Origin: an uncultured Pelagibacteraceae bacterium | GTDB lineage: Bacteria; Pseudomonadota; Alphaproteobacteria; Pelagibacterales; Pelagibacteraceae | NCBI GenBank assembly: GCA_902595725.1 | Contig: CACJRJ010000002.1 | Location: forward strand, 2,501-66,500 | Direction: 5' to 3' | DNA length: 64,000 nt | Shown: positions 1-64,000 of the stretch, piece after piece | Layout: each line of letters begins with the position of its first letter | How positions within the stretch are numbered: the first letter of the stretch is position 1 | Notes under the pieces: model-generated | What the model was told of the DNA's origin: nothing | What the model saw: only the letters and a program-made list of their open reading frames with translations | Databases searched by the model: none | Made by a program: the position numbers and the translations under genes

Positions 1-714
1 AATAATGGTAGCTGATCTTGCATATCTTGTTCCTGTTTTTTCAAGAACGACTTTTTGAATTGGTCCTCCTTGAATATAGAAAATGTAAAATAACAATGAA
101 GTAAAATAAGCCATTACAATTAAAAGCAATGTTAAATCTAACTGTCTAGGCAGATATACTGCAATGTTAGCTACATCGTGAGATAACCAAACCCACCACA
201 ACCAACCAGACGAAATCCATACTGCATTTCTCCAAAAGCCAATATATTTTTCATCAACTTCATCTAACTTTTCGTTTATAAATTTTGATACTACTATCCA
301 AGCAATATAAGCAACCATTGCTGCTAAACCATAGCCAACTACACTTTTTAACAACATTTTTTCAAGCACAACTGTTGAAGCAAATGCTGAAAGAACTAAG
401 AAAGTAGTAGATACTGGTATTCCTATTCTTGTTAATAGTAACAGTATTGCAGGTGCTACTGCATGATACCATTGAATTTCTTGATAAGGTATTCTAGTTA
501 ATCTTCCATAAGAAATATCACCATCATACGCATACCATCCCCATGCTAACGCAATAATCATTACAGCTGATGCAGATCCTGCAAGAGTATACCATTTAAA
601 CCACTTCTTTTTTGAAGCTATAAATGTACCTAGTGTTTGAATTGAGTCGTTAGCGATTACGCTATAACCAGCAAGGGCAAAGCCTATGATGGTATAAATT
701 AAAGTCATTTCCAT
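1..714 (-). CDS. PiT/PHO4-like inorganic phosphate (anion) permease, partial (3' end runs off the window)
   Basis: Not in the ORF track. Manual translation from ATG at 714 (SD AAGGAGA at 721-727): MEMTLIYTIIGFALAGYSVIANDSIQTLGTFIASK...IGIPVSTTFLVL...WLSHDVANIAVYLP. Two ND/HD-VAN-like motifs and PVSTT resemble the PiT signature repeats; multiple TM helices. Confidence 0.7.
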   Translation of the reverse strand, partial: MEMTLIYTIIGFALAGYSVIANDSIQTLGTFIASKKKWFKWYTLAGSASAVMIIALAWGWYAYDGDISYGRLTRIPYQEIQWYHAVAPAILLLLTRIGIPVSTTFLVLSAFASTVVLEKMLLKSVVGYGLAAMVAYIAWIVVSKFINEKLDEVDEKYIGFWRNAVWISSGWLWWVWLSHDVANIAVYLPRQLDLTLLLIVMAYFTSLLFYIFYIQGGPIQKVVLEKTGTRYARSATII

Positions 715-872
715 TTTTTTTCTCCTTTATATTATTGTTTTCGGTTCCTATTGATTCATGACTTAAGATCTATGTAATCTGTGAAGGAAAGATTTACTAT
801 CTTTAAATTTATTTCTTTTGGGAATCTGTACGGGGATTCGCCAATATCTAAACTAATTAAGATTAATGTCTA
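715..872 (-). promoter_or_regulatory. Putative promoter and structured 5' leader of the PiT-like gene
   Basis: TAGACA (872-867)-N16-TAGATA (850-845), then three hairpins (844-818, 804-788, 789-745) ahead of the SD. Confidence 0.4.
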
Positions 873-907
873 CTTTAATAACTTTAAAATTCTTAGCAGA
901 GTTGTAT

Positions 908-1558
908 TTACTTGATTAATCGCTTGATTATATACAGAGCGACAATAGCACCCAGTAGTTCAGCAAATATATAAGTTGGTGTATTTAAATAATTAATGCC
1001 AGTAAATGAATCTGTAAATGTTCTAGCAATTGCAACAGCTGGATTCGCAAATGATGTTGATGAAGTAAACCAATAACCAGCGGATATATAAGTAGCAACA
1101 CATGCAGCTACTGTAGTTTTACCATCTTTTAGTGTAGCAAAAATAATAAAAATAAGACCAAATGTTGCTACTATTTCTGATAAAAATATATGAAAACCAT
1201 CTCTATTTTTTGTAGATAATTCAATAATACTGTGTTCAAAAAAAACGTTAGCTAACATAACTCCCAGAAGGCAACCAAGTATTTGTGCAGGAACATAAGA
1301 TAATAATTCTTTTCCTTTAATTTTTTTAGTTAAATACATTGATAAACTCACAAAAGGATTAAGGTGAGCACCTGAAATATTGGCAAAAGATGTTATTAAA
1401 ACAAACAAGCCTGCTCCAGTAGCAATTGTATTTGCTAATAATCTAACAGCATTATCATTAGTTAGATTTTCAGCCATTATTCCAGAACCGACAATAACCA
1501 TTACTAAAAAACAGCTACCTATAAACTCGCCCAAGAAAATTTTATTATTGTTCTTCAT
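908..1558 (-). CDS. MIP family aquaporin/aquaglyceroporin (AqpS-like, arsenite efflux type)
   Basis: ISGAHLNPF and YWFTSSTSFANPAVAIART motifs; adjacent to arsC. Confidence 0.88.
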   Translation of the reverse strand: MKNNNKIFLGEFIGSCFLVMVIVGSGIMAENLTNDNAVRLLANTIATGAGLFVLITSFANISGAHLNPFVSLSMYLTKKIKGKELLSYVPAQILGCLLGVMLANVFFEHSIIELSTKNRDGFHIFLSEIVATFGLIFIIFATLKDGKTTVAACVATYISAGYWFTSSTSFANPAVAIARTFTDSFTGINYLNTPTYIFAELLGAIVALYIIKRLIK

Positions 1559-1979
1559 TTTTTATCCAATTTTTAATTTTTTCGTTAATAACATTAAATG
1601 TATTTAAGATAATGTTATTTTTTTCATTTTCATTTAAATTTATTAATTTAGATACAGGATCTTCAATATCCCAGTGAATAATTTGATCTTTTTTAGGCCA
1701 AATAGGGCAGACTTCGTTATTTGCATTATTACAGACTGTAATCACATGATCCATTTTAATTTCACTATTAATAAAAATATCAAAGTTTTTGGATGTTATT
1801 TTGCTCAGATCATAGTTTTTCATTTCTAAAAATTTTTTAATATCACTATTTATTTTACCTGTTGGATTACTACCGGCACTGTAGGCTTTAAATTTATTAT
1901 TAAAATTATTGTTAATTATAGCTTCAGCAATAATGCTTCTTGCTGAGTTCCCAGTACAAACAAACAAGATATTTTTCAT
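1545..1979 (-). CDS. arsC: Arsenate reductase, thioredoxin-coupled LMW-PTP fold
   Basis: P-loop CTGNSARS, SAGSNP, resolving cysteines TVCNNANNEVCPIWP, HWDIEDP. Confidence 0.88.
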   Translation of the reverse strand: MKNILFVCTGNSARSIIAEAIINNNFNNKFKAYSAGSNPTGKINSDIKKFLEMKNYDLSKITSKNFDIFINSEIKMDHVITVCNNANNEVCPIWPKKDQIIHWDIEDPVSKLINLNENEKNNIILNTFNVINEKIKNWIKNEEQ

Positions 1980-2200
1980 TAAATTATAATTTTATAAATT
2001 CCTATTACAAACAATGGTATTTGCAATCCAAAGTTAGTTAATATTGCTTTGTCTTTAGATACAAATCCTGCAATCGTCCAACCAACTACTCCTAATCCAT
2101 GAAAATATATATTCAAAGGATATATATTTAGATTTGTTAATAGAATACCAACTAAAACCAAAAATGTGCTTATCCATTTAAGATATTTTTTAATAAACAT
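1979..2200 (-). CDS. Small hydrophobic membrane protein, function unknown
   Basis: 73 aa, about three TM segments; stop overlaps the arsC start. Confidence 0.7.
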   Translation of the reverse strand: MFIKKYLKWISTFLVLVGILLTNLNIYPLNIYFHGLGVVGWTIAGFVSKDKAILTNFGLQIPLFVIGIYKIII

Positions 2201-2244
2201 ACGTTTTCCTTTCAGCTTGTTTTATTTAAATTTTAGATAAAAAC

Positions 2245-2637
2245 TTATCTACACTTTTTACATAATCCAAAAAACTCAAGATTGTATTTACTATATTTCA
2301 TACCATCTTTGTCTTTGAAATTAGCCAAGTATTTAGAAAGACCTGCGCTACTTATTTCTGTTACTTTTTCACAGATTTCACAGATTGAAAATGCAGTAGC
2401 TTTTGCTACCTGACAACTTGAATTGTGACACGCAATAAAAGCATTTCTACTCTCAATTTTATGAATTTTTCCTATTTCAACTAGCTTATCTAATGCTCGA
2501 TAAACTTGCAGGGGAGCTTTAATACCTTTCTTTTGAACATTAAAAAGTATTGTATACGCTTTTAATGGCTCTGAAGATTTTTCTACAAGATCTAATACAA
2601 TTTGTTGATTTTTTGTAAGGTATTGTTGTTTTTGCAT
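2245..2637 (-). CDS. zur: Zinc uptake regulator, Fur family
   Basis: LTKNQQ..L, PLKAYTIL, VYRALDKL, HKIESRNAFIAC, two CxxC motifs; downstream of znuCB. Confidence 0.92.
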   Translation of the reverse strand: MQKQQYLTKNQQIVLDLVEKSSEPLKAYTILFNVQKKGIKAPLQVYRALDKLVEIGKIHKIESRNAFIACHNSSCQVAKATAFSICEICEKVTEISSAGLSKYLANFKDKDGMKYSKYNLEFFGLCKKCR

Positions 2638-2661
2638 TTTTTATATTTTACCAGTTGTCCA

Positions 2662-3465
2662 TTAGTTTTTCAATTGAATGGATTGTTTTATTTTTAATAA
2701 TGAAAGTATAAATAGAAATAAAGCTGCTGTTATTATTGAAGGTCCAGATGCAGTATTAAACTCTAATGATGAAAATAGTCCTATTACTACTGATAATAAG
2801 CCTCCAATAATTGAAAATAATACCATTTTTGGTGGATTGTCAGATATGTTTCTAGCCATTGCAGCTGGAATAATTAACATTCCAGTAATTAATAACAGTC
2901 CAACCATTTTTATAGAAATTGCAATAATTGCAGCCATTAAAATTGTAAATATAGCTTTTGCTCTATCAGGGTTTAGTCCTTCAGCTTCTGCTAGTTCGTA
3001 ATTTACTGTTGATGCAAATAAAGGTTTCCAAATTAATTTTAATACCAATAAAATTAATGCACCACCTGCCCATATAATAATTATATCATTAACTGTTACA
3101 GCTAGTATGTCTCCAAATAATAATCCCATAATATCAAATCTAATAAATGCTAAAAATCCAATTACTACTAATCCAACTGCTAAAGAAGAGTGAGCTAGCA
3201 GTCCTAACAGAGCATCACCTGGTAGATTAGTTTTTTTTTGAAGTTGAATTAAAATTAACGCAATCGCAGATGAAATTATAAAAACTGAAATAGCAATATT
3301 AAATTCAAATGAATATGCCATAGTAACACCAAGCAAAGCTGAGTGTGAAAGAGTATCACCAAAATATGATAATCTTCTCCAAATAACAAAACATCCAAGA
3401 GGACCTGTTACAAAAGCGACACCAATTCCAGCAACTAAAGCTCTTATAAAAAAATCATCAAACAT
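2662..3465 (-). CDS. znuB: Zinc ABC transporter permease
   Basis: GPLGCFVIWRRLSYFGDTLSHSALLG, LLFGDILAV. Confidence 0.95.
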   Translation of the reverse strand: MFDDFFIRALVAGIGVAFVTGPLGCFVIWRRLSYFGDTLSHSALLGVTMAYSFEFNIAISVFIISSAIALILIQLQKKTNLPGDALLGLLAHSSLAVGLVVIGFLAFIRFDIMGLLFGDILAVTVNDIIIIWAGGALILLVLKLIWKPLFASTVNYELAEAEGLNPDRAKAIFTILMAAIIAISIKMVGLLLITGMLIIPAAMARNISDNPPKMVLFSIIGGLLSVVIGLFSSLEFNTASGPSIITAALFLFILSLLKIKQSIQLKN

Positions 3466-4212
3466 TTAGTTTTTCTTTATTTCTCCTTCATGTGAATGAA
3501 CATGATCATGTTTATGTTCATAAATTGAAAGTGTTTGAGCAGCTTGTTCTCCAAACAAAGCTTTATACTCATTATTTTTTGCTACATCTATTGGAGAACC
3601 TGAACAACATACGTGTCCATTAAGACAAACAACATGGTCAGTAGCACTCATTACAGTATGTAAATCATGTGATATTAATAAAATTCCACAATTAAGTTCT
3701 TCAGATATTTTTTTGATCAATTCATACAAGGCAATTTCACCAGTGAAATCTACACCTTGAACAGGTTCATCTAATACTAATAGATCAGGTTTTTTTGAGA
3801 TAGCTCTTGCTAGTAAAACTCTCTGAAATTCACCTCCAGATAAATTACCTAAGTTTTTGTGTTTTAAGTGTACTACACCAGTTAAAGATAACGCTTCATC
3901 TATAGCTTCTTCTTTAATGCTTTCAGTTAAGACCATAAAATCTCTAACTCTTAGTGGCAATGTCCAATCTATCGAAACTTTTTGAGGAACATATCCAACT
4001 TTGTTAGTGTATTTTTCAACCTCACCATCGATTTTTTTATAAATACCTAAAGCAATTTTTGCTGTCGTACTTTTTCCAGAACCATTAGGACCTATAAGTG
4101 TTACAATTTTACCTTTTTCAACTTCTAGTGATACACCTTTTACAAGCCATTTATCATTCTGCTGATAACCTGCGTTTTTTAATTTTACTAACGTGTTACT
4201 ATTTGATCCCAT
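3466..4212 (-). CDS. znuC: Zinc ABC transporter ATPase
   Basis: GPNGSGKST, LSGGEFQRVLLARA, CLNGHVCCSG, His-rich tail YEHKHDHVH. Confidence 0.95.
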   Translation of the reverse strand: MGSNSNTLVKLKNAGYQQNDKWLVKGVSLEVEKGKIVTLIGPNGSGKSTTAKIALGIYKKIDGEVEKYTNKVGYVPQKVSIDWTLPLRVRDFMVLTESIKEEAIDEALSLTGVVHLKHKNLGNLSGGEFQRVLLARAISKKPDLLVLDEPVQGVDFTGEIALYELIKKISEELNCGILLISHDLHTVMSATDHVVCLNGHVCCSGSPIDVAKNNEYKALFGEQAAQTLSIYEHKHDHVHSHEGEIKKN

Positions 4213-4232
4213 TTAATTGCTTGACTTTCTAA

Positions 4233-4265
4233 TGTTATATTATTACATAATGTTATAATATAACA
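4233..4265. promoter_or_regulatory. Two tandem Zur boxes in the divergent znuC/znuA promoter
   Basis: TGTTATATTATTACA (4233-4247) and the perfect palindrome TGTTATAATATAACA (4251-4265) match the proteobacterial Zur consensus TGTTATA-N-TATAACA; TTGACT at 4221-4226. Confidence 0.85.
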
Positions 4266-4284
4266 ACTAATTAATACTTAACCT

Positions 4285-5241
4285 ATGAAAAATCTAAAAA
4301 AAATACCATTTATTTTATCAATACTATCATTCTTAACTATATTTACATCAGCAAATGCTGATCTAAAGGTAGTTGCATCTATTAAACCAATACATTCGCT
4401 GGCTAGCTATCTTATGGATGGGATCGGTAAACCTGATTTAATAGTTGATGGATATTCTTCGCCTCATGGCTTTGCTTTAAAACCATCACACGCAAAAATG
4501 TTACAAGATGCAGATATCATATTTTATGTAGGTGAAGGGTTAGAAAATTTTTTAGAAAAACCATTAAAATCAATTGCTAAAAAAGCTGAAAAAATTGAGT
4601 TAATGGAAATAAAAGGCTTAAACAAATTAAAATTTAGAGAAAGAAATATTTTTGATGATCACGATGACCATAAACATGAAGAAGATGGTCACAAAGAAGA
4701 TGATCATGATGATCACGGTCATGAAGGCCATGCTCATGGAGAATATGACCCACATATTTGGTTAGATCCAGAAAATGCAAAAGCAATATTAAATGAAATG
4801 GTTGAGCATTTAATAGAAAATGATGCAAAAAATGCTTCTACTTACAAAAGTAATTTAAACAAAGCGTTAAAAGATATCGATGGACTATTAAAAAGCGTGA
4901 AATCAGAACTAAATAAAGATTTTAAATCTATTGTTTTTCATGATGCCTATCAATATTTTGAAGAGAGATTTAATGTAACAGTACTCGGTGCATTTACAGT
5001 TAATACAGACGTTATGCCTGGTGCTGAACAACTATCAGAAATTAGAGAAATAATTGAGCATGATAAAGTTAGCTGTATATTTTCAGAGCCTCAATTTAAC
5101 CCTGATATAATAGAAGCAGTTGCAAAAGATATGAATATAAAAACTGGTGTTTTAGATCCATTAGGAGCAACTCTAGAACCAGGCAAAGATTTATATTTTG
5201 ATTTGATCAAGAACATGTCTAAATCTTTTAAAGGCTGTTAA
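4285..5241 (+). CDS. znuA: Zinc ABC transporter substrate-binding protein
   Basis: Signal peptide, VVASIKPIHSL, SPHGFALKPS, His/Asp-rich loop, DPHIWLDP, FHDAYQYFE. Confidence 0.96.
   Translation: MKNLKKIPFILSILSFLTIFTSANADLKVVASIKPIHSLASYLMDGIGKPDLIVDGYSSPHGFALKPSHAKMLQDADIIFYVGEGLENFLEKPLKSIAKKAEKIELMEIKGLNKLKFRERNIFDDHDDHKHEEDGHKEDDHDDHGHEGHAHGEYDPHIWLDPENAKAILNEMVEHLIENDAKNASTYKSNLNKALKDIDGLLKSVKSELNKDFKSIVFHDAYQYFEERFNVTVLGAFTVNTDVMPGAEQLSEIREIIEHDKVSCIFSEPQFNPDIIEAVAKDMNIKTGVLDPLGATLEPGKDLYFDLIKNMSKSFKGC
4654..4737 (+). repeat. Imperfect GAT/CAC/CAT codon repeats encoding the ZnuA His-rich loop
   Basis: Encodes DDHDDHKHEEDGHKEDDHDDHGHEGHAH. Confidence 0.6.
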
Positions 5242-5283
5242 TTTAAAATTGATCTTTTGTTATAAATAATATCTAATAAAGGG

Positions 5284-6282
5284 ATGAGTACAATTTCCCT
5301 TAGTTTAGATGAAATCTTTGATCTAGCTAAAAAAACATTATTAGCTAATGGATGTGATGATGAAACAGCATCTATTCTCTCAGATTTAATAATGAAAGCT
5401 GAAAGAGATGGCTCATTATCTCATGGTTTATTTAGATTACCTGCTTATGTTACTGGACTTAAGAGCGGTAAAATAAATGGTAAAGGTAAACCTGAAGTTA
5501 AAAAAATATCACCTAATGTAATAAAAGTTTTTGGAAATAATTGTTTAGCTCCAGTAGTTTTAAGCAAAGGTATTCCAGAATTAGTAAAAGCTGCTAAAGA
5601 AAATGGAGTAGCAGTTTTAGCTATTAATAATTCACATCACATGGCTGCTATGTGGCCTGAAACAGAAATGATAGCAGAACAAGGGTTAGTTGCTTTTGCA
5701 TGTACATCTTACAAGCCTGCTGTTGCACCAGCGGGAGCTACTAAACCATTATTTGGAACTAATCCAATTTCATTTGCATGGCCACGACCAGGAAAAACTC
5801 CAGTTGTTTATGATATGGCTACAGCTTCAATGGCAATGGGTGAAGTGCAAGTTGCTAAAAGAGAAGGTCACAAAGTTCCATTAGGTACTGGTTTAACAAA
5901 AGATGGAAAAGATACTACTGATCCTGGAGAAATAGCTGATGGAGGTGTATTGCTGCCCTTTGGAGGCTATAAGGGCTCAGGTATAGCCATGATGGTCGAA
6001 TTACTAGCAGGAGCTCTTGTAGGTGACAATTTTAGCTATGAGACAGCAGCTAAAGATAATAATGATGGTGGACCTCCAAGTGGTGGTGAATTTATATTAG
6101 CAATATCTCCTGACAAGTTATCAGGTAATGATTGGGATAAGCATTCAAATGAATTTTTTGATAAAATGAAATCAATGGAAGGTGTAAGACTTCCAGGTGA
6201 AAGAAGACATAAAAATAGACAAGACAAAGGTCCTAGAAATATAAACGAAGAACTAGTTAATAAAATTAAATCTTTAAGCTAA
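5284..6282 (+). CDS. Ldh_2 family oxidoreductase (ComC sulfolactate dehydrogenase / DpkA-like; substrate uncertain)
   Basis: AERDGSLSHGLFRL, NSHHMAAMW, FGTNPISFAWP, DMATAS, LPFGGYKGSG, RLPGERR. Confidence 0.85.
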   Translation: MSTISLSLDEIFDLAKKTLLANGCDDETASILSDLIMKAERDGSLSHGLFRLPAYVTGLKSGKINGKGKPEVKKISPNVIKVFGNNCLAPVVLSKGIPELVKAAKENGVAVLAINNSHHMAAMWPETEMIAEQGLVAFACTSYKPAVAPAGATKPLFGTNPISFAWPRPGKTPVVYDMATASMAMGEVQVAKREGHKVPLGTGLTKDGKDTTDPGEIADGGVLLPFGGYKGSGIAMMVELLAGALVGDNFSYETAAKDNNDGGPPSGGEFILAISPDKLSGNDWDKHSNEFFDKMKSMEGVRLPGERRHKNRQDKGPRNINEELVNKIKSLS

Positions 6283-7050
6283 TTCAATTTCAATAGGTGT
6301 ATGATCAGATGGTTTTTGTCTTCCACGAGGAAACTTATTTATTTTAACGTCTTTAACAGCATCAATTAAAGAACTTGAAACTAAAAAATGGTCTATTCTC
6401 ATACCATTATTTTTTTGCCATGCACCGCTTGTGTAGTCCCAAAATGTATATCCTTCTTTATCAGGATGAATAAATCTATATGCATCATGAAAACCTAAAT
6501 TGATTAATTCTCTTAATTTTTTTCTTATCTCCAATCTAAATAAAGCATCGTTTTCATAACTTTTTGGATTATGTACATCTTCTGCTGATGGAATTATATT
6601 AAAATCTCCACCAATAATTATATTTTCATTTTGTTTAGATATTGATTTTAATTTTTTAATTAAACTGTCTAACCAATAAAGTTTATATGTATATTTTTCT
6701 GTATCTACAGGATTACCGTTGGGTGTATAAATATTAATTAATGTTATAATTTTTTTCTTATGCTTTACTTCAGCTGATATTGTTCTTGATTGTTTATTTT
6801 TATCTTTAAAAATATCATTTTTAATACCTTCTAGTTTTTTTTTTGAAATTATTGCAACACCATTATAGCTTTTTTGTCCAAATACATAATTTTCATATTT
6901 AAGAGTTTTAATATCATCGTAAGGGTAAGTTTCATCAGGAGTTTTTATTTCCTGCATCATTAATATGTCGGGTGAAAATTTATTTAAATATTCTTTGATA
7001 TTTTCAATTCGAGCTCTTACAGAATTAACATTCCAGGAACTGATGATCAT
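6274..7050 (-). CDS. xth: Exodeoxyribonuclease III
   Basis: Start reassigned to ATG at 7050 (MIISSWNVNSVRAR), coupled to the erpA stop; QEIK, GGDFN, RIDHFL, SDHTP. Confidence 0.95.
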   Translation of the reverse strand: MIISSWNVNSVRARIENIKEYLNKFSPDILMMQEIKTPDETYPYDDIKTLKYENYVFGQKSYNGVAIISKKKLEGIKNDIFKDKNKQSRTISAEVKHKKKIITLINIYTPNGNPVDTEKYTYKLYWLDSLIKKLKSISKQNENIIIGGDFNIIPSAEDVHNPKSYENDALFRLEIRKKLRELINLGFHDAYRFIHPDKEGYTFWDYTSGAWQKNNGMRIDHFLVSSSLIDAVKDVKINKFPRGRQKPSDHTPIEIELA

Positions 7051-7370
7051 TAAAGTGAGAAAGAAACGCCACAACCACAAGAAGATTTACTTTGTGGATT
7101 ACTGATTTTGAAATTATCTCCGATTAATTCTTTAACATAATCAACCTCAGATCCTTTTAATAGTTCAGCTGATTTTTTGTCTATTAATATATTTTCATGT
7201 TTAAGATCATTTTCATCTTGTTTATCATCAAATGAAAAATCATACTGAAAACCTGAACAGCCGCCGCCTTTAATAGCGATTCTAAAAAAAGATCCTTTGT
7301 CTTTTTTAGACAGCATTGCATTAATCTGTTTTAATGCATTATCGGTAAATTTAATTTCTTTAATCATCAT
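7050..7370 (-). CDS. erpA: A-type Fe-S carrier, HesB/IscA/ErpA family
   Basis: GGGCSGFQY and SSCGCGVSFS. Confidence 0.9.
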   Translation of the reverse strand: MMIKEIKFTDNALKQINAMLSKKDKGSFFRIAIKGGGCSGFQYDFSFDDKQDENDLKHENILIDKKSAELLKGSEVDYVKELIGDNFKISNPQSKSSCGCGVSFSL

Positions 7371-7417
7371 CTAAGACTGATATTACTAATATAATGTTAA
7401 ATTGTCATTTTTAAAGA

Positions 7418-8533
7418 ATGAAAAACTATAAAAAACTAGGGATTATTAAAAGTAAAGGTAGACTTATAAATGAGCCTAATTCTGCCTATAGATCCCCATT
7501 TCAAAGAGATAGAGATAGAATAATTCATAGTGCAGCATTTCGAAGGTTAAAACACAAAACACAAGTTTTTGTTAATACTGAAGGTGATCACTACAGAACT
7601 AGAATTACTCATTCAATCGAAGTTGCTCAAATTGCAAGAACAATATCTCGATATTTAAATTTAAATGATGATTTAACTGAGACTTTAAGTCTCGCACATG
7701 ATCTTGGACACACTCCTTTTGGTCACGCTGGAGAAGAAGCATTAAATGAATGTATGAATGAACATGGTGGATTTGATCATAATCTTCAGACTTTAAGAAT
7801 AGTAATGTTTATAGAAAATAAATACGTAAAATTTAAAGGTTTAAACTTAACTTTAGAAACTTTAGATGGGCTTTTAAAACATAACGGACCTTATTATGAC
7901 AATACAGTAATTGATAATTTGATAGGAACTAAAAATTTAAAGAATAAAATTAATTTAAGAAAATTTCCCTCTTTAGAAGCGCAGATTGCTTCGATTTCTG
8001 ATGATATTGCTTACAACAATCATGATATACAAGATGGATATAGTGCTGGTCTTTTTACAATTCATGAACTTAAAGAAATTTCTTTTTTTAATGAAATACT
8101 AAAAAAGTATTCAACAAAAATAAAAACTGATAAAAAGATTTTAATTTATCAGATGGTTAGGGACTCTATAAATCTTATGGTTAAAGATTTAATAAAAAAT
8201 TCTTTAATAAATTTTAAAATAAATAAAATTAATAAATTGAATGATGTTTATAACTGTGAAAATAAACTTATTTGTTTTTCATCTAATTATGAAAATATAA
8301 TAAATGAAATAAGATATTTTTTGAGGTTAAAAATGTATAAAAATAGCAAGGTTTTAAAAAAGAATAGTGAAGGAAAAATAATAATCGCAAAATTATTTAA
8401 ATCAATTACAAAAAATCCTAGAAAATTTTTGACATTTTTACCAATTAAACATAATAAATACAGATCTATAGCTGACTATATTTCTGGAATGACTGATCGA
8501 TTTGCAATAAATATTTATAAATCATTAAAATGA
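7418..8533 (+). CDS. dgt: Deoxyguanosinetriphosphate triphosphohydrolase
   Basis: RSPFQRDRDRIIHSAAFRRLKHKTQVF, AHDLGHTPFGHAGE, DYISGMTDRFA. Confidence 0.95.
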   Translation: MKNYKKLGIIKSKGRLINEPNSAYRSPFQRDRDRIIHSAAFRRLKHKTQVFVNTEGDHYRTRITHSIEVAQIARTISRYLNLNDDLTETLSLAHDLGHTPFGHAGEEALNECMNEHGGFDHNLQTLRIVMFIENKYVKFKGLNLTLETLDGLLKHNGPYYDNTVIDNLIGTKNLKNKINLRKFPSLEAQIASISDDIAYNNHDIQDGYSAGLFTIHELKEISFFNEILKKYSTKIKTDKKILIYQMVRDSINLMVKDLIKNSLINFKINKINKLNDVYNCENKLICFSSNYENIINEIRYFLRLKMYKNSKVLKKNSEGKIIIAKLFKSITKNPRKFLTFLPIKHNKYRSIADYISGMTDRFAINIYKSLK

Positions 8534-10260
8534 ATATATTTGAAGAATACAAAAATAAAATATTAACGATTATAAAAAAGGCAGAAAAAGACAAACTATT
8601 AGTTCTTCCTGAAAATTTGAACGGTGTGAATGTTGATTCAACTCCACCTAATATTGATTTTGATCTTTCAACAAATGTTTCAATGGTTTTATCAAAATCT
8701 AACAATAAATCACCAAACATTATAGCTGAAACCATAATAGATTTATTAAAAAAACAAGATACCCAAATAGAAGAAATCGCATTTGCAAAACCTGGTTTTA
8801 TTAATATTAGATTTAACAAAGACTATTGGAATAATTTTGCTAATAAATTAATTAGTATTTCTCATAAATACGGCTCATCTAATAAAGATAAAAAAAAATA
8901 TTTAATAGAATTTGTTTCCGCAAATCCAACTGGCCCTCTACATGTTGGACATTGTAGAGGTGCAATATTGGGTGATGTAATTTCGAATATATTAAAATTT
9001 AACGATAATACTGTTGAGAAGGAATATTACGTAAATGACTATGGTAATCAGATTTCCCATTTCAATTATTCTGTTTATCTAAGAATTAGAGAAAAATTAT
9101 ACAATGAAAACTTTCCATTAGACAATCCCGATCTATATCCGGGAGATTATTTAATAGATATAGCAAGCAATATTATAAAAAATAATAAAAATGTTAATTT
9201 TGAAAGTTTTAAAGATATTGAAGATCATTTAAAAAAACTTTCAATTAATGAATCATTAAAACTAATTAAAAAAAACCTAATCGACCTTGGCATTAATCAT
9301 GACAATTTTATAAGCGAGACAAATATCGTTAATGATAAAGAGGTTGAAAAAGTAGTTGAAAAACTAAAAAAATCTAATCATGTATATACTGGTAAAATTA
9401 ATGCTCCCGAAGGTGAAGATAAAAAAAACTGGACAGAAAGAGATCAATTATTATTTAGATCAACAGATTTTGGCGATGATAAAGATAGAGCGCTACAAAA
9501 AAGTGATTTAACTTGGACTTACTTTGCTAGTGATGTTGCATATCACAATACAAAAATTAATAGAAATTTTGATAAATTAATTAATATTTTAGGTGCCGAT
9601 CACGCTGGATATATTAAAAGAATTTCCTCAGTTGTTGAAGCTATTTCGGGTGAAAAAAATAAATTATCATGCAAGGTAAGTCAGCTAGTTAAATTAATTA
9701 AAGATGGAAAACCATTTAAAATGTCAAAAAGAAAAGGTGACTATATAACTGTTGAGGATCTAGTAAAACAAGTAGGGAAGGATGCAACTCGTTTTATTAT
9801 GCTGAGCAGAAGTAATGAAGTTGAATTGGATTTTGACTTTTCAAAGGTAAAAGAAAAGTCCAAAGACAATCCATTATATTATGTACAATATTGTTATACT
9901 AGAATTTCTTCTGTTTTTAGAAATTGTAATTTAAATATTAATGATGATTTAATAATCAAAGATCAAAATTATGATTATCAAAAAGATGAATTAAAAATTT
10001 TAAAAAAACTTTCTGAATGGCCAAGATGCATCGAAACTGCATCAAATAAACTAGAACCACACAGAATACCTGTTTATTTGTATGAACTTTCATCAGAATT
10101 TCACTCTTACTGGAACAAAGGTAAAGATGATCTTGATAAAAGATTTATAAGCAAAGATAAAAAAATATCTGATGATAAGCTGGTTTTTTTAAAAATTATT
10201 TCTAATACCATTAAATTAGGTATGAATATATTAGGAGTTAATACTCCGGAAAAAATGTAA
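8530..10260 (+). CDS. argS: Arginine--tRNA ligase
   Basis: EFVSANPTGPLHVGH, GADHAGY, MSKRKG, NPLYYVQY. Confidence 0.98.
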   Translation: MNIFEEYKNKILTIIKKAEKDKLLVLPENLNGVNVDSTPPNIDFDLSTNVSMVLSKSNNKSPNIIAETIIDLLKKQDTQIEEIAFAKPGFINIRFNKDYWNNFANKLISISHKYGSSNKDKKKYLIEFVSANPTGPLHVGHCRGAILGDVISNILKFNDNTVEKEYYVNDYGNQISHFNYSVYLRIREKLYNENFPLDNPDLYPGDYLIDIASNIIKNNKNVNFESFKDIEDHLKKLSINESLKLIKKNLIDLGINHDNFISETNIVNDKEVEKVVEKLKKSNHVYTGKINAPEGEDKKNWTERDQLLFRSTDFGDDKDRALQKSDLTWTYFASDVAYHNTKINRNFDKLINILGADHAGYIKRISSVVEAISGEKNKLSCKVSQLVKLIKDGKPFKMSKRKGDYITVEDLVKQVGKDATRFIMLSRSNEVELDFDFSKVKEKSKDNPLYYVQYCYTRISSVFRNCNLNINDDLIIKDQNYDYQKDELKILKKLSEWPRCIETASNKLEPHRIPVYLYELSSEFHSYWNKGKDDLDKRFISKDKKISDDKLVFLKIISNTIKLGMNILGVNTPEKM

Positions 10261-10520
10261 TGATAAAAGAACTGAAATATGTTTTTTATATAATTATAAT
10301 ATTTTTTTTTACTTTTTTTGTTTCTAGATATTATTTTTCTGATGATTATAAAAAAAAATCATATAGATCTCTTAACAATATAGATGAAAGAATAAATAAT
10401 TTTTCAAGTAATTTAATAATACTTGAAAATAATACGAATAATATCATTGAATATGTCGAGTACGAAAAGGACAAAAATAAAAAAAAATATCATTTTTGGA
10501 AGTTGTTAAATAATGATTAG
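10260..10520 (+). CDS. Small single-TM protein in the argS-nagZ (ftsN) position
   Basis: 86 aa, N-terminal TM helix; overlaps both neighbours. Confidence 0.7.
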   Translation: MIKELKYVFYIIIIFFFTFFVSRYYFSDDYKKKSYRSLNNIDERINNFSSNLIILENNTNNIIEYVEYEKDKNKKKYHFWKLLNND

Positions 10521-11463
10521 TAATAGAAGATCATTTATAACTGGTATTAAAGGTACTAAATTAAACAAAAAAGAAGTAAATTTTTTAAAAAAATATAAGC
10601 CTTGGGGTATTATATTATTCTCTAGAAACATTAAGACTATTTCTCAGACAAAAAAGTTAACTCATCAAATTAAAAGAATATTTAAAGACAAGAATTATCC
10701 AATTTTAATTGACGAAGAAGGCGGCAGAGTATCAAGATTAAATAAATTTATTGATAGTACAATATTTACTGCAGATTTTTTTGGAAATTTATACAAAAAA
10801 GATAAAAAAAAATTTAACATCTATTATAATGTTTATATTAAACAAGTTTCCTACTTATTAAATTTATTAGGAATTAATATAAATACAGTACCTGTCCTAG
10901 ACGTAAGAAGAAAATTTACCAACAATGTTATTGGAAATAGATCCTTTTCTTCTAATTCATCCTTAGTTTCTAAAATGGGTAAAATTTGTATACAAAAATT
11001 CCATGAAAATCATATAGGAACAATTATTAAACATATTCCTGGTCATGGTCTATCAACAGATGATAGCCATTTGAAACTACCATCTGTTAAACATAATTAT
11101 AAACTGTTAAATAAAGTAGATTTTTTTCCATTCAAAAATCAACGTGCCTTTTTAGCGATGACAGCACATGTTATTTACAAGTCAATAGATCCAATAAATA
11201 CAGCTACTCATTCAAAAAAAATTATGAAAATAATTAGAAAAAAAATTGCCTTTAAAAATATAATAATGTCCGATGATATTTCAATGAAGGCCTTAAAATA
11301 TTCTACATCAGAGAATACAACTCGTGCTTTTAACGCAGGTTGTAATTTAGTTTTACACTGCAATGGAAACTTTAAAGAAATGTTGATTGTTGCAAAAAAA
11401 TCACCTTTATTAAGTGACTTTGTAATGAAAAAAACATCGCAATTAATTAATATAATTAGATAA
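10513..11463 (+). CDS. nagZ: Beta-N-acetylhexosaminidase, GH3
   Basis: ILFSRNI, IDEEGGRVSRL, KHIPGHG...DSH, MSDDISMKAL. Confidence 0.95.
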   Translation: MISNRRSFITGIKGTKLNKKEVNFLKKYKPWGIILFSRNIKTISQTKKLTHQIKRIFKDKNYPILIDEEGGRVSRLNKFIDSTIFTADFFGNLYKKDKKKFNIYYNVYIKQVSYLLNLLGININTVPVLDVRRKFTNNVIGNRSFSSNSSLVSKMGKICIQKFHENHIGTIIKHIPGHGLSTDDSHLKLPSVKHNYKLLNKVDFFPFKNQRAFLAMTAHVIYKSIDPINTATHSKKIMKIIRKKIAFKNIIMSDDISMKALKYSTSENTTRAFNAGCNLVLHCNGNFKEMLIVAKKSPLLSDFVMKKTSQLINIIR

Positions 11464-11471
11464 TAGATATT

Positions 11472-12206
11472 ATGAACGATTCTTTTACATTTAATGTAGC
11501 TCTTAGTAATTATAATGGACCTTTAGAAGTTTTGTTGGATTTAGCAAAATCTCAAAAAGTGGACCTTGAAAAAATTTCTATTACACTTTTAGTTGACCAA
11601 TTTCTTGAATTTATTAAATCAAAGGAAAAAATTAATTTAGATCTAGCATCAGAATATTTATTAATGGCTATTTGGTTAACATATTTAAAATCTAAATTAT
11701 TATTACCAGAAACTGATGAAGATGAATTCAAAGCACTAGAAGTTGCTGAAAAACTTAAACTTCAATTAAAAAAACTTGAATTAATTAGATTACTTTCAGA
11801 CCAAATGTTAAAAAGAAAAAGATTGGGAAAAGATATTTTTATGAGAGGAATAAGAGGTAAAATAAAATCAATATATAGCTCTAAATATTCTCTTACAATG
11901 TTTGAAATTCTTAAAGCTTATTCATCAATTATTATGTCTAGAGAATTTCAAAAAATGAATATTCCAAGACTTCCAGTTTTTACTACCGAAGAGGGAATAA
12001 AAAGAATTAAAGAATTCTTTGGCAAACTTAATGATTGGAAGAATATTAATGATTTACTCCCTGAAAATTTTTCTAAATCAAAAGATTTTATACGAACGGG
12101 TAAAGCAGGGATTTTTGCAGGTTCATTGGAGCTTGCAAAAGAAGGAAATATATCAATTAAACAAACAAATTTATTTGACAACATTTTTGTTAAAGAAAAT
12201 AAATGA
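11472..12206 (+). CDS. scpA: Segregation and condensation protein A
   Basis: YNGPLEVLLDL...KVDL, SEYLLMA..L..LKSKLLLP. Confidence 0.93.
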   Translation: MNDSFTFNVALSNYNGPLEVLLDLAKSQKVDLEKISITLLVDQFLEFIKSKEKINLDLASEYLLMAIWLTYLKSKLLLPETDEDEFKALEVAEKLKLQLKKLELIRLLSDQMLKRKRLGKDIFMRGIRGKIKSIYSSKYSLTMFEILKAYSSIIMSREFQKMNIPRLPVFTTEEGIKRIKEFFGKLNDWKNINDLLPENFSKSKDFIRTGKAGIFAGSLELAKEGNISIKQTNLFDNIFVKENK

Positions 12207-12892
12207 AAAAATTAAAAAAAGATAATATTGTAAATTTTCCTTCGTCATTAAGTGAAGGTGAAAAAGAAATAGAAGCAATTTTATTTGCTGCTGCTGAGCC
12301 TTTGGATTTGGATACAATTGAATCTAAAGTTACAAAAAAGATTAACGTTTTAAATATTCTTAATAAGCTTCAAAACATTTATAAAAATAGAGGAATTAAT
12401 TTAGTTTGTATTTCTAATAAATGGTCTTTTAGAACAGCAGAAAGTTTATCAGGATTAATGTCTGAACAAAAAACTGTAGAAAAAAAATTGTCGAAAGCTG
12501 CAGTAGAAACCTTAGCAATAATCGTTTACCACCAACCAGTTACAAGAGCTGAGATTGAGGAGATAAGAGGTGTAGCTTTTGGTACTAATACACTTGAAAT
12601 TCTTATGGAATTAAATTGGGTTAGAACTCAAGGCAGAAAAGATGTTCCAGGTAAACCAATACAATACGGTACTACTGAAGAATTTTTAAGTCATTTTAAT
12701 TTACAAAAATTATCAGATCTTCCAACTATAGATGAGCTAGGCACAGCTGGCCTCATTGATACTGCTAATGTAGATTCAACAATATTTGGAACAGGTAAAT
12801 TTTATAAGGAACAAGAGGAAAAAAAGGAAAATATATACTCTGATATTGATGAAATGTTAAATAGCACTCTTAAAAATGATGATGATAAATAA
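12203..12892 (+). CDS. scpB: Segregation and condensation protein B
   Basis: KLSKAAVETLAIIVYHQPVTRAEIEEIRG, YGTTEEFLSHFNL. Confidence 0.95.
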   Translation: MKKLKKDNIVNFPSSLSEGEKEIEAILFAAAEPLDLDTIESKVTKKINVLNILNKLQNIYKNRGINLVCISNKWSFRTAESLSGLMSEQKTVEKKLSKAAVETLAIIVYHQPVTRAEIEEIRGVAFGTNTLEILMELNWVRTQGRKDVPGKPIQYGTTEEFLSHFNLQKLSDLPTIDELGTAGLIDTANVDSTIFGTGKFYKEQEEKKENIYSDIDEMLNSTLKNDDDK

Positions 12893-12933
12893 AAAAAACT
12901 TTAATTATTATATAATATGTTTATAACACTTGT

Positions 12934-13149
12934 ATGAGCATAGGTTTTTGGCAAATAGCAATTGTAGTTATACTTGTTGTACTTCTTTTTGGGAGAGGTA
13001 AAATTTCAAGCCTTATGGGAGATGTTGCAAAAGGAATAAAAAGTTTCAAAAAAGGTATGGCTTCTGATGTTAATGAAGAGGGAACTCAGAAAAATATTTC
13101 CGAAAATCATGATACCTCTGAAAATCAAGATATAGATAAAAAAGAGTAA
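12934..13149 (+). CDS. tatA: Twin-arginine translocase TatA
   Basis: [26 protein letters not shown]. Confidence 0.96.
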
Positions 13150-13154
13150 TTCTA

Positions 13155-13385
13155 ATGCCAACAATTGGCTGGTTTGAAATTTTAATTATAGTTGTAGTAG
13201 CAATAATTATTCTCGGTCCAAAAGATTTTCCTTTAATGTTAAAAAAAGTTGGATCTTGGATTGGAAGTGTAAAAAGATATGTTAACAATGTGCAAAACGA
13301 AGTTAGCTCCATCACTGAAGACACAATTGATAAAAACTTAAGCGAAGATGTTAATGTAAATAAAAAAAAGGATAAAGATGAGTAA
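13155..13385 (+). CDS. tatB: Twin-arginine translocase TatB (short)
   Basis: IGWFEILII...ILGPKDFP. Confidence 0.93.
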   Translation: MPTIGWFEILIIVVVAIIILGPKDFPLMLKKVGSWIGSVKRYVNNVQNEVSSITEDTIDKNLSEDVNVNKKKDKDE

Positions 13386-14150
13386 AAATCAAGCTGAGGG
13401 TGGTTTTTTTAGTCATCTTGCCGAACTTAGAAAAAGATTAATTCATTCATTAATTTTTTTATCAGTACTTTTTATTATTTGTTACTATTTTTCTGAATAT
13501 ATTTATGGATTTCTTGTAGATCCTTATGCTCAAGCAGTTAAAAATGATGATGCAAACAGAAGACTTATTTTTACAGCTTTACAAGAAACTTTTCTTACTT
13601 ATTTAAAAGTTTCATTTTTTGCTGCATTTTTTTTACTAGTCCAATCATTTTAATTCAAATATGGAAATTTATTGCACCTGGTCTTTACGAAGATGAAAAA
13701 TCTGCAATAATGCCTTATCTTGTAGTTACACCAATACTTTTTTTGCTTGGTGGTATGCTTGTCTATTATTTAATAATGCCTTTAGCTATAAAATTTTTTC
13801 TGTCATTTGAAAGTTCAGGTTTAAATACATCTTTACCTATTCAACTAGAGGCTAAAGTTAATGAATATTTATCTTTAGTAATGAAATTAATATTTGCATT
13901 TGGATTAAGTTTTCAATTACCTGTAGTTTTAAGTTTGTTAGCAAGAATTGGAGTAGTTGATTCTCAATTTTTAAAAGAAAGACGTAAATATGTTGTTGTT
14001 ATCATATTTGCTGCAGCGGCATTATTAACTCCTCCCGATCCTGTTACTCAAATAGGTTTAGCAATACCCTTATTATTATTATATGAATTATCTATTATTT
14101 CTGTAAAATTTATAGAGAAAAAAAATAAAGAAAAAAATGCACAACATTAA
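13378..14150 (+). pseudogene. tatC: TatC split by a 1-bp frameshift in a T8 run (13627-13634); probably a sequencing error
   Basis: SHLAELRKRL in the first ORF; adding one base to the T run restores FFxTSPIILIQIWKFIAPGLY, in frame with the second ORF (LTPPDPVTQ). Confidence 0.9.
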
Positions 14151-15396
14151 AGATATAAGAAATAATTTTGATAATTTCAAAAATATTATTAAATCAAGAA
14201 ATATTTCTATCAATTTAGATCAAATATTAGATTTGGATAAAAATAATAGAGCACTCATTCAAGAAAAAGAAACTTTAGAACAAGAAAAAAAAAGCATTTC
14301 AAAAAGCCAAGATAAATCTTTGTTTGCAAAATCAAAAGAAATTTCTGAAAAAATTTTATCTATCAACAAAGAACAATCCTTAATTAAAAATAAACTTGAT
14401 GATATTTTGTCTTCAATTCCAAATTTACCATTAAAAGATGTTCCAGTAGGTGTTGATGAAAACGCTAATAAGGAAGTTTTAAAATCTGGAACAATAAAAG
14501 AATTTAATTTTAAACCAAAATCTCATTATGAATTAGGAGAAAATTTAAAAATGTTAGATTTTGATTTGGCTACCAAAACTACAGGCGCTAGATTTGTTTT
14601 TGTTAATGATAAACTTGCTTTATTAGAAAGAGCAATAGCAAACTTTATGCTAGATACTCATACTCAAGTTAATGGTTACAAAGAAATATCCCCACCCTTA
14701 ATGGCTAACGATGCCACAATGTTTGGAACTGGCCAATTACCTAAATTTGAAGATGATCAGTTTGAAATTAAAATTGAAGAAAAAAGTGGTAGAAAATTTT
14801 TAATTCCCACAGCTGAAGTCATATTAACTAATATTGTTAGAGATAAGATTGTAAATATAAAAGATTTTCCATTACGTTTTGTAGCTTTAACACCATGTTT
14901 TAGAAAAGAAGCTGGAAGCTATGGTAAAGATACAAAAGGTATGATTAGACAACATCAATTTTACAAAGTCGAACTTGTTAGTATTGTTGAAAATAATAAA
15001 TGCGTTGATGAACTAGAAAGAATGACAAACTGTGCAATAATGATTTTAGATAAACTAAAATTGCCTTATAGAAAGATAATTTTATCCACAGGAGACATGG
15101 GCTTTAGTGCTGAAAAAACCTACGATATAGAAGTATGGCTACCATCTGAAAGTAAATACAGAGAAATTTCCAGCTGTTCTTCTTGTGGAACTTTTCAAGC
15201 TAGAAGAATGAAAGCAAGATATAAAAATAAAAATAATGAAACTGAATTCGTTGGTACATTAAATGGTAGTGGTCTGGCAGTTGGTAGAACTCTTATAGCA
15301 ATATTAGAAAACTATCAAAATTCAGACGGATCAATAACAATACCTGATGCTTTAAAACCTTACATGAATAATCTAGAAAAAATTTCAAATAATTAG
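14137..15396 (+). CDS. serS: Serine--tRNA ligase
   Basis: GTGQLPKF, LIPTAEV, FRKEAGSYGKDTKGMIRQHQF, TLNGSGLAVGR. Confidence 0.98.
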   Translation: MHNIKDIRNNFDNFKNIIKSRNISINLDQILDLDKNNRALIQEKETLEQEKKSISKSQDKSLFAKSKEISEKILSINKEQSLIKNKLDDILSSIPNLPLKDVPVGVDENANKEVLKSGTIKEFNFKPKSHYELGENLKMLDFDLATKTTGARFVFVNDKLALLERAIANFMLDTHTQVNGYKEISPPLMANDATMFGTGQLPKFEDDQFEIKIEEKSGRKFLIPTAEVILTNIVRDKIVNIKDFPLRFVALTPCFRKEAGSYGKDTKGMIRQHQFYKVELVSIVENNKCVDELERMTNCAIMILDKLKLPYRKIILSTGDMGFSAEKTYDIEVWLPSESKYREISSCSSCGTFQARRMKARYKNKNNETEFVGTLNGSGLAVGRTLIAILENYQNSDGSITIPDALKPYMNNLEKISNN

Positions 15397-15450
15397 AGTT
15401 GTTTTAATAACTTAGATAGTATAAAAAACTTTTAATTTACAAAGGATTTT

Positions 15451-15738
15451 ATGTCAGGATCAGGAATAGGACAGTTTATACCTCTAATTTTAATTTTTGT
15501 TATATTTTACTTTTTTTTAATTCGCCCACAGCAAAAAAAAGTTAAAGAACATAAACTTATGGTAGAAAATTTAAAAAGAGGCGATAAAGTTGTTACTTCA
15601 GGTGGCATTGTTGGAACGATTGAAAGAGTTATAGATAACGATAAAGTTGATGTTTCTATATCAGAAAATGTTAACGTAGAAGTTATTAAATCTACAGGAA
15701 TACAATCACTAGTAAGCAATACTGAAACAAAAAAATAA
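15451..15738 (+). CDS. yajC: Preprotein translocase subunit YajC
   Basis: FYFFLIRPQQKK, GDKVVTSGGIVG. Confidence 0.96.
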   Translation: MSGSGIGQFIPLILIFVIFYFFLIRPQQKKVKEHKLMVENLKRGDKVVTSGGIVGTIERVIDNDKVDVSISENVNVEVIKSTGIQSLVSNTETKK

Positions 15739-15750
15739 CATTAAACTAAA

Positions 15751-17316
15751 GTGTTATACTTTTCAAAATTAAAAATTATTTCAGTTTTAATTTTCACATT
15801 AATAATTTCTTTTTTTACAATATCTAATTTTATTAATATTGATAATAAACTATTTAATAGGAATATAAATTTAGGATTAGATCTTCAAGGAGGCTCATAT
15901 TTACTTTTAGAAATAGATAACAAACCTGTAGTTATTCAGAAATTACAGAACAAACTTTCTTCACTTAAAAAATTCTTTGCTGATAAAGACATTAGATCTA
16001 CTAATTTTAAAATAATTGATGATGAAAAAATTTCTTTTGTAATAGATGAAGATTCATTAGATAAAGTTTTATCTTTACTAACTGATAAAGAAAGTGAAAT
16101 TAATCCTTATTTTCAAAGATTTAAAACTCATGAATTTGATGTTAAGGAAACAAAAGTTTTGTCTTCTACTAATATAACATTAGAATTTTCAGATTATGGT
16201 TTAGTTCAATTAAAATCATCATCACAAAATCAAGCAATTGAAATAGTTAGAAGAAGAGTCGATGAGATTGGTACCAATGAACCTAATATTCTTAAAAGAG
16301 GCAATGATAGAATACTTGTTGAACTTCCAGGTTTAGAAAATCCTGACAGAATTAAAAGTTTATTGGGAAAAACAGCAAATCTTACTTTTAGATTTGTTAC
16401 TCTAAATGAAGAAGAAAGTTTTGGTACTGAAAAACTTTTATATGAAGATGGCTCAGAAGCAATAATAAGTAAAAGAATAATATTAAGTGGTGATAATTTG
16501 GTTGATGCTCAACCTCGTATGGATAATCAATCAAATCAAACTGTAGTTACATTTACTTTAGATCGAGTAGGTGCTAAAAAGTTTGCACGAGCAACATCAT
16601 CGGGTGTTGGAAAAAGATTAGCTATAATACTTGATGGAAAAATCATCAGTGCACCCAATATTGTTGAACCTATTGTTGGTGGGGCTGGACAAATAACAGG
16701 TGATTTTACTTTTCAATCAGCAACAGATTTAGCTTTGTTATTAAGATCAGGAGCTTTACCTGCTCCAATGAAAATTATTGAAGAAAGAACAGTTGGACCC
16801 GGTTTAGGACAAGACTCAATAAATGCTGGAATATTGTCATTAATTATCGGTTTTGCTTTAGTGGTTCTTTTTATGATAGTTAAATATAAAATTTTTGGAT
16901 TAATTGCTAATGTAACATTAATTACTAACTTATTATTATTAATAGGTATTCTAACATTATTTGAAGCTACTTTAACACTCCCAGGTATAGCAGGAATAAT
17001 CTTAACTGTAGGTATGGCCGTTGATGCAAACGTACTAATCTATGAACGTATTAAAGAAGAAATTAAAAGTGAAAGTAATAAAATAGTGGCATTTGATAGT
17101 GGTTATGTAAAATCAAAAACAACGATTTTAGATGCAAATATAACAACTTTAATTGCAGCATTAATTTTATTTATTTTAGGATCTGGGCCAGTAAAAGGTT
17201 TTGCTCTTACATTGGGTGTCGGAATTTTAACAACATTATTCTCAGTCTATTTTATTGCTCGATTGTTTACAGCTTTATATGTAATAAAAAATAAAGATAA
17301 GGAGAAATTAATATAA
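15751..17316 (+). CDS. secD: Protein translocase subunit SecD (GTG start)
   Basis: LGLDLQGG, RILVELPG, LRSGALPAP, GMAVDANVLIYERIKEE. Confidence 0.97.
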   Translation: MLYFSKLKIISVLIFTLIISFFTISNFINIDNKLFNRNINLGLDLQGGSYLLLEIDNKPVVIQKLQNKLSSLKKFFADKDIRSTNFKIIDDEKISFVIDEDSLDKVLSLLTDKESEINPYFQRFKTHEFDVKETKVLSSTNITLEFSDYGLVQLKSSSQNQAIEIVRRRVDEIGTNEPNILKRGNDRILVELPGLENPDRIKSLLGKTANLTFRFVTLNEEESFGTEKLLYEDGSEAIISKRIILSGDNLVDAQPRMDNQSNQTVVTFTLDRVGAKKFARATSSGVGKRLAIILDGKIISAPNIVEPIVGGAGQITGDFTFQSATDLALLLRSGALPAPMKIIEERTVGPGLGQDSINAGILSLIIGFALVVLFMIVKYKIFGLIANVTLITNLLLLIGILTLFEATLTLPGIAGIILTVGMAVDANVLIYERIKEEIKSESNKIVAFDSGYVKSKTTILDANITTLIAALILFILGSGPVKGFALTLGVGILTTLFSVYFIARLFTALYVIKNKDKEKLI

Positions 17317-18218
17317 TGGAAAAACGTAATATTCCTTTCAATAAATTTTATAAAAGATTTAATATTATGTCATTATTTTTAATATTATTTTCATTAATTT
17401 TATTAACTTTTAAAGGTTTAAATTATGGAGTTGATTTTAAAGGTGGTACTTTAATAGAATTAAGAACTTTAGATAATACCTTAAATATTTCAGATTTACG
17501 AAAGTCGTTTAGTAAATTAAATCTTGGCGATGTTACTGTTAAAGAATTTGGTAAAGAAAATGATTATGTTATCAAATTTGAAAAAAAACAATCGATTGAG
17601 GAAAATTTTATTGAAAATATTAAAATTGAACTATCTAATGATATTGGAAATATTTTTGAATTTAGAAGAGTTGAAAGTGTAGGTCCAAAAGTCAGTGATG
17701 AATTATTAAAATCAGGTATAATTGCAATCGTATTATCATTAGGAGCAATGTTAATTTATATTTGGATAAGATTTGAATGGCAATTCAGCCTAGGTGCTAT
17801 TACAGCTGTGTTCCATGATGTTGTAATAACACTTGGTTTTTTTTCCTTATTAAATTTTGAAATAAATTTATCAATTGTAGCAGCTGTTCTTACTATAGTA
17901 GGTTATTCAATGAACGATACAGTTGTTATTTTTGATAGAGTAAGAGAAAATTTAAAAAAATATTCAGATATTAAAATCTTTGAGATTACAAATATTTCAA
18001 TAAATGAAACTTTATCAAGAACAATAATTACCTCTGTAACAACATTGTTAGCTCTTTTATCTATATTTATATTTGGTGGAGCAATACTTAAGGGTTTTTC
18101 ATTCGCAATGATACTGGGTGTGATAGTTGGTACTTATTCTTCAATATATATAGCTAATCCTATTTTAGTTAGATTGAACGTTTCTCAAAAAACTATTTTA
18201 AAGGAAGAAAAAGTATAA
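17316..18218 (+). CDS. secF: Protein translocase subunit SecF
   Basis: GVDFKGGT, GYSMNDTVVIFDRVREN. Confidence 0.97.
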   Translation: MEKRNIPFNKFYKRFNIMSLFLILFSLILLTFKGLNYGVDFKGGTLIELRTLDNTLNISDLRKSFSKLNLGDVTVKEFGKENDYVIKFEKKQSIEENFIENIKIELSNDIGNIFEFRRVESVGPKVSDELLKSGIIAIVLSLGAMLIYIWIRFEWQFSLGAITAVFHDVVITLGFFSLLNFEINLSIVAAVLTIVGYSMNDTVVIFDRVRENLKKYSDIKIFEITNISINETLSRTIITSVTTLLALLSIFIFGGAILKGFSFAMILGVIVGTYSSIYIANPILVRLNVSQKTILKEEKV

Positions 18219-18220
18219 AT

Positions 18221-18823
18221 TTAATATAAATTTTGTGCAGCTACCATTGACAACAACATTGGTAGTGAAAGAAGTGTATTAGTTCTTGATGCAATTAATG
18301 CTTTTTTTGCAGCAGCTGGTTTTTCTTCTTCACTTGCCTCAACAATACCTAGAACTTTTTTTTGATTTGGCCAAATAATAAACCAAACATTGAAAGCCAT
18401 AATCAAACCTAACCACATTCCTATACCTATAGCTGTATATTTACCACCACCGCTACCTATGCCTAGTGTCATAGCTTCATGAGCATATCCATTTAAGTAA
18501 GCAACTATTAAACCCGTAACCACTGTTACAAATGCTGCCCATCTAAACCAGAATAGTGCGGAAGGCGCTATAACTTTTGTAATAGCTGGTTTTTGCTCAT
18601 CAGTTATTTTTGCCATGTTTGGCACTTGAACAAAATTAAAATAATATAATAAACCTATCCACATTATTCCAGCCACAACATGGAAATATCTAAACAACCA
18701 ACTCCAAAATAGTTGATCAATAGAAAAACCACCATTTCCAAATGATAGAAACAAAAATAAAAGTACCGCTAATATTATAGAGGTATGAATAACCTTTGAT
18801 AATGATCCAAAAAAGTCCGCCAT
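18221..18823 (-). CDS. Urate hydroxylase PuuD-like membrane protein (N-terminal domain only, no cytochrome c domain)
   Basis: RYFHVVAGIMWIGLLYYFNFVQ, ALFWFRWAA, FNVWFIIWPNQKK, SRTNTLLSLPML. Confidence 0.75.
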   Translation of the reverse strand: MADFFGSLSKVIHTSIILAVLLFLFLSFGNGGFSIDQLFWSWLFRYFHVVAGIMWIGLLYYFNFVQVPNMAKITDEQKPAITKVIAPSALFWFRWAAFVTVVTGLIVAYLNGYAHEAMTLGIGSGGGKYTAIGIGMWLGLIMAFNVWFIIWPNQKKVLGIVEASEEEKPAAAKKALIASRTNTLLSLPMLLSMVAAQNLY

Positions 18824-18857
18824 CTAATTTGTTATATACACTATAAAAAAAGTTTTA

Positions 18858-21734
18858 TTAAGCTATTTTTTTAAATTTATTGTTCAAAATATGTTTAAGA
18901 AATTGGCCTGTATAACTTTCTTTTACATTGCAAACTTCTTCTGGTTTTCCTTCTGCGATTATTTGTCCACCTTTGACACCACCTTCAGGCCCCATATCTA
19001 CAATGTAATCAGCTGTCTTTATTACATCTAGATTATGTTCAATTACCACAACTGTATTTCCTGTTGCTACAAATGCTTGTAAAATTTCTAATAGTTTTTT
19101 TATATCATGCTGATGTAATCCAGTAGTAGGTTCATCTAATATATACATGGTTCGACCTGTAGATCTTTTTGATAATTCTTTCGCAAGTTTGATTCTTTGT
19201 GCTTCGCCACCAGATAATGTTGTAGCCTGTTGACCAATTTTTATATAACCAAGTCCCACTTTTTTTAATGTTAATAATTTTGATCTAATATTAGAAATGT
19301 TTTCAAAATATTCACAACCTTCATCTACTGTCATATTTAATACATCTGCTATACTTTTTTCTTTAAATTTTACTTCCAATGTTTCTCTATTATATCTTGT
19401 ACCCTTGCATTCATCACATTGAATATAAACATCAGGCAAAAAATGCATTTCATATGTAATTACACCGTCACCCTCGCAAGCTTCGCATCTACCTCCTTTA
19501 ACATTAAAAGAAAATCTACCAGGCTTATACCCTCTACTTTTTGACTCCGGCAATGCTGTAAACCAATCTCTTATTGGTCCAAAAGCTCCTGTATAAGTTG
19601 CTGGATTAGATCTAGGCGTTCTTCCTATTGGAGACTGATCAATATCAATTACTTTATCTATCAATTCTATACCCTTAAATCCTTTAAAAGGTTTAGGTAT
19701 TTTTCGTGATTTATTGTTATTTAAGGTAAGATTTAGAGCATTATATAATGTTTGTAATATCATTGTAGATTTTCCACTTCCTGATACGCCAGTAACACAA
19801 GTAAGACTTCCTAAAGGAATTTTTAAGTTTACATTTTTAAGATTATTACCTGTTGCTCCACTAATTTCTAAAAATCTCCCATTTTTAGCTAACCTTCTAT
19901 TTTTTGGAATTGGGATATAATATTTGTGAGATAAATATTTACCAGTTATACTTTTTTCACTTTTAGCAATATCCTGGAAACTTCCTTCAACTACAATTTC
20001 TCCACCATTATTACCAGCCTCTGGCCCTAGATCAATTATATGATCTGCGTTTTCCATTGTCTCTGTATCATGTTCAACAACTATTACAGTATTTCCTAAA
20101 TCTCTTAATCTTTTTAAGGCATTGATTAATTTTATGTTATCCTTTTGATGCAAACCAATCGATGGTTCATCTAAAACATACAAAACTCCTGTAAGACCAG
20201 AACCTATTTGTGATGCTAATCTTATTCTTTGAGACTCTCCTCCAGATAAAGTTCCAGACTCTCTTGAGAGTGTTAAATAATCAAGACCAACATTAAGTAA
20301 AAAATCTAGTCTTTCATTTATTTCTTTTAATATATGTTCAGCTATTTTTAATCTTGTATTATCTAATTTTTTTTCTAATAACTTAAACCAATTGATAGCA
20401 TCTAAAATCGATTTTTCGGCTATTTCACTAATATTTAGATTATCAATTTTTACACACAATGCTTCTTCTTTTAATCTGTACCCATTACATCTTTCACATT
20501 TTGTATCAGATTGATATTGAGAAATTTCTTCTCTTTTCCAATCACTATCTGTTTCTAAATATCTCCTCTCTAAATTATTTATTACACCTTCAAAAGTTTT
20601 TTTGTGTGAATATTTTTCATATCCATCATCATAACTAAATTTTATTTCTTCATCATCTGACCCATAAAGAATAATATCTTTAATTTTTTTTGGGAGTTTT
20701 TCCCATTTTTGCTCTAACGAAAACCCATAATGTTTCGAAAGGGATGATAGTGTTTGCGCATAATATAGAGTTGTTGTCTTTGCCCAAGGTAAGATTGCAC
20801 CATCTAAGATTGTTTTTTTTTCATTAGGTACTACTAAGTTTGGATCAACATTCAATTTTACACCTATACCATCACATTCTTCACATGCTCCATATGGACT
20901 ATTAAAAGAAAATAATCTAGGCTCAATTTCTTCAATTGTAAAACCACTTTCTGGACAAGCAAACTTTGTTGAAAAAATAATTTTTTCTATTTTTCTAAAT
21001 TTTTTTGGCAATGTTTCATTTTCATATTCAACAAACAATAATCCATTTGCTAAATTTACAGCTGTTTCAACACTTTCAGCTAACCTGTTACCAAGAGATG
21101 AATTTAATATTATTCGATCTACTAATACTGAAATGTCATGTTTAATTTTTTTATTTAACTCTGGTACATTATCAATTTCATATACCTGATTATCAACTTT
21201 AATTTTTCTGAAACCTCTCTTTTTATATGATAAAATATCCTTTTTATATTCACCTTTACGTCCACGTACTACCGGTGCATATAAATATATTGTAGATTTT
21301 TTCGGCAACTCTTTAATTTTATCTACAATTTGTGAAATTGTTTGTGAAGTTATAGGTTTTCCTGTAAATGGTGAATAAGGAATTCCAGCTCTTGCATATA
21401 AAACTCTCATATAATCATAAATTTCAGTAACTGTAGCAACTGTAGATCTTGGATTTTTTGAAGTATTTTTTTGTTCAATTGATATAGCAGGACTTAGACC
21501 TTCTATTAAATCAACTTTTGGTTTCTTCATTTTATCTAGAAACTGCCTTGCATAAGCAGATAAACTTTCAACGTATCGTCTTTGACCTTCTGCATATATT
21601 GTATCGAATGCCAAAGAGGATTTTCCAGATCCTGAAAGACCAGTTATAACGACAAATTTGTCCTTTGGAATTTCCAAAGAAATATTCTTTAAATTGTGTT
21701 CTTTTGCGCCTTTAATAACTATCTTTTTAAGCAT
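18858..21734 (-). CDS. uvrA: Excinuclease ABC subunit A
   Basis: [23 protein letters not shown]; two ABC ATPase domains. Confidence 0.99.
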
Positions 21735-21825
21735 AATTTTTGTTGCATTAATTTAATTAAATTAATATTCAAGTAAAAATGTGTTATATATATACATAAA
21801 TCAAATCAAAAAAATTTAATTTTAT

Positions 21826-22272
21826 ATGGCAGGAAGTTTAAATAAAGTATTATTAATAGGTCGATTAGGCGCAGACCCTGAAATCAAACAAATGGTTAAT
21901 GGTAAAAGTGTTGCTAGATTAAGCTTAGCAACAAGCCAAACATGGAAAGATAAGAATTCAGGAGAAAAAAAAGAAAAAACTGAATGGCATAGGGTAGTTG
22001 TTTTTAACGAAGGTCTTGTAAATGTAGTTCAACAATATTTAAAAAAAGGTGCTCAAGTTTATATAGAAGGTCAATTAACAACAAGAAAATGGAAAGATGA
22101 AAAAAGTGGACAAGATAAATATTCAACAGAGGTTGTGATTCAAGGATTTAATTCATCATTAACTATGCTTGGTGGTGGTAATCAAGGTTCTGTATCTTCA
22201 CAAGAAAATAAAAATTTTAATCAAGATATTCAACCAGCACAAAACGAACTAGATGACGATATTCCATTTTAG
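21826..22272 (+). CDS. ssb: Single-stranded DNA-binding protein
   Basis: [24 protein letters not shown]-terminal DDDIPF. Confidence 0.98.
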
Positions 22273-22277
22273 TTTTT

Positions 22278-24857
22278 ATGCAAAAAGACGAAATTTCTAA
22301 AAATCAAAATATAAAATCAATATCAATGTATGATGAAATGAGTTCATCATATTTGTCCTATGCTATGAGTGTAATAATTAGCAGAGCATTACCTGATGCT
22401 AGAGATGGATTAAAACCTGTTCATAGAAGAATAATATTTGCAATGCACAAGGGAGGTTTTGACTGGTCAAAACAATTTAGAAAATCAGCAAGAATAGTAG
22501 GAGATGTTATTGGTAAATACCATCCACATGGAGACCAGGCTGTTTACGACGCTCTTGTAAGAATGGTTCAAGATTTTTCTATGAGTTTACCTCTTATAGA
22601 TGGTCAAGGAAATTTTGGATCTATTGATGGAGATCCGCCAGCTGCAATGAGATATACCGAAACAAGACTTTCAAAAATTTCACAATACTTAATCGATGAT
22701 ATAGAAAAAAATACTGTTGAATTTAAAAATAATTATGATGAAACCGAACAAGAACCTACAGTTCTACCAGCTCAATATCCAAACTTACTTGTTAATGGCG
22801 CTGGAGGTATAGCAGTTGGTATGGCTACAAGCATTCCACCTCATAATTTAGGGGAAGTAGTAAATGGTGCGCTTGCGCTAATTGATAATAAAGATATCAA
22901 GTTAAATGAATTAATGAAGCATATACCGGGACCTGACTTTCCAACTGGAGGAACAATAATTGGAAAAAATATTATCAAAGAGGGATATAAAACTGGACGT
23001 GGATCTTTCAAAATTAGAGGCGAAATATCAGTAGAAAATTTAAAAAATAAAAGAGATAGATTAGTTATTACATCCATACCATATCAAGTAAATAAATCTG
23101 TATTAAATGAAAGAATTGCTGAACTTGTTAGAGAAAAAAAAATAGAAGGAATTAGAGATATTAGAGATGAATCAAATAGAGAAGGCATAAGAGTAGCTAT
23201 AGATCTAAGAACAGGAGTAGAGCCTGAGACAGTAAAAAGACAACTTTTTAAATATACATCAATTGAAAGTTCTTTTGGTTTTAACACTTTAGCAATTGTA
23301 AACAACAAACCCAAAACTTGTAATCTTAAAGATTTTTTAGAACAATTTTTAAGTTTTAGAGAAGATGTAGTAGTTAAAAAAACTAAATTTGATCTAAAAA
23401 AAGCTGAAGACAGAGCGCATATATTAATTGGATTATCAATTTCTGTAGAAAATTTAGATAAAATTATAAAAATTATACGTTCATCCAAAACTCCTGATGA
23501 TGCTAAGAAAATTTTATTAAAAAATAAATGGAAAACCTCAAAGACTCAAAAATTTATCAAGCAAATTGAAAATAAAAAAAGTATATCCCAGTATATTTTA
23601 AGTGAACCGCAAGTAAATGCAATTTTAGAACTAAGACTTCAAAAATTAACTGCACTTGGAATTAATGAGATTGAGTTAGAAATTAATAAATTATTAGATT
23701 TAATTTTAAACTATAAAAAAATTTTAAAATCTAAGAAAGAATTATTAAAAGTTATAAGCAATGAATTAAAATTAATAAAAGAAAAATTCTCTGTTCCTAG
23801 AAGAACTAAAATTATCGACGCTGTATTAAATTACGACATAGAAGAAACTATCCAAAAAGAAAGTGTTATAATTACTGTTACTTTACAAGGCTATATAAAA
23901 AGAGGAGCTCTTAGCACAGTTAAGCAGCAAAAAAGAGGTGGTAAAGGAAAAACTGGAATTGTTACTAGAGAAGAAGATTCTGTTGTTCAAACACTTTCAG
24001 TAAATACGCATACACAAGTATTATTTTTTTCAACTGAAGGTTTGGTCTATCGTGTAAAAGCGTGGAAGATTCCTGAAGGATCGTCTATTTCAAGAGGTAA
24101 ATCTTTATTTAATATATTGCCATTAAAAAATCATCAATCCATTAGTTCAATTATGCCTTATCCAGATAAAAATACTGATTCTAGTGGTATGTATATAATT
24201 TTTGCTACCGCAAATGGTAAAATTAGAAAAAATAATTTAGAAGATTTTTCTTCAATAAATACTTCAGGTAAAATTGCAATGAAATTAGACAGTAATGATA
24301 AAATAGTTGGAGTTAAAATTTGTAAAGATGACCAAGATATTATTTTAAGCACCAAGCTTGGAAAATGTATAAGGTTTGAAGCGAAAAAACTTAGAGTTTT
24401 TAAAGGAAGATCTTCAAAAGGTATTAGAGGTATAAACTTGCATCAAAACGATAGCATTGTTTCTTTATCAATAATTAACCATGAGAATAGTAAAAAAAAT
24501 GGAAAATTGGATAAAAATGAAAAAGCTGAATTAAAAGCTAAGGAAAAATTTATATTATCAATAACTGAAAATGGCTACGGAAAAAGAACGGATCATAATG
24601 ATTATAGAGTTACTAATAGAGGTGGAAAAGGAATTATAGGAATAGTTAATTCTTCAAGAAATGGCAATGTTTCATCTTCTTTTCCTGTTAATGAAGGTGA
24701 TGAAATATTAATTTCAACAAACAAGGGCAGAGTTATTAGAACAGCAGTTAAAGAAATTAGAGTTGCAGGTAGAAATACCCAAGGAGTTAGAATAATTAAA
24801 CTTTCTGGAGAAGAAAAAGTAGTTTCTGCAATTAAAATTGATGATAACTTAGTTTAA
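22278..24857 (+). CDS. gyrA: DNA gyrase subunit A
   Basis: [22 protein letters not shown], GyrA box QKRGGKG. Confidence 0.98.
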
Positions 24858-25351
24858 TGAAAAAAACTGCTATATATCCAGGAACATTTGATCCAATCAC
24901 ATACGGTCATATTGATGTAATACAAAAATCATTAAAAATTGTTGATAAAATAATTGTCGCTATATCTAATGGTAATCAAAAAAGATATTTATTTTCAATT
25001 GATGAAAGAATTGAAATAGTAAAAAAAGCTCTTTTCTCTGATTTAAGATTCAATAAAAATAAAATAAAAGTAATTTCATTTAATTCTTTAACTACTGATT
25101 TGTGCGCAAAATATAAATCTAACATTATTCTAAGGGGTTTAAGAGCCGCATCAGATTTTGAATATGAATTTCAATTAGCTGGAATGAATAGAAAGCTTAA
25201 TAACAAAATTGAAACAATTTTTTTAATGTCAGATGTAAAAAATCAAATTATATCTTCAAGACTTATAAAAGAAGTAGCAGAATTAAATGGTGATATAAAA
25301 AAATTTACCACTAAAAGTACAATCAATTCATTAAAGAAAAAATATGAATAA
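24857..25351 (+). CDS. coaD: Phosphopantetheine adenylyltransferase
   Basis: YPGTFDPITYGH, RGLRAASDFEYE. Confidence 0.97.
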   Translation: MKKTAIYPGTFDPITYGHIDVIQKSLKIVDKIIVAISNGNQKRYLFSIDERIEIVKKALFSDLRFNKNKIKVISFNSLTTDLCAKYKSNIILRGLRAASDFEYEFQLAGMNRKLNNKIETIFLMSDVKNQIISSRLIKEVAELNGDIKKFTTKSTINSLKKKYE

Positions 25352-25904
25352 ATATCTTGCTAATATAATAATTATTAGTTTGATTTTTTTTAACAATGCT
25401 TACTCGAAGGAAAATATAATGATATTAAAACTTAAAGACGGAGATGTAAAAATTGAACTTTTCGAAGATGTTGCTCCAAAACATGTAGAAAGAATCAAAA
25501 AACTTGCAAACGAGGGCTCGTATGACAATGTTGTTTTTCATAGAGTCATAGATGGATTTATGGCTCAAACTGGTGATGTTAAATTTGGCAATTCATCATC
25601 TAAGGATTACGATTTAAGAAGGGCGGGCATGGGTGGATCTGATTTACCAGATCTTCCTTCTGAATTTAATGATTTGCCACATGAAAAAGGAACACTTTCA
25701 ATGGCTAGGTCATCTGATCCAAATAGTGCTAATAGTCAATTTTTTATTTGTTTCCAGCCTGCGCCTTTTTTAGATAGAAATTACACTGTCTTCGGAAAAG
25801 TAATTGAAGGCATGGAAAATGTTGATAAAATTAAAAGAGGTGATTCAAATAATAACGGCGCTGTTAATGACCCAGATAAGATTATAAGTTTTAAATCCTT
25901 ATAA
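25344..25904 (+). CDS. Cyclophilin-type peptidyl-prolyl isomerase, exported
   Basis: Signal peptide; FHRVIDGFMAQTGD, SMARSSDPNSANSQFFI. Confidence 0.95.
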   Translation: MNKYLANIIIISLIFFNNAYSKENIMILKLKDGDVKIELFEDVAPKHVERIKKLANEGSYDNVVFHRVIDGFMAQTGDVKFGNSSSKDYDLRRAGMGGSDLPDLPSEFNDLPHEKGTLSMARSSDPNSANSQFFICFQPAPFLDRNYTVFGKVIEGMENVDKIKRGDSNNNGAVNDPDKIISFKSL

Positions 25905-25915
25905 TTATAACATCA

Positions 25916-27028
25916 ATGGCATTAAAAAAGTTTTCTTTTAATGTTAACGAAACACATAATCAAGCAAGGTTAGGAGTAATAAAAACACACAGAGGCAATA
26001 TAAGCACTCCTGCATTTATGCCAGTCGGTACCCAAGCCACAATAAAAGGTGTGTTTATTGATGATATAATTAAAACCGGTAGTGAAATTATATTGTCTAA
26101 TACTTACCATCTAATGATTAGACCAGGTGTTGAGAGAATAGAGTCATCTGGTGGATTACATCAATTTATGAATTGTAAATTACCTATCCTTACTGACTCT
26201 GGAGGTTTTCAGGTAATGTCTTTATCTAAACTCAATAAAATAGATAAAGAGAAAGGCGCAATATTTCAATCTCACATAGATGGAAAACGATTTGTTTTGA
26301 GCCCTGAAGAAAGTATTAGAATTCAGAAATCTCTTAATTCAGATATTGTGATGGTAATGGATGAATGTCCAAAAAAAAGTGATGATTATAAAAAAATAAA
26401 AAAATCTATGGAATTATCAATGCATTGGGCCAATAGATCTAAAAAAGCTTTTGGTAAAAATCCTCACAAAGCTATTTTTGGCATAATCCAAGGAGGATTA
26501 TTTGAAGATTTAAGAATCAGTTCCTTAGAAAGATTATTAGATATTAATTTTAATGGATATGCAGTTGGCGGCTTAGCAGTTGGAGAAAGTCAAATAGAAA
26601 TGTTCAAAGTTTTGGATAATATAACAAAATTGATACCTAATGATAAACCAAGATATTTAATGGGTGTTGGAACACCATCAGATATATTAGGAGCAGTAAA
26701 AAGAGGTATTGATATGTTTGATTGTGTTTTGCCTACACGCTCAGGAAGAACAGGTTTAGCTTTTACGTGGAATGGAAGGTTAAATATTCGAAATTCTAAA
26801 TATCGTAACGATAATAGTCCACTTGACAATAATACAAGTAATTTTAATTTGAACAAGTATTCCAAAAATTATTTAAATCATTTATTTAATACAAATGAAA
26901 TGCTTGGATCAATGTTATTAACATTGCATAATATAAATTTTTATCAGGAGTTGATGAGCGCAATCAGAAAAAATATTAAAAATGGTACATTTCATGAATT
27001 TCATGATAAATATATTAATAAGCTATAA
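25916..27028 (+). CDS. tgt: tRNA-guanine transglycosylase
   Basis: TPAFMPVGT, LTDSGGFQV, MDECP, GIIQGG, GGLAVGE, DMFDCVLPTR. Confidence 0.97.
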   Translation: MALKKFSFNVNETHNQARLGVIKTHRGNISTPAFMPVGTQATIKGVFIDDIIKTGSEIILSNTYHLMIRPGVERIESSGGLHQFMNCKLPILTDSGGFQVMSLSKLNKIDKEKGAIFQSHIDGKRFVLSPEESIRIQKSLNSDIVMVMDECPKKSDDYKKIKKSMELSMHWANRSKKAFGKNPHKAIFGIIQGGLFEDLRISSLERLLDINFNGYAVGGLAVGESQIEMFKVLDNITKLIPNDKPRYLMGVGTPSDILGAVKRGIDMFDCVLPTRSGRTGLAFTWNGRLNIRNSKYRNDNSPLDNNTSNFNLNKYSKNYLNHLFNTNEMLGSMLLTLHNINFYQELMSAIRKNIKNGTFHEFHDKYINKL

Positions 27029-27075
27029 TATTTAAGATTGATTAAATAAAAAAAATCAATATAAGAAACGTCGTT

Positions 27076-27151
<76 letters not shown>

Positions 27152-27160
27152 CTAATTTAA

Positions 27161-27988
27161 TTAAGATTGTTTTATTGGTGGATAATTTAATGTTACTTCA
27201 TTCATCCACTCATTCAGTTTTTTAATTCTGTTATCTGAAGAAGGATGAGTACTCATAAATTCAGGTGGTTCCTTACCTTTGTTGCTTTCTTTCATTCTTT
27301 CCCAAATTTTTGGAGCCTCTCTTATGTCGTAACCTGATAAAGATGAAAATATTAACCCTAAATAGTCTGCTTCACTTTCCTGTTTTCTATTAAAAGGATT
27401 CATAATTCCAATTTCTGACAATAACCCTACAGTATTCATTCCTGTTGATCTATTTATAGTTGAGAGTTTACCTCCGGTTGCAATATCAATAATACTTGTT
27501 CCAGTCTGTAGTAATACACTTCTACTAGCCCTCTCAACCGAATGTTTTGCAACAGCATGTGCAATTTCATGGCCCATTACAGCTGCAAGTCCGTTTGTAT
27601 TTTTTGTTACTTCTAATATACCTGTATAAACAGCAATTTTTCCACCAGGCATACACCAGGCATTTTTAACTTTATCATTATCAATTAATATATATTCCCA
27701 ATCAAATCCTACTGTAGGATCTTCTATATTAGATCTTTCAAAATATTCACTTATTGAATATTCAATTCTTTTACCAATATTTTTAATTTCATTAAGTTTA
27801 TTAAGATCACTACTCAATTTTTCTCTTTCTTTAACCTTTTCATAAATTTCTGCAGCTTTAGCATTTAGCTTAGATTCGGGAATTATTTTTAATTGCTTTC
27901 TCTCAGTAATTGGTACTGTAGTACATGAGGAGATTCCCATAGATATACACCCACAACCCAGAACTTGTAAAAAAAACCTTCTGTCCAT
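27161..27988 (-). CDS. M48 family metallopeptidase, lipoprotein with Tat-like signal
   Basis: MDRRFFL signal, NAWCMPGGKI, HEIAH, ESEAD, STHPS. Confidence 0.92.
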   Translation of the reverse strand: MDRRFFLQVLGCGCISMGISSCTTVPITERKQLKIIPESKLNAKAAEIYEKVKEREKLSSDLNKLNEIKNIGKRIEYSISEYFERSNIEDPTVGFDWEYILIDNDKVKNAWCMPGGKIAVYTGILEVTKNTNGLAAVMGHEIAHAVAKHSVERASRSVLLQTGTSIIDIATGGKLSTINRSTGMNTVGLLSEIGIMNPFNRKQESEADYLGLIFSSLSGYDIREAPKIWERMKESNKGKEPPEFMSTHPSSDNRIKKLNEWMNEVTLNYPPIKQS

Positions 27989-28095
27989 TTATTTAATTAC
28001 CTATTCTTATTAATAATAATCATAACCAATTCACTTATTTCTACATGATATGCTCGATTTAATCAAAATATTTGCTATAAAATAAGAAATTTATA

Positions 28096-28716
28096 ATGAC
28101 AAAAATTAGAAAAAAAAAATCATCATTAATAGCTAGATTAAGAAATTACTTTATTACAGGGATAATTGTTTTAGTACCAATTGGATTTACTTTATATTTA
28201 ACAATATTTATAATATCTATTTCTTCAAATTTAATACCTAAAGAAATAAATCCAAATAGTTACTTGCCATTTTCTATACCTGGACTTGAAATTGCACTAT
28301 CAATAATTTTTATTACAATAATTGGTTTTATTTCACTTTCTTTTATCGGAAAAAAAATTTTACAAGTAATAAATGATTTGTTAAAAAAAATACCATTTCT
28401 TAGAACAATATATGGCGCCATAGGTCAAATGACCGAAACTTTTGCAAATAAAAAAGGTAAAAAAAAAAGTGTAGTTTTAGTACAATATCCAAGCAAAGGT
28501 ATATGGGCAGTAGGATTTGCTACCAAGGATAACAGGGGAGAAATTAGTAAAAAAACAAATGACAACTTAGTTAATGTATTTGTTCCAACAACGCCAAATC
28601 CAACTAGTGGTTTTTTATTAATGTTTCCTAAAAAAGAAGTAATATATTTAGATATGACATTTGAGGAAGCGTCAAAATTTATAGTTTCTGCAGGAACTTC
28701 AAATCCAAAGAACTAA
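28096..28716 (+). CDS. DUF502 family membrane protein
   Basis: RNYFITG, VFVPTTPNPTSGFL. Confidence 0.9.
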   Translation: MTKIRKKKSSLIARLRNYFITGIIVLVPIGFTLYLTIFIISISSNLIPKEINPNSYLPFSIPGLEIALSIIFITIIGFISLSFIGKKILQVINDLLKKIPFLRTIYGAIGQMTETFANKKGKKKSVVLVQYPSKGIWAVGFATKDNRGEISKKTNDNLVNVFVPTTPNPTSGFLLMFPKKEVIYLDMTFEEASKFIVSAGTSNPKN

Positions 28717-30752
28717 ACAATATCATTTAAAATATCAGCACGATCATATAGTTTTAAAAGCGTCATATATTTATTTAGATCTTGGTTTTCTAGCTCTATT
28801 TTTTTAACTTCTTTTTCTGCTAATAAAAAAAGATCCTCGTTTAATACTGGATCTGCTAATCTAAAGCTTTGTAAACCACTTTGCTTAAATCCAAGTAAAT
28901 CTCCATAACCACGTAATTTCATATCTTCTTCTGATATCTTAAAGCCGTCAGTTGTTTTTTTTAAAATATTTATCCTTTTTTTTGCATTTTGACTTAAATT
29001 CGATTTAAACATTAAAATACAATATGACTCTTTATCACCACGTCCAACCCTACCTCTAAGTTGATGTAATTGTGATAGCCCAAACTTATTAGCATTTTCA
29101 ATAATTATTATATTTGCACTAGGAAAATCAATTCCAACCTCTATTACTGTAGTTGAGACAAGTATATCAATTTTTTTATTTAAAAAATTCAACAAGATAT
29201 TATTTTTTTCTTCTTTATCCAAAGCTCCATGAAGAAGACCTACTCTATTTTTAAATATTTTTTTTAGAAATTCATATCTTTTGACAGATGATTGATGATC
29301 AACTTTCTTTGATTCTTCTATCAACGGACATACCCAAAAAACTTGATTTTTTTCATCTATTTGTTTTTTTACAAACTTAACAACTTCGTCAGTTTTACTA
29401 TCTAGTTTACTATAAGTTTTAATTTCTTTTCTGTTTCTTGGCTTATTTTTAATTATTGATGTATCCATATCTCCATAGATTGTCATAAGCATAGTTCGTG
29501 GAATAGGTGTTGCTGACATGACAAGAACATCACAATTTTTACCCCCTTTATCAGAAAGTTTTTTTCTTTGTTTAACTCCAAATTTATGTTGTTCATCAAT
29601 AATAATTAATCCAAGTTTATTATACTTAATTTTTTCTTGAAATAGAGAATGTGTTCCAATTAAAATATTTATTTTATTATTGATAAGGTTTTTAAGAATA
29701 TTATTTCTTTCATTTCGTTCAGTTTTACTTGTTAAAAGTCCTATGTTTATATGAGCATCAAATAGTTTTTTAGTTAGAGTATAATGTTGTTTTGCAAGTA
29801 TTTCGGTTGGTGCCATCAAACATACTTGAAAACCACTTGAAATAACATTTGCCGAAGCTATTAATGCAACAATAGTTTTTCCACTTCCAACATCTCCTTG
29901 TAAAAGTCTAAACATTTTTTGATTTGATTTTAAATCTTTATTTATTTGCTCTACAGCAGTGTTTTGATCACTTGTTAGCTCAAATCCAAATTTCTTTTTA
30001 ATTTTTAAATATTCCTTATTATCAAAATTCTTTTTAATTTTTTTAATTTTTTTTATGCCTCTTCTTATTTTAGAATTAATTAAAAAGTTTGATATTATTT
30101 CATCAAATATAAGTCTATTTAAAAAGTTTCCTTTTTTATTAATGTTATATGGATTATGTAATTCTATAATTGATTTTTTCCAAGAAATGTAATTAAATTT
30201 TTTTAAAATATCATTGCTCAACCATTCATTTAAATCTGGTAAACTGTTTAGCACTTCGTTGATAATAATATTATACTTTTTTTCTGTAAGTCCTTCAGTT
30301 AGGCTATATTTTGAAAATACTTTTTTTATTGAATCACTTTTTTCTGATATATATGACGGATTTGTTATTTGATATTTTTTATTATAATAACTAATTTTTC
30401 CACTAATTGTTACTCTTGAATTAATTGGAAGGATTTTTTTAATATAACCCTCAAAACTGTTAAAAAATACACATTCTATTTTTCCTGTTTCATCTTCACA
30501 AAATACTTTATTAGGTAAATTTCTAATTCGAGGAAAATTATATTTTATAACATCTACAGTAATAGTTTGTATTTTTCCTATTTGTAATTCATTGATTTTA
30601 ACTAGATTTGTTCGATCTGTTGTATCTCTTGGAATACTCCAAATTAAATCAAATATAGTATTAATGTTCTTTTTTCTAAATAATTTTGAAAGTTTTGGTC
30701 CGATACCTTTTATGGTATTGATATCATTTAATAAGTATTCATATGTATTCAT
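28713..30752 (-). CDS. recG: ATP-dependent DNA helicase RecG
   Basis: RLLQGDVGSGKT, DEQHKFGV, SATPIPRT, QLRGRVGRG. Confidence 0.97.
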   Translation of the reverse strand: MNTYEYLLNDINTIKGIGPKLSKLFRKKNINTIFDLIWSIPRDTTDRTNLVKINELQIGKIQTITVDVIKYNFPRIRNLPNKVFCEDETGKIECVFFNSFEGYIKKILPINSRVTISGKISYYNKKYQITNPSYISEKSDSIKKVFSKYSLTEGLTEKKYNIIINEVLNSLPDLNEWLSNDILKKFNYISWKKSIIELHNPYNINKKGNFLNRLIFDEIISNFLINSKIRRGIKKIKKIKKNFDNKEYLKIKKKFGFELTSDQNTAVEQINKDLKSNQKMFRLLQGDVGSGKTIVALIASANVISSGFQVCLMAPTEILAKQHYTLTKKLFDAHINIGLLTSKTERNERNNILKNLINNKINILIGTHSLFQEKIKYNKLGLIIIDEQHKFGVKQRKKLSDKGGKNCDVLVMSATPIPRTMLMTIYGDMDTSIIKNKPRNRKEIKTYSKLDSKTDEVVKFVKKQIDEKNQVFWVCPLIEESKKVDHQSSVKRYEFLKKIFKNRVGLLHGALDKEEKNNILLNFLNKKIDILVSTTVIEVGIDFPSANIIIIENANKFGLSQLHQLRGRVGRGDKESYCILMFKSNLSQNAKKRINILKKTTDGFKISEEDMKLRGYGDLLGFKQSGLQSFRLADPVLNEDLFLLAEKEVKKIELENQDLNKYMTLLKLYDRADILNDIV

Positions 30753-30770
30753 TATTTTATATATATATCT

Positions 30771-31034
30771 ATGTTTAGTAATAAAGAAGAACTTAAAAAT
30801 AAAATTATTTATAGAGCTTCCTACAGAGGCTCAAAAGAAATGGATATTTTAATGACTAATTTTGTTAACTCAATAATTAATGATTTAAATTTAGAACAGC
30901 TAAATGAATTAAACGAATTTGTAAACATGGATGATGAAACTTTGATTTCAATTAAAAAAAAGGAATTATTAATTAATTTTGAAAATAATTTGATACTTAA
31001 CTTGATAGAAAGTTTTCAAAATTTTAAAATCTAA
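30771..31034 (+). CDS. sdhE: Succinate dehydrogenase assembly factor (SdhE/Sdh5)
   Basis: YRASYRGSKEMD (RGxxE motif); recG-divergent position. Confidence 0.88.
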   Translation: MFSNKEELKNKIIYRASYRGSKEMDILMTNFVNSIINDLNLEQLNELNEFVNMDDETLISIKKKELLINFENNLILNLIESFQNFKI

Positions 31035-31124
31035 TGGCGGAGAGACTGGGATTCGAACCCAGGAAAGAGTTGCCCCTTTGCCGGTTTTCAAGACCGGTGC
31101 TTTCAACCGCTCAGCCATCTCTCC
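31035..31124 (-). tRNA. tRNA-Ser(TGA)
   Basis: GGAGAGA/TCTCTCC acceptor, CCGGT-CTTGAAA-ACCGG anticodon arm, long variable arm, GCCA end. Confidence 0.97.
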
Positions 31125-31221
31125 GTTCGGTTGTTTTTATTAGGTTATTTAATAATATCAACCAAAAATATTATTGGAATTAATACAAGCTACTTGTAGA
31201 CATTTAAATAATCATTAAATT

Positions 31222-32100
31222 ATGAAAATTTCTAATTTTACTAAAGGTTTAATCTCCACATCAACAGGTTCTTTTTTTTGGGGTTTTCTAGGTACAATAT
31301 ATTTCCAATATATTTCTTTTATTGGATTTTGGGAAGTTGTCGTTCATAGGTCATTTTGGACTTTAGTAATATTATTAATCACAACAACCCTGCTAAAAAA
31401 ATGGAATCTTTTTAAAAAAATATTATACGATTTTAAAAAAGTAACTATTTTATTTATTACTGGTTTGTTAATACTTGGAAACTGGACACTGTGGATTTAT
31501 GCAGTTTCAACAGATAAAATTATTGATTCGAGTTTTGGTTATTTTATATTTCCAATTTTAAGTGTTTTTTTAGGATTTCTTTTTTTAAATGAAAAGTTAA
31601 ATAAACAAAGAATTATATCAATTTTGTTAGTTGCAGTATCAACTTTATATTTATTATTTAATATGAGTTCACTACCTTGGGTTGGACTAGGTGTAGCTTT
31701 TTTATGGAGTGCATATAATTTACTTAGAAAAAAAATTAATGTTGAAACTGATATAGGTTTATTGATTGAAAGTTTGTTTATTCTTCCGATTATTGGAATC
31801 ATTTTATATTATATTGTTGTAACTGATAATAACGATTTTGTTATTCAAAACTTAAGCCTTGCAAGCTTAATAATATTGGCAGGACCAATGACTTTAATTC
31901 CATTATTTTTATATGTTAAAGGGGTTGAATTAGCAGGTTTAGGACCTTCTGGTATGGTTTTTTTTATTGTACCAACAGGTCAGTTTTTACTTGGTTTCTT
32001 TTATTTTAATGAACCTTTTTCAACAGACAAGTTCATAAGTTTTATTTTTATATGGATTGCTGTATTAATTTATTTAAGAGATTTGTATGAAAACAATTAA
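31222..32100 (+). CDS. rarD: RarD-like EamA/DMT transporter
   Basis: GNWTLWIYAV, SSFGYFIFP, YNLLRKK, PTGQFLLG...EPF. Confidence 0.85.
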   Translation: MKISNFTKGLISTSTGSFFWGFLGTIYFQYISFIGFWEVVVHRSFWTLVILLITTTLLKKWNLFKKILYDFKKVTILFITGLLILGNWTLWIYAVSTDKIIDSSFGYFIFPILSVFLGFLFLNEKLNKQRIISILLVAVSTLYLLFNMSSLPWVGLGVAFLWSAYNLLRKKINVETDIGLLIESLFILPIIGIILYYIVVTDNNDFVIQNLSLASLIILAGPMTLIPLFLYVKGVELAGLGPSGMVFFIVPTGQFLLGFFYFNEPFSTDKFISFIFIWIAVLIYLRDLYENN

Positions 32101-33085
32101 TAATATAATTTGTATCGCTTTAATCTCACTTATCGGAATTAACAATGCTCTAGCAGATGATTTTGATAGTTGGCTAACTTTGTTTAGGGATTATGCAATA
32201 AAAAATGGAATATCTAAAAAAACATTAGATAACACGTTGTCAAAAGTTAAATTTCTACCAAAGGTTATACAATATGATAGATATCAACCAGAGTTTTATG
32301 AAGACACAAATACTTATATAACTAAAAGAACTTCTAACGAAAAAGTTAAGAAGGGTAAGAATTTATTTATAGAAAACAGTTCCCTAATACTAAATGTTGA
32401 ATCAAAATTTAATGTTGAAAAAGAACTTCTCCTATCACTTATGGGCATAGAAACTAATTTTGGAAAATACTTAGGAAAAATGGATATATTGTCATCATTA
32501 GCTACGTTAAGTTTTGATAAAAGACGAAGTGAATTTTTTACAAATGAACTGATAATCGTTTTAAAACTAATCGATGTAGGCATTATAGATAGCAACGTAT
32601 TGTACGGATCATGGGCAGGTGCATTCGGTAATTTTCAATTTATGCCATCAACTATAAAAAATTATGCAATAGATTATAACAATGACGATTTAATTGACCT
32701 TAAATCAAACGAGGATTCATTCGCTTCAGCTGCTAATTACATTAATAAATTAGGTTGGAAAAAAAAAAGTCCATGTTTTTATAAAATTCAATTAAAAGAA
32801 AATATTCCCATTAAGTATCTTAATACATCAGCAAAAAAAATTAATAATAAAAAAAAATTTAAATATTTTAAAAAATATATAGTTAATAACGAAAATATTA
32901 ATGTAGATGATGACTTAGTTACTGGAATAATTACTCCTGATAGAGAAATAGTAGAAAATTCAAAATTATTAGAGCCGGCATATTTAATTTTTGATAATTA
33001 TGAACTAATATTAAAATGGAATAGATCTTTAAGATTTGCACTGGCTGTATGTACATTAAAGGATAAAATTAAAAATGAACTATAA
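32087..33085 (+). CDS. Lytic murein transglycosylase, MltB family
   Basis: DRYQPEF, GIETNFG, GSWAGAFGNFQFMPS, ASAANY, WNRS. Confidence 0.92.
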   Translation: MKTINNIICIALISLIGINNALADDFDSWLTLFRDYAIKNGISKKTLDNTLSKVKFLPKVIQYDRYQPEFYEDTNTYITKRTSNEKVKKGKNLFIENSSLILNVESKFNVEKELLLSLMGIETNFGKYLGKMDILSSLATLSFDKRRSEFFTNELIIVLKLIDVGIIDSNVLYGSWAGAFGNFQFMPSTIKNYAIDYNNDDLIDLKSNEDSFASAANYINKLGWKKKSPCFYKIQLKENIPIKYLNTSAKKINNKKKFKYFKKYIVNNENINVDDDLVTGIITPDREIVENSKLLEPAYLIFDNYELILKWNRSLRFALAVCTLKDKIKNEL

Positions 33086-33830
33086 AATCCACATATTTTT
33101 ATTTTTATTTTTGTTTTCATGTACAACAAATAATATAAATAAAAAAGATACCGATGTTGTTCAACATATTGATGTGTTTTCTTCAAAAGGATTTGCTTTA
33201 GTTTTTAATGATGATTTAAAAAAAAAAAGAATAGTAAACAAAAATTTAGAAAATAGATCACTGTTAATTTTTCAAAAAAATTTAAAAAAAGATACAAGTG
33301 TTAAAATTACCAACCTTTTAAATAATAAATCTATTTTAGTAAAAGTTGGGCAAAATTCTAAATATCCAGAATTTTATAATTCAGTTATTTCTCAAAGAAT
33401 ATTTAAAGAACTAGATCTAAATCATGAAGAACCTTATGTTGAAATTTCTACAATTTCTGTAAATTCAACATTCGTAGCCAAAAAAGCTAAAATTTATGAT
33501 GAAGAAAAAGAGGTTGCGGATAAGGCTCCTGTAGATGGTATAAGTATAAGTGATTTAAGTAAAAATAAGAAAAAAATAAAAAAAAGTAAAAAAATAGATA
33601 ATTTTAATTATATTATTAAATTGGCAGATTTTTATTATGAAAATAGTGCCAAAATGATGCAAAAAAGAATAAAAGATGAACTTAATCTAAATAACGCAAG
33701 AATTATTAAAATTTCAAATACTATTTATAGAGTTTATTTTGGACCTTATGATAATTTAAAATCATTAAAAAAAGCTTTTGATGATATAAGTCCTTTAAAT
33801 TTTGAAAATATAGAGATTATTAAATTATGA
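33075..33830 (+). CDS. RlpA-like lipoprotein with degenerate DPBB domain and C-terminal SPOR domain
   Basis: Lipobox LFSC, VKITNLLNNKSILVKV, YRVYFGPY; mltB-rlpA-dac synteny. Confidence 0.75.
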   Translation: MNYKIHIFLFLFLFSCTTNNINKKDTDVVQHIDVFSSKGFALVFNDDLKKKRIVNKNLENRSLLIFQKNLKKDTSVKITNLLNNKSILVKVGQNSKYPEFYNSVISQRIFKELDLNHEEPYVEISTISVNSTFVAKKAKIYDEEKEVADKAPVDGISISDLSKNKKKIKKSKKIDNFNYIIKLADFYYENSAKMMQKRIKDELNLNNARIIKISNTIYRVYFGPYDNLKSLKKAFDDISPLNFENIEIIKL

Positions 33831-34984
33831 AAAAAAAATTCTTAATATCAATAGTTATAATTTTAAGTTTTTTAACAACAAAATCTTATACTGCTGAATT
33901 TGACGTAAAAGCCAAAACAGCTATTTTACAAGATTATTTATCTGGAGAAATACTTTTTGAAAAAGAACCTGATTTACAAATATTTCCTGCTTCAATGACA
34001 AAAATAATGACTTCAATAATTGCTTTTGAGCTGATTAAAAACGGCCAGTTATCACTTGAAGATAAATTTTTTGTTTCTGAGAACGCATGGAGACTATCTC
34101 AAGCCGGCTATTCATCAATGTTTATAATGGTTGGTGATCAAATATCTGTTGATAATCTTTTAAAAGGAATAATAATTTCTTCAGGAAATGATGCTTGTGT
34201 AGCATTAGCCGAAGGCATAGCTGGTACAGAAGAAGAATTTGCTATCATGATGACTTCAAAAGCTAAAGAAATTGGAATGACTAATACAAATTTTGCAAAT
34301 TCATCAGGAATAAATCATCCTGATAACTTATCGACAGTAAAAGATATATTAATTATGTCGAACTACTTAATTAAAAACTATCCTGAATTTTATAAAGAAT
34401 TTAAAGTAAAAGAATTTACATGGGATAGAACTGGTGGAGATCCAATTACTCAAGGAAATAGGAATCCACTTTTATATAAAAATATTGGAGCCGATGGAAT
34501 TAAAACAGGTTTTCTTGCTTATGAAAAATATTCACTAGCAGCCTCTATACTTAGAGGAGAAAGAAGATTAATTTCTGTTGGCAGTGGTTTTACAACAAGA
34601 AACCAAAGATCTAAGGAATCGCTAAAGCTTTTAACATGGGGGTTAACTAATTTTGATACTATTGAAATAGCCAAAAAAAATTCAAAATTTCTTGAATTAG
34701 ATGTCTGGTTAGGAAGAAAAGATAAAGTAGGAATCTATTCTGATATTGATATTTATAAAACAATAAAAAAAGCTAGATTAAAAAAATTAGAAACAAAAAT
34801 TATATACAATGGACCAATAGAAGCACCAATTAAAAAAGGTGATAAATTAGCAAAATTAATAATTAATTATGATGGCAATTTATTATCTGAGCATGATCTT
34901 ATGGCTTTAGAAAGCGTAAAAAGAATGAATATTTTATCTAGAATTTTAAAGTCAATAAATTATTTAATTTGGGGTGATGTATAA
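33827..34984 (+). CDS. D-alanyl-D-alanine carboxypeptidase, PBP5/6 family
   Basis: SMTK, SGN and KTG motifs. Confidence 0.95.
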   Translation: MKKKFLISIVIILSFLTTKSYTAEFDVKAKTAILQDYLSGEILFEKEPDLQIFPASMTKIMTSIIAFELIKNGQLSLEDKFFVSENAWRLSQAGYSSMFIMVGDQISVDNLLKGIIISSGNDACVALAEGIAGTEEEFAIMMTSKAKEIGMTNTNFANSSGINHPDNLSTVKDILIMSNYLIKNYPEFYKEFKVKEFTWDRTGGDPITQGNRNPLLYKNIGADGIKTGFLAYEKYSLAASILRGERRLISVGSGFTTRNQRSKESLKLLTWGLTNFDTIEIAKKNSKFLELDVWLGRKDKVGIYSDIDIYKTIKKARLKKLETKIIYNGPIEAPIKKGDKLAKLIINYDGNLLSEHDLMALESVKRMNILSRILKSINYLIWGDV

Positions 34985-35591
34985 ATATCCTATCATAGTT
35001 TTTGAAGGCATAGAGGGCTCAGGAAAAAGCTTTCATATTAAAAAAATTGAAAAATATTTAAAAAAAAAAAAAATTAAATTTATAAAACTACGTGAACCTG
35101 GTGGATCAATTAACTCTGAAAAAATTAGAAGAATAATTTTAAATAATAATTCTAATTTTCATAAACTCACAGATCTTTTTTTGTATATGGCTTCAAGAAA
35201 TGAAAATGTACAAAATATCATTAAAAAAAATTATAAAAAAAGAGTAATTCTAATTGACAGATTTAAGGATTCCACTTTGGCTTATCAACATTTTGGTATG
35301 AATATTAATAAAAAAATAATTAACAATTTAAACAAAATTGTTTTAAAAAGTATTGAACCAAATTTTACCTTTTTAAATATTGTAAGTATGAAAAATCTTA
35401 AACTAAGAATTAACAAAAGAAAAAAAAATAGATATGATAGATTTAATCATAATTTTTACAACAAAGTGCAAAAAGGTTATATAAAATTATCCAAAAATAA
35501 AAAAAAATATATGATTATAGATTCAAACGAAAATATTTTAAAAAATAAGATAAAAATTTTAAAAAAAATTAATTCACTTTTATCAATATGA
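34977..35591 (+). CDS. tmk: Thymidylate kinase
   Basis: FEGIEGSGKS, REPGGS, DRFKDSTLAYQ. Confidence 0.95.
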   Translation: MYKYPIIVFEGIEGSGKSFHIKKIEKYLKKKKIKFIKLREPGGSINSEKIRRIILNNNSNFHKLTDLFLYMASRNENVQNIIKKNYKKRVILIDRFKDSTLAYQHFGMNINKKIINNLNKIVLKSIEPNFTFLNIVSMKNLKLRINKRKKNRYDRFNHNFYNKVQKGYIKLSKNKKKYMIIDSNENILKNKIKILKKINSLLSI

Positions 35592-36523
35592 ATTTAACAT
35601 CTTCTAATAATATTAATTTATATGGTTATAATAAATATCTACTTAATTTAATTGAATTATTTAAAAAAGATTCACTCCCCAAAAAAATAATTTTTTCTGG
35701 GAATAGTGGAATTGGAAAATGCACTTTAGCTTATCACCTAATTAATTATATTTTTTCTATAAATGAGAAAAATAAATATAATGTAGAGAAAAACTATATT
35801 TTTAATGATAACCATTCATATAATTTAGTTACAAAAAATACACACCCAAATTTTTTTTTAATCACGAACGATGACGATAAAATGAATATTCAAGTTTCTA
35901 AAGTTAGAGAAATGATTGAATTTTCTAATAAATCTTCATTTAATGGAGAATGTAAGATAATTTTAATTGATAATCTTGAATATCTAAATACAAAATCTGT
36001 AAATTCATTGCTTAAGATAATTGAAGAACCTAATACTAATATATATTTTTTTTTAATACATAATAGCAAACAACCAATTTTGGAAACATTGAAATCACGG
36101 TGTATTAAATATAATTTGTTCTTAAATTATAATGAAAGTTTAAGTATTATTAATAAATTGTTAAAAAACGATTTTTATCAAAATCTAAATGAAGATTTTA
36201 AAAATTACTATAATTCACCAGGCGATATAATTAAATTATTTAATTTTTTTCAAAACAATGAAATTGATGAAAAAATAACTATAGAAGAGCTTTTAAATCT
36301 AATAATTAATAAATTTTTATATAAAAAAGACACTTATTTAAAAACAAATATTTCTTTGTTTATTGAAATTTATTTTAAAAAAAAAATTAATTATTTAACC
36401 TCAAAAGATAAGATTTATTACTTTTATAAATATTTTTTATTAAAAATATCTGAATGTAATGAATATAACTTAGATTTAGAAAGTGTGCTAATTGAATTTA
36501 AAGGAAAGATTTTAAATGGATAA
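35588..36523 (+). CDS. holB: DNA polymerase III delta' subunit
   Basis: GNSGIGK, HPNF, NSLLKIIEEP, TLKSRC; tmk-holB-metG synteny. Confidence 0.88.
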   Translation: MNLTSSNNINLYGYNKYLLNLIELFKKDSLPKKIIFSGNSGIGKCTLAYHLINYIFSINEKNKYNVEKNYIFNDNHSYNLVTKNTHPNFFLITNDDDKMNIQVSKVREMIEFSNKSSFNGECKIILIDNLEYLNTKSVNSLLKIIEEPNTNIYFFLIHNSKQPILETLKSRCIKYNLFLNYNESLSIINKLLKNDFYQNLNEDFKNYYNSPGDIIKLFNFFQNNEIDEKITIEELLNLIINKFLYKKDTYLKTNISLFIEIYFKKKINYLTSKDKIYYFYKYFLLKISECNEYNLDLESVLIEFKGKILNG

Positions 36524-38054
36524 AAACTTTTATATTACTACTCCAATATATTATCCATCTGCTAAGCCTCATATGGGACATGCTTATTCAAGCATAGTAG
36601 CTGATTTTTTTGCTCGATTTAAAAGAATTCAAGGTTATAAAGTTTTCTTTTTGACTGGTACAGATGAACATGGTCAAAAAATACAAAGAGCAGCTGAAAA
36701 AAAGGGCATGGAACCAAAAGCTTTTTGCGATGAAATTTCTAAGACTTTTTTTGATTTATCAAAAACTTTAAATCTTTCCAATGATGATTTTATTAGAACA
36801 ACTGAAGATAGACATAGAAAATCTGTTGAAAATTTATGGAATATTTTAGAAAATAAAAATGAAATTTATCTATCCAAATATTCAGGATGGTATTCTGTAT
36901 CTGATGAAGCTTTCTACTCAGAAGATGAAATAGAAACTAAAGATGGAAATAAAATCTCTAAAATATCTGGCTCTCAAGTTGAGTGGGTAGAAGAAGAATC
37001 TTTTTTTTTTAAACTTTCAAATTGGCAAGAAAAATTATTAAATTTTTATAATGATAATCCAGATTTTATTTTGCCAGAGTCTAGAAAAAATGAAGTTGTT
37101 AGTTTTGTAAAAAGTGGTTTAAAAGATTTATCAGTAAGCAGGAAATCTTTCTCTTGGGGTATTAAGGTTCCTTCAAACAAAGATCATGTAATATATGTAT
37201 GGCTAGACGCACTAACAAATTATATTAGCGCACTAAATTATCCTAACATTGATGATAATTTATATAAATCGTACTGGCCTGCTTCATTACATTTAATTGG
37301 AAAAGATATATTGCGATTTCATGCAATATATTGGCCAGCATTTCTTCTAGCAGCTGATATACAACCTCCTAAAAGAGTTTACGGCCACGGATGGATACTT
37401 TCAGGAGAGGAAAAAATGTCCAAATCTAAGGGCAATATATTAGATCCAATTGAAATTATTGAAACTTATGGTTTAGATCCATTAAGGTATTATCTAATAA
37501 AAGAAGTATCATTTGGAAATGATGGAAATATATCACAAGAAAAGTTAGAAAATTGCATCAATAGTGATCTAGCAAATAACTATGGAAATCTATGTCAAAG
37601 AGTTATTTCTTTTATAGAAAAAAATTTGGATTTAAAAATACCAGAAAAATATGTTTTGAAAGATGAAGATTTAAAAATTTTAAAAGTTTATGAAAATCTC
37701 TTCGACAAATTAGTAGATTCTATTGACAAACAAAACATTAATTTTTATGTTAATTTCATTCAAGAGCAACTTTTTGCAGCAAATAAATATTTTAATGATC
37801 AAGAACCTTGGAAAAAAAAAGAAGATTTAATAAGATTAAATACAATTTTATACGTTTCCTTAGAACTGATAAGAAAAATATCAATTATGCTTTATCCTAT
37901 TATTCCAAATAGTTCATTGAAAGCTTTAAAAATATTTAATATCACAGAGGACACTATTGATTTTAATTCGATTAAGTATCATGAAATTTTAAAAATTAAT
38001 GATAAGTTAAATAAGATCTCAATATTATTTAAAAAAATTGAAAACTATGATTGA
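36516..38054 (+). CDS. metG: Methionine--tRNA ligase
   Basis: PHMGH, GTDEHGQK, YVWLDAL, KMSKS. Confidence 0.98.
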   Translation: MDKNFYITTPIYYPSAKPHMGHAYSSIVADFFARFKRIQGYKVFFLTGTDEHGQKIQRAAEKKGMEPKAFCDEISKTFFDLSKTLNLSNDDFIRTTEDRHRKSVENLWNILENKNEIYLSKYSGWYSVSDEAFYSEDEIETKDGNKISKISGSQVEWVEEESFFFKLSNWQEKLLNFYNDNPDFILPESRKNEVVSFVKSGLKDLSVSRKSFSWGIKVPSNKDHVIYVWLDALTNYISALNYPNIDDNLYKSYWPASLHLIGKDILRFHAIYWPAFLLAADIQPPKRVYGHGWILSGEEKMSKSKGNILDPIEIIETYGLDPLRYYLIKEVSFGNDGNISQEKLENCINSDLANNYGNLCQRVISFIEKNLDLKIPEKYVLKDEDLKILKVYENLFDKLVDSIDKQNINFYVNFIQEQLFAANKYFNDQEPWKKKEDLIRLNTILYVSLELIRKISIMLYPIIPNSSLKALKIFNITEDTIDFNSIKYHEILKINDKLNKISILFKKIENYD

Positions 38055-38811
38055 TTCACATTGTCATTTAGATCAAGAGCCAATGTACAGCGATCTTAAG
38101 AATGTTATTTTAAGATCAAAAGAAGTAGGGATAGAAAAAATTTTATCTATTTGCACAACAAAAGAAAGCTTTAAAAAAATTATTGAAATTATTGAACTTG
38201 ACTCAATTATTTATGGTACTTATGGAATTCATCCACATGAGGCTGATGTAGATATAGTTTCAAAGAAAGAAATTATTGAAAATGTTAGTTTAAATAAGAA
38301 AATTATTGCTATTGGTGAAAGTGGATTAGATTTTTATTACAACCATAGCTCCCAGGAAAAACAAATATCTAGCTTTAAAAACCATATTGAAGCATCAATA
38401 GAATTAAATGTGCCTATTATTGTTCATTCAAGAAATGCAGAAAAAGAAACTTTTGATACATTAAATATTTATAAAAATGAAAAACCAAAAATTCTTATGC
38501 ATTGTTTTACTGGTTCAAGTGAATTTGCAAATAAATTGTTATTATTGGACAGTTACTTTTCTGCAAGCGGAATAATTACCTTTAAAAATAGTGAAGATCT
38601 TAGAAATACATTTAAAAGTCTACCAAATAATAAATTGTTAGTAGAGACTGATAGCCCTTATTTATCTCCAGTTCCATTCAGAGGAAAAAAAAATGAACCC
38701 AGTTTTATTAAGTACACAATAGAAAAACTTGCTGAAATTAAAAATAATGAAGTAGAAAAAATTAAACAAATTACTAATAACAATTTCAATAAATTATTTA
38801 ACTTGAATTAA
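38047..38811 (+). CDS. tatD: TatD family nuclease
   Basis: MIDSHCHLD, GIHPH, GESGLD, HCFTG, ETDSPYLSP. Confidence 0.95.
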   Translation: MIDSHCHLDQEPMYSDLKNVILRSKEVGIEKILSICTTKESFKKIIEIIELDSIIYGTYGIHPHEADVDIVSKKEIIENVSLNKKIIAIGESGLDFYYNHSSQEKQISSFKNHIEASIELNVPIIVHSRNAEKETFDTLNIYKNEKPKILMHCFTGSSEFANKLLLLDSYFSASGIITFKNSEDLRNTFKSLPNNKLLVETDSPYLSPVPFRGKKNEPSFIKYTIEKLAEIKNNEVEKIKQITNNNFNKLFNLN

Positions 38812-38812
38812 T

Positions 38813-39712
38813 ATGGAAATATATATCAAGTTATTCGAAGTATTATTTCCTGTTTTTTTTATAGTAGGAATAGGTTATTTTCTTGGAAAACAAAAATCAG
38901 ATATTGATACTACTTTTATAACCAATTATTCAGCTAATTTTGGGGCACCAGCACTATTTATTTTTGCCATTACCTCATCCGGCGTTACTTATGATGTATT
39001 TTCTGAATATTTTATTTATTCAGTAATTGCACTTTTTTGTTTTGCAGTAACAGGTGTTATTTTTTTATTTTTCATGAAGAAAGATATATCAAGAGAATTG
39101 CCACCTTTTTTTTTACCCAATACAGGTAATATGGGTATTCCAATTTGTTTATTTGCATATGGATCTTTGGGTATGGGTGTTGCTGCCGCTATATCATCGC
39201 TAGTCGTTCTATTACATTTTACTGTAAATATTTTCTTAGCTAGCAAAAAATTTGATATTAAAATTATTTTAAAAAGCCCTTCAACTTATGCAGTAATTAT
39301 TGCTGTTGCTTTTTTATATTTCGAACTAGTGATGCCAAAGTTTGTCTTAAATTCAGTAATGTTATTAGGTTATACTATGATTGTTTTAATTTTAATGTCC
39401 TTAGGTGTTTCATTGACTCAAATGAAAGTGTTCTCTTTAAAAAGTTCATTAATATCATCAGTAGGTAGAGTAATAGTTGGCCCGATCATAGGGTTTATGT
39501 TAATCAAAATATTTAATCTGTCTGGATATGCGGCCGGTGTTTTGTTAATTCAATCCGCAATGCCAAGTGCAATATTAACATATTTAATTGCTTCTATGTA
39601 CTCACCGAAAAAAATTGTAGATAACATATCAAGTATGATTGTTGTTTCGACTCTAATGTCTCTAGTAACTATACCAGTTATTGTCTTTATATCTTTAAAA
39701 TACTTTTCTTAA
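38813..39712 (+). CDS. AEC (auxin efflux carrier) family transporter
   Basis: PNTGNMGIP, QSAMPSA; about 10 TM segments. Confidence 0.88.
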   Translation: MEIYIKLFEVLFPVFFIVGIGYFLGKQKSDIDTTFITNYSANFGAPALFIFAITSSGVTYDVFSEYFIYSVIALFCFAVTGVIFLFFMKKDISRELPPFFLPNTGNMGIPICLFAYGSLGMGVAAAISSLVVLLHFTVNIFLASKKFDIKIILKSPSTYAVIIAVAFLYFELVMPKFVLNSVMLLGYTMIVLILMSLGVSLTQMKVFSLKSSLISSVGRVIVGPIIGFMLIKIFNLSGYAAGVLLIQSAMPSAILTYLIASMYSPKKIVDNISSMIVVSTLMSLVTIPVIVFISLKYFS

Positions 39713-40554
39713 TGAAAGCTATTGTTCTTAATTTGTCAGCATGGGCAATTTTGCCTTTTATGGATACTATTGCAAAATATTTGTCTGCTGAATTATCTTT
39801 TTTTCAAATTACTTGGGCTAGATATTTTTTTACAGTTTTTTGGACACTTCCTTTTATGTTTATTTTTTTTAGAAAAAATTTAACATTTTCTGAAAATCCA
39901 AAATTGCAAATTTTAAGAGGATTAACTCTTTTTTCTGCTAATATCTGTTTTTTCTACTCTATATCAATAATATCTATGGCTAAAGCTTTAACACTAGCTT
40001 TTGTTGCTCCTCTAGTAACGACAGCATTATCTCCAATTTTATTAGGAGAAAAAGTTGGAATAAAAAGATGGACAGCTGTTATAGTTGGATTTGTTGGATG
40101 TTTAGTTGTTATAAGACCTGGTTTTATAGAGTTTAATTTGGCAACTGTAGCTGCTTTGGGTACTGGCTGTCTTTATGGTGTTTATTTAATAATCACTAGA
40201 AAACTTCACTCAACAGATAATCCATTATTAACACTTTTGTTAACTGGTATAGTAGGGGCCACTGTATCAACATTCTTTGTACCAATAGTTTGGATCAATC
40301 CTTCTAATATACAGTGGCTATGGCTTGCTATAATGGGTATTTTTGCATGTTTAGGACATATTCTATTAATTTATTCATTAAGATATGCAGATGCTTCCAA
40401 ATTAGCTCCTTTTGGATATTTTGAGATTATAACTAATATAATATTGGGCTATTACATCTTTAAAGACTTTCCAGATTTATGGACTTTTTTAGGTTTGTTC
40501 ATTATCATAGCTTCAGGTGTTTATATATTTAGAAGGGAGCTTAAAAATAAGTAA
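39712..40554 (+). CDS. DMT/EamA family transporter
   Basis: LGEKVGIKRWTAVIVGFVG...IRPG, ASKLAPFGY. Confidence 0.9.
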   Translation: MKAIVLNLSAWAILPFMDTIAKYLSAELSFFQITWARYFFTVFWTLPFMFIFFRKNLTFSENPKLQILRGLTLFSANICFFYSISIISMAKALTLAFVAPLVTTALSPILLGEKVGIKRWTAVIVGFVGCLVVIRPGFIEFNLATVAALGTGCLYGVYLIITRKLHSTDNPLLTLLLTGIVGATVSTFFVPIVWINPSNIQWLWLAIMGIFACLGHILLIYSLRYADASKLAPFGYFEIITNIILGYYIFKDFPDLWTFLGLFIIIASGVYIFRRELKNK

Positions 40555-40580
40555 TTTTTTAATTTATATAACTTAATAAT

Positions 40581-40642
40581 TTACTTTAAGCTATTTATAT
40601 AAATAATTGTATTTATACAATATTTTTATAAACTTAAAGTAA
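40581..40642. repeat. Long imperfect AT-rich inverted repeat downstream of the DMT gene (possible terminator)
   Basis: TTACTTTAAG/CTTAAAGTAA outer arms with inner TTTATA/TATAAA and ATTGTA/TACAAT. Confidence 0.45.
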
Positions 40643-40986
40643 TACTTTAAATTAAGATTTTAGGTTATAATTATTATAAAAAAATATATAAAAGTTGACA
40701 AAATAGAAAAAAATAAAATAAAGCCTATAAATTAAGGGTTTTAGACACTAATATATTACTATAGACTGATCAATACATTTAACAACATTCATTACATCAA
40801 TTTATCACTATAAAACGAGGCTAAATAGACATTTTTTGTACGTCAAATAACTATTGATGAACTTAGATTATAGAGTGATGCATATATCGAATATAGCTAT
40901 TAAACGAGCATAGAAGGGGTTAATTTTACGATCTACTCATATACAGTACAACTAAAGGGAGAAATATAAATTTGAAGTTTAAATAT

Positions 40987-41008
40987 AACGTTTTTGTTAA
41001 AAAACGTT
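40987..41008 (-). terminator. Hairpin downstream of MGMT, putative terminator
   Basis: AACGTTTTT-GTTA-AAAAACGTT. Confidence 0.4.
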
Positions 41009-41022
41009 GATAATTAATGATT

Positions 41023-41298
41023 CTAGAGCGTAAAACCTTCCTTTTTTAATAGTTTTTTCTTGATTTTTTTGCCTCCTGGAGCAGAAAAGCCACCGAGAGT
41101 TCCATCGGATCTAATAACCCTATGACATGGTACTTTAGGTGAATATGGGTTCTTCCCGCATGCATTAGCTACAGCACGTGCAGATTTAGGCATTTTTATT
41201 CCTATAGCTACTTCTTTATAAGTTTTTACTTTACCTTTTGGTATTTTCATAAGGTATTTCCAGACTTTTATTTGAAATTTTGTACCTTTTAGGATCAT
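41023..41298 (-). CDS. ogt: Minimal O6-methylguanine-DNA methyltransferase (C-terminal domain only)
   Basis: Start reassigned to ATG at 41298: MILKGTKFQIKVW..IPKGKVKTY..RAVANACGKNP..VPCHRVI. The catalytic Cys is present. Confidence 0.88.
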   Translation of the reverse strand: MILKGTKFQIKVWKYLMKIPKGKVKTYKEVAIGIKMPKSARAVANACGKNPYSPKVPCHRVIRSDGTLGGFSAPGGKKIKKKLLKKEGFTL

Positions 41299-41302
41299 GT
41301 AA

Positions 41303-41490
41303 TAGAAAAACCCTGTTCCCTTGCACTTTTTACGGTGCAAAGAACAGTAGTTTTGACACGTCGTTGTATGCGCTACCGCCATGTCTTCCGCTCTGCATGT
41401 TTAGCGCTGCTTTGCAGAACTTTCTGCCCCCTGGGCTTGAACCTCTCGGTTTTTCCCCAATCGGCCAGTTAAGAGTTGCCTCTTAATTCA
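41303..41490 (-). ncRNA. GC-rich structured RNA upstream of MGMT (candidate marine SAR11 sRNA, possibly IMES-2-like)
   Basis: GC spike in an AT-rich genome; GCAA and GAGA (GNRA) tetraloop hairpins and a G-U wobble on the - strand; terminal stem followed by a T tract; TTGACA at 41513-41508. Confidence 0.75.
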
Positions 41491-41550
41491 TTTTAAACAT
41501 TATCAGATGTCAAAGGTTGTATGTATCACTTTATTGTTGAATTTACTGAT

Positions 41551-41579
41551 TTTTTCACAACTGTGGATAGTGGGGAAAA
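41551..41579. promoter_or_regulatory. Cluster of DnaA-box-like 9-mers
   Basis: TTTTTCACA (fits TTWTNCACA), 2 bp, TGTGGATAG (1 mismatch, opposite strand), then TGGGGAAAA. Confidence 0.4.
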
Positions 41580-41585
41580 GTTAAA

Positions 41586-41750
41586 CTAAAACATTAAGAG
41601 TATCAGCAATACAAAAATGCTGATAAAAAATGCACCAAATATAAGCATTAATATCCTATTTTTGGTTTGTTCTTTTAATTTTGGCCAGTAATTCATTATT
41701 ATGAATGTTCCAATAACGACCAATAATCCAATTAATATATATTTTGGCAT
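41586..41750 (-). CDS. Small two-TM membrane protein (54 aa)
   Basis: Not in the ORF track. MPKYILIGLLVVIGTFIIMNYWPKLKEQTKNRILMLIFGAFFISIFVLLILLMF: two hydrophobic helices with a basic loop. Confidence 0.7.
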   Translation of the reverse strand: MPKYILIGLLVVIGTFIIMNYWPKLKEQTKNRILMLIFGAFFISIFVLLILLMF

Positions 41751-41816
41751 TTATATATAACAGATATTATTTACATCTATTATAATCAACAGATAAAAGG
41801 CCGCTTATCTTAACAT

Positions 41817-41993
41817 TTAGCGTGGAATCATCAAAATTATGTAACTTATGAAGAAGATAATAGCCATAATAGACAGAAAAATTGTGTTTATGCTTTTACC
41901 AGTATTTCTGTATTGAATTAAACTTAAAACAACAAAACCAATTGAGCTTATTAAAAACCATACTGCAGGAATTTCTCCATCAAATGAACCCAT
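41817..41993 (-). CDS. Small two-TM membrane protein (58 aa)
   Basis: ATG at 41993: MGSFDGEIPAVWFLISSIGFVVLSLIQYRNTGKSINTIFLSIMAIIFFISYIILMIPR. Confidence 0.65.
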   Translation of the reverse strand: MGSFDGEIPAVWFLISSIGFVVLSLIQYRNTGKSINTIFLSIMAIIFFISYIILMIPR

Positions 41994-42041
41994 AAATTTG
42001 TATTTTAATCTATTGACAATAAAAATCACCTAATATATAAC

Positions 42042-42066
42042 TTCCGATAATTAATGGTTATCGGAA
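42042..42066. other. lox/dif-like recombination site
   Basis: Perfect 9-bp inverted arms TTCCGATAA / TTATCGGAA around an asymmetric 7-bp spacer TTAATGG, 6 bp upstream of the recombinase ATG. Confidence 0.75.
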
Positions 42067-42072
42067 TATTTT

Positions 42073-42990
42073 ATGAATGAAATTGTAACAGACTTAAAAA
42101 GACTTGAATTAGAGACTTTAAAGAACCTAAAGAGTTCAAAGGCTCCTAATACTTTAAGAGCTTATCAAGCCGATTTTAAAGATTTTTCTTTATTTTGCTT
42201 AAAAAATGGCTTTAGTTCAATGCCCACAGAGCCTAAAATATTGGCATTATATCTAACTTTCTTATCAGCTACCTCTAAATTTAGCACTTTAAAGAGAAGA
42301 ATTGCCTCGATAAGCGTCATTCATCGTATAAAAGGGCATTATCTTGATATTAAACACCCAATAATAATGGAAAATTTACATGGAATAAAAAGGGTAAAAG
42401 GAACAGCTCAAAAATCAAAAAAACCCTTATTAATCAATAATTTAAAAAACATAATTAATGCTATAGATGAAAAAAAAATTCCTGAAAAAAAGAAATTTAG
42501 AGATAAAGCATTAATTCTTATTGGATTTTCAGGAGGATTTAGAAGATCCGAGTTAGTAAATATAGATTTTGATGACTTAGAATTTGTAAATGAAGGAGTA
42601 AAAATATTCATTAGGAGATCGAAAACAGATCAATCAGGAGAAGGTATGATTAAAGCTATCCCCTACTTTGAGAATAAAAAATTCTGCCCCGTAACAAAAT
42701 TAAAAGATTGGATTAATTATTCAAATATAAAATCAGGCAAAATATTTGAAATATCTGACAAAAGTGTATCATTAATAATAAAAAATTATGCATCATTTTC
42801 TGGATTAGATCCTAATAAATATGGAGGTCATAGTCTACGATCAGGTTTTGCGACCTCAGCAGCTGAATTTGGCGTAGAGGAAAGAAATATAATGGCAATG
42901 ACAGGTCACAAAACTACACAAATGGTAAGAAGATATATACAAGAAGCAAATTTATTTAAAAATAATGCACTAAATAAAATTAAGATTTGA
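42073..42990 (+). CDS. Tyrosine recombinase, Cre-like subfamily
   Basis: N-terminal core-binding domain (NTLRAYQADF) and full catalytic set: R (GFRRSEL), K (RSKTDQ), HxxR (GHSLRSG), H (MTGH), Y (VRRY). Confidence 0.93.
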   Translation: MNEIVTDLKRLELETLKNLKSSKAPNTLRAYQADFKDFSLFCLKNGFSSMPTEPKILALYLTFLSATSKFSTLKRRIASISVIHRIKGHYLDIKHPIIMENLHGIKRVKGTAQKSKKPLLINNLKNIINAIDEKKIPEKKKFRDKALILIGFSGGFRRSELVNIDFDDLEFVNEGVKIFIRRSKTDQSGEGMIKAIPYFENKKFCPVTKLKDWINYSNIKSGKIFEISDKSVSLIIKNYASFSGLDPNKYGGHSLRSGFATSAAEFGVEERNIMAMTGHKTTQMVRRYIQEANLFKNNALNKIKI

Positions 42991-43855
42991 AAACTTTTAT
43001 ATATAAAAGATTAATTTTGCAAATAAGGAAGCTAAAATAAAAAAAGAAATTTTTTTTAGGTTCATTTAAAGGTCCTAGATACTTATGTGTAAAAATTTTA
43101 TTATTTTTAAAATAATTACCATTTAAATAAAATTTTAAAAAAAAATTTATACTTATTCCCCACTTTTTTAAAAAAATATCAGAACCTCGATTTCTTTTTA
43201 GATTAATTTTTTTTCTTAGGCTAACAGAACCAAAATGGTAAACTCTACAATTAGATAAACCCTTAAATATTCTAACACCAGATATCCATAATTTCATATT
43301 TAAATCAGGGTCAGAACCAATGCCAGGATCAAATTCTTCACTTAATCCACCAACTTTTTTCCATGTATCTTTGTGAATTAATTGAGGACACCATGTAGTA
43401 CCTTGAAAATCATAATAATCGATTGAATTATACTCAGCTAAAAGTTTTTTTTCGTTAAAATCAGAAAAGTTACTTCCACAGTTAAGCTGTATATGGCCAC
43501 TTTTAGCTTCTATCATTGTTCCAGAAATTAAATACAAATTACTGTCTGTATTATCAATTTCTTTCTTTAAAAAAAAATCCCAATTAGGACAAAAATACAT
43601 ATCGTCATGAGCATAAACTATATAGTTTGTGCTAGATTTTTTTGCCGCTAAATTAACTGCAGTACACAATCCCACATTTTCTCTTGTATAAGTATAAGTA
43701 TATCTATTATTTTTAACATATTCTAACGTTCCATCAGATCCATCATTAACATGTAAAATGATTTCATGATCAAACTTTGAATTTTTTTTTATACTATCAA
43801 TACATATCTTAAGATAATCAATATTATTAAAAGTAGGAATAATAATTGAAAACAT
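42980..43855 (-). CDS. Glycosyltransferase family 2
   Basis: Start reassigned to ATG at 43855: MFSIIIPTFNN, HVNDGSDGT, AHDDMY, VGGLSEEF, YHFGSVS. Confidence 0.9.
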   Translation of the reverse strand: MFSIIIPTFNNIDYLKICIDSIKKNSKFDHEIILHVNDGSDGTLEYVKNNRYTYTYTRENVGLCTAVNLAAKKSSTNYIVYAHDDMYFCPNWDFFLKKEIDNTDSNLYLISGTMIEAKSGHIQLNCGSNFSDFNEKKLLAEYNSIDYYDFQGTTWCPQLIHKDTWKKVGGLSEEFDPGIGSDPDLNMKLWISGVRIFKGLSNCRVYHFGSVSLRKKINLKRNRGSDIFLKKWGISINFFLKFYLNGNYFKNNKIFTHKYLGPLNEPKKNFFFYFSFLICKINLLYIKVFKS

Positions 43856-45987
43856 TAATTTTTGTGCCAAATATATTTGGATTTAGATTTAATATTTAGC
43901 GTTTTATTAATAATAAATTCTGCAACTAAATTTGAATTAAAATATTTTAAATATTTAATCTTACCATTTTTACCAATGGATTTTCTTAATCTTTCATCTT
44001 TGCTTATTTTTGAAATTTTTTCAGCTAAATCAGATACATTAGAATAAAACACCATTTCTTTATCACTAAAAAAATCTTTATATCCAGTTTTCTCATCTAT
44101 TAAAGTTACTAGCCCATTACCAGCAATTTGGGTTAGTCTATCACTGCTATAATATTTTATTGGAGTTCCTCTGCTTAAATTTAATCCCATTTTAGAATTA
44201 GAAATAGTTTTAAAATATTGATCAGCCCATATTGGCTGGATATTATTCAAACCATATATGTCGAACTTAATGTCCTTTGATATATTCACTAACTTAGAGA
44301 TAAATTTCTCTCTATCATCATACGATCTAGACTTTAAGCTACCTCTATGAACGCCGTGACTTAGTGCAAAAAAAACATCATTTGAACAGTTTTTATTAAA
44401 ATTATTTAAAGTTTCAAACGATTGATCTGATGGGTTCGGAATAAAATAGTTTTGTACATTTTTTGGTAAAAACTTTAGTGCATCTGGGCTTGTTGTAATA
44501 AAATTTGAATCAATAAACTCCGATTTATCTAAAATTCTTTTTTTATTTTTTAGATAATCAGGCCCATTTTTATTTAATGGATCTAAAAACCATTGAGCAA
44601 TTTTTAAATATGGATATTCATCTTTAAGTTCACCCAACATATTTGGTGAAACTAAATCTGCATGCCCTAGTACTATTAAATCAGGCTTATAATTATAACA
44701 AGTTTTTCTTAATTTTTCATTTAAGGACTTACCACCAGTTATATCTGAATATGATTTATAATTTTTTTGAATATCCCTATCGCTAAATTCTAATACACTA
44801 TTACCCAATCTAATAAATCCATTATTAATTCTTCGACCTGTATTGAAAAATAATCTACCATTATGCCTTTCATTAAAATTTGTTATATGTAGAATTCTTA
44901 ATTTTTTCTTCTCAACATTAACATTGATATTCTTATTAAGAATTAGTTTTTCATCTCTTATCTTATCAATTAAATTTGATACAAACTTATGTGTTAAAAA
45001 AAAATTTTTTAAAGATAACTTTTGTAATTTATTCCTTTTTTGATCATTTAGTATTAATGAGTTAATTTCATTATATAAATTTTTAGTATCAACTTTTTTT
45101 AAAATTACAGCATTTGTTACAGTTTCTGGCAAACCTCCTCTATTACTTATAATTACAGCACAACCATTTGATGATGCTTCCAAACTAGTTCTGCCGAACG
45201 GCTCTTCCCATCTTGAACAAACAACTGCAATACTTGTTTTTTTATAAATGTTTAGAACTTTTTCATGCTTCAAAAAACCAAGTTTAAATAAGTTTTTATG
45301 ATTGAAATTTAATTTATCTCTCGGTTCATCACCAATAACAATCGAGCTCCATTTTTTATGCTTGTTTAATATTTTAATTATTGAATTTCCAAATATATCG
45401 AACCCCTTAGATCTGTTTAATTTACCAACAAAAGTTATAATATTTTTTTTCTTTTTTAGATTAATTTTACTTTTTTGAGCAGATTGATTTATAACTATTA
45501 ATTTTTCACTATTAATATAATCACTTTTCATTCCTTCAAGAAATCTTCTTTTTGACCAATTACTGTTAAAAATTATTTTAAAACAATTTTTTAGTAAAAA
45601 AATTCTTTCGTTTACAGTTTTTGACCCACTCATTGTGAGCGGATCGTTATGAAAATATAATAAATATGTTTTATTTTTTAATTCTTTTATTAAATAATTT
45701 AAGTAGATTGGTCTATTATGCAGCTCAATTAAATCTGAATTATTTTTTTTTTCCAATCTTATAAACTCTTCAACATATTTTTTATTTTGACTTTGAAATA
45801 AATTCTTTTTTAAATTAATATTTTTATATTTATGTTTAAATTTTTTTGTAAATTTAGTATTTCCATAAACAGTTGTATATTTTCTGTATTTGCTGATTTT
45901 TAAAGTTTCATTTATATTTAAAGAAACTGCACCTGCATATGTTGGTGAAAAATTTTCTTTATAAGGTAATAAAATTGATATTTTCAA
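43855..45987 (-). CDS. Two-module glycosyltransferase (GT4-like fused to a CgeB/Glyco_trans_1_2-like domain), TTG start
   Basis: SRWEEPFGRTSLEA..GCAVIISNRGGLPE in the N-terminal half; SKMGLNLSRG..YYSSDRL in the C-terminal half. Confidence 0.85.
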   Translation of the reverse strand: MKISILLPYKENFSPTYAGAVSLNINETLKISKYRKYTTVYGNTKFTKKFKHKYKNINLKKNLFQSQNKKYVEEFIRLEKKNNSDLIELHNRPIYLNYLIKELKNKTYLLYFHNDPLTMSGSKTVNERIFLLKNCFKIIFNSNWSKRRFLEGMKSDYINSEKLIVINQSAQKSKINLKKKKNIITFVGKLNRSKGFDIFGNSIIKILNKHKKWSSIVIGDEPRDKLNFNHKNLFKLGFLKHEKVLNIYKKTSIAVVCSRWEEPFGRTSLEASSNGCAVIISNRGGLPETVTNAVILKKVDTKNLYNEINSLILNDQKRNKLQKLSLKNFFLTHKFVSNLIDKIRDEKLILNKNINVNVEKKKLRILHITNFNERHNGRLFFNTGRRINNGFIRLGNSVLEFSDRDIQKNYKSYSDITGGKSLNEKLRKTCYNYKPDLIVLGHADLVSPNMLGELKDEYPYLKIAQWFLDPLNKNGPDYLKNKKRILDKSEFIDSNFITTSPDALKFLPKNVQNYFIPNPSDQSFETLNNFNKNCSNDVFFALSHGVHRGSLKSRSYDDREKFISKLVNISKDIKFDIYGLNNIQPIWADQYFKTISNSKMGLNLSRGTPIKYYSSDRLTQIAGNGLVTLIDEKTGYKDFFSDKEMVFYSNVSDLAEKISKISKDERLRKSIGKNGKIKYLKYFNSNLVAEFIINKTLNIKSKSKYIWHKN

Positions 45988-46235
45988 TTTTTACCTCCAA
46001 ATTTAATTTTTTTTCTTAATTTATAGTTTTTTTTTAATTTGTACTCTTCTTTCATAGCAATATTTTTCGTTTTATAGGTCTTAAAGTATTTTAACTTCCA
46101 TTTTCTCCCTCTTGTAAATTTAGCTCCTTTCGAGTCATTATGATTATTCAATCTTTTTTTAATATTATTTGTATATCCTACGTAAGAAATTGTTCTTTTT
46201 TTGTTTTTAGAAACTAATAAGTAAACAAAATACAT
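45984..46235 (-). CDS. GIY-YIG nuclease family protein
   Basis: YFVYLL...SYVGYTNNIKKRLNNHN..KGAKFTRGR..AMKEEYKLK. Confidence 0.9.
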   Translation of the reverse strand: MYFVYLLVSKNKKRTISYVGYTNNIKKRLNNHNDSKGAKFTRGRKWKLKYFKTYKTKNIAMKEEYKLKKNYKLRKKIKFGGKN

Positions 46236-46241
46236 TGAATT

Positions 46242-46316
46242 TGGCGGTCCCTAGGGGAATCGAACCCCTCTTTCGAGGATGAAAACCACGTGTCCTAACC
46301 GATAGACGAAGGGACC
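46242..46316 (-). tRNA. tRNA-Glu(TTC)
   Basis: GGTCCCT/AGGGACC acceptor, CGTGG-TTTTCAT-CCTCG anticodon arm, GGTTCGATTCC, GCCA end. Confidence 0.95.
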
Positions 46317-46351
46317 AAATTTGGATCTTTTATTGTAAATAATATGATTAA

Positions 46352-47296
46352 TCAAGTAATTGGTACCTCTTTTTTTACAATATTGATCGTAGAATTTTTA
46401 TGTGTAACAAGCGTTTCTGTAATATATTTTCCATTTTCTAATTTAATTCCCTTAACTAGTTCACTTGATGTTATACCTGTTGCACAAAAAATAGAGTCAC
46501 CTCTGACTATTTCTTTTAAATCATATTTTTTATTTAAATCTTTAATGCCCATTTTTTTTGCTCTACTTATATCTTTATCTGTTTTAAATAAAAATCTTCC
46601 TTGAAATTTACAATTGAATGAATCTAAAGCTGAGGCCGCCAAAACACCTTCTGGACCACCTCCTATACCTAAAAATATATCAACATCATATTTTTTATCC
46701 GTAACCAACAAAGCTCCAGTTACATCACCATCTGACAATAATTTTAAATTTACTTTTAAACTTTTTAATTTATCAATAATTTCTTTATGTCTTGGTCTGT
46801 CAAGTAAACAAACCGTTATATCGCTTAAATCTTTATTTTTAGCATCTGCTATATTCATCAGGTTTTTTTCTATCGTAAAATCTAAATCTGTAGCATCATA
46901 GGGAACATCTTTTCCTACAGATAATTTATTCATATAAGTTTCAGGTGCATTAAATAAATTTCCTCTTAAGGAGATAGCCATTACTGATAAAGCTCCTGGT
47001 AAATTTTTAGCAACAAAATTTGTTCCTTCAAGTGGATCTACAGCTATATCTAAGCTTGGCCCATTACCAGATCCTAGATTTTCTCCAATATAAAGCATTG
47101 GTGCTTCATCTAGTTCACCTTCACCTATAACAACTTTGCCATCAATATCCAATTTATTTAAATTTTTTCTCATTTCATCGGTTGCTGCTTTGTCAGCTAA
47201 AATTTTATCATTTTTTCCAACATAAGGATGACAGGCAATTGCTGCATTCGAAGTAACATTAATTATTTTATTTTTAAGTTCGTTACTTAATTCCAT
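46352..47296 (-). CDS. glpX: Class II fructose-1,6-bisphosphatase
   Basis: Start reassigned to ATG at 47296; VVIGEGELDEAPMLYIGE, DIAVDPLEGT, GGGPEGVLAA. Confidence 0.96.
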   Translation of the reverse strand: MELSNELKNKIINVTSNAAIACHPYVGKNDKILADKAATDEMRKNLNKLDIDGKVVIGEGELDEAPMLYIGENLGSGNGPSLDIAVDPLEGTNFVAKNLPGALSVMAISLRGNLFNAPETYMNKLSVGKDVPYDATDLDFTIEKNLMNIADAKNKDLSDITVCLLDRPRHKEIIDKLKSLKVNLKLLSDGDVTGALLVTDKKYDVDIFLGIGGGPEGVLAASALDSFNCKFQGRFLFKTDKDISRAKKMGIKDLNKKYDLKEIVRGDSIFCATGITSSELVKGIKLENGKYITETLVTHKNSTINIVKKEVPIT

Positions 47297-47297
47297 A

Positions 47298-48296
47298 TTA
47301 TTTAGTATCAGTAGTTTGTGCTTCTTCTGATAGATGTAATTTTTCTTCAAATTCTCTTAGACGTTTATACACACTTGCAAGTTCAATGATTGTTGGCCAG
47401 GCTTTTAGAAGGTATTGCATTGATCCTTCAACTCTACCAAATGCTCTTATTATTTGTTGCATAACTCCAAGAGTTACAACTCCTGCTACAATAGCTGGAG
47501 CTAAAAATACATATGCTGACAGAACATTAGCTTGTAAGTAAGCCATTCGTCCAATATTAAAATATAAATAACGTATATAACTTAGAAAATGAATCTTACG
47601 AACATCATCAAACAATTCATCAATTCTTTTTGGTCTTATATTTCCATCATCTTCTGCAATTACTAAAACTTTTCTATATGCTGCTTCTTGTTTCTGTAAA
47701 TCATATTCGACTCCTACTAGACGCAATATCCAGCCAAGCGCAATTAAAAATATAGTGCCACCTAAAGTCCAAATTAAAGCGCCTACTATTAATCCATACT
47801 CCCATTCACCAAAAAAGAAAATTGGAATACCAATTGACAATCCAAACAGTATTGGAACAAATTGAATTAAAATCATTATAGACTCAATAAAACTTGTACC
47901 TAAACCTTCCATAATTCTTGTAAATTTAATAGTATCTTCTTGTACCCTTTGTGAAGCTCCTTCAATTGTTCTAGCTTGATCATAAACTGAATGGTACCAT
48001 TCAACCATTGCTGTACGCCATCTAAAAAGAAAATGTGCAGTAAAAAAACTAATTGCAACATATAATGCAATGTACATACCTGCTAATGTAATGAAGGATA
48101 ATAAGCTTTCAAAGTATTCTTCTAGAGTAATTGCATTTGGTGTAGCAAGTGCTTTTTGAATCATATCATAAAAAACACCAAACCATTCGTTAATTTTTAC
48201 ATCGATTTCAACTTGCAACCAAAGAGATCCTAGTATGATGGTAGATCCTAGCCATGCCCATAGTATCCATTTTCTAGTAGTAAAAAATCTAAACAT
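47298..48296 (-). CDS. SbmA/BacA-like peptide transporter (TM domain only)
   Basis: FRWRTAM, IEGASQRVQEDT, QEAAYRKVLV, TIIELASVYKRLREFE. Confidence 0.9.
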   Translation of the reverse strand: MFRFFTTRKWILWAWLGSTIILGSLWLQVEIDVKINEWFGVFYDMIQKALATPNAITLEEYFESLLSFITLAGMYIALYVAISFFTAHFLFRWRTAMVEWYHSVYDQARTIEGASQRVQEDTIKFTRIMEGLGTSFIESIMILIQFVPILFGLSIGIPIFFFGEWEYGLIVGALIWTLGGTIFLIALGWILRLVGVEYDLQKQEAAYRKVLVIAEDDGNIRPKRIDELFDDVRKIHFLSYIRYLYFNIGRMAYLQANVLSAYVFLAPAIVAGVVTLGVMQQIIRAFGRVEGSMQYLLKAWPTIIELASVYKRLREFEEKLHLSEEAQTTDTK

Positions 48297-48578
48297 TTAC
48301 TTGATAAAATTATCAGCATAAGACTTTTTGCTGATTTTTCTTATTTTTGGTTCAATCAATTCATAAATTATTTTATTTTTTTTTGCATACTCAATTGCAA
48401 GTTCCTTTGAAGAAAACTCTAATGTAAATTCACTGTATGTATCAGTTGAGCTTTCCCATCCCATCAATGGATTTATTCCAGGCCTTTCAGAAATAAATTC
48501 AAGAGTCCATTTGTTGAATTTCTTTGTGCCTGATTGCATAGAACTTTTTGATGGTTTATATATTTTAGCTTTTTTCAT
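48297..48578 (-). CDS. ETC complex I accessory subunit (NDUFS4-like)
   Basis: AKIYKPSKSSMQSG, NPLMGWESSTDT, KSYADNF. Confidence 0.92.
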   Translation of the reverse strand: MKKAKIYKPSKSSMQSGTKKFNKWTLEFISERPGINPLMGWESSTDTYSEFTLEFSSKELAIEYAKKNKIIYELIEPKIRKISKKSYADNFIK

Positions 48579-48580
48579 AA

Positions 48581-48657
<77 letters not shown>

Positions 48658-48751
48658 AATGGGTAACTAATACAGTAGTTAATGCTAATTTCAAAGGATA
48701 AATATTACCAAATATGAAGAAATTTAATAAAAATCTGATATATAGGAAATC

Positions 48752-49219
48752 ATGATAATTGCATGCCCTAATTGTAAAAAAAAATTTGAAATTGATCAAA
48801 AGTTAATACCTTCAGAAGGTAGAATGCTCCAATGTGGTAGCTGTGATCATCAATGGTTTTTTAAAATTAATGCTCCAGAAAAAAAAATTGTTAATGAAGA
48901 AATATTAACATCTGAAAAGTTTGAAAAAAAAGAAATAGATTCCATTAATTCACCCACAAATGATGTAACTGAAAATTATAAAAAGGAAATAAGTTCTAGA
49001 ACCTATAATGTTAGCAAGATAGAGCAAAGTTCAAAAAGAAATTATAACTTTTTAAATATTCTTTTAGTAGTTATTATTTCAATAACTGCATTAATACTTA
49101 TTCTTGACACTTTTAAGGTCAATTTAGAGCCTGTTTTTCCAAATATTAAATTTTTTTTAAATAATTTATACCAATCAATTGAAGATATTAAACTTTTTAT
49201 ATTCGATTTAATTAAATAA
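48752..49219 (+). CDS. Zinc-ribbon (MJ0042-type finger) membrane protein
   Basis: CPNC...GRMLQCGSCDHQWF plus one C-terminal TM helix. Confidence 0.85.
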   Translation: MIIACPNCKKKFEIDQKLIPSEGRMLQCGSCDHQWFFKINAPEKKIVNEEILTSEKFEKKEIDSINSPTNDVTENYKKEISSRTYNVSKIEQSSKRNYNFLNILLVVIISITALILILDTFKVNLEPVFPNIKFFLNNLYQSIEDIKLFIFDLIK

Positions 49220-49222
49220 AAA

Positions 49223-50395
49223 ATGCTTAGATATTTATCTTCACCTTTTAAATGGTTTTTTAAACTTGAAGCTGCAAGTGGTTTAATTTTATTAATAAGT
49301 GCTATAGTTGCACTTATAATAAGTAATTCATCAATATCATCATTATATTTTGAAAGTTTAAATAAATATATTTTTATTGGGATAAATAATTTTGGCCTAA
49401 AACTATCAGTTTTACATTGGATAAATGATGCATTAATGGCAATATTTTTTTTCTTTGTTACTTTAGAAATTAAAAGAGAGTTTCTACAAGGAGAATTGTC
49501 TAATATTAAACAAGCATTATTACCAATAATTGCTGCCGTCGGAGGAATGTTGGTACCTGCATTAGTTTATGTTTATATCAATCTAGGAGATAGTGAGACG
49601 TTAACTGGTTGGGCAATACCATCAGCTACAGATATAGCTTTTTCTTTAGGAGTTCTTTCATTGTTGGGAAAAAGAGTTCCTATATCATTAAAAGTTTTTT
49701 TAACAGCACTAGCTATAATTGATGATCTAGGGGCAATCGTAATTATAGCATTATTTTATTCAGGAGATTTAAGCATCAAATATCTTTCATTAATGTTAAT
49801 TGCTTTTTTAATTTTGTTAATTATAAATAAATTTAACGTTAAAAAGTTTCTTCCATATTTAATCGTAGGTTTATTCCTTTGGGATTTTACGCACAACTCC
49901 GGTATTCATGCAACTATAGCAGGAGTTTTATTGGCAATGACAATACCTCATAGAAAAAAAGAAAAGGATTTTTCATTATTAATTAAAGTTGAACATGCGA
50001 TAAGTCCGTATGTTGCTTTTGGAATTATGCCATTATTTGCTTTTGCTAATGCAGGTGTATCTTTAGAAGGATTATCTTTCTCTTCATTATTGGATAAAGT
50101 TCCACTTGGAATAGTATTAGGATTATTTCTGGGTAAGCAGTTAGGAGTTTTTTTATTTTCATATATTTCTATAAAGTTAAAAATTGCTCAAATGCCTAAT
50201 AACTCAAATTGGTTTAATTTTTATGGCGTGGGTGTTTTAACAGGAATTGGCTTTACGATGAGTTTATTTGTAGGAAATTTAGCATTTGTAGAAAATATGC
50301 AATATATGGATGGTGTTAAAATAGGAGTATTAACTGGGTCATTATTATCCACTTTATTTGGTTACTTCCTGATATTACTTACGCCAAATAAATAA
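49223..50395 (+). CDS. nhaA: Na+/H+ antiporter NhaA
   Basis: WINDALMAIFF, GWAIPSATDIAF, LAIIDDLG, GIGFTMSLF. Confidence 0.97.
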   Translation: MLRYLSSPFKWFFKLEAASGLILLISAIVALIISNSSISSLYFESLNKYIFIGINNFGLKLSVLHWINDALMAIFFFFVTLEIKREFLQGELSNIKQALLPIIAAVGGMLVPALVYVYINLGDSETLTGWAIPSATDIAFSLGVLSLLGKRVPISLKVFLTALAIIDDLGAIVIIALFYSGDLSIKYLSLMLIAFLILLIINKFNVKKFLPYLIVGLFLWDFTHNSGIHATIAGVLLAMTIPHRKKEKDFSLLIKVEHAISPYVAFGIMPLFAFANAGVSLEGLSFSSLLDKVPLGIVLGLFLGKQLGVFLFSYISIKLKIAQMPNNSNWFNFYGVGVLTGIGFTMSLFVGNLAFVENMQYMDGVKIGVLTGSLLSTLFGYFLILLTPNK

Positions 50396-50404
50396 TTTCA
50401 ATAA

Positions 50405-50950
50405 ATGAGAAAAATAATATTATTAGTACTAACTATATTTATGTTTTTTTTTAAAAATACAGCAACATCAAACTATGAAAAAAAATTTTATGAACTTAGT
50501 ATAGAAAGTATTACAGGAGAAACGATTAATTTTAATGATTATAAAAATAAACCTGTACTAATTGTAAATACAGCTAGCTATTGTGGTTTTACAAAACAAT
50601 ATAATGAGTTACAGGAATTATGGGATTTATATAAAACTAAGGGATTAATAGTACTTGGAGTTCCGTCAAATTCATTTAATCAAGAAAAAAGTAACAACGC
50701 TGAAGTTAAGGAGTTTTGCAAAGTAAATTTTAATATAAATTTTCCATTAACTACTATTACAGAAGTTAAAGGTGAAAATTCTCATGAGTTATTTAAATGG
50801 GCTAAAAATAATTATGGTAAATCCGCAGTTCCTAAATGGAATTTTCATAAAATTTTAATCGATAAAAATGGAAACGTTATTGATACATTTGCATCATTTA
50901 CAAATCCAATGTCAAAAAAAATTATTAAGAAAATAGAAAATATTCTATAG
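50405..50950 (+). CDS. Glutathione peroxidase family protein, exported
   Basis: VNTASYCGFT, PSNSFNQE, PKWNFHK. Confidence 0.93.
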   Translation: MRKIILLVLTIFMFFFKNTATSNYEKKFYELSIESITGETINFNDYKNKPVLIVNTASYCGFTKQYNELQELWDLYKTKGLIVLGVPSNSFNQEKSNNAEVKEFCKVNFNINFPLTTITEVKGENSHELFKWAKNNYGKSAVPKWNFHKILIDKNGNVIDTFASFTNPMSKKIIKKIENIL

Positions 50951-51718
50951 ATTAAAATTCATACCATCATAAGCAGGTAGAACACTTTTAGGTAATATTT
51001 TTTTTAGTTTATTATAATCTAAATCTACGTGCAAATTTGTAAGTATCGATTTTTTTGGTTTAAGAATGCGTATTAATTCTAAAACTTCGTCAAGATTAAA
51101 ATGTGATGGATGTTTCTTAAATCTTAAACAATCAATTACAAAATATTTAAGATTTGTAAAATGTTTATAATCTTTTTCATAAATCATATTAACATCGCTT
51201 AAATAGGCACATTTATTATTTATTATATAAGCATTACAATTAACTTTTCCATGACCAACTTTTATACTTTTTATATTTAAATTTGTATTTTTATCGACAA
51301 AATAATTATTTTTTTTAATAATATTTAATTTTAATATAGCTGGATATGAGATTGTGTTTTTAAAACAATATTTAAAGTTTTTTAATAAATAATTTTTAGT
51401 ATAGAGATCGCAATATACAGGAATTTTTTTTTTACTTTTAATATAAAATATTCTTAAATCATTTATCCCATGTGTTTGGTCAGCATGAGTATGTGAATAC
51501 AAAACTCTATCAATTTTTTTAATATTATTTTTCAACAATTGAAATCGTAAATCTGGTGAAGTATCTATAAGTGTATTACTATATTTTGAAGATATAACTG
51601 CACTGCATCTAGTTCTATAATTCTTTTTTTCAGCTGGATTACAATTTCCAAAAGAACCATCAGCCCTAGGTACACCCATTGAGCTACCACAACCTAATAT
51701 AGTAAATTTTATTGACAT
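50945..51718 (-). CDS. MBL-fold metallohydrolase, PhnP-like
   Basis: LGCGSSMGVP, DTSPDLR, HTHADQTHGINDLR, HPSH. Confidence 0.9.
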   Translation of the reverse strand: MSIKFTILGCGSSMGVPRADGSFGNCNPAEKKNYRTRCSAVISSKYSNTLIDTSPDLRFQLLKNNIKKIDRVLYSHTHADQTHGINDLRIFYIKSKKKIPVYCDLYTKNYLLKNFKYCFKNTISYPAILKLNIIKKNNYFVDKNTNLNIKSIKVGHGKVNCNAYIINNKCAYLSDVNMIYEKDYKHFTNLKYFVIDCLRFKKHPSHFNLDEVLELIRILKPKKSILTNLHVDLDYNKLKKILPKSVLPAYDGMNFNL

Positions 51719-51719
51719 A

Positions 51720-53006
51720 TTAGAAAAGTCTTATTCTTGTAGGAATCTTTAATATATTTTTATTTGTTTTAAATAGTTGAAGACATTTATTTGCATCTAA
51801 TTCATTAGTTTTATGAGTAATAATTATTATTGATGCCTTTTTATTTTTATTATCTGGAATTTGAATAAGTCTTTCAACTGATATATTTCTTTTTGCTAAA
51901 GTATGTGTAATTTGTGAAAGAACACCAGGTTTGTCATTTACTTCAAATCTAAAATAAAGTGAATTTGAGTATTTATTTAAATCGTATGAGCGAATGGATT
52001 TGCGTTTTCTACTAGAAACGCCGAAAGGAAATTTAATATTACCTCTTAAAATAGAAAGTAGATCAGACATAAGAGCAGAAGAAGTTGCTCCTGGACCTGC
52101 TCCTTCACCTTGCAAAACTGTTTCTCCTACTGGATTGCCGTGTAGGATAACTGCATTCATAACACCAGAAACATTGGCAATATATGTATCTTTTTTTACT
52201 AAACAAGGATGTACTCTTTCAAAAAGTTTGTTATTTCTTAACTCCGTAATTCCAAGCAATTTAATTCTAAAATTTAATTGATTAGCAATTTCAATATCTT
52301 TAAACTCTATGTTTTCTATTCCCTCCATTAAACTTTTTTGCTTAGATATATTTTTATTAAATGATAAAGACGACAATATTCTAATTTTTGCAAATGCATC
52401 GTAACCATTTAAATCAAGTTTAGGATTTCCTGGTTCAGCATATCCTAGTTTTTGGGCCTTTTTTAAAACACTATGAAAGGATTCTTTTGCATTTTCCATT
52501 TCAGTCAAAATATAATTACATGTACCATTTAAAATACCATAAACTTTAGTAATTTTATTTGTTGCTAAGCTTTCTTTTATAGTTCTTAATATTGGTATAC
52601 CTCCTGCAACAGAAGCTTCGAATTCTAAGTTAACTTTATTTTTTTCAGCTAATTTAGAAAGATAATTGCCATGTTTAGATATTAAAGCTTTATTTGGTGT
52701 AATAACATGTATTTTATTTTTTAAAGCTGTTTCTACAATCTTCTTTGAAATACCATCGGATAAACCTATACATTCGAATAAAATATCAATTTTATTTGAG
52801 TTTAGTATTTTTAAAGGATTTTTATAAAATATTTTTTTGTTTATTAAAAATCTTCTTTTTTTGTTAATATTTTTTGCAGATATCGCCGAAATATTAATTT
52901 TTTTTCCTGTCTTAAGCTCAATATCATTTTTTTTTTTATTTAATTCATTCATTAAATAATTACCTATCTGACCTAAGCCAACTAATGCTATATTAATTTT
53001 ACTCAT
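51720..53006 (-). CDS. hom: Homoserine dehydrogenase with ACT domain
   Basis: GLGQIG, FEASVAGGIP, GILNGTCNYIL, GEGAG, DKPGVLS. Confidence 0.95.
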   Translation of the reverse strand: MSKINIALVGLGQIGNYLMNELNKKKNDIELKTGKKINISAISAKNINKKRRFLINKKIFYKNPLKILNSNKIDILFECIGLSDGISKKIVETALKNKIHVITPNKALISKHGNYLSKLAEKNKVNLEFEASVAGGIPILRTIKESLATNKITKVYGILNGTCNYILTEMENAKESFHSVLKKAQKLGYAEPGNPKLDLNGYDAFAKIRILSSLSFNKNISKQKSLMEGIENIEFKDIEIANQLNFRIKLLGITELRNNKLFERVHPCLVKKDTYIANVSGVMNAVILHGNPVGETVLQGEGAGPGATSSALMSDLLSILRGNIKFPFGVSSRKRKSIRSYDLNKYSNSLYFRFEVNDKPGVLSQITHTLAKRNISVERLIQIPDNKNKKASIIIITHKTNELDANKCLQLFKTNKNILKIPTRIRLF

Positions 53007-53214
53007 CTTTTTCATTTATATCGGGGTATGTACTATTTTTACCATATTCAATAATTAATAATTTATATTTTTCATATAAAAAATTGTTATTTAAATCACT
53101 AAATTTTGAATGTGCAAGTTGTGCGCTTTCTAAATCTAAAGTTTTATTTGTATTATATGATGAGCATGAAAATAAAAAGATAAAAGATAAGATTATAAAA
53201 GTTATATTTTTCAT
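52999..53214 (-). CDS. Small putative lipoprotein
   Basis: Signal peptide with LFSC lipobox; overlaps argC and hom. Confidence 0.7.
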   Translation of the reverse strand: MKNITFIILSFIFLFSCSSYNTNKTLDLESAQLAHSKFSDLNNNFLYEKYKLLIIEYGKNSTYPDINEKDE

Positions 53215-54233
53215 ACTAAACCTTTTTTTAAATTATAGCCAAAATAATAATTTAAATTTTGAACCGCCTGACCTGCACCACCTTTTATCAGATTATCTAT
53301 TGCTGACAAAATTATTATTTTATTTTTATCCATTGTTTTGCATACTGACACATAGCAATAGTTTGTATTAATTACATCGTTTGTGCTTATTAATGAATTT
53401 TCTGGAAGAATCTTAATAAATTTATCATTCTTATAAAAATTTTTTAATTCTAAACTTATCTTTTTTATACTTGTTCCATTTTTTATATTTAAATAAATTG
53501 TACTTAAAATTCCTCTGAACATTGGACTTAAATGTGGAGTAAAAGTGAATTTAACATTTTTTTTTGAATAATTGTTTAATTCTTGCTTAATTTCTGAGTT
53601 ATGTCTATGAAATCCAACACCGTATGCGCTTAATGATTCATATAAGTTTTTATTAATATATTTTTTATGCACGCCTCTTCCTGCGCCTGAATAACCTGAT
53701 TTTGAATCAATTATAATATTATTTGATTCAACTAATTCTTTTTTAAGAATAGGAATTAATGGCAACAATATAGATGTTGGATAACATCCGGGGCAAGATA
53801 TTATTTTAAATTTTTTTAGTTTATTTTTAACAATTTCAGGCAATGCATAAATACTTTTCTTAATATTTTTTTTTGAATTATGTTTAATTTTATACCATCT
53901 TAAATATTCTTTATAAGATTTAAGTCTAAAATCTGCAGATAAATCAAATAAGATATTATTTTTTAACATTTTATTTGAAATTTTTTGAGCTTCACCATTA
54001 GGAAGAGCGGTAAAAATTAAATCAACATCATTTAATAAATTGTTATTAAATTTAATTATTTTTGGTAATTTTTTGTTTTTTAAACTTTTATCAAAATATG
54101 AAATTGATTTACCTTTTGATGTGTTGCCACATAAATATTTAATATTAATATTTGGATGTTTTATTAGTAATTTAACTAATTGAATTCCAATATATCCAGT
54201 AGATCCAGCAATTAAAGCATTAAGCTTGAGCAT
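53211..54233 (-). CDS. argC: N-acetyl-gamma-glutamyl-phosphate reductase
   Basis: GSTGYIG, DLSADFR, PGCYPT, SGYSGAG, IDNLIKGGAGQAVQN. Confidence 0.96.
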   Translation of the reverse strand: MLKLNALIAGSTGYIGIQLVKLLIKHPNINIKYLCGNTSKGKSISYFDKSLKNKKLPKIIKFNNNLLNDVDLIFTALPNGEAQKISNKMLKNNILFDLSADFRLKSYKEYLRWYKIKHNSKKNIKKSIYALPEIVKNKLKKFKIISCPGCYPTSILLPLIPILKKELVESNNIIIDSKSGYSGAGRGVHKKYINKNLYESLSAYGVGFHRHNSEIKQELNNYSKKNVKFTFTPHLSPMFRGILSTIYLNIKNGTSIKKISLELKNFYKNDKFIKILPENSLISTNDVINTNYCYVSVCKTMDKNKIIILSAIDNLIKGGAGQAVQNLNYYFGYNLKKGLV

Positions 54234-54266
54234 AATTTATTATAACAGTTGAGGTTAAAAAAGAAA

Positions 54267-54698
54267 TTATCTTTTAGAAAATTGGAAACTTCTTCTAGCT
54301 TTTCTATGGCCGTATTTCTTTCTTTCAACGGATCTAGAATCTCTAGTGGTTAACTTTTCTTTTTTTAGGGTTGATTTTAATTCAGCATCAAACATTAGTA
54401 ATGCTTTGGAGATGCCATGCACCATGGCTCCAACTTGGCCAGTTAAACCCCCACCCTTCACATTGCATCTTACGTCATAGTTTGCTGGTTGGCTTATAAT
54501 TTCAAAAGGTCTTAATAGTTGCATTTTATGATTTGCTCTTTTAAAATAATTATCATAACTTTTTCCGTTAACATAAATTTTTCCTGATCCTTTTTTTAGC
54601 CAGATTTTTGCAATTGAGGTTTTTCTTCTGCCAGTAGCATATTTACTATCTTTAAAATCTAATTTAATTTTTTCTGATTTATTTGATGATACTTCCAT
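54267..54698 (-). CDS. rpsI: 30S ribosomal protein S9
   Basis: ATGRRKTS, GGGLTGQ, ERKKYGHRKARRSFQFSKR. Confidence 0.98.
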   Translation of the reverse strand: MEVSSNKSEKIKLDFKDSKYATGRRKTSIAKIWLKKGSGKIYVNGKSYDNYFKRANHKMQLLRPFEIISQPANYDVRCNVKGGGLTGQVGAMVHGISKALLMFDAELKSTLKKEKLTTRDSRSVERKKYGHRKARRSFQFSKR

Positions 54699-54699
54699 A

Positions 54700-55158
54700 T
54701 TAAATTCTTACAATATTTTTACTATTTAATTTAGACAAATCTATTACTTTTGGATTTTGTGCAGCATGAGGATGTTCAGATCCTGAATAAATTTTTAGTT
54801 TTGTTAATTGTTTTCTTCCAAGTACTCCTCCCGGCAACATTCTTTTAACAGCGAGTTTTAAGGCTTCACCTGGTTTTTTTTCAAAAAGTTTTTCAGGAGT
54901 TGTTTCTTTTATTCCTCCTGGATATCCAGTGTGTCTATAATATTTTTTATTCTCAAATTTTTTTCCAGTAAATTTAATTTGTTCTATATTTTTAACTACT
55001 ACAAAATCGCCATGATCCATATGGGGAGTATATGTATTCTTATTTTTTCCTCTAATTATTTTAGATATAATTGTCGCTAATCTACCTACAACAGCATTTT
55101 TAGCATCAATTTCATACCAATCACATTGTATCTCGCTATTTTTAACAAATTTAGTCAT
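54700..55158 (-). CDS. rplM: 50S ribosomal protein L13
   Basis: Start reassigned to ATG at 55158; GRLAT, YTPHMDHGD, HTGYPGG, AVKRMLP. Confidence 0.97.
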   Translation of the reverse strand: MTKFVKNSEIQCDWYEIDAKNAVVGRLATIISKIIRGKNKNTYTPHMDHGDFVVVKNIEQIKFTGKKFENKKYYRHTGYPGGIKETTPEKLFEKKPGEALKLAVKRMLPGGVLGRKQLTKLKIYSGSEHPHAAQNPKVIDLSKLNSKNIVRI

Positions 55159-55168
55159 AGATGCGGGA

Positions 55169-55197
55169 TTAATACTTATAAAAGGTAATATTGTCAA
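55169..55197 (-). promoter_or_regulatory. Sigma70-type promoter of rplM-rpsI (very short leader)
   Basis: TTGACA (55197-55192)-N17-TATTAA (55174-55169). Confidence 0.55.
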
Positions 55198-55219
55198 ATT
55201 ATATTAATATTGATAGTAA

Positions 55220-55285
55220 TTGTAGGGTTTAAGTGTGGGGTAAACTGCGAGTAAATTTACTAAATTTATAACAACATAATAGGAG
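55220..55285 (+). promoter_or_regulatory. Possible SAM-II/SAM-V-like structured leader of metY
   Basis: TTGTAG/CTGCGA stem, GGTTTAA loop start, GTAAA/TTTAC pairing, 3' ACTAAA; two conserved U residues are missing. Confidence 0.3.
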
Positions 55286-55291
55286 AAATAC

Positions 55292-56626
55292 ATGAGCGAC
55301 AAAAATAAAAAAGGAACAGAAAGTAAAACATATAAATTTGATACTTTAAGTTTGCATGCTGGTTATCAACCTCACAAAAATGCAGGATCAAGACAAGTGC
55401 CAATTTATCAAACTACTTCATATCTTTTTGATGATGTTGACCATGCGGCAGCTCTTTTTAATCTAGAAAGAGGTGGTCATATATATAGTAGAATTTCAAA
55501 TCCTACAGTTGGAGTTTTGGAAGAAAGAGTTGCTTCTCTCGAAGGTGGAACTGCTGCTCTTGCCACATCATCTGGAATGAGTGCAATATTTTTAACTGTA
55601 ATGACTTTATGTGAAGCTGGAGATCATCTTGTTGTATCATCTCAACTTTACGGAGGTACAGTAAATTTATTTAGATTAACATTACCAAAATTTGGTATTA
55701 AGTGTACTTTTGTAAAACCTCGTGATACGGAAGGTTTTAAAAAAGCAATTCAAAAAAATACAAAAGGTATTTTTGGCGAGCTAGTTGGAAATCCTGGAAA
55801 TGAACTTATGAATATGCCAGAAATAGCAAAAATTGCTCATGATGCAGGTATTCCATTAATTGTTGACGCAACATATCAAACTCCTTATCTTTGCAAACCG
55901 TTCGAGCATGGCGCTGATATAGTGGTTCACTCATTAACAAAGTGGATGGCTGGACATGGTTCTTCAATGGCTGGAATTTTAGTTGAAGGTGGTAATTTTG
56001 ATTGGATGCAAAATGATAAATTTCCAACAATGACAAAACCTTATGAAGGTTATCATGGATTATCTTTCGCAGAAGAATTTGGACCTACTGCTTTTACAAT
56101 GAAAGCAAGAGCAGAAGGTATGAGAGATTTTGGTCCTTGTTTAAGTCCTCAAAATGCATGGAATGTATTACAAGGTATTGAAACTCTATCTGTAAGAATG
56201 AAAAAACACTGTTCTAATGCAGAGGAAATGGTTAAATATTTGTTAAATCATGAAAGTGTTGCTTGGGTATCTCATCCAAGCGTCCCTGACCATCCTGATC
56301 ATGCTTTAGCAAAAAAATTATTACCTAATGGTCGTGGATCAATGATAGCATTTGGTATTAAAGGCGGAAAGGATGCTGGAGTTGCATTTATTAATAATGT
56401 TAAGCTTGCTTCTCATCTCGCAAATGTTGGTGATACAAGAACTTTAGTTATTCATCCAGCTTCTGGAACTCATTCTCAAATGGATGAAGCAACTTTAAAA
56501 TTTGCTGGTTTATCTCATGATATGATACGATTGTCTGTTGGTATTGAAGATATAGATGATATTAAAAACGATTTTGAAATTGGATTTAGAGCAGCAAGAA
56601 AACCAAGACTTGTATCTAATCAATGA
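55292..56626 (+). CDS. metY: O-acetylhomoserine aminocarboxypropyltransferase/sulfhydrylase, paralogue 1
   Basis: PIYQTTSY, YSRISNPT, HSLTKW (PLP lysine), HLANVGDTRTLVIHPAS. Confidence 0.9.
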   Translation: MSDKNKKGTESKTYKFDTLSLHAGYQPHKNAGSRQVPIYQTTSYLFDDVDHAAALFNLERGGHIYSRISNPTVGVLEERVASLEGGTAALATSSGMSAIFLTVMTLCEAGDHLVVSSQLYGGTVNLFRLTLPKFGIKCTFVKPRDTEGFKKAIQKNTKGIFGELVGNPGNELMNMPEIAKIAHDAGIPLIVDATYQTPYLCKPFEHGADIVVHSLTKWMAGHGSSMAGILVEGGNFDWMQNDKFPTMTKPYEGYHGLSFAEEFGPTAFTMKARAEGMRDFGPCLSPQNAWNVLQGIETLSVRMKKHCSNAEEMVKYLLNHESVAWVSHPSVPDHPDHALAKKLLPNGRGSMIAFGIKGGKDAGVAFINNVKLASHLANVGDTRTLVIHPASGTHSQMDEATLKFAGLSHDMIRLSVGIEDIDDIKNDFEIGFRAARKPRLVSNQ

Positions 56627-57435
56627 AATTTAAAGTAAATGGTGACGAGATATTCGCCTCAACTGGTGGACGTCCGTTTGATAAAAATAAACCCTTAATT
56701 ATTTTTGTTCATGGAAGTGGTTTAACTCATATGACATGGGTTCTTCAAACTAGATATTTTGCTTTTCATGGTTATAGTGTTTTAGCTTTGGATTTACCTG
56801 GTCACGGCCTGTCTAGTGGTAAAAGCCTAAAATCTATTGAAGATATGGCTGACTGGATTAACAGTGTGATAGATGCTGTTGGATACAAGGAAGCATCTTT
56901 AGTTGGTCACTCTCAAGGTTGTTTAGTTACTATTGAATGTACAGCAAGATATCCAAATAAAATTAAAACACTGAGTTTAATGGGCGGTGCTGGAGCTATA
57001 CCTATGAACCCAGAACTATTAGCCCTTGCTGAGAATGGTGATCCAAAAGCAGTAGATTTAATGATGGATTGGGCACATGGTCCAGCAGGTCATTTTGGTG
57101 GTCATCCAGTTCCTGGATTATATCATATAAACACTGGTGGTATGTTAGCTAAATCAAGAACAATAAAAGATACTCTCGGTGTAGATTTTCGAGCGTGTGA
57201 TAATTACAAAAATGGATTTGAAGCTGCAAAAAAGATTAAAATTCCAACTTTATCAATACTCGCTACAGACGATAAAATGTGCCCTGTAAAAGAAGGTAAA
57301 AAATTAGCTAATCTAATTGAAGGAAGTAAAGTTGATATTATTGATAATTGTGGTCATATGATGCTACTTGAGGAAGCAGACAGGGTTTTAAAAGTACTAA
57401 AAAATTTCATTACAACCAATTATCCAGCTAAATAA
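56623..57435 (+). CDS. Alpha/beta hydrolase
   Basis: HGSG, DLPGHG, nucleophile GHSQG, DDKM, CGHMML; overlaps the metY1 stop. Confidence 0.9.
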   Translation: MKFKVNGDEIFASTGGRPFDKNKPLIIFVHGSGLTHMTWVLQTRYFAFHGYSVLALDLPGHGLSSGKSLKSIEDMADWINSVIDAVGYKEASLVGHSQGCLVTIECTARYPNKIKTLSLMGGAGAIPMNPELLALAENGDPKAVDLMMDWAHGPAGHFGGHPVPGLYHINTGGMLAKSRTIKDTLGVDFRACDNYKNGFEAAKKIKIPTLSILATDDKMCPVKEGKKLANLIEGSKVDIIDNCGHMMLLEEADRVLKVLKNFITTNYPAK

Positions 57436-57500
57436 ATAAATTTTAAGCTTGATTGTAATCCTTACATAAAGGAAAATATTAAAAAAAAAGGAGAAATACA

Positions 57501-58820
57501 ATGAGCAAAAACCCAGAAACAATTGCGTTGCATGGTGGTGATTATAGAAGTGATCCAGCAACAACTGCCGTAGCAGTACCATTATATAGAACAACTTCGT
57601 ATCAATTTAATGATACTGGACATGCGGCAAATTTATTTGCACTTAAAGAATTTGGAAACATTTATACAAGAATAATGAATCCAACAAACGACGTTTTAGA
57701 AAAAAGAGTTGCAGCTCTTGAAGGTGGTTTGGCAGCATTAACTGTTGGTTCAGGACAAGCCGCATCAACTTTTGCTATTATGAATGTATGCCAATCTGGA
57801 GATAATTTTATTAGTTCAACGGATTTATACGGTGGAACAGTAAACTTATTTACACATACATTAAAGAAACTTGGTATTGAATGCAGATATGCTGATCCAG
57901 CTGATCCAAAAAACTTTGAAAAATTAATAGATGAAAAAACAAGATGTTTTTATGCAGAAACATTACCAAATCCATATCTTAGAGTTTTTCCAATAAAAGA
58001 AGTTTCAGATATTGGTAGAAAGTACAATATACCATTAATAATGGATAATACGGCTTCACCAGTTATATGTAAGCCATTAGAGCACGGTGCAGCAGTTGTT
58101 GTTCATTCTTTAACTAAATTTATCGGAGGACATGGAACTGTAATAGGTGGTTGTTTAGTAGATGGAGGAAATTTTGATTGGACAGCTGATCCAAAAAGAC
58201 AACCTCTTTTTAATGAACCAGATATGAGTTATGGTGGTGCTAAATGGGGTGAAGTCGTACCTCAACTAACTGGAGCAAATGTATCATTTGCAATAAGAGC
58301 AAGAGTTTGTTTATTAAGAGATTTGGGTGCTCCTTTAGCGCCTGATAATGCCTGGGGCATCATACAAGGCTTAGAAACTGCTCCTTTAAGAATGAAACAA
58401 CATTGTTCAAATGCTGAAAAAGCTGTTGATTTTTTAAAGAAACACAAAAATGTTGAAAGAGTCATATACCCTACTCTTCATGAAGGAGAGATAGCAGCAA
58501 GATCAAAAAAATACTTTAAAGGTGGCAATGGTGCTTTAGTAGGTATTGAAGTAAAAGGTGGTGTCGAAGCAGGTAAAAAATTTATTGAATCATTAAAAAT
58601 GTTTTACCATGTTGCTAATATTGGTGACGCAAGAAGTTTGGCAATTCATCCAGCTACAACTACACATAGTCAGTTGACAGAGGAGGAGCTATTAGCTGCT
58701 GGTGTAACACCTGGTTATGTAAGATTATCTATTGGCATTGAACATCCTGATGATATTATTGCTGATTTAGATCAAGCTTTAAATCAATCGGGTAAACCTA
58801 GCCTGAAAGCCGTTGGTTAG
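57501..58820 (+). CDS. metY: O-acetylhomoserine aminocarboxypropyltransferase/sulfhydrylase, paralogue 2
   Basis: GNIYTRIMNPT, HSLTKFIGGHG, HVANIGDARSLAIHPATTTHSQL. Confidence 0.93.
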   Translation: MSKNPETIALHGGDYRSDPATTAVAVPLYRTTSYQFNDTGHAANLFALKEFGNIYTRIMNPTNDVLEKRVAALEGGLAALTVGSGQAASTFAIMNVCQSGDNFISSTDLYGGTVNLFTHTLKKLGIECRYADPADPKNFEKLIDEKTRCFYAETLPNPYLRVFPIKEVSDIGRKYNIPLIMDNTASPVICKPLEHGAAVVVHSLTKFIGGHGTVIGGCLVDGGNFDWTADPKRQPLFNEPDMSYGGAKWGEVVPQLTGANVSFAIRARVCLLRDLGAPLAPDNAWGIIQGLETAPLRMKQHCSNAEKAVDFLKKHKNVERVIYPTLHEGEIAARSKKYFKGGNGALVGIEVKGGVEAGKKFIESLKMFYHVANIGDARSLAIHPATTTHSQLTEEELLAAGVTPGYVRLSIGIEHPDDIIADLDQALNQSGKPSLKAVG

Positions 58821-59823
58821 TATTTAGATAGAGTAGATAAACTGAAGAGCTGACCAAAAAGATAGAAGTTAATTGGTGCATAGAAGCAAAAAATATCTGT
58901 GCACCATACAACAGTGTAAAAACACCTAATAAGATTTGGATAAATAAAAGAACACCAACAATATTTATTGCTAAATATAAATTTTTTAGTTTACATCTAT
59001 AAATTTTAACTAAAATAAAAAGAAAAAATATAAATATTATATATGCTAAATTTCTATGCATAAATTGTACTAGAGATGGATCGCTAAAAGCAGAAAATTT
59101 AAAAATATTAACAAAATTATTATCATCTGGAAAATATGAAGATCCCATTAACGGCCAAGAATTATAAATTTGTCCTGCATCCATGCCAGATACAAAAGCA
59201 CCAATAATAATTTGGCAAAAAATTAAAAATAAAAAAAATAATGGAAAATAATATCTTAATTTAACGTTTGTATTATTTTTAATTTTTAAATTTAAATAGT
59301 TCCATAATATTAATGATAATATTATAAAAGCTAATATTAAGTGAACTGATAATCGGAAATGGCTTACATCAACTCTATCTACTAAACCACTTGAAACCAT
59401 GTACCAACCTATGAATCCTTGAAAACAAATTAGAAAAAAAATTACATACAAATTTAATAAATTTTTCAAACCTTCTTTAAAAGTAAAAAATAATAATGGC
59501 AGTAAAAATAAGATACCAATAAGTCTTCCTAAAAATCTATGAGCCCACTCCCACCAAAAAATTACTTTAAATTCATTTAATGTCATTGAATAATTTTGCT
59601 CAGTAAACTCTGGAATTTTTTTGTATAAATCAAAATAATTATTCCATTCATTATTATTTAATGGTGGCAAGATACCAGAAAAAAGTTGCCATTGAGTTAT
59701 AGATAAACCAGAATCAGTCAATCTGGTCAAACCTCCTACCACTATCATAAGTGAAATAATCCAGAACATAAGAGCTAACCAAAAAGAAATATAATTTTTT
59801 GTAATGGTATTTTCTATGTACAT
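58798..59823 (-). CDS. ctaA: Heme A synthase (COX15/CtaA)
   Basis: VGGLTRLTDSGLSITQW, WEWAHR, GWYMVSSGL, QFMHR. Confidence 0.95.
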   Translation of the reverse strand: MYIENTITKNYISFWLALMFWIISLMIVVGGLTRLTDSGLSITQWQLFSGILPPLNNNEWNNYFDLYKKIPEFTEQNYSMTLNEFKVIFWWEWAHRFLGRLIGILFLLPLLFFTFKEGLKNLLNLYVIFFLICFQGFIGWYMVSSGLVDRVDVSHFRLSVHLILAFIILSLILWNYLNLKIKNNTNVKLRYYFPLFFLFLIFCQIIIGAFVSGMDAGQIYNSWPLMGSSYFPDDNNFVNIFKFSAFSDPSLVQFMHRNLAYIIFIFFLFILVKIYRCKLKNLYLAINIVGVLLFIQILLGVFTLLYGAQIFFASMHQLTSIFLVSSSVYLLYLNTNQRLSG

Positions 59824-59866
59824 ATTTAAATAAATATAATAATTATAGATTAATCCAACTGATTAA

Positions 59867-60157
59867 ATGTCGCCAATTAATAAAAAAAAATTAAATAAAT
59901 TAAGACAAAGTTTAGATAAACTAGATAATTCATTTATTAGATTAATTAAAAAAAGAACTAAATTGGTTAAAGAAGTTTTGAAACTTAAGCAATATAAAAA
60001 AGAGATTGTAGATAAAAAAAGAATTAAAATTATACTCAGTCAAATAAAGAAAAAATCCTTAAAAAATAATATAGATCCAAAAATAACAAAACGTATTTGG
60101 AAAAATATGATCATGTCTTATATAGATTACGAAAGAAGAAATTTTAAAAAAAAATAA
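59867..60157 (+). CDS. Chorismate mutase, AroQ type
   Basis: LRQSLDKLD..LIKKR, K..IVDKKRI. Confidence 0.85.
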   Translation: MSPINKKKLNKLRQSLDKLDNSFIRLIKKRTKLVKEVLKLKQYKKEIVDKKRIKIILSQIKKKSLKNNIDPKITKRIWKNMIMSYIDYERRNFKKK

Positions 60158-60349
60158 TTATTTACTATGTGGAGGAAGTTTTTTTTCAACAAAAACTTCA
60201 TGTTTTCTTGTTGAAGGATTATATTTTTTAGCTTTTAATTTAATTTTAGCTTTTTCTCCACCTGCAGGTTTTTTAACATAGTAAAAAAAAGGACTATCTG
60301 GTTTTGCTTCAGGTACAAGTCTAACTTTTACATGTGTTTTTTTAGCCAT
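60158..60349 (-). CDS. rpmG: 50S ribosomal protein L33 (Zn-free type)
   Basis: VKVRLV, FFYYVKK, KKYNPSTRKHEVFVEKK. Confidence 0.92.
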   Translation of the reverse strand: MAKKTHVKVRLVPEAKPDSPFFYYVKKPAGGEKAKIKLKAKKYNPSTRKHEVFVEKKLPPHSK

Positions 60350-60350
60350 A

Positions 60351-60731
60351 CTAACTTAACTTTTTAATTTCTTTAACTAAACTTGATATTTTTTTTAGTT
60401 TAGACTTTAAATTACTTTTTGATGAACTTATAGATGTATTGTCAGTTTCGTCAAGACTAAAAGAACTTTCTTCAACCAAAAATTTTTTAGCTCCATTAAT
60501 TGTTAGACCTTTTTCTTTAAGCAAAAACCTTATTTTTTTTAAAAAAATTATAGTTTCTTTATCATAATATCTTCTTCTTCCAGAAAATATTTTTGGCTTA
60601 ATTTGCTTGAATTCTTTTTCCCAAAATCTAATTGTATGTGTGTTTAATTTTCCAGTTTTATGATTAATTAAATCTAGATCTTTTGCTACTTCACCTATCG
60701 TTTTATATGCATTTTCAAATTTTTTTATCAT
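60351..60731 (-). CDS. MerR family regulator (ihfA-associated)
   Basis: AYKTIGEVA, HTIRFWEKEF.IKP, RRYY, GLTINGAKK. Confidence 0.92.
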   Translation of the reverse strand: MIKKFENAYKTIGEVAKDLDLINHKTGKLNTHTIRFWEKEFKQIKPKIFSGRRRYYDKETIIFLKKIRFLLKEKGLTINGAKKFLVEESSFSLDETDNTSISSSKSNLKSKLKKISSLVKEIKKLS

Positions 60732-61020
60732 ATATATTATTAATTTTTTTTTTTAATTCTTTAGAAGGCTTAAAAAGCACAACATTTCTTGCTGAAATAA
60801 TTTTTTTTTCCTTTGTTTTTGGATTTCTTCCAATTCTACTATTTTTTTTACGTAACTCAAAAGTTCCAAATTTAGCGATTTTGACTTTTTTACTTTTTTT
60901 TAAATTTTGCAATATAATATCAAAAAAATCCTCTAACAACATTTCTGAAATCTTTTTCGAATAACCAATTTGCATAAAAATTGAATTAACAATTTCTTGT
61001 TTTGTTAGATTAATTCTCAT
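60715..61020 (-). CDS. ihfA: Integration host factor alpha
   Basis: VKIAKFGTF, RIGRNPKT, FKPS; plsX-ihfA-merR synteny. Confidence 0.9.
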   Translation of the reverse strand: MRINLTKQEIVNSIFMQIGYSKKISEMLLEDFFDIILQNLKKSKKVKIAKFGTFELRKKNSRIGRNPKTKEKKIISARNVVLFKPSKELKKKINNIYDKKI

Positions 61021-61023
61021 TAA

Positions 61024-62031
61024 TTAATTTATACTATTTTTAATTTTATCAATTAAATTGTTTCTAACAATTTTTTCACATACGGACAATGAATTTGCAA
61101 AACCTATATAATCTGTTCCACCATGGCTTTTAATTACCGGAGAGTTAAGGCCCAGAAGTATCGCTCCATTATATAGTCTTGGATCCAATTTTTTTTTAAA
61201 TTTCTTTAAACTCCCCATTGAAATTAGTGATCCTAATCTTCCAAATATAGAACTTTTTAGAGCACTTTTTAATTCACTTGATATAAAGTTTGCTGTGCCT
61301 TCTGCAGTTTTTAGAGCAACATTTCCAGTAAATCCATCTGCAACAATTACATTTACATTGCCATCCATTATATTGCTTCCTTCAATAAATCCTTTGAATT
61401 CAAAATCTTCATTACCTATTTGATTCAATTTTTGATAAGTTTCTTTTATAATTTCATTACCCTTAACTTCCTCTGATCCTATGTTTAGTAAAGCTACCTT
61501 TGGATTATCTTCAGGAAATAAAGATCTAAATAATGAAGAACCCATTATTGCAAAATCAATTAAATTTTTATCACTACATTCCACATTGGCTCCTAAATCT
61601 AAAACTACACTCATTCCTTTTTTGCTCGGCCATAATCCTGATAAAGCAGGTTTATCTATATTCTCAATCATTCTAATATTTAATTTAGCAATAACCAGCA
61701 ATGCTCCAGTATTGCCAGCAGAAACTACTATATCTGATGAATTATTTTTAACACTATCAATAGCTAACCACATACTAGTTTTTTTTCCTCTTTTAGCGGC
61801 TGTAAAGGCGCTATCTTCTCCTTTAATTATATCTTTTGTATGTATTATTTCGTAATTGTTTTTATTAATAGATTTATCTTTTATCACAGGATTTATTAAA
61901 TCAGCATCTCCAAAAATATTATAAAAAACATTATTTGTTTTTTTATTATGAAGGTCTATTCCATCAATTATTTTTTGTGGTGAATTGTCACCACCCATTG
62001 CATCTACTGCAATTCTTATCATTTTATTCAT
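61024..62031 (-). CDS. plsX: Phosphate acyltransferase PlsX
   Basis: AVDAMGGD, SAGNTGA, DLGAN, DGFTGNVALKTAEG, KSHG. Confidence 0.97.
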   Translation of the reverse strand: MNKMIRIAVDAMGGDNSPQKIIDGIDLHNKKTNNVFYNIFGDADLINPVIKDKSINKNNYEIIHTKDIIKGEDSAFTAAKRGKKTSMWLAIDSVKNNSSDIVVSAGNTGALLVIAKLNIRMIENIDKPALSGLWPSKKGMSVVLDLGANVECSDKNLIDFAIMGSSLFRSLFPEDNPKVALLNIGSEEVKGNEIIKETYQKLNQIGNEDFEFKGFIEGSNIMDGNVNVIVADGFTGNVALKTAEGTANFISSELKSALKSSIFGRLGSLISMGSLKKFKKKLDPRLYNGAILLGLNSPVIKSHGGTDYIGFANSLSVCEKIVRNNLIDKIKNSIN

Positions 62032-62040
62032 TTAAAAAAA

Positions 62041-62220
62041 TTATTCTTTAGGTTCTAAAACTTGTCGACCTTTATAAAAGCCAGATTTTAAATCTAAGTG
62101 ATGAGACAAACGATACTCTCCAGATTTTTTATCTTCAATAATATTTTTAGAGGAGAACTTTATATGCGATCTTCTCTTCCCAGCTCTTGATTTTGTTGTT
62201 TTACGTTTTGGTACTGCCAT
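62041..62220 (-). CDS. rpmF: 50S ribosomal protein L32 (Zn-free type)
   Basis: Not in the ORF track. [59 protein letters not shown]. Confidence 0.96.
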
Positions 62221-62222
62221 AT

Positions 62223-62696
62223 CTAAAATTTATGACTTATTACCTCTTTTGTAAAATAATTAAAAGACTTTTTTCTAAGATAAATTGTATATTTATTAAA
62301 ATATTCAATATAAAATGTATTTTCATGGGTTACATCTAAGAAATTTGAAAAAAAAACGATTTTTTCATTAAATTTCAATTTTTCCCAAAGCTCAACTTTA
62401 TCAATAATCTTATATAGTAAATTAACGTATTCTTTCATTTTTTTATTAACCGTAGAATCTCCATAACCAATTTCTCTTATACTTAATTCAATTTGATAAA
62501 ATATATAATCGTATAATTTTTGAAATTCTTCTTTATTAGATTTATTTTTATAAACTTTTAAAAAAAAAGCAAAATGGAATAAAAAAATTATTAAACGATC
62601 AGAAAAACTTTCATTACTTATCTTATTAATATATAATAATTTATTTCTAGTTAATTTAACTAAATTATTGTAAATATTAAGAAAATTTTTATTCAT
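62223..62696 (-). CDS. Ubiquinol-cytochrome c chaperone (Cbp3/UQCC1-like)
   Basis: [17 protein letters not shown]; bamE-divergent synteny. Confidence 0.85.
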
Positions 62697-63155
62697 ATGA
62701 GATATATACTAATTTTAATATTTTTATCCACATTAAGTTGTACGAGAGATAAAGTTAGAAATAATCATGGAACTTTATCTTTGGAAAAGAAATATAATAA
62801 AATTGTATTAAATAGAACTAATCGTAATCAAATTTTAGATATATTCGGACCCGCTTCAACAAAGAGTAATTTTGATAACAATATATGGATATATATAGAA
62901 AGAAAAAAAGCTAATCGTTCAGTATTTAAACTTGGAACACAAAAAATTGAAAATAATAATATAGTAATAATAGAAATAGATAAAAGAGGCTTAGTTGTTA
63001 AAAAAGAATTTTTAGATATAAATGATATGAATGAATATAAATTTACTGAAAAAAATACTACAACAAGTTATAATAAAAATTCATATATTTCTGGTGTAAT
63101 TAAAAGTTTAAAACAAAAAATAGACGCTCCAGTAAAAAGAAAGAAAACTAAATAA
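62697..63155 (+). CDS. bamE: Outer membrane protein assembly factor BamE
   Basis: Lipobox TLSC, HG, QILDIFGPAS, WIYI. Confidence 0.85.
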   Translation: MRYILILIFLSTLSCTRDKVRNNHGTLSLEKKYNKIVLNRTNRNQILDIFGPASTKSNFDNNIWIYIERKKANRSVFKLGTQKIENNNIVIIEIDKRGLVVKKEFLDINDMNEYKFTEKNTTTSYNKNSYISGVIKSLKQKIDAPVKRKKTK

Positions 63156-63161
63156 TATTAA

Positions 63162-64000
63162 CTATCCAGCTATTATGGCTAATAATAATAAAGCAACAAT
63201 ATTTGTAATTTTAATCATTGGATTAACAGCTGGTCCTGCTGTATCTTTGTATGGATCACCTACTGTATCTCCAGTTACTGCAGCTTTATGAGCTTCTGAC
63301 CCTTTTCCTCCATAATTACCATCTTCGATGTATTTTTTAGCGTTATCCCAGGCTCCACCGCCTGCTGTCATTGAAACAGCAACAAATAATCCTGTAATAA
63401 TTACACCTAATAACATTGCGCCTACGGAAGATAACGCTGCAACTTGACCGCCAATAGGTAAAATAAATAAATATAAAACAATCGGTGATAATACTGGCAG
63501 TAATGAAGGTATAATCATTTCTTTTATTGCAGCCTTTGTTAGTAAATCAACTAACCTTCCATAGTCGGGTTTTGCTTTTCTTTTCATTATACCTGGAATT
63601 TTTTTAAATTGTCTTCTTACCTCTACAACTACTGCTCCGCCTGCTCTACCTACTGCCTGCATACCCATTGATCCGAATAAGTAAGGAAGCATACCTCCTA
63701 CTAATAAACCAACAACAACAAAAGGATTTGATAAATCAAAAGTTACAACAATTCCTTCTAAATTTGATCCTGCAACTTTTGAAAAATGTTTTATATCTTC
63801 AGTGTAGGCAGCAAACAAAACTAGAGCTCCTAAACCCGCTGATCCAATTGCATAACCTTTTGTAACAGCTTTTGTTGTATTTCCTACTGCATCTAATGCA
63901 TCAGTAGTTTTTCTAACATTTTTAGGTAAATTTGACATTTCTGCAATTCCTCCAGCATTATCTGTTACTGGACCATAAGCATCTAATGCAACTACCATAC
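63162..64000 (-). CDS. hppA: Membrane-bound proton/sodium-translocating pyrophosphatase, partial (5' end outside the window)
   Basis: [48 protein letters not shown]. Confidence 0.97.

What the first reader, a model, noticed from the sequence alone, without database searches (positions are those of the whole stretch)
41303..41513. About 190-nt GC-rich structured RNA directly upstream of MGMT
Seen on the - strand: TTAAGAG-GCAA-CTCTTAA (41486-41469); a CTGG/CCAG stem enclosing AACC-GAGA-GGTT with a GGGAAA bulge; mutually exclusive GCAGAA/TTCTGC and TCTGCA/TGCAGA pairings; GACATG/CGTGTC; and a terminal CTGTTC-TTGCAC/GTGCAA-GAACAG stem with a T tract ending about 8 nt before the MGMT ATG. GNRA loops and a wobble pair fix the strand. 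It does not look like tmRNA, RNase P, SRP or tRNA. From memory and unverified: abundant SAR11-linked marine sRNAs have been reported, including one beside MGMT and the IMES-2 motif, with no known function.
Basis: partly seen in the sequence, partly recalled or inferred. Interest (0 to 1): 0.7.

Follow-up and report, generated by a model that had tools for sequence, protein, structure and literature searches.

The report
Known SAR11 small RNA IMES-2
The GC-rich structured element is a complete gene for IMES-2, an already catalogued small RNA of the ocean bacterium SAR11 whose function is still unknown; it is a self-contained RNA gene, and the DNA-repair gene behind it is only a passenger.

Summary
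Window 41353-41493 (- strand) matches Rfam IMES-2 (RF02035) over the full model at 158.8 bits (cut-off 54.7). This scan reached the same verdict earlier on three other genomes.

What I found here:
- **Hosts:** Pelagibacteraceae (SAR11), one copy per genome. It was found in 27 of 90 genomes sampled in the window's family and in 0 of 60 in the sister family.
- **Transcription unit:** about 184 nt, made of a conserved two-site upstream module, an extended -10, four hairpins and an intrinsic terminator. Covariation strongly supports the four hairpins, and also a 6-bp kissing interaction between the P3 and P4 loops (eight different complementary combinations).
- **Genomic settings:** the cassette sits in at least three unrelated places. 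Only one has MGMT downstream. In the others the next gene is convergent and MGMT lies elsewhere.
- **MGMT without IMES-2:** in relatives that lack IMES-2, MGMT directly abuts whatever gene is upstream.

I therefore read IMES-2 as a stand-alone, probably trans-acting RNA. MGMT is a promoterless passenger, probably fed by terminator read-through, and this is not a riboswitch target. The function remains unknown.

The parts
41561..41579 (-). Upstream element E1: two adjacent 9-mers that resemble DnaA boxes. It begins right after the stop codon of the upstream ORF.
   Evidence: Conserved in all three genomic settings of IMES-2. It lies 41+-1 or 51+-1 bp upstream of E2, a difference of one helical turn. 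Its function is inferred.
41523..41539 (-). Upstream element E2, a 17-nt conserved block ending in GTGATAC, centred about 41 bp before the presumed start of the RNA
   Evidence: Conserved across settings A, B and C. The position fits an activator site. It lies 21 bp from the -10 hexamer, too far for a standard -35. Inferred.
41497..41505 (-). Extended -10-like promoter element (TG, one base, then a TAnnnT hexamer). The presumed transcription start is near 41487-41491.
   Evidence: The position and the TGnT..T pattern are conserved in 120 distinct sequences. The simple sigma-70 scan did not flag it. The start site was not measured.
41353..41493 (-). IMES-2 RNA core: P1 41469-41486, P2 41424-41468, P3 41390-41420, P4 41355-41385
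   Evidence: RF02035, 158.8 bits, model 1-141 of 141. 93.2% of cells are paired against 33-41% in slid controls, and 27 of 45 pairs show changes on both sides.
41402..41407 (-). P3-loop half of the kissing interaction
   Evidence: Pairs with 41370-41375. 95.4% of cells are paired and three pairs show compensatory changes. Eight different complementary hexamer combinations occur among 184 distinct sequences.
41370..41375 (-). P4-loop half of the kissing interaction
   Evidence: The divergent lineage seen carries a compensated central A:U pair.
41306..41352 (-). Conserved single-stranded linker (41348-41352 and the following bases) and intrinsic terminator (stem 41335-41347 with 41313-41326, loop 41327-41334, T tract 41306-41310). 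This part lies outside the Rfam model.
   Evidence: Present in the minimum-free-energy fold. A 9-bp run is kept with 10 extra pair types in 74 sequences. The terminator sequence differs between genomic settings. The simple terminator scan did not flag it.
41023..41298 (-). Passenger gene: a 91-aa single-domain O6-alkylguanine-DNA alkyltransferase (MGMT) with the PCHR active-site motif, and no room for a promoter of its own
   Evidence: PF01035, E = 2.8e-31. The ATG lies 7 nt after the T tract. In relatives without IMES-2, the MGMT start abuts or overlaps the stop of the upstream gene.

Best explanation
This is the gene for IMES-2 (Rfam RF02035), a small RNA of SAR11 bacteria.

**Shown here**
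- A cassette of about 275 bp (41306-41579) is conserved as a unit. It holds two upstream DNA elements, an extended -10, four hairpins and a terminator.
- The RNA folds into P1 to P4 with a 6-bp kissing helix between the P3 and P4 loops.
- The cassette sits in at least three unrelated places in different SAR11 lineages.

**Inferred**
- Transcription starts near 41489, under the control of a DNA-binding protein at the two upstream elements, and stops at the terminator. That gives an RNA of about 184 nt.
- A small fraction of polymerases read through the terminator. They supply the only transcription of the promoterless MGMT gene, which lies 7 nt behind.
- The RNA acts in trans. I think a protein-bound or otherwise structure-dependent role is more likely than antisense pairing. 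The most conserved parts are folded, there is no helix joining the 5' and 3' ends, and no Hfq, ProQ or CsrA was found in this genome.

Its cellular function is unknown.
For: - **Identity:**
- **Fold and kissing loop:**
- **Hosts:** (Pelagibacteraceae single-cell and metagenome-assembled genomes).
- **Distribution:** one copy per positive genome; 21 of 36 and 21 of 77 genomes of the genus; 0 of 60 in the sister family.
- **Three settings:**
  - A: recombinase, small membrane ORFs, IMES-2, MGMT.
  - B: mnmA, IMES-2, then a convergent gene.
  - C: SNase, IMES-2, then a convergent SRAP gene.
- **Shared promoter, different ends:** the upstream module is the same in all three settings, but the terminator differs in each.
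- **MGMT is unlinked elsewhere:** in setting B and C genomes it lies elsewhere, 178 kb away in one complete genome.
- **MGMT without IMES-2:** it directly follows another gene.
- **RNA chaperones:** no Hfq, CsrA or ProQ was found in the window's genome, which is 84% complete.
Against:
- The simple scans flagged neither the promoter nor the terminator.
- No protein partner or target is known, and no gene is linked to IMES-2 in all settings.
- The claim of high abundance in ocean metatranscriptomes rests on my memory of the 2009 papers, which the library does not hold.
- In setting A the tight promoter, structured RNA, terminator, gene layout does look like a riboswitch.
Confidence: 0.8

Rival explanations
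1. A riboswitch-like leader. IMES-2 senses a ligand or a damage signal and controls MGMT by switching its terminator on or off.
For: In setting A the layout is promoter, folded 140-nt domain, terminator, then the ATG within 5-15 nt, in about 80 species. The 5' half of the terminator can pair with several purine-rich stretches of the core. Kissing loops are common in aptamers.
Against: In settings B and C the next gene is convergent, and MGMT lies elsewhere in the genome. MGMT is found without IMES-2 in six genomes of the genus and in the sister family. The model has no closing helix that could link the fold to the terminator. The candidate alternative pairings are low-complexity U-rich against purine-rich matches with no informative covariation. 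Terminator sequences are swapped between settings while the core stays the same.
Confidence: 0.07
2. A classical base-pairing small RNA that uses a conserved single-stranded stretch to bind target mRNAs. Candidate stretches are the linker after P4 or the junction between P2 and P3.
For: The linker after P4 is conserved in settings A and B, beyond the end of the Rfam model. The junction between P2 and P3 is almost invariant.
Against: The linker is not kept in the divergent lineage. No Hfq or ProQ was found. Most of the conservation lies in the folded parts, and the two long loops are taken up by the kissing helix. No targets were sought.
Confidence: 0.15
3. An RNA that belongs to a mobile or recombination module. 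It would be part of a cassette captured at the lox-like site of the neighbouring tyrosine recombinase, or would serve as its attachment site.
For: In setting A the cassette lies 0.6-1.3 kb from a conserved recombinase and its inverted-repeat site. The genes between that site and MGMT vary from genome to genome.
Against: Settings B and C have no recombinase. The copy after MGMT is degenerate outside the window's close kin. No match was found in phage records or viral contigs.
Confidence: 0.05
4. Protein-coding sequence: an N-terminal extension of MGMT (the ORF 41023-41382) or one of the antisense ORFs.
For: ORFs of 119, 68 and 45 aa overlap the element.
Against: One-base insertions and deletions occur in the core and the linker. 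The spacing between the T tract and the ATG varies by amounts that are not multiples of three. Substitutions come as compensating pairs. The open frame around MGMT varies from 95 to 126 aa among relatives.
Confidence: 0.01

Closest known systems
IMES-2 RNA motif (Rfam RF02035). From my memory, it was described from marine metagenomes and metatranscriptomes in 2009 (Weinberg et al., Nature 462:656; Shi et al., Nature 459:266).
   Same: Full-length match at three times the cut-off score. It has the same four hairpins, loop sequences and junctions, and it is marine.
   Different: Nothing differs in the RNA core. Beyond the Rfam model, this work adds the promoter module, the linker and terminator, the loop-loop helix (not in the model's nested structure; whether the original paper drew it I could not check), named SAR11 hosts including complete genomes, and three genomic settings.
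Transcription-terminating riboswitches, for example the purine riboswitch with its kissing loops L2-L3
   Same: A folded domain with parallel hairpins joined by a loop-loop helix, followed by an intrinsic terminator and, in setting A, a gene.
   Different: There is no closing helix. No downstream gene is consistently present: two of the three settings end against a convergent gene. No ligand is known. The terminator is exchangeable.
Abundant protein-binding small RNAs (6S RNA, CsrB/RsmZ)
   Same: A stand-alone gene, a string of conserved hairpins, and reported very high abundance (from memory).
   Different: The fold is unlike 6S, and no 6S match was found here or in 61 SAR11 genomes. There are no repeated GGA motifs, and no CsrA was found. 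No partner is known.

Membership tests
IMES-2 (RF02035) | Covariance-model score above the curated cut-off over the whole model | tested here: met
   158.8 bits against 54.7, model positions 1-141 of 141, E = 9e-42
IMES-2 (RF02035) | Four hairpins kept by compensatory changes | tested here: met
   93.2% of cells paired on 120 distinct sequences, against 33-41% in slid controls. All 8 P3 pairs covary.
IMES-2 (RF02035) | Conserved GNRA loops, junctions and the two long loop sequences | tested here: met
   Alignment to the model consensus; nearly invariant columns in alignment A1
IMES-2 (RF02035) | Very high abundance in marine metatranscriptomes | not testable with these tools
Riboswitch (transcription-terminating) | Consistently placed in the 5' leader of the genes it controls | tested here: not met
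   In settings B and C the next gene is convergent. MGMT lies elsewhere in those genomes.
Riboswitch (transcription-terminating) | A conserved alternative pairing between the sensor domain and the terminator | tested here: inconclusive
   Only 5-6-nt U-rich against purine-rich matches were found, several of them competing and none informative. The model has no closing helix.
Riboswitch (transcription-terminating) | Binds a specific ligand | not testable with these tools
   Needs in-line probing or a termination assay.
6S RNA (RF00013) | Match to the 6S model (a long hairpin with a central bubble) | tested here: not met
   No 6S match in the region, in the genome or in 61 SAR11 genomes
Intrinsic terminator | A G+C-rich hairpin followed directly by a U tract | tested here: met
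   Hairpin and five U in the fold. The stem is kept with 10 extra pair types in 74 sequences. The simple scan missed it, probably because of the bulge and the three G before the T tract.

The most novel reading that the evidence does not exclude
IMES-2 could be a regulatory RNA tied to DNA replication or DNA damage. Four observations point that way:
- Its promoter travels with it, and the first upstream element looks like two adjacent DnaA boxes set at helical-turn spacings from the second element.
- Its neighbours in different lineages are MGMT (setting A) and an SRAP abasic-site protein plus a nuclease (setting C).
- In setting A it sits beside the recombinase that earlier notes read as the chromosome-dimer resolver at the terminus.
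- Read-through of its terminator may set the level of MGMT.
Probability: 0.07. Interest if true: 0.65.

Novelty: already known. Interest (0 to 1): 0.25.

Why it matters
IMES-2 is, by my memory of the 2009 reports, one of the most abundant non-ribosomal transcripts in surface-ocean metatranscriptomes, and it still has no function. The finding itself is not new. What may help later work:
- The RNA can now be placed in named SAR11 genomes, including closed ones.
- Its whole transcription unit is delimited.
- A well-supported loop-loop helix gives a clean target for mutational tests.
- The MGMT link, the obvious functional lead, can be set aside.

Tried and rejected
- **Literature:** four full-text searches found no usable paper on IMES-2. 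The 2009 Nature paper is not held.
- **Antiterminator search:** a scan of all column pairs in 74 setting-A sequences gave only uninformative U-rich against purine-rich runs.
- **DnaA-box idea for E1:** a weight matrix of E1 has no second strong site in the genome (best other score 17.9 against 25.0). No DnaA-box-like 9-mer lies in the roughly 1.6 kb around and upstream of the start of dnaA. The idea is unsupported but not excluded.
- **6S replacement idea:** no Rfam 6S was found in any of 61 SAR11 genomes, whether or not they carry IMES-2. There is therefore no complementary pattern.
- **Phage origin:** one viral-contig pattern hit was a chance match, and there was no match in phage records.
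- **Simple scans:** the promoter and terminator scans did not flag the elements I propose.

Full report
**Observation.** On the - strand, 41303-41513 holds a GC-rich island. GC is 50% at 41325-41474, against about 25-30% around it. The stretch folds far better than shuffled sequence: -69.4 kcal/mol, z = -4.2. The MGMT-type ORF (41023-41298, PF01035, E = 2.8e-31) starts 7 nt after the T tract.

**Identity.** cmscan of the whole window gives one strong non-tRNA hit: IMES-2 (RF02035) at 41353-41493 (-), 158.8 bits against a cut-off of 54.7, covering model positions 1-141 of 141. The window's genome holds a single copy. Three earlier reports of this scan, on other genomes, reached the same identification.

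**Fold.** I aligned 120 distinct copies from genomes (alignment A1).
- With the Rfam helices plus one extra helix, 93.2% of cells are paired, against 33-41% when partners are slid by 1-3 columns.
- 27 of 45 pairs show changes on both sides, and all eight P3 pairs covary.
- The extra helix joins six bases of the P3 loop (41402-41407) to six bases of the P4 loop (41370-41375).
- Among 184 distinct sequences, which include metagenome copies, the two loops occur in eight different complementary combinations. The two central pairs change together in six of them.
- A divergent lineage that scores only 62-69 bits carries a compensated A:U pair in the centre of this helix.
- In several variants the P3 loop is not self-complementary, so the conserved partner is P4 and not a second copy of P3.
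- Covariation cannot tell whether the contact is within one molecule or between two. The similar stem lengths (8 and 9 bp) and the 4-5-nt linker fit an intramolecular kiss.
- One genome (G157) has a shortened P4 loop that lacks the partner.

**Transcription unit.** The conserved DNA extends beyond the Rfam model on both sides.

Upstream:
- An extended -10-like element lies at 41497-41505.
- A 17-nt block, E2 (41523-41539), is centred about 41 bp before the presumed start.
- A 19-nt block, E1 (41561-41579), begins just after the upstream stop codon.
- E1 lies 41+-1 or 51+-1 bp from E2. That is one helical turn apart, as expected for protein-binding sites on one face of the DNA.
- E1 resembles two adjacent DnaA boxes, but I found no support for that reading.

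Downstream:
- A short conserved linker is followed by a hairpin and a T tract (41306-41347).
- The stem is kept with 10 extra pair types in 74 sequences.

The start site, promoter activity and termination are inferred, not measured. The simple consensus scans flagged neither the promoter nor the terminator.

**Hosts and distribution.** A pattern scan of one genome per species returned about 95 true copies. Every titled record among them was Pelagibacteraceae, Candidatus Pelagibacter or a SAR11 single-cell genome. The hits in other taxa had a different spacing and did not match the profile.

| Group searched | Genomes with IMES-2 |
|---|---|
| Window's genus, first draw | 21 of 36 |
| Window's genus, order-wide draw | 21 of 77 |
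| Two further genera of the same family | 3 of 4 and 3 of 3 |
| Window's family, order-wide draw | 27 of 90 |
| Sister family | 0 of 60 |

There is always one copy per positive genome. Several closed single-contig genomes carry it and many do not. No copy was found in viral contigs or phage records.

**Genomic settings.** Gene maps of 116 genome loci and 101 metagenome contigs show two main settings and a third in the divergent lineage.

| Setting | Gene order | Where seen |
|---|---|---|
| A | glycosyltransferases, a tyrosine recombinase (divergent), one to three small membrane ORFs, IMES-2, MGMT, then a convergent EamA transporter | this window; about 80 species |
| B | mnmA, IMES-2, hairpin, then a convergent 233-aa membrane protein | about 35 species; about 65 metagenome contigs |
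| C | a nuclease of the SNase family, IMES-2, a strong terminator, then a convergent SRAP gene | the divergent lineage |

E1, E2 and the -10 travel with the RNA in all three settings. Each setting has its own terminator.

**Relation to MGMT.**
- In setting B and C genomes, MGMT lies on another contig, or 178 kb away in one complete genome.
- Six genomes of the window's genus, and the sister family, have MGMT but no IMES-2. There the MGMT start codon abuts or overlaps the stop codon of whatever gene is upstream: an acetyltransferase-like ORF or one of the small membrane ORFs.
- MGMT is therefore habitually a promoterless last gene. In this window its only possible source of transcription is read-through of the IMES-2 terminator.
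- The link is positional, not regulatory in the riboswitch sense.

**How it most likely works.**
- IMES-2 is a stand-alone RNA of about 184 nt, made from its own regulated promoter and ended by its own terminator.
- It folds into four hairpins in a row, with P3 and P4 locked by a loop-loop helix.
- It has no helix joining its ends, which is unlike riboswitch sensor domains.
- The window's genome (84% complete) shows no Hfq, ProQ or CsrA.
- I therefore favour a structure-dependent trans role, such as binding a protein, over antisense pairing. This step is inference only.
- The patchy, single-copy, cassette-like distribution marks it as an accessory RNA, not an essential one.

**Novelty.** The family is known, so the finding is 'already known'. 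The following may go beyond the catalogue entry:
- placement in named and closed SAR11 genomes;
- the full unit with its travelling promoter module;
- the three genomic settings;
- the covariation proof of the loop-loop helix;
- the evidence that MGMT is a passenger.

I could not check the original paper. Earlier reports of this scan already noted much of this on other genomes.

**Limits.**
- Statements about abundance and first description come from my memory.
- The genomes searched are samples, and many are incomplete.

Noticed in passing
window 40866-40968 (within the 468-bp spacer 40555-41022): A block of about 100 nt in the unusually long AT-rich spacer between MGMT and the convergent EamA gene is conserved across about 64 distinct setting-A loci, with invariant islands. 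It has no Rfam match even at E = 5, and RNAalifold predicts no consensus structure on the - strand. It may be a DNA-level site.
   Followed up: partly
window 42042-42066 and 41009-41022: A perfect inverted repeat (9-nt arms, 7-nt spacer) sits between the tyrosine recombinase gene and the small ORFs, and it is conserved in about 55 loci. Part of it recurs just after the MGMT stop in this window. In more distant relatives that second copy is degenerate. Earlier notes of the scan read the recombinase and its site as a Cre/lox-like chromosome-dimer resolver.
   Followed up: partly
window 41586-41750 and 41817-42029 (- strand): Two small hydrophobic ORFs (54 and 70 aa, no Pfam match) lie upstream of IMES-2. 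Across relatives, this slot holds varying combinations of three such ORF families. In two genomes one of them lies between IMES-2 and MGMT.
   Followed up: partly
L065:254-1200: In one single-cell genome the IMES-2 core breaks off about 100 nt in and continues into the recombinase gene in the opposite arrangement from normal. This could be a real inversion or an amplification chimera of the single-cell assembly.
   Followed up: no
metagenome loci L182-L301: Roughly a third of the metagenome contigs that carry IMES-2 end within 60-140 nt after the anchor in the RNA, as if assemblies break there. That would be expected if the RNA is nearly identical among co-occurring strains while its flanks differ.
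   Followed up: no
whole genome G000 and 60 relatives: No Rfam 6S RNA was found in any of 61 SAR11 genomes. No Hfq, CsrA or ProQ was found in the window's genome (84% complete).
   Followed up: partly
L143:2001-2128 (genome G157, closed): A divergent IMES-2 (69.7 bits) has a shortened P4 loop that lacks the kissing partner, while its P3 loop keeps the palindromic sequence. It sits in a fourth, different gene neighbourhood.
   Followed up: no
window 45984-46235 (- strand): A stand-alone 83-aa GIY-YIG nuclease-domain ORF lies beside a tRNA gene (46245-46316).
   Followed up: no

What the first reader, a model, noticed from the sequence alone, without database searches (positions are those of the whole stretch)
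42040..42990. Candidate single-recombinase chromosome dimer resolution system: Cre-like recombinase next to its own lox/dif-like site at the apparent terminus
Seen: perfect inverted arms TTCCGATAA / TTATCGGAA with an asymmetric 7-bp spacer (42042-42066) end 6 bp before the ATG of an intact tyrosine recombinase whose motifs (RSKTDQ, GHSLRSGF, MTGH) look Cre-like rather than XerC/XerD-like. The inner ATAA/TTAT matches the dif core. The locus lies where gene orientation converges, and no phage or transposon genes are nearby. Known: streptococcal XerS/difSL is a one-recombinase system with its site next to the gene, XerH/difH is another, and P1 Cre/loxP resolves plasmid dimers. Inference: this lineage may have domesticated a Cre-type resolvase in place of XerCD/dif. 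Symmetric arms fit a homotetramer, and the position suggests autorepression.
Basis: partly seen in the sequence, partly recalled or inferred. Interest (0 to 1): 0.9.

Follow-up and report, generated by a model that had tools for sequence, protein, structure and literature searches.

The report
SAR11 Cre/lox-like chromosome dimer resolver
Pelagibacter (SAR11), once reported to lack the usual XerC/XerD-dif system for separating fused sister chromosomes, carries one Cre-like recombinase beside its own lox-like DNA site exactly where replication ends, and this pair very probably does that job.

Summary
A perfect 9-7-9 palindrome (42042-42066) ends 6 bp before the ATG of an intact 305-aa tyrosine recombinase (42073-42990).

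- A profile of the protein's family matches P1 Cre far better than XerD, XerA or XerH. The predicted fold matches Cre best. The left arm is 11/13 identical to the loxP arm.
- One ortholog per genome was found in 254 of 280 Pelagibacteraceae genomes.
- None of 211 near-complete genomes of that family has an XerC- or XerD-like gene. No canonical dif was found in the two that I checked.
- All 13 near-complete genomes of the sister family have XerD-like genes, and 12 of them also have XerC-like genes. The three checked have one canonical dif each.
- The 25-bp core is nearly invariant, single-copy and fixed next to the gene.
- It sits at the GC-skew sign switch in complete genomes of three genera, and symmetric inversions pivot on it.
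- Homologs at 34-42% identity, with similar adjacent palindromes, are common on plasmids beside stability genes, which suggests recruitment from a plasmid resolution module.
- Pelagiphage-like viral contigs carry arrays of half-sites that match the host variants.

No recombination has been shown experimentally. This scan reached the same reading earlier on other SAR11 genomes. I found no paper that describes it.

The parts
42013..42018 (+). -35 hexamer TTGACA of the recombinase promoter
   Evidence: Read directly from the sequence. TTGACA or TTGACT stands at the same distance from the site in nearly all ortholog loci and in a marine alphaproteobacterial homolog locus, L108. The function is inferred.
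42034..42041 (+). -10-like AT-rich box (TATATAAC) that abuts the left arm
   Evidence: TATATA lies 15 nt and TATAAC 17 nt after the -35. The consensus scanner did not call it, because position 6 of the 17-nt-spaced hexamer is C. It means a recombinase bound at the site would cover the -10 box and the transcription start. This is an inference.
42042..42050 (.). Left arm TTCCGATAA. Read as 13 bp (42038-42050, ATAACTTCCGATA), it is 11/13 identical to the loxP arm.
   Evidence: The loxP arm was read from the P1 record. The arm is invariant in 80/80 close loci.
42051..42057 (+). Asymmetric 7-bp central region TTAATGG, the presumed crossover region that gives the site its direction
   Evidence: It is TTAATGG in 75 of 80 close loci and TTAAT[G/T]G across six genera. 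Its orientation relative to the gene is always the same.
42058..42066 (.). Right arm TTATCGGAA
   Evidence: A perfect inverted copy of the left arm. It is conserved, with 3 of 80 loci reading TTATCGGTA.
42073..42990 (+). Cre-family tyrosine recombinase, 305 aa (P0001)
   Evidence: PF00589, E 2.8e-18. R157, K184, H253, R256 and Y288 are invariant and H279 is conserved in at least 90% of 112 family members. The family profile matches Cre at E 7.5e-36. The AF2 model has pLDDT 95.3 and matches Cre at TM 0.77-0.81. It is the only PF00589 hit in the genome.

Best explanation
This is a single-recombinase chromosome dimer resolution system of the Cre/lox type. It stands in Pelagibacteraceae where other bacteria have XerC/XerD-dif.

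Proposed mechanism (inferred):
- The recombinase binds as a dimer to the two inverted arms of the one site at the replication terminus.
- After an odd number of sister-chromosome crossovers, the dimer carries two directly repeated sites. FtsK, which is present with its gamma domain, would bring them together at the septum.
- A tetramer then exchanges strands across the asymmetric 7-bp centre TTAATGG and returns two monomers.
- The site lies between the promoter and the ATG, so the bound enzyme probably also represses its own gene.

Origin (inferred): the gene-plus-site module was most likely taken over from a plasmid multimer-resolution module. XerC, XerD and dif were lost, while the sister family kept them.

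Shown here: the anatomy, family membership, distribution, terminus position, conservation and single copy of the module.
Inferred: binding, strand exchange, the role of FtsK, and autorepression.
For: 1. Site and gene are confirmed.
2. The protein is Cre-type, not Xer-type.
- NCBIfam XerD scores 62.9 bits (cut-off 329.6), XerC 54.5 (335), XerS 50.1 (267) and XerA 72.9 (220).
- The family profile scores Cre 7.5e-36 over its full length, XerD 2.3e-20, XerA 1e-18 and XerH 2e-7.
- The 28 best Foldseek hits are all Cre.
- BLASTP against P1 Cre gives 22% identity over both domains, E 8e-9.
3. The left arm is 11/13 identical to the loxP arm. The arms share TCCGATA with the validated SloxM1 site of SCre (PMC3082901).
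4. Distribution is complementary.
- One ortholog per genome (a few are split across contig ends) in 254/280 Pelagibacteraceae genomes from six genera; none in the sister family.
- XerD/XerC-like genes: 0/211 in the family against 13/13 in the sister family, where both kinds score 300-325 bits.
- One canonical dif in each of three sister-family genomes; none in G000 or G013.
- In five high-quality Pelagibacter genomes, four have only this PF00589 gene.
5. Terminus position.
- In complete genome G013 the cumulative GC-skew maximum is at 616-620 kb, which is where the gene (616,646-617,599) and the site (617,6xx) lie. The skew minimum is 50.2% of the genome away.
- The skew changes sign inside the 20-kb pieces that hold the gene in G216 and G061, two other genera.
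- The skew of the window's own contig peaks at the site.
- Gene orientation converges here, and symmetric inversions pivot on the site in at least 8 of 80 loci.
6. The 25-bp core is nearly invariant at a fixed 8-10 nt from the ATG, while the flanks vary. The site is single-copy in G000 and G013.
7. Proteins paired with the second arm variant (ACTA[A/T]TGATAA) form one clade with 97% SH-aLRT support, so enzyme and arms changed together.
8. Homologs at 34-42% identity occur in 2275 plasmid records, next to toxin-antitoxin genes in two of the four plasmid loci examined. Three of those four loci have their own upstream palindrome with similar arms.
9. The FtsK gamma domain is present.
10. Cre-loxP placed at dif resolves E. 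coli chromosome dimers and needs FtsK translocation (PMC2680272).
11. In HTCC1062 the gene annotated xerD rises together with recA (PMC3090418, PMC5069961).
Against: - There is no experimental evidence of binding or recombination for this protein or site.
- The centre is 7 bp between GATAA and TTATC, which makes 9 bp between 13-bp arms. That is neither the 8 of loxP nor the 6 of dif, so the cleavage positions are unknown.
- Twenty-six of 280 family genomes gave no hit, one of them 99% complete (G083, 20 contigs). Several hits lie at contig ends, so assembly breaks are a likely cause, but I did not prove this.
- A 2026 preprint states that Arctic Pelagibacter strains have 'XerC and XerD' (10.64898/2026.10.07.757358). 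My searches find no such genes in this family (for example the loci from Uisw_106 and Uisw_114, and the tally). The preprint's names probably come from automatic annotation, but I could not check its tables.
- GC skew and gene orientation are correlated, so they are not fully independent markers of the terminus.
- The placement of P1 Cre in my tree is unreliable because its branch is very long.
Confidence: 0.8

Rival explanations
1. The recombinase mainly serves mobile DNA: integration and excision of phages or plasmids at a host-provided attB, or resolution of plasmid-prophage multimers. Its terminus position would then be secondary, and dimer resolution would not be its selected function.
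For: Eight related pelagiphage-like viral contigs carry arrays of 2-4 'left arm plus spacer' half-sites that match different host arm variants. Their available parts hold no recombinase gene. One of them encodes a ParB-like partition protein. The slot between the MGMT-like gene and the site holds variable small ORFs.
Against: It does not explain why XerC, XerD and dif are missing from exactly the family that has this module. It also does not explain why the site sits at the skew switch in three genera. No integrated copy of the phage lies next to the site in 401 family genomes; the matches found are 100-200 kb away or on other contigs. Exploitation of dif by mobile elements is normal for true dif sites (LME-1 and XerL, PMC9765430), so this observation fits the main reading as well.
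Confidence: 0.07
2. The palindrome is only an operator, or a 5'-UTR hairpin, that controls the recombinase gene. The enzyme's real target or function would lie elsewhere or be lost.
For: The site lies between the promoter and the ATG. As RNA it could fold into a hairpin followed by U-rich sequence, and the terminator scan flags it.
Against: No second site exists in G000 or G013. The loop (centre) sequence is as conserved as the stem, and the common variant site keeps a fixed arm mismatch (ACTAATGATAA against TTATCAATAGT), which an RNA stem would not favour. The same arm sequence accompanies homologs in distant phyla with different centres of 6-8 bp, as expected for a protein-binding recombination site. 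The arms resemble loxP and SloxM1. All catalytic residues are kept.
Confidence: 0.05
3. It is a fixed remnant of an integrated plasmid or element (integrase plus att site) with no present host role.
For: The nearest relatives outside the family are plasmid-borne or in prophage-like contexts.
Against: It is a single-copy, intact gene kept across six genera at 60-87% identity with all catalytic residues. The Pelagibacteraceae proteins form one clade at 99% support. The 25-bp site is nearly invariant beside freely varying flanks. These genomes are strongly streamlined. The position at the terminus is constant.
Confidence: 0.03

Closest known systems
Cre/loxP of phage P1, including engineered dif::loxP plus Cre in E. 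coli
   Same: It is the best profile and fold match. A single enzyme acts on inverted arms around an asymmetric centre. The arm is 11/13 identical to loxP. The natural role of Cre is multimer resolution of a circular replicon. Cre-loxP placed in ter can replace XerCD-dif and then depends on FtsK translocation (PMC2680272).
   Different: Identity to Cre is only 22%. The residue before the tyrosine is His (H279), where Cre has Trp. The centre is one base longer (9 rather than 8 between 13-bp arms). The site lies 6 bp from the ATG inside the promoter region, not about 430 bp away. The system is chromosomal, vertically inherited and sits at the terminus.
SCre/SloxP (Shewanella sp. ANA-3 plasmid 1) and VCre/VloxP, validated Cre-type pairs
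   Same: These are plasmid-borne Cre homologs with a palindromic site near the gene. The SloxM1 arms contain TCCGATA, as here (PMC3082901).
   Different: Their sites have a 13-8-13 layout. I did not compare the SCre protein sequence with P0001. They are plasmid systems, not chromosomal ones.
XerS/difSL (streptococci and lactococci) and XerH/difH (Helicobacter and Campylobacter)
   Same: One recombinase, with the site next to its gene and at the terminus, replaces XerCD (PMC2731167; PMC5357621).
   Different: The recombinase family is different: the XerS model scores 50 bits against a cut-off of 267, and XerH in the PDB scores only 2e-7 with the family profile. The arms here are perfectly symmetric and differ in sequence.
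XerL/dif of Legionellales
   Same: It is a single-recombinase system found in a group earlier said to lack dif/Xer. It has perfectly symmetric arms, sits at the GC-skew maximum, is hijacked by a mobile element that carries a partial site, and has a plasmid link in Coxiella (PMC9765430).
   Different: There is no detectable sequence similarity to Coxiella XerL. XerL is about 400 aa long, and in Legionella it lies more than 400 kb from dif.
XerC/XerD-dif
   Same: The inferred task and terminus position are the same. The inner arm motif ATAA...TTAT is shared. FtsK is present.
   Different: There is one enzyme rather than two. It falls far below the XerC and XerD model cut-offs. There is no 11-6-11 dif. 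Whether FtsK gamma activates the enzyme is unknown; Cre needs no such activation.

Membership tests
Cre-type tyrosine recombinases | Catalytic set R-K-H-R-(H/W)-Y in a two-domain clamp | tested here: met
   R157, K184, H253, R256 and Y288 are invariant and H279 is conserved in at least 90% of 112 family members. The model has pLDDT 95.3 with both domains.
Cre-type tyrosine recombinases | Closer to Cre than to other solved tyrosine recombinases, over the full length | tested here: met
   Profile against the PDB: Cre 127 bits (positions 27-308), XerD 76 bits, XerA 71 bits. The 28 best Foldseek hits are Cre at TM 0.77-0.81. Caveat: all solved Cre chains are DNA-bound, which favours a closed model.
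Cre-type tyrosine recombinases | lox-type site: 13-bp inverted arms around an 8-bp asymmetric spacer, near the gene | tested here: inconclusive
   The arms are inverted, lox-like (11/13) and adjacent to the gene. However, the spacer is 9 bp when counted between 13-bp arms, and homologs have the equivalent of 8-10 bp.
Cre-type tyrosine recombinases | Recombines two sites without accessory proteins | not testable with these tools
   This needs an excision assay.
XerC/XerD-dif | Protein reaches the XerC or XerD equivalog score | tested here: not met
   62.9 bits against 329.6, and 54.5 bits against 335.15.
XerC/XerD-dif | Two paralogous recombinases in the genome | tested here: not met
   There is one PF00589 gene in G000 and one in G013. 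None of 211 family genomes has a hit at E<=1e-40 with the XerD model.
XerC/XerD-dif | 28-bp 11-6-11 dif consensus | tested here: not met
   There is no match with up to 3 mismatches in G000 or G013. There is one match in each of three sister-family genomes.
Chromosome dimer resolution sites in general (dif-like) | Single copy, intergenic, at the GC-skew inflection opposite the origin | tested here: met
Chromosome dimer resolution sites in general (dif-like) | Loss causes recA-dependent filamentation or fitness loss; recombination is tied to FtsK and the septum | not testable with these tools
   Only the presence of FtsK with its gamma domain is shown.
Single-recombinase Xer systems (XerS, XerH, XerA, XerL) | Homology to one of these recombinases | tested here: not met
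   XerS 50 bits against 267, and XerA 73 bits against 220. XerH scores 2e-7 with the family profile. XerL shows no similarity.
Plasmid multimer-resolution modules of Cre type | Homologs on plasmids next to stability genes, each with its own adjacent palindrome | tested here: met
   2275 plasmid records hold a homolog. Toxin-antitoxin neighbours occur in two of the four plasmid loci examined, and a palindrome with similar arms lies upstream in three of the four. The window's own copy is chromosomal, so this is its likely origin, not its present class.

The most novel reading that the evidence does not exclude
SAR11's terminus site exists in at least two co-evolved alleles of arms plus enzyme. 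A group of pelagiphage-like viruses that encode no recombinase of this type carries 'master-key' arrays of 2-4 half-sites, each matching a different host allele. With these they would borrow the host's Cre-like enzyme, either to integrate at the terminus or to resolve multimers of a plasmid prophage. Phage exploitation would then be what drives the divergence of the host site.
Probability: 0.3. Interest if true: 0.85.

Novelty: new variant of a known kind. Interest (0 to 1): 0.78.

Why it matters
- SAR11 is among the most abundant organisms on Earth. In 2009 it was reported to have lost dimer resolution along with other 'non-vital' systems (PMC2731167). The data here indicate that it swapped the two-enzyme XerCD-dif system for a one-gene, one-site Cre/lox-type module, which fits genome streamlining.
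- This would be a natural counterpart of the classic laboratory experiment in which Cre-loxP replaces dif in E. coli.
- It would add a further independent origin of single-recombinase dimer resolution, after XerS, XerH, XerA and XerL, this time from the Cre clade and from plasmids.
- It gives a precise terminus marker for SAR11 genomics.
- It explains a conserved 'XerD' annotation that rises together with recA.
- It points to a large, untested pool of Cre-type enzyme and site pairs with 6-8-bp centres that may be useful as orthogonal tools.
- It opens a testable phage-host interaction at the site.

Tried and rejected
- XerL relationship: BLASTP against the Coxiella pQpH1 integrase CBUA0010 found nothing.
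- Full 23-nt and 22-nt sites in IMG/VR viral contigs: no exact match. Only the half-site pattern gave hits. The single right-half hit, L216, is within chance expectation, so I did not use it.
- The site in isolated phage genomes: only chance-level matches, E>=0.2.
- Integrated prophage next to the site: a DNA search with viral contig L210 in 401 family genomes gave 10 genomes with partial matches, none adjacent to the recombinase.
- Second-site search: the extra GATAA-N7-TTATC hits in five loci are unrelated sequences. GATAATTAAT 10-mers in the flanks occur at about the chance rate.
- Promoter scan: the tool did not call the TTGACA-based promoter, because the 17-nt-spaced -10 ends in C. The promoter is therefore inferred from conservation only.
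- Metatranscriptomes: short low-depth contigs from four studies cover parts of the ORF. They cannot show a start, a strand or true transcription, so I do not count them as evidence.
- Veillonella and Alicyclobacillus homolog loci: no palindrome directly upstream.
- Tree placement of P1 Cre: the branch is too long to use.
- Rfam: no known RNA family covers the palindrome.
- Not attempted: a tree that includes XerS, XerH and XerA sequences (no sequence handles were available), KOPS-like octamer polarity, and complex prediction.

Full report
**1. The observation**

The sequence reads TTCCGATAA (42042-42050), TTAATGG (42051-42057), TTATCGGAA (42058-42066), then TATTTT and the ATG at 42073. The ORF 42073-42990 encodes 305 aa. 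The arm pattern occurs once in the window, against 0.01 expected from shuffles. It is unique in the 1.08-Mb assembly. A TTGACA lies at 42013-42018, and an AT-rich -10-like box abuts the left arm.

Neighbours:
- To the left: plus-strand transporter and tRNA-synthetase genes, then a small divergent minus-strand module with an MGMT-like gene and two micro-ORFs.
- To the right: minus-strand glycosyltransferases, glpX and an SbmA/BacA-like gene.
- No phage or transposon genes.

**2. What the protein is**

It carries PF00589. It is far below every curated Xer model: XerD 62.9/329.6 bits, XerC 54.5/335, XerS 50.1/267, XerA 72.9/220.

An exhaustive search of 1.8 billion representative proteins found 2162 relatives at E<1e-30. 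Outside SAR11 they are typically 37-50% identical over the full length. In an alignment of 112 of them (A1), R157, K184, H253, R256 and Y288 are invariant and H279 is nearly so.

| Test | Cre | Other recombinases |
|---|---|---|
| Family profile against PDB sequences | 7.5e-36, 127 bits, positions 27-308 | XerD 2.3e-20; XerA 1.1e-18; XerH 2.2e-7 |
| Foldseek with the AlphaFold model (pLDDT 95.3) | 28 best hits, TM 0.77-0.81 | XerH 0.69 |
| Pairwise BLASTP | 22% identity over both domains, E 8e-9 | Coxiella XerL: nothing |

So 'Cre-like rather than Xer-like' is a tested result. One caveat applies: solved Cre chains are all DNA-bound, which helps a closed model to match them.

**3. What the site is like**

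The loxP arm read from the P1 record is ATAACTTCGTATA. The window's left arm read as 13 bp is ATAACTTCCGATA, which is 11/13 identical. The validated SloxM1 site of SCre is CTCGTGTCCGATA-ACTGTAAT-TATCGGACACGAG (PMC3082901) and shares TCCGATA.

Distant homologs carry their own palindrome just upstream of the gene:

| Source | Palindrome |
|---|---|
| Marine alphaproteobacterium (46% identity) | TATTACTTCCGATAA-CATACAA-TTATCGGAAGTAATA, 4 bp from the ATG |
| Sporomusa, prophage-like region | AACTTCCGATAA-TAGAACA-TTATCAGAAGTT |
| Skermanella plasmid | ACTTCCGATAA-8-TTATCGGAAGT |
| Protochlamydia plasmid | ACGTTCGATAA-7-TTATCGAACGT |
| Rickettsiales plasmid | ATGTCCGACAA-6-TTGTCGGACAT |

A site that travels with the gene across phyla, keeping the arms while the centre changes, is what a recombinase's own target looks like.

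**4. Organism and distribution**

Named relatives are Pelagibacteraceae and Candidatus Pelagibacter, including complete Arctic isolates.

| Feature | Pelagibacteraceae | Sister family in the same order |
|---|---|---|
| Cre-like ortholog, E<=1e-98 | 254/280 genomes, six genera, one ortholog per genome (a few split across contig ends) | none; only weak cross-hits of about 25% identity |
| XerD/XerC-like gene, E<=1e-40, genomes >=90% complete | 0/211 | 13/13, two genes in 12 of them |
| Canonical dif, up to 3 mismatches | none in G000 or G013 | one in each of three genomes (for example TTCGCATAATATATATTATGTAAAAT) |

In the sister family one gene scores best as XerD (308-325 bits) and the other as XerC (300-313 bits). 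Four of five high-quality Pelagibacter genomes have this gene as their only PF00589 gene, as does G000.

Misses in the family are mostly fragmented assemblies. Several hits lie at contig ends, so assembly breaks probably explain them, but this is not proven.

**5. Terminus position**

- I rebuilt the complete genome G013 (1,343,202 bp) from 68 pieces. Its cumulative GC skew peaks at 616-620 kb. The gene is at 616,646-617,599 and the site starts at 617,601-617,604. The skew minimum, at 1,291 kb, is 50.2% of the circle away.
- Sparse sampling of complete genomes from two other genera shows the skew sign flipping within the 20-kb piece that holds the gene: G216 at about 1,013 kb and G061 at about 774 kb.
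- The skew of the window's own contig peaks at the site.
- In 80 loci with 6-kb flanks, plus-strand genes lie on the left and minus-strand genes on the right. In at least eight loci, blocks have swapped sides with inverted strand. These are symmetric inversions with the site as pivot, as expected at a terminus.

**6. Conservation**

In 80 close loci (72-87% protein identity) the arms are essentially invariant and 75 keep TTAATGG. The site is fixed 8-10 nt before the ATG, while the bases just outside it vary freely.

Across genera there are two forms:
- TTCCGATAA-TTAAT[G/T]G-TTATCGGAA, seen in five genera including part of Pelagibacter.
- ACTA[A/T]TGATAA-TTAATTG-TTATCA[A/T]TAGT, a variant.

Proteins that go with the variant form one clade (97% SH-aLRT). 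All family proteins form one clade (99%). Their nearest neighbours are a marine alphaproteobacterial protein, a metagenomic protein and a Rickettsiales plasmid protein. This is one co-change, not a statistic, but it points in the direction expected if the enzyme reads these arms.

**7. Likely origin**

Homologs at 34-42% identity occur in 2275 of 72,556 plasmid records. In two of the four plasmid loci examined they sit beside toxin-antitoxin genes. This is the setting of multimer-resolution modules, which is also the natural role of Cre in P1. I infer that a plasmid module was captured once in the ancestor of the family.

**8. How it most likely works**

By analogy with Cre-loxP:
- Two monomers bind per site.
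- A tetramer synapses the two directly repeated sites of a chromosome dimer.
- Ordered strand exchange runs across the asymmetric centre, whose asymmetry makes the outcome a deletion, that is, resolution.

FtsK with its gamma domain is present. In E. coli, Cre-loxP placed at dif resolves dimers and needs KOPS-guided FtsK translocation but no activation (PMC2680272). That is the closest functional precedent.

The site lies between the promoter and the ATG, so autorepression is likely. In HTCC1062 the gene annotated xerD rises together with recA in the light and under sulfur limitation. I did not verify that it is the ortholog, but these genomes typically hold only one such gene. All of this section is inference.

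**9. Phages**

I followed a lead from earlier reports of this scan.
- The full site has no exact match in IMG/VR.
- The left arm plus centre occurs in eight related viral contigs.
- Each contig holds an intergenic array of two to four such half-sites with different arms (TTCCGATAA, ACTAGTGATAA, AACGATAA, ATTGATAA), each followed by TTAAT[G/T/A]G-type centres. These arms match the host variants.
- The contigs encode an endolysin, RecE-like and other exonucleases, SSB and a ParB-like protein. Their only relatives among isolated phages are two Pelagibacter phages. Their available parts hold no P0001-like gene.
- I found no integrated copy beside the site in 401 family genomes.

So exploitation of the host enzyme, for integration or for plasmid-prophage resolution, is plausible but unproven.

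**10. Literature**

- Carnoy and Roten (PMC2731167) stated that P. ubique has no dif/Xer system.
- The XerL study (PMC9765430) is a precedent for a hidden single-recombinase system with symmetric arms.
- A 2026 preprint mentions XerC and XerD in Arctic Pelagibacter. My searches do not support that naming.
- In seven full-text searches I found no paper that describes this system. The library lacks most subscription journals.
- This scan had already reached the same reading on other SAR11 genomes.

**11. Verdict**

I give 0.8 confidence that this is a Cre/lox-type chromosome dimer resolution system. It is a new variant of a known kind, resting on strong comparative evidence with no bench evidence yet.

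Noticed in passing
window 41353-41493 (-): A full-length IMES-2 RNA motif (RF02035, 158.8 bits, E 5e-43) lies about 550 bp from the site and runs divergently from the recombinase, just upstream of the MGMT-like gene. The same RNA lies 175-970 bp upstream of the recombinase gene in 6 of 14 related loci tested (L010, L127, L140, L153, L160, L181). IMES-2 is an orphan RNA known from marine metagenomes; here it has a host and a fixed neighbourhood.
   Followed up: partly
window 41009-41022 (+): GATAATTAATGATT repeats the inner left arm plus centre of the main site (13/14 identical, same orientation) and abuts the stop of the MGMT-like gene. None of 80 related loci has it at that place. The same 14-mer is the fourth half-site in viral contig L211. 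It may be a scar of a past integration or it may be chance; I estimate the chance odds at roughly 1-3%.
   Followed up: partly
L208-L215 (IMG/VR contigs), e.g. L210:8695-8760 and L211:300-440: Pelagiphage-like contigs carry intergenic arrays of 2-4 half-sites (arm plus TTAATxG centre) that match different host site variants. A right-arm-like TTATCGGTAGTAAT lies about 45 nt upstream of each array.
   Followed up: partly
window 42980-45987 (-) and the equivalent place in 80 loci: The genes immediately downstream of the recombinase are glycosyltransferases (GT2, and a 710-aa double GT1). This slot is highly variable between genomes, with many different gene clusters before the conserved block resumes. 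A flexible surface-glycan island therefore abuts the terminus site.
   Followed up: partly
L160, L162, L170, L187, L196, L206, L156, L167: Conserved gene blocks have swapped sides of the site with inverted strand. These are symmetric inversions around the terminus within one genus.
   Followed up: partly
L108:5964-6000 (ENA marine metagenome contig, MarineAlpha5-type alphaproteobacterium): A 46%-identical recombinase in a chromosomal-looking context has a perfect 15-7-15 palindrome with the same arms and the same promoter layout, 4 bp from its ATG. The system may therefore extend beyond Pelagibacteraceae. I could not check whether that lineage lacks XerCD.
   Followed up: no
L140:10218-10299 and L196:11266-11332: An AdoCbl-II riboswitch and a SAM-V riboswitch lie within 6 kb of the site in two related loci.
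   Followed up: no
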